6,325 bases of DNA from the IMG/VR virus record IMGVR_UViG_3300020030_000091, positions 1-6,325 of that record; one strand, written 5' to 3'. How positions within the stretch are numbered: the stretch's first letter is position 1; every line of letters begins with the position of its first letter. Source of the stretch: a virus. The notes beneath the pieces were generated by a model. It was not told the origin of the DNA and did not search any database. It was given only the letters and a program-made list of their open reading frames with translations. Below, piece after piece: positions 1-6,325 of the stretch. The position numbers and the translations under genes were made by a program.

Positions 1-121
1 GGAACGCTGCGAAAACCGAACAGATAAGTGTTAGGATCACCAGCATCCAGGTCATCAATATTGGGAACGCAGGGAACATCCGCAATATCGTCCGTACAAG
101 TCTCAACAACCGAAACTTCCA
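1..121. repeat. Terminal direct repeat, copy 1. It is identical to 6205..6325 and reflects the assembly overlap of a circular genome.
   Basis: Base-by-base comparison by eye shows that 1..121 (ggaacgctgcgaaaaccgaac...caaccgaaacttcca) equals 6205..6325 with no mismatch. A single reading frame runs through the join. Confidence 0.97.
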
Positions 122-347
122 ATGTAGGGAGAAACTGTGGAGCATAAGTAAGAGTAACAAAATACACATAACGGAACTGGGCAGAATAAGTAGTAAGCAA
201 GTTAGTCTGAATACCAGAACGACGAAGGATACAAGAAGGACAATGCCCACAAGAAACAACAACGGGCTCATGTGTATACTTGTTGACAACCGTGCGAGGA
301 TGCTGACAACGAGTCACTAACTTATTCTGCAATTCCTTAGTAATCAT
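1..347 (-). CDS. VP4: Replication initiation protein VP4 (HUH rolling-circle endonuclease), N-terminal 115 codons plus 2 nt. It continues at 6204 after circularisation.
   Basis: My own translation from the ATG at 347..345 gives MITKELQNKLVTRCQHPRTVVNKYTHEPVVVSCGHCPSCILRRSGIQTNLLTTYSAQFRYVYFVTLTYAPQF... It contains the Cys/His cluster C14-H16...C33-G-H-C36-x2-C39 typical of microvirus VP4 N-termini. RCR motif 1, FVTLTY, lies at 144..161. The ORF is not in the track because it runs off the window edge. The frame joins 6204 exactly: ...FRSV-P(cc|t)-RSSSVR-L(ttg at 6185). Confidence 0.88.
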   Translation of the reverse strand, partial: MITKELQNKLVTRCQHPRTVVNKYTHEPVVVSCGHCPSCILRRSGIQTNLLTTYSAQFRYVYFVTLTYAPQFLPTLEVSVVETCTDDIADVPCVPNIDDLDAGDPNTYLFGFRSV

Positions 348-652
348 TTTCTATCAGTAAAATCAAGTTCCATCAGACGAGCCTTGCGACAACGTGCAAA
401 AGAAACGTGAACAAAAGTCCGATACTTTATAAGCTGGTCAAATTCAAAACCAGAATTTTTGATTTTCAAAATAAAATCATCCACTGAGATATCAAGAGGT
501 TTCAAATCAACAGCATCACCAGTCAGATGCTGGGAATTAGCAGAACCTCCACACGCTTCATTCTCTTTCTTAGTACGAAGAGCAGAAGTAACAGAGAAAT
601 GAAAGTTCCAACGAAGGAGCCATTCAATGAATTTCATTAATGCCGGATTCAT
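344..652 (-). CDS. Minimal M15-family (Peptidase_M15_3 / VanY-like, LAS-fold) zinc peptidoglycan peptidase; putative endolysin
   Basis: The 102-aa ORF carries the family signature TSALR-x4-N-x3-GG-x3-SQH-x2-G-x-A-x-D ... FDQLI ... FVHVS. The predicted zinc ligands are H42 (527..529), D49 (506..508) and H82 (407..409). The stop TGA (344..346) overlaps the VP4 ATG (345..347) as ATGA. No signal peptide or TM segment is visible. Confidence 0.8.
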   Translation of the reverse strand: MNPALMKFIEWLLRWNFHFSVTSALRTKKENEACGGSANSQHLTGDAVDLKPLDISVDDFILKIKNSGFEFDQLIKYRTFVHVSFARCRKARLMELDFTDRK

Positions 653-655
653 GAC

Positions 656-745
656 TTACGAAAATATTTGAGCAATAGACGTAAGGAGGCTAACAGCAGC
701 GGCGATAACTGCAGACCAAATTTTAGATTTAGTTTCACTTTTCAT
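656..745 (-). CDS. Unannotated 29-aa single-pass membrane peptide (MKSETKSKIWSAVIAAAVSLLTSIAQIFS); candidate holin-like or lysis accessory protein
   Basis: Hand translation runs from the ATG at 745..743 to the TAA at 658..656. The N-terminus MKSETKSK is lysine-rich and is followed by a hydrophobic stretch of about 20 residues. The ORF fills the otherwise unexplained gap between the 65-aa ORF and the peptidase. It overlaps the 65-aa ORF's 3' end by 11 nt and ends 3 nt before the peptidase ATG. It is too short for the ORF track. Confidence 0.4.
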   Translation of the reverse strand: MKSETKSKIWSAVIAAAVSLLTSIAQIFS

Positions 746-932
746 CAGGAATTGCTTTAAAGGTTGAACAATGAGAAATAATAAGCAAACAATCAGGGCG
801 AAGATGCGAAGAAACAAATGCAGAAACTTCGTCAACAGGAACGAGAATAGTTTCGTTCTGAGTAGGGGTTGTTTTTGATTGAACGGAGCACAAATAATAC
901 TTTTCCATAAATTTGAATTTTAAATTAGACAT
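735..932 (-). CDS. Hypothetical 65-aa protein, the first ORF downstream of the predicted promoter
   Basis: The ORF is on the coding strand. Its ATG at 932 is preceded by the A-rich leader TTTAAAAACA. It is packed against the next ORF. I recognise no motif in it. Confidence 0.5.
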   Translation of the reverse strand: MSNLKFKFMEKYYLCSVQSKTTPTQNETILVPVDEVSAFVSSHLRPDCLLIISHCSTFKAIPDEK

Positions 933-949
933 TGTTTTTAAAGACAGGG

Positions 950-982
950 CAAAGGTATAAATAAAAATTCAAAAGTAACAAA
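950..982 (-). promoter_or_regulatory. Bacteroidota-type (sigma-AB) promoter: -33 TTTG and -7 TAnnTTTG
   Basis: The minus strand reads TTTG (982..979), then 21 nt, then TACCTTTG (957..950), then 17 nt, then the ATG (932). This matches the Bacteroides consensus TTTG / TAnnTTTG with spacing in the roughly 19-21 nt range I recall. It sits at the downstream end of the only long noncoding region. Confidence 0.45.
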
Positions 983-1041
983 TGCTCATATGAATTATTA
1001 ACATAAATAATGATAAGCTATATGGGTGGCAGGCTGGTCTG

Positions 1042-1113
1042 TGAGTTTGCGTATATAAGACAAGAGGAGACTGAAAGCGATGAGGTAAATCGCTTTCCCT
1101 TCGGGCAAACTCA
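1042..1113. other. Extended imperfect hairpin (inverted repeat) in the noncoding region
   Basis: The outer stem tgagtttgc (1042..1050) pairs perfectly with gcaaactca (1105..1113), 9 bp. The inner stem gaaagcga (1073..1080) pairs with tcgctttc (1090..1097), 8 bp, with a 9-nt loop tgaggtaaa. An asymmetric internal loop (22 nt against 7 nt) separates the stems. Its 22-nt arm contains the purine run aagaggaga. Confidence 0.6.
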
Positions 1114-1130
1114 TGTAGGTTTCACCAATT

Positions 1131-1148
1131 TATATTTTTATATTTTTA
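1131..1148. repeat. AT-only tandem repeat, tatatttt x2 plus ta
   Basis: 1131..1138 and 1139..1146 are both tatatttt. They are flanked by a short cacc (1123..1126) / ggtg (1149..1152) inverted repeat. The function is unknown; it could be a bend, an unwinding element or a promoter-like element. Confidence 0.5.
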
Positions 1149-1220
1149 GGTGTTTAGCAGCGACGGGAGAGAGAAGCTCACTGAAAAACTGTCTACGCGT
1201 TGCAAACGTCAAGCTCTAAG

Positions 1221-1320
1221 GAAGGCAGTACTATAGCCTGGCGGCTCTGATTCCAGTCCTAACGTCCCGGAATTCAGGGGGTGTATAACCACGCTACGCG
1301 CGGTTGCCGGAAGTTACTCC
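1221..1320. other. GC-rich island with short helices inside the noncoding region; function unknown (candidate ssDNA origin, ncRNA or attachment element)
   Basis: My hand count gives 57 G+C in 100 nt. That compares with about 18 percent for 961..1020 and about 38 percent in a sampled coding stretch (3001..3060). A hairpin at 1287..1305 on the minus strand (AACCGCGC-GUA-GCGUGGUU) has 8 pairs including one G.U. The same position is an A.C mismatch on the plus strand. Confidence 0.45.
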
Positions 1321-1357
1321 AAACAACAAAACCCGGCACGTATCAAGTACGACCGGG
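1321..1357 (-). terminator. Rho-independent terminator downstream of VP2
   Basis: The minus strand reads CCCGG-U-CGUA-CUUGA-UACG-UG-CCGGG (1357..1332), with 5 bp plus 4 bp stems and a 5-nt loop. It is followed directly by UUUUGUUGUUU (1331..1321). It lies about 20 nt after the VP2 stop TAG (1377..1379). Confidence 0.6.
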
Positions 1358-1376
1358 CAATGTTTAAAAAAAAATA

Positions 1377-2474
1377 CTAATGCCGAGAAAAGGACTTAGA
1401 AATAACTCTACGAGGCAAGAAATTGCCTATAGTATTACCAATGCTAGTGCCATATTCGACCCATTTATCAGCATCAAAATACCTATACCTTTTCTTTTCA
1501 TTTCGAGAACGATACCATTCCTCAATATTCTTACTGCGAGCATTATCTTGAGAAAGACCAAGCCTGAGTTCTTCCTTATGATAAGCCGCAGAAGATTCAT
1601 TAGCCGCAATATTGGCAGCAATTTGAGACTCAGCAATACGAGAAGCAACTTCATTAGAAATATTTTGACCACGAGTTCGAGCAGCAGCCAAAGCTTCTTC
1701 AGCCAAAGATTTTTTAGCTTCAGCATAAGAAAGATAACCAGAAGACATGCGCTGGTAGTAATCCGCAGCCTTAACATTTAGGTCAAATTGTTGTTGTTGG
1801 TCAAGATACTTGTTCAAAACGCCTTTAGCCTCATTATCAAGAAGCATACCAGAACGTTGAGCACGCATAATAAGACCGGTCATTGCCAGGTTATCAACTT
1901 CTTGTTGTTCCTTAGCGTAACCAAGTTGAGCACGAGCTAGTCCAGTAGACCTCAAATAATTACGAGTTTCATCAGTAAGCTTTCCCCAATCAATATTAGA
2001 GAGGGTTTCCATGGCTTTAGCATCAGCAAGTTGTCTAGCGCCTTGCAATTGAGACTTTTCAGATTGCATCAACTCATATTGAAAAATATTGCCAATAGAA
2101 GAACCGACACCAGAATAATCAGCCTGAAAAGGTTGCATAACAGCACTTCCAGAAGAAGAAGCAGAAGCACCAGTACCAGCTGATTGAGCAACACCAGCTG
2201 AACCTCCGTTCATCATCAGATAAGGATTCAAACCAGCTTCCTCGAGACGTTGGCGTTGGGCAGAAGCAGTGTTATAAGCATTTTCCTTATTCCACATATT
2301 TTCCTGCCAATTACGCTGCTGTATCGCCATAAGTTCGTTAAACTGGTTATTCATCTGATTGATTTTGTAATTCATCTGGTTAGTCTCCTTGACATTTTGT
2401 CTATTCTGCGAATTTTGAATAGAAGAAGAGCCAGCACCAAGAAGACCACCAGCGATTGAACCAAAAAGACCCAT
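1377..2474 (-). CDS. VP2: VP2 minor capsid / DNA pilot protein (functional analogue of phiX174 H)
   Basis: The 365-aa ORF has a Gly/Ser-rich N-terminus and an Asn/Gln-rich segment. It then has the motif NWQENMWNKENAYNTASAQRQRLEEAGLNPYLMM, which matches the conserved VP2 core of gokusho- and alpa-type microviruses (..W.E.M.N.AY.....D...AGLNP.L). The C-terminal half is Ala/Glu/Gln-rich and looks coiled-coil-like. The start ATG (2474..2472) overlaps the upstream stop as TAATG. Confidence 0.85.
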   Translation of the reverse strand: MGLFGSIAGGLLGAGSSSIQNSQNRQNVKETNQMNYKINQMNNQFNELMAIQQRNWQENMWNKENAYNTASAQRQRLEEAGLNPYLMMNGGSAGVAQSAGTGASASSSGSAVMQPFQADYSGVGSSIGNIFQYELMQSEKSQLQGARQLADAKAMETLSNIDWGKLTDETRNYLRSTGLARAQLGYAKEQQEVDNLAMTGLIMRAQRSGMLLDNEAKGVLNKYLDQQQQFDLNVKAADYYQRMSSGYLSYAEAKKSLAEEALAAARTRGQNISNEVASRIAESQIAANIAANESSAAYHKEELRLGLSQDNARSKNIEEWYRSRNEKKRYRYFDADKWVEYGTSIGNTIGNFLPRRVISKSFSRH

Positions 2475-2956
2475 TATTCAGAGGAAGCAGCATCAGCGGA
2501 AGCAGCAGCCGCTTTTTCTGCCTCTTGTTTAGCATTTTCAGCATCAATCAAATCCCGGGCCTGGGCTTCAAGATTTTCAGCATAAGCCGACAAGTCCTTA
2601 GACCAGGCAATAATTTCAGAAGGAGACTGAACATGACGGGAACGAACCGTTGACAAAAGGTCATCATCAGACATCGTATCCATAATCTGCTGAATCTGGG
2701 ACACAGATTGCCTGGTTTGTCCGAACCTGGAAGCAACGGCAAGACCAGCACGGGAAGCCAAGTCCTTGGTATGAAGAATCAAACGGACATCAGAAGTGTA
2801 ACGAACAGGACGAGTTTCGTCAGAATCGTCAATTTCTACACGAAGGCTCTCGGTAGAATCGAACTCGGGAGCAACTGCAAAAGCATCCGGCGCAACATTG
2901 GGAATAAGCCCGGAACCTTGTTCCAGACTATTCAAAGAATTAAATTTTCCAATCAT
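2474..2956 (-). CDS. Hypothetical acidic 160-aa protein; by position and size possibly an internal scaffolding (VP3-like) protein
   Basis: The ORF lies between VP1 and VP2 on the coding strand, with its ATG 14 nt after the VP1 stop. It has acidic clusters (EIDDSDE, MSDDDLL) and an Ala/Glu-rich C-terminus. Its stop TAA shares one base with the VP2 ATG. The scaffold assignment is inference only. Confidence 0.6.
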   Translation of the reverse strand: MIGKFNSLNSLEQGSGLIPNVAPDAFAVAPEFDSTESLRVEIDDSDETRPVRYTSDVRLILHTKDLASRAGLAVASRFGQTRQSVSQIQQIMDTMSDDDLLSTVRSRHVQSPSEIIAWSKDLSAYAENLEAQARDLIDAENAKQEAEKAAAASADAASSE

Positions 2957-2970
2957 AATTAAAACAAATT

Positions 2971-4845
2971 TTAGTAAGGTACACCATCGCGAGACAAATT
3001 ACGGGCAACATAGCAACCAATATAGGAATTAATCAACAATTGGTCAGTATCCCAAGTAGAATCGGCATTAACGCCAAAAATAGGATCAAGAACAGAAGGG
3101 TTAACCTTGAAGAACTTATAATTCAAAACAACCCTAGTATTTTGATTAATATCACCATCAGAGTATCCAAAGCCAAACCATCCGGAAAGGAGAGATTCAG
3201 TAACCGGAGAAACCCAAGACTTAAGAGTAGTGGTAAAGGCACCGTTAATAACATCAAGCTTTGTCTTCCAATTATAATAACGAGGATTATAACCGGCATT
3301 AAACAAAGCGACAATAGAAGCTTTCGGAGAGTTGAAAATCTGTGTCATAGGAAGAACTTCCATGCCGATATTATCAAACTCCGGAATCGGGAGAGACTCA
3401 GCATCAGTAACAAGTAACTGACCATCCTGACCGGTCAAAGTATAATCAAGAAGAGGAACGGCATGATAAATACACATAACGACACAATGCTCATTAGTAG
3501 TATATTCAAAGGTTCCATTACCAGCACCGACACCCTTACCGGCAATAACAGCAGTATCTCCTTCTGTAGCAAGGTTATTATTCACAACCTCACTGATGTC
3601 AAGGTTACGGGAAATACCACCGATATAGGTGCACATATTGGAAAGAGCCTGGGGCAAGTTCACACCAAAATGTTTACGAATTTGTTCGCGGTAGTCGCTA
3701 TCACCAGATTGGCTGATTTCTTTCCAACGTTGAAGAGCTTCAGCCTGGCGAAGTGCAAGAACAGTGAACTGAGATTGCAAAGTAGACAAATCAACACGAA
3801 GAGAAGAACCAGAGGGAACAGTATTAGAAGTAGAAGCCTCTAAAGCAAAGAGAGGAACCGCAGAAGTCTTAGAAGAAACTGCAGAAGTAATACCAACTTT
3901 ACTCTTTTTGGAATCAGAACCTAAAACAACATCAGAAGCGCCAGAATCGGAAATATCAATAACAGCGACATCGCCAAACTGAGAATTCGGGAGAACACCC
4001 ATCAACAAATCCTTGTTCCAATTACAATATTTAAGGTCAAACATTGTATCGGAGTCCCAATAAGCATCACCAAGACCAGGAAGAGAAGATACCAAAGGAC
4101 CAGTAACACCGCTATAATAATCCACATTATAAGAAGATGGATTAGCACTTTCCCACTGCGACCAACGGAAAAAGTCCTGATAAATTTTCTGATAGGCCAA
4201 GAGAGGGAAAACATTCACATAATTATTCTGAATATATTGCTGAGAATAACTCTCTGAAGCAGTCTCATTCTTTAAAGAAGTAGACCACCAACGACAACCA
4301 GGAGAAGGCTTTGTCTCAATAAAATTCCCGTAGCCAAGATAAGATAATAACTTATAGGACAAATCGGCACGATAAAAACCAAACATGTTTCTTAGCGAAG
4401 AGTCAAAACCTGGATTCGCACTTGTCCCATTCATAATAACAAGAGCAGTGCTGAACATATTGATAGGAAGCGAGGGTATATAAGTGCCAAGAGTCAAGTT
4501 CTGAGAAAGGGACAAAGCTTGAACCTTATTAACATCCTGCATCTGAGTCAACACAGAAGGAGCAGACTTCCAGAGAAGACGCAACGGCACAGCATAAAAA
4601 TCAAAGTATTCACGCAACCGGGTATAAGCAGAAGTTTCAACAGGTTGAGTACGGGTAAAGTACTCGATACTGAGCCTATACTTATCTCCAGGCATAGAAA
4701 TATCCCAATAGACGGGAAGAAGCTCACCAACCTTTGCGGTAAACGCATTTTTACGTCCAATATCAAATCCAGAACGGTGAGGGTGATTCTGGAGATTGGA
4801 CATTCCAGTGTAAGAAGCCATAAAAAAACATTTAGAATTAAACAT
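2971..4845 (-). CDS. VP1: VP1 major capsid protein (F-like jelly-roll capsid protein of Microviridae)
   Basis: The ORF is 624 aa. Its N-terminal signature HPHRSGFDIGRKNAFTAKVGELLPVYWDISMPGDKY fits the conserved microvirus capsid pattern S.FD.....T...G.L.P.......PGD. The size is typical of alpa-type VP1. The true start may be the ATG at 4821 or 4803 rather than 4845. The first 8 codons include a T7 run, and MSNLQNHP resembles usual capsid N-termini. Confidence 0.93.
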   Translation of the reverse strand: MFNSKCFFMASYTGMSNLQNHPHRSGFDIGRKNAFTAKVGELLPVYWDISMPGDKYRLSIEYFTRTQPVETSAYTRLREYFDFYAVPLRLLWKSAPSVLTQMQDVNKVQALSLSQNLTLGTYIPSLPINMFSTALVIMNGTSANPGFDSSLRNMFGFYRADLSYKLLSYLGYGNFIETKPSPGCRWWSTSLKNETASESYSQQYIQNNYVNVFPLLAYQKIYQDFFRWSQWESANPSSYNVDYYSGVTGPLVSSLPGLGDAYWDSDTMFDLKYCNWNKDLLMGVLPNSQFGDVAVIDISDSGASDVVLGSDSKKSKVGITSAVSSKTSAVPLFALEASTSNTVPSGSSLRVDLSTLQSQFTVLALRQAEALQRWKEISQSGDSDYREQIRKHFGVNLPQALSNMCTYIGGISRNLDISEVVNNNLATEGDTAVIAGKGVGAGNGTFEYTTNEHCVVMCIYHAVPLLDYTLTGQDGQLLVTDAESLPIPEFDNIGMEVLPMTQIFNSPKASIVALFNAGYNPRYYNWKTKLDVINGAFTTTLKSWVSPVTESLLSGWFGFGYSDGDINQNTRVVLNYKFFKVNPSVLDPIFGVNADSTWDTDQLLINSYIGCYVARNLSRDGVPY

Positions 4846-4847
4846 TA

Positions 4848-6325
4848 TCAGTTCTGATAAGAGAAAATACCAAACGAATCATTAATCTCCTTGTGTTTGA
4901 CCTTATCTCGACATTTCATCAATGAAGCAGCAGCCAAACGACGAACAAGAGGCAATTCATGGTAAGGTCTTTCCTTATCGCGGACAGTTCTATTATAACG
5001 GAAGGAGTAATTACGAAGCTCAAAGTCTACCAAATCCTTATCATTGGAATCGTCCAGAGTTTGATAAAAGTCTACAAGACGGTTATAATCATAACGACGC
5101 CAAAAGCCAATTATCTTTTCAGAAATTATTCGTAAGAATCTTTCTCGACAAAAGAGGTCTCCTCCAGGAGTGCCGCTGGACCAGAAGAGTTCTGAGCATC
5201 CATCTGTAGAATACGTTCGAATAAATTTCGAAATTCCGAGGAAGAAGCGATATACGCGGGAGAGACGATGAGTAGATTCCAAATCAACACCATCGTACAA
5301 ACGACATTCAGTAAGAATGAGAATATCACTATGCGGTAAATCCGCCTGAGGAGAAAGAAAATTCCTACATTCATTTGATTTTCCATAATTATCTACATAA
5401 TTTAAATAACATTTACAAAAAGACAAAACACTCTGTTTGGAAAGAGCACCTTCATTAAACGGGTCACAAGTTAAATCTGCACATCCGCTACGAACGACTC
5501 GTTCGGGCGCTGTGAACGCAGCAAAAAGTAACTGGTAAACGTCCGATGGAGATTTACGAATAGGGTCCGAAAATCGGGGGAATAGTCGAAGGAGATACGG
5601 CCAAGAAGGTTTAATTGTGCGAAAGTATCCATTGCGTTCAACGCGGACACCATCAAGGCACTTATTGGTAACTTCGTCAATTTCGGCAATTCGTACCTTT
5701 CGAGGAAAGAGATTTGATTCTGTAAATCCAATGGAATGGAAGGATTTAGGGCGCACCACTTTTGGCATCTGAGTATAAAAGTCGGGTAAAGCGACAAAAC
5801 TGTTAACATACGACGCAACATACGGTGCTGCGAATCCTCTCGACAATGACGCATCACAACGTCCGTAAGACCAAGCCTTAGATACATTTTCACAAACAGT
5901 TTCCGAGAATCGTGCGGAATTGGAAAACAATAACAAATGCCAATGCGGGCGGTAACTGGTAGGGCCATATTCTGATACAGCGTAGTAACGTAATTTTTCA
6001 TCTGGGTAGTAACTTCTTAAACGTTTTAAAAATAAGTCAAGGTCTCGATTGCAAACATAAGGAATCCTGTTAGGAACATTATGATTAATCTTTCCAAGAA
6101 TAGATAACAAATCCTTAGGTTTCATAGGATAAGTAAATCTAATCTCAGGGTCTTTAAATGTACGTTCTACAGTAGAACTTTTCAATCTAACAGAAGAGGA
6201 ACGAGGAACGCTGCGAAAACCGAACAGATAAGTGTTAGGATCACCAGCATCCAGGTCATCAATATTGGGAACGCAGGGAACATCCGCAATATCGTCCGTA
6301 CAAGTCTCAACAACCGAAACTTCCA
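4848..6325 (-). CDS. VP4: Replication initiation protein VP4, main body. The frame stays open to the window edge, and 6205..6325 duplicates 1..121. The ORF-track start at 6185 is an internal TTG (Leu123), not the real start.
   Basis: The HUH motif RPHWHLLLF has H-W-H at 5937..5945. The double-tyrosine catalytic motif YVASY at 5808..5822 is comparable to YVAKY of phiX174 protein A. A FLKRLR motif lies upstream of the HUH. The reading frame is continuous from 6323 down to the TGA at 4848..4850. The full protein is 1704 nt, or 567 aa, once circularised. Confidence 0.92.
   Translation of the reverse strand, partial: EVSVVETCTDDIADVPCVPNIDDLDAGDPNTYLFGFRSVPRSSSVRLKSSTVERTFKDPEIRFTYPMKPKDLLSILGKINHNVPNRIPYVCNRDLDLFLKRLRSYYPDEKLRYYAVSEYGPTSYRPHWHLLLFSNSARFSETVCENVSKAWSYGRCDASLSRGFAAPYVASYVNSFVALPDFYTQMPKVVRPKSFHSIGFTESNLFPRKVRIAEIDEVTNKCLDGVRVERNGYFRTIKPSWPYLLRLFPRFSDPIRKSPSDVYQLLFAAFTAPERVVRSGCADLTCDPFNEGALSKQSVLSFCKCYLNYVDNYGKSNECRNFLSPQADLPHSDILILTECRLYDGVDLESTHRLSRVYRFFLGISKFIRTYSTDGCSELFWSSGTPGGDLFCRERFLRIISEKIIGFWRRYDYNRLVDFYQTLDDSNDKDLVDFELRNYSFRYNRTVRDKERPYHELPLVRRLAAASLMKCRDKVKHKEINDSFGIFSYQN
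6205..6325. repeat. Terminal direct repeat, copy 2 (identical to 1..121)
   Basis: Same comparison as for copy 1. Confidence 0.97.

Follow-up and report, generated by a model that had tools for sequence, protein, structure and literature searches.

The 6325-base window, i.e., the whole stretch of DNA analysed here, represents a microvirus genome that is circular and 6204 nt long, 121 nt being duplicated at the termini; the minus strand carries every gene of this genome (Table 1). The nearest GenBank records, Dulem virus 236 and 257 as well as bajarodmic virus 410 and 1134 (DNA ~83 % identical), are faecal microviruses from lemurs and desert rodents. Directly upstream of a predicted M15 peptidase, the first-pass annotation had noticed an apparent gap of 82 nt (653-734) occupied by a small ATG-initiated open reading frame (ORF29). 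The size of the gap is correct, and the geometry described for the ORF (ATG at 745, 11-nt overlap with the upstream gene, 3-nt spacer to the peptidase) was found in the sequence in all its parts. ORF29 and the peptidase share one reading frame in the window, and the peptidase stop overlaps the ATG of Rep (ATGA, 344-347). The upstream gene had been taken as an ORF of 65 aa. Its overlap with ORF29 stood up, but the 65-aa form starting at 932 did not, since its first 8 codons are not conserved among relatives and conservation begins only at the internal ATG at 908 (ORF57). ORF57 has no match in Pfam or PHROG and is annotated as hypothetical protein in GenBank relatives. A TTG-extended, 59-aa form of ORF29 (656..835) with two hydrophobic segments was rejected, because the extension carries stops in several relatives.

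Table 1 Features of the microvirus genome in the 6325-base window
Feature	Position	Strand	Remarks
Rep/VP4	starts 347, across circle junction, ends 4848	(-)	
Major capsid VP1	4845..2971	(-)	
Scaffold-like gene	2956..2474	(-)	160 aa
Pilot VP2	2474..1377	(-)	
Non-coding stretch	after VP2, before small gene 932/908..735		444 nt
ORF57	735..908	(-)	57-aa gene (MEKYYLCS...PDEK); conserved; always directly upstream of ORF29
ORF29	656..745	(-)	29 codons + TAA, ATG start; MKSETKSKIWSAVIAAAVSLLTSIAQIFS
ORF29 basic head	722..745	(-)	codons 1-8, MKSETKSK; net charge +2; presumably on the cytoplasmic side
ORF29 predicted transmembrane helix	662..721	(-)	codons 9-28; IWSAVIAAAVSLLTSIAQIF
Overlap of ORF29 start and ORF57 end	735..745	(-)	11 nt; same in 41/41 relatives measured
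Spacer GTC	653..655	(-)	3 nt, from ORF29 stop to peptidase ATG (652-650)
Peptidase_M15_3	344..652	(-)	102 aa; putative endolysin without signal peptide

The product of the downstream gene contains a Peptidase_M15_3 domain (Pfam E 2.2e-13, 50.7 bits versus a cut-off of 23.2) and matches the endolysin group PHROG 894 (E 1.5e-17). The motif residues R26, H42, D49 and H82 are present; R26, H42, G45 and D49 are invariant in the peptidase alignment (A1), and H82 is conserved within FVHVSF. The statement made at first pass that this 11.7-kDa enzyme has no secretion signal is borne out by its N-terminus, which is charged (K7, E10, R14) and belongs to the catalytic fold (residues 5-84 align to positions 29-108 of the Pfam profile), and therefore offers neither a signal nor a transmembrane (TM) segment. 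The solved structure nearest by sequence is ChiX of Serratia marcescens (5opz), with a weak match (E 0.1, residues 2-54 only). ChiX is an M15 L-Ala-D-Glu endopeptidase working with the holin-like ChiW. The latter is much larger than the ORF29 peptide and belongs to a holin family, and the ChiW/ChiX system serves protein secretion, not phage release. The arrangement in the window had also been likened to the lysis cassettes of tailed phages, and tailed-phage M15_3 genes indeed adjoin TM proteins too. In one tailed-phage contig (L224), an 85-aa single-TM protein overlaps the start of a peptidase that is 44 % identical to the peptidase of the microvirus mar63 (see below).

As a bare sequence, ORF29 represents no more than chance on the T-rich coding strand: among its ATG-initiated ORFs of 25-45 codons, two include a TM-like stretch (composition-matched shuffles 1.7 +/- 1.3), and the probability of 28 further codons remaining open by chance is 0.20. 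Its reality therefore rests on conservation. Conservation in frame and in position beside the M15 gene, on which the first-pass annotation had made its proposal depend, was found in two differently ascertained sets of relatives (together clade i). ORF29 is intact, with exactly 29 codons, ATG and stop, in 41 of 42 relatives found via the peptidase (68-93 % identical); the remaining one is disrupted (L015, stop at codon 4 plus frameshift). Likewise, all 61 IMG/VR contigs ascertained by a degenerate DNA pattern for the mid-ORF29 peptide, each a ~6.2-kb microvirus, carry an intact ORF29 followed by the peptidase. Pooled dN/dS (Nei-Gojobori) is 0.10 in the ORF29 frame, whereas reading the same DNA in the two remaining sense frames gives 1.65 and 1.93; the flanking peptidase and ORF57 genes have values of 0.20 and 0.22, respectively. 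Amino-acid identity within clade i amounts to 93 % for ORF29 versus 76 % for the peptidase and 76 % for ORF57. These comparisons show that ORF29 is a real gene on which purifying selection acts strongly, and that it is more constrained than its neighbours.

It is hardly credible, by contrast, that ORF29 arose by chance in a T-rich spacer between genes and has been conserved through another function of the DNA or RNA. Such an origin would agree with the chance-level expectation for the ORF alone, and the low dS of ORF29 in clade i (0.30 versus 0.64-0.80 in the neighbours) hints at some constraint at the nucleotide level. No conserved RNA structure was found that could cause the low dS (143 nt, -10.8 kcal/mol; 26 predicted pairs, 2 with compensatory change), nor was any Rfam family found in the window. 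Start, stop and 29-codon length are retained in more than 100 genomes, and the peptide of a second clade (see below) is still conserved at a saturated dS of 1.13. Substitutions are overwhelmingly synonymous in the ORF29 frame only, and this frame-specific pattern already contradicts a chance ORF.

The GenBank relatives leave the 82-nt gap unannotated, and metagenome gene callers gave spurious long forms only. A search with the 59-aa extended query returned 32 close relatives, all of them mis-called long forms named 'hypothetical protein', and tblastn with the clade i peptide gave zero matches, probably owing to low-complexity filtering. In a search for the host, the ORF29 DNA pattern had no match among 185,579 species genomes. 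A corresponding search with VP1 yielded no more than a pair of contigs from marine gammaproteobacterial assemblies, which are short (1.4 and 1.9 kb) and probably represent contamination. Contigs of 12-13 kb carrying ORF29 were considered as prophages and rejected, as they are tandem assemblies of the phage.

The lysine-rich N-terminus and the single hydrophobic helix of about 20 residues described at first pass were both found in the sequence. Residues 10-28 are membrane-competent on two hydrophobicity scales (Wimley-White octanol sum -5.7 kcal/mol; mean Kyte-Doolittle 1.78), i.e., a TM helix is predicted. Trp10 directly follows the basic head region, of which K2, K6 and K8 are invariant across 12 aligned ORF29 variants, and the peptide ends one residue past the helix. 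Gly, Ala, Ser and Thr account for 47 % of the helix, and the polar residues S11, S19, T22, S23 and Q26 share one helix face (hydrophobic moment 1.13 versus 0.50 in shuffles, p 0.013). According to the positive-inside rule, the N-terminus would be located inside and the C-terminus outside. Identity with the microvirus DNA-binding protein J/VP8 was considered and rejected: J/VP8 is a very basic small protein without a long hydrophobic stretch, whereas ORF29 contains a 20-residue hydrophobic helix, and only 3 of its 29 residues are Lys (net charge +2).

A counterpart of ORF29 is present in a second group of microviruses (clade ii; Dulem virus 226, 237-243, 254, 255, mar56 and others; 35 GenBank records), the peptidase of which is 40-50 % identical to that of the window. 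Clades i and ii share exact synteny, with an ORF of 26-29 codons at the ORF29 position in clade ii. Its product follows the pattern M..(K/R)xN(I/L)W(K/R)(I/L)IIGAVSAALGY(I/V)LNx(I/L)GL, in which IIGAVSAALGY is invariant at dS 1.13. At this saturated dS, dN/dS of the peptide is 0.115, compared to 0.41 for the N-terminus of the peptidase. The residues K/G/S/G/Y/N/G at matching helix positions mostly lie at wheel angles of 180-320 degrees, i.e., on the same face. The end of the clade ii ORF and the start of the peptidase gene overlap by ATGA, and the peptidase is therefore in a different frame from the peptide. In Dulem virus 238, 243 and 226, the 'peptidase' of the GenBank record is wrongly extended across this ORF, in the wrong frame.

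Further relatives were reached via a 45-nt non-coding match to Dulem virus 262, which has no peptidase and contains an annotated 30-aa protein (MSKKNTWRTILEVIGAVISAVLGALGASSL) just before VP1. Using this protein as tblastn query, two more clades were reached. Clade iii comprises 15 peptidase-less Dulem records (246-251, 262). In the three clade iii genomes inspected whole (Dulem virus 262, 249 and 247), neither an M15 homologue (tblastn, seven M15 queries) nor a Pfam lysin domain was found. In clade iv (bajarodmic virus 633, 145 and 540), a peptide of 28-29 aa is encoded directly downstream of a 162-166-aa M15 peptidase, and the two genes overlap by ATGA in bajarodmic virus 633 and 145. The same search reached bajarodmic virus 324, 971, 1012 and others, in which the peptide has no peptidase nearby.

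Many of these peptides match the Pfam family PF20096 (DUF6486). Scores of 27.3-45.8 bits (hmmscan; gathering score 22.7 bits) were obtained for clades iii and iv and for bajarodmic virus 324, 1012 and 145, the best scorer being bajarodmic virus 324 (45.8 bits); bajarodmic virus 540 (19.3) and 971 (21.8) are just under the threshold. PF20096 is a family of about 31 residues with no function assigned, for which no mention was found in the literature searched. It equals ORF29 in size and has the same architecture (basic head, often with N-W, and a small-residue-rich helix reaching to the C-terminus), and its hosts are gut microviruses, i.e., the same kind of genome as the window. However, neither the window ORF29 nor the clade ii peptide matches PF20096, even at E <= 10, and both differ from DUF6486 in that the ...LGALG... 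motif at the C-terminus is absent, as is the Glu/Lys found in the L(E/K)VI stretch.

Smith-Waterman comparisons clearly relate the sequences of clade iii both to those of clade ii (z 6.8-9.5) and to those of clade iv (z about 11). For clade i, the links are weaker. They reach p 0.003-0.008 against clade ii and z 3.4-4.6 (p 0.001-0.007) against bajarodmic virus 324, the peptide of which has the head motif S-E-x-x-S-(K/R)-x-W-S in common with ORF29, and are not significant against Dulem virus 262 and bajarodmic virus 1012. Aligning clade i to the family with hhalign gave E 2e-4 (47 % probability), and with an HMM of clades ii-iv on clade i only 1.6 % of architecture-preserving decoys score higher. 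Since clade i stays below the Pfam threshold, yet has these weaker links together with the synteny to clade ii, its ORF29 is regarded as a probable rather than proven, divergent member of the DUF6486-linked peptide family. DNA patterns used to sample clades iii and iv more widely gave 0 matches in IMG/VR and 1 real match in the JGI metagenomes, and nothing was found with a padded clade iii protein query.

The order and frame of the genes in these clades bear on the notion that the helix is a SAR-like N-terminal anchor of the peptidase, the two being joined by stop-codon readthrough across TAA GTC. The common frame and the 3-nt spacer, present in the window and in 53 of the 61 IMG/VR relatives, would allow for this, and the Gly/Ala/Ser/Thr content of the helix is like that of SAR domains. 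A potential precedent is provided by one genome, bajarodmic virus 550, where an in-frame hydrophobic extension without intervening stop precedes the annotated peptidase start; this extension is not corroborated, since the relatives of this peptidase in IMG/VR (~12-kb contigs, one of 8 kb) have no TM segment. Against an anchor, the stop codon is retained in every intact ORF29 copy, and the remaining spacers of the 61 relatives measure 9, 13, 16, 21, 32 and 56 nt, so that the frame relation between ORF29 and the peptidase is not conserved. In 5 of 61 clade i genomes the frame is interrupted by spacers of 13, 16, 32 or 56 nt, the peptidase of clade ii is in another frame throughout, and in clade iv the peptide is located downstream of the peptidase. 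Given the conserved stop and the broken frame, ORF29 was not assigned to the SAR endolysins, and readthrough is considered very improbable.

The association of the peptide with M15 genes is recurrent in sequence and in place. The peptide adjoins M15 genes from two subfamilies that are mutually only 35-37 % identical, and its gene precedes that of the peptidase in clades i and ii, where the pair lies between VP2 and Rep, but follows it in clade iv, where the pair lies between Rep and VP1. On the other hand, in the sample available for co-occurrence (GenBank viromes from few animal studies plus IMG/VR), at least 24 microvirus records of GenBank contain a DUF6486-related peptide without an adjacent annotated peptidase. 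Moreover, mar63 possesses the peptidase (53 % identical) and a counterpart of ORF57, with the peptide absent from its whole genome. No further mar63-like genome (peptidase without peptide) was found in IMG/VR, and mar63 therefore stays a single case. Together, the peptidase-less records and mar63 imply that the coupling of peptide and peptidase is not obligate.

The proposal of the first-pass annotation, a holin-endolysin-like pair, is thus partly supported. In its favour, two divergent clades have a real gene for a membrane-type peptide beside that of an M15 peptidase without signal, and in a third one (bajarodmic virus 633, 145 and 540) a related peptide adjoins a different M15 subfamily. 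An obligate pair is not supported in view of the DUF6486 peptides without peptidase and the mar63 peptidase without peptide, and the peptide has neither the size of a holin nor its hydrophilic C-terminal tail. Holin families have roughly 60-150 residues and a hydrophilic, charged C-terminal domain, and are usually fast-evolving; pinholin S21 68 and the holins with a single TM domain (TMD) are small membrane proteins beside a signal-less muralytic enzyme. ORF29 resembles canonical holins in being small, in having at least one predicted TM domain and in its gene lying beside a putative endolysin, and also in the small-residue-rich helix, the polar face of which would suit oligomerisation. It differs in that described holins are more than twice as large, in having neither a charged C-terminal cytoplasmic tail nor a dual-start antiholin, and in showing no dependence on an endolysin (DUF6486 relatives without detectable lysin), as well as in being very strongly conserved. 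To our knowledge, 29 residues without a C-terminal tail are unlike any described holin, and no single small helix is known to open enzyme-sized holes. The conservation of ORF29, the highest in its neighbourhood, fits a specific protein partner better than a holin. Microvirus genomes have few sites that accept inserts, and the adjacency of ORF29 and the peptidase could partly reflect insertion sites.

A two-part lysis module in a phage of this kind had been considered unusual at first pass. Peptidoglycan hydrolases are already known in microviruses, and it is the small membrane partner that appears unreported in the literature searched. Microvirus M15_3 peptidases were proposed as endolysins by Roux 2012, without a membrane partner and without mention of a holin (PMC3394797). 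In the taxonomy of Kirchberger 2022, M15_3 genes are lysis-associated accessory genes, and overprinted and very small genes were explicitly omitted (PMC9239249). For phage Ebor (Tainavirinae), Gp7 was verified by zymogram as a peptidoglycan hydrolase, the first such for microviruses, and Gp1 is a 45-aa predicted membrane protein with no assigned function; the word 'holin' is absent from this report (PMC11980548). Going by these descriptions, Ebor resembles the window as a microvirus with a murein hydrolase and a very small membrane protein, and differs in that Gp1 and Gp7 are not listed consecutively.

The reading preferred here, with moderate confidence and as the one that accommodates all of these cases, is that ORF29 represents a membrane-acting lysis effector with an activity of its own, beside which peptidases were recruited, and that it is holin-like where a peptidase is present. 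Expression would proceed from the ORF57-ORF29-peptidase-Rep string, probably by translational coupling (11-nt overlap, 3-nt gap). ORF29, a presumably divergent but positionally orthologous member of a family of microvirus peptides of 26-33 residues, would be translated as a 29-residue bitopic inner-membrane peptide. Its Lys-rich head (residues 1-8) would be cytoplasmic with Trp10 at the interface, and the ~20-residue Ala/Ser/Thr-rich helix with its Ser/Thr/Gln stripe would span the membrane, leaving essentially no periplasmic tail. The peptide may build up in the cytoplasmic membrane and self-associate by its small-residue/polar face, and the resulting assemblies may then depolarise or permeabilise the membrane. 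Where an M15 peptidase has been recruited, the lesion would let the signal-less enzyme reach the murein, corresponding to a holin-like role. Some relatives have no peptidase, and there the peptide would therefore have to act alone. Topology, oligomerisation, membrane lesion and any lysis role are what we infer for ORF29.

A wider reading is put forward more tentatively. The family of ~30-residue peptides (ORF29, clade ii and DUF6486) might constitute the long-missing lysis effector of the non-phiX microviruses, beside which M15 peptidases were repeatedly recruited; we lean somewhat against it. In that case, and with the same reserve, one may speculate that the minimal peptide kills the host and opens its membrane alone, and that the M15 genes were captured from bacteria or tailed phages.

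Lysis by a small TM peptide need not involve a membrane lesion. The 91-aa protein E of phiX174 blocks MraY, and phages with such single-gene lysis (Sgl) by definition have no muralytic enzyme. Similarly, ORF29 could act as a 'protein antibiotic', its helix binding and blocking a membrane-bound enzyme that supplies murein precursors and the M15 peptidase being an optional helper once the envelope fails; this is judged unlikely. Sgl peptides are like ORF29 in being tiny single-TM products of minimal single-stranded-genome phages that annotation easily misses; LysM of levivirus M, a single-TM Sgl peptide that blocks MurJ, has 37 aa (PMC12506998). An action of this type could explain lysis in the peptidase-less relatives, where DUF6486 peptides would be the sole lysis candidate in microviruses without detectable muralytic enzyme, and a specific conserved host target would suit the extreme conservation (93 % identity and dN/dS 0.10 in clade i; invariant IIGAVSAALGY in clade ii). 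However, ORF29 has no sequence similarity to known Sgl, a target cannot be inferred, the gene does not lie nested within another one, and a muralytic enzyme adjoins it. The recruitment of peptidases beside the peptide in at least two arrangements would be left unexplained and counts against an Sgl, because signal-less enzymes would be useless without a membrane lesion. The window ORF29 was thus not classified as Sgl/amurin: its genome encodes an M15_3 peptidase, and absence of the enzyme holds only for the peptidase-less relatives.

A role outside lysis is also improbable. Conceivable functions of a small membrane protein include superinfection exclusion, DNA delivery or membrane-associated assembly, or modulation of burst size, as in the case of phiX174 K. 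The position of ORF29 would then merely reflect the few insertion-tolerant gaps of a microvirus genome. This would agree with DUF6486 peptides being widespread whether or not a peptidase is present, and with mar63 coping with the peptidase alone. Furthermore, the 45-aa membrane protein of Ebor is not adjacent to the verified lysin (PMC11980548), and the majority of small TMD-containing ORFs assayed from ssRNA phages were not lytic, 178 of 293 candidates having no plating effect on inducing medium upon expression in E. coli (PMC7693330). An insertion hotspot alone, however, poorly predicts that the adjacency to M15 recurs at positions before and after Rep, involves two subfamilies and shows both gene orders, and the overlaps of start and stop codons suggest co-expression.

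The finding bears on an acknowledged gap. Microviruses outside the phiX174 group have no gene E, only some of them have a captured peptidase (PMC7062461, PMC3394797, PMC9239249), and their mode of lysis has been stated to be unknown, with no known lysis gene (PMC7062461). ORF29 provides a concrete lysis candidate, encoded by a gene of 90 nt that was missed or mis-called in public records (empty gap, wrong-frame extension of the peptidase, or longer non-conserved start). The ORF29-linked DUF6486 peptides come from microviruses of lemur and rodent faeces, and the ORF29 clade adds about 100 metagenomic contigs. If not lytic, ORF29 would still be conserved among microviruses and deserve to be called by annotation pipelines. 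If lytic, it would be of practical interest as a minimal peptide that disrupts membranes, and would provide a function for Pfam DUF6486. Should the peptide family indeed prove to be the missing effector, it would comprise the smallest holin-like protein known and explain lysis by many gut microviruses.

The small gene ORF29, which encodes a conserved membrane peptide of 29 residues and directly precedes the M15 peptidase gene, is obscured in public records by mis-called starts. In three related genomes (Dulem virus 238, 243 and 226; L183, L184 and L186, respectively; locus 838-904), the GenBank CDS starts 21 codons too far upstream, with the extension running through the conserved small peptide gene in a frame of its own, and the extended CDS is labelled 'peptidase' or 'hypothetical protein'; the ATG at 901, inside this CDS, is the start that is conserved. 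Two JGI metagenome contigs (L225 and L226; 13.4 and 12.4 kb) represent related microvirus genomes assembled head-to-tail at double length. Of the two genome copies in L226, one was given a spurious, extended ORF29 of 58 aa by the gene caller and the second the 57-aa neighbour, and it is therefore clear why the 29-aa gene is missed.

Among the window and its close relatives (clade i), the synonymous divergence of ORF29 (dS 0.30) is less than half of that in the neighbouring genes (0.64 and 0.80), and several of its codons are invariant, e.g., S23 (TCT) and F28 (TTT), each in 41 of 41 sequences. This low dS could result from a recent recombinational sweep of the segment or from an element acting at the nucleotide level; a search for conserved RNA structure that would account for it yielded none. 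A single relative, L015 (IMGVR_UViG_3300045988_021117), carries a broken ORF29, with a stop at codon 4 and a later frameshift upstream of the peptidase at 3001. The peptidase itself is intact in this contig; either an error in sequencing or a knockout that arose naturally could account for the break.

ORF29 is always preceded by the gene for the 57-aa protein (see table), which has no match in Pfam or PHROG and may be part of the same module. The equivalent position is occupied in each case by another-looking protein of 58–73 aa in clade ii (peptidase 40–50 % identical to that of the window), in mar63 (peptidase without peptide) and in the peptidase-less Dulem genomes of clade iii.

Two diverged genomes with a further M15 subfamily of 154–161 aa (bajarodmic virus 387, L197; Dipodfec virus UA23Rod_920, L199) each contain an ORF of 43–44 codons about 50 nt upstream of the peptidase gene, encoding a head with charged residues (…D(K/R)L(L/I)(R/K)(V/I)(I/L)) followed by a long hydrophobic stretch; possibly this product acts as an independent, small membrane partner. 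In bajarodmic virus 550 (L198), the peptidase is annotated as starting at 697, and an in-frame ATG further upstream would extend it by MRNTRNFQTPLLSFLFSGIVLIINLV, i.e., a basic head and a hydrophobic segment joined to the enzyme without an intervening stop, an arrangement seen in this single genome and uncorroborated.

VP1 fragments with 68–71 % identity to the gut-type microvirus of the window are encoded on short contigs in two marine gammaproteobacterial genome assemblies, those of Saccharospirillum alexandrii (contig NZ_RCIP01000014.1, L227; 1.9 kb) and Marinomonas arctica (contig NZ_QHJF01000070.1, L228; 1.4 kb). They more likely reflect contamination of sequencing runs than point to a host.

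Features of the window adjoining ORF29 and in the region downstream of VP2
Feature	Position	Strand	Remarks
57-aa protein gene (MEKYYLCS...PDEK)	735-908	(-)	conserved, dN/dS 0.22
45-nt element	1279-1323		non-coding, between VP2 and 57-aa gene; coding-strand sequence TTTGGAGTAACTTCCGGCAACCGCGCGTAGCGTGGTTATACACCC
GC-rich hairpin	1320-1358	minus	GCCCGGTCGTACTTGATACGTGCCGGG then TTTTGTTGTTT; ~18 nt after VP2 stop

The 45-nt element, which contains a short hairpin and has no match in Rfam, is present with at most 4 mismatches in 45 of 58 clade i contigs. It recurs at 100 % identity in Dulem virus 262, likewise in the VP2-Rep intergenic region; this genome is otherwise unalignable to the window by megablast and has no peptidase. 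The element could serve as an origin, a promoter or a recombination site. The GC-rich hairpin following the VP2 gene has the appearance of an intrinsic terminator; it was not picked up by a simple terminator scanner. If it does act as a terminator, the genes for the 57-aa protein, ORF29, the peptidase and Rep would form a separate transcription unit.
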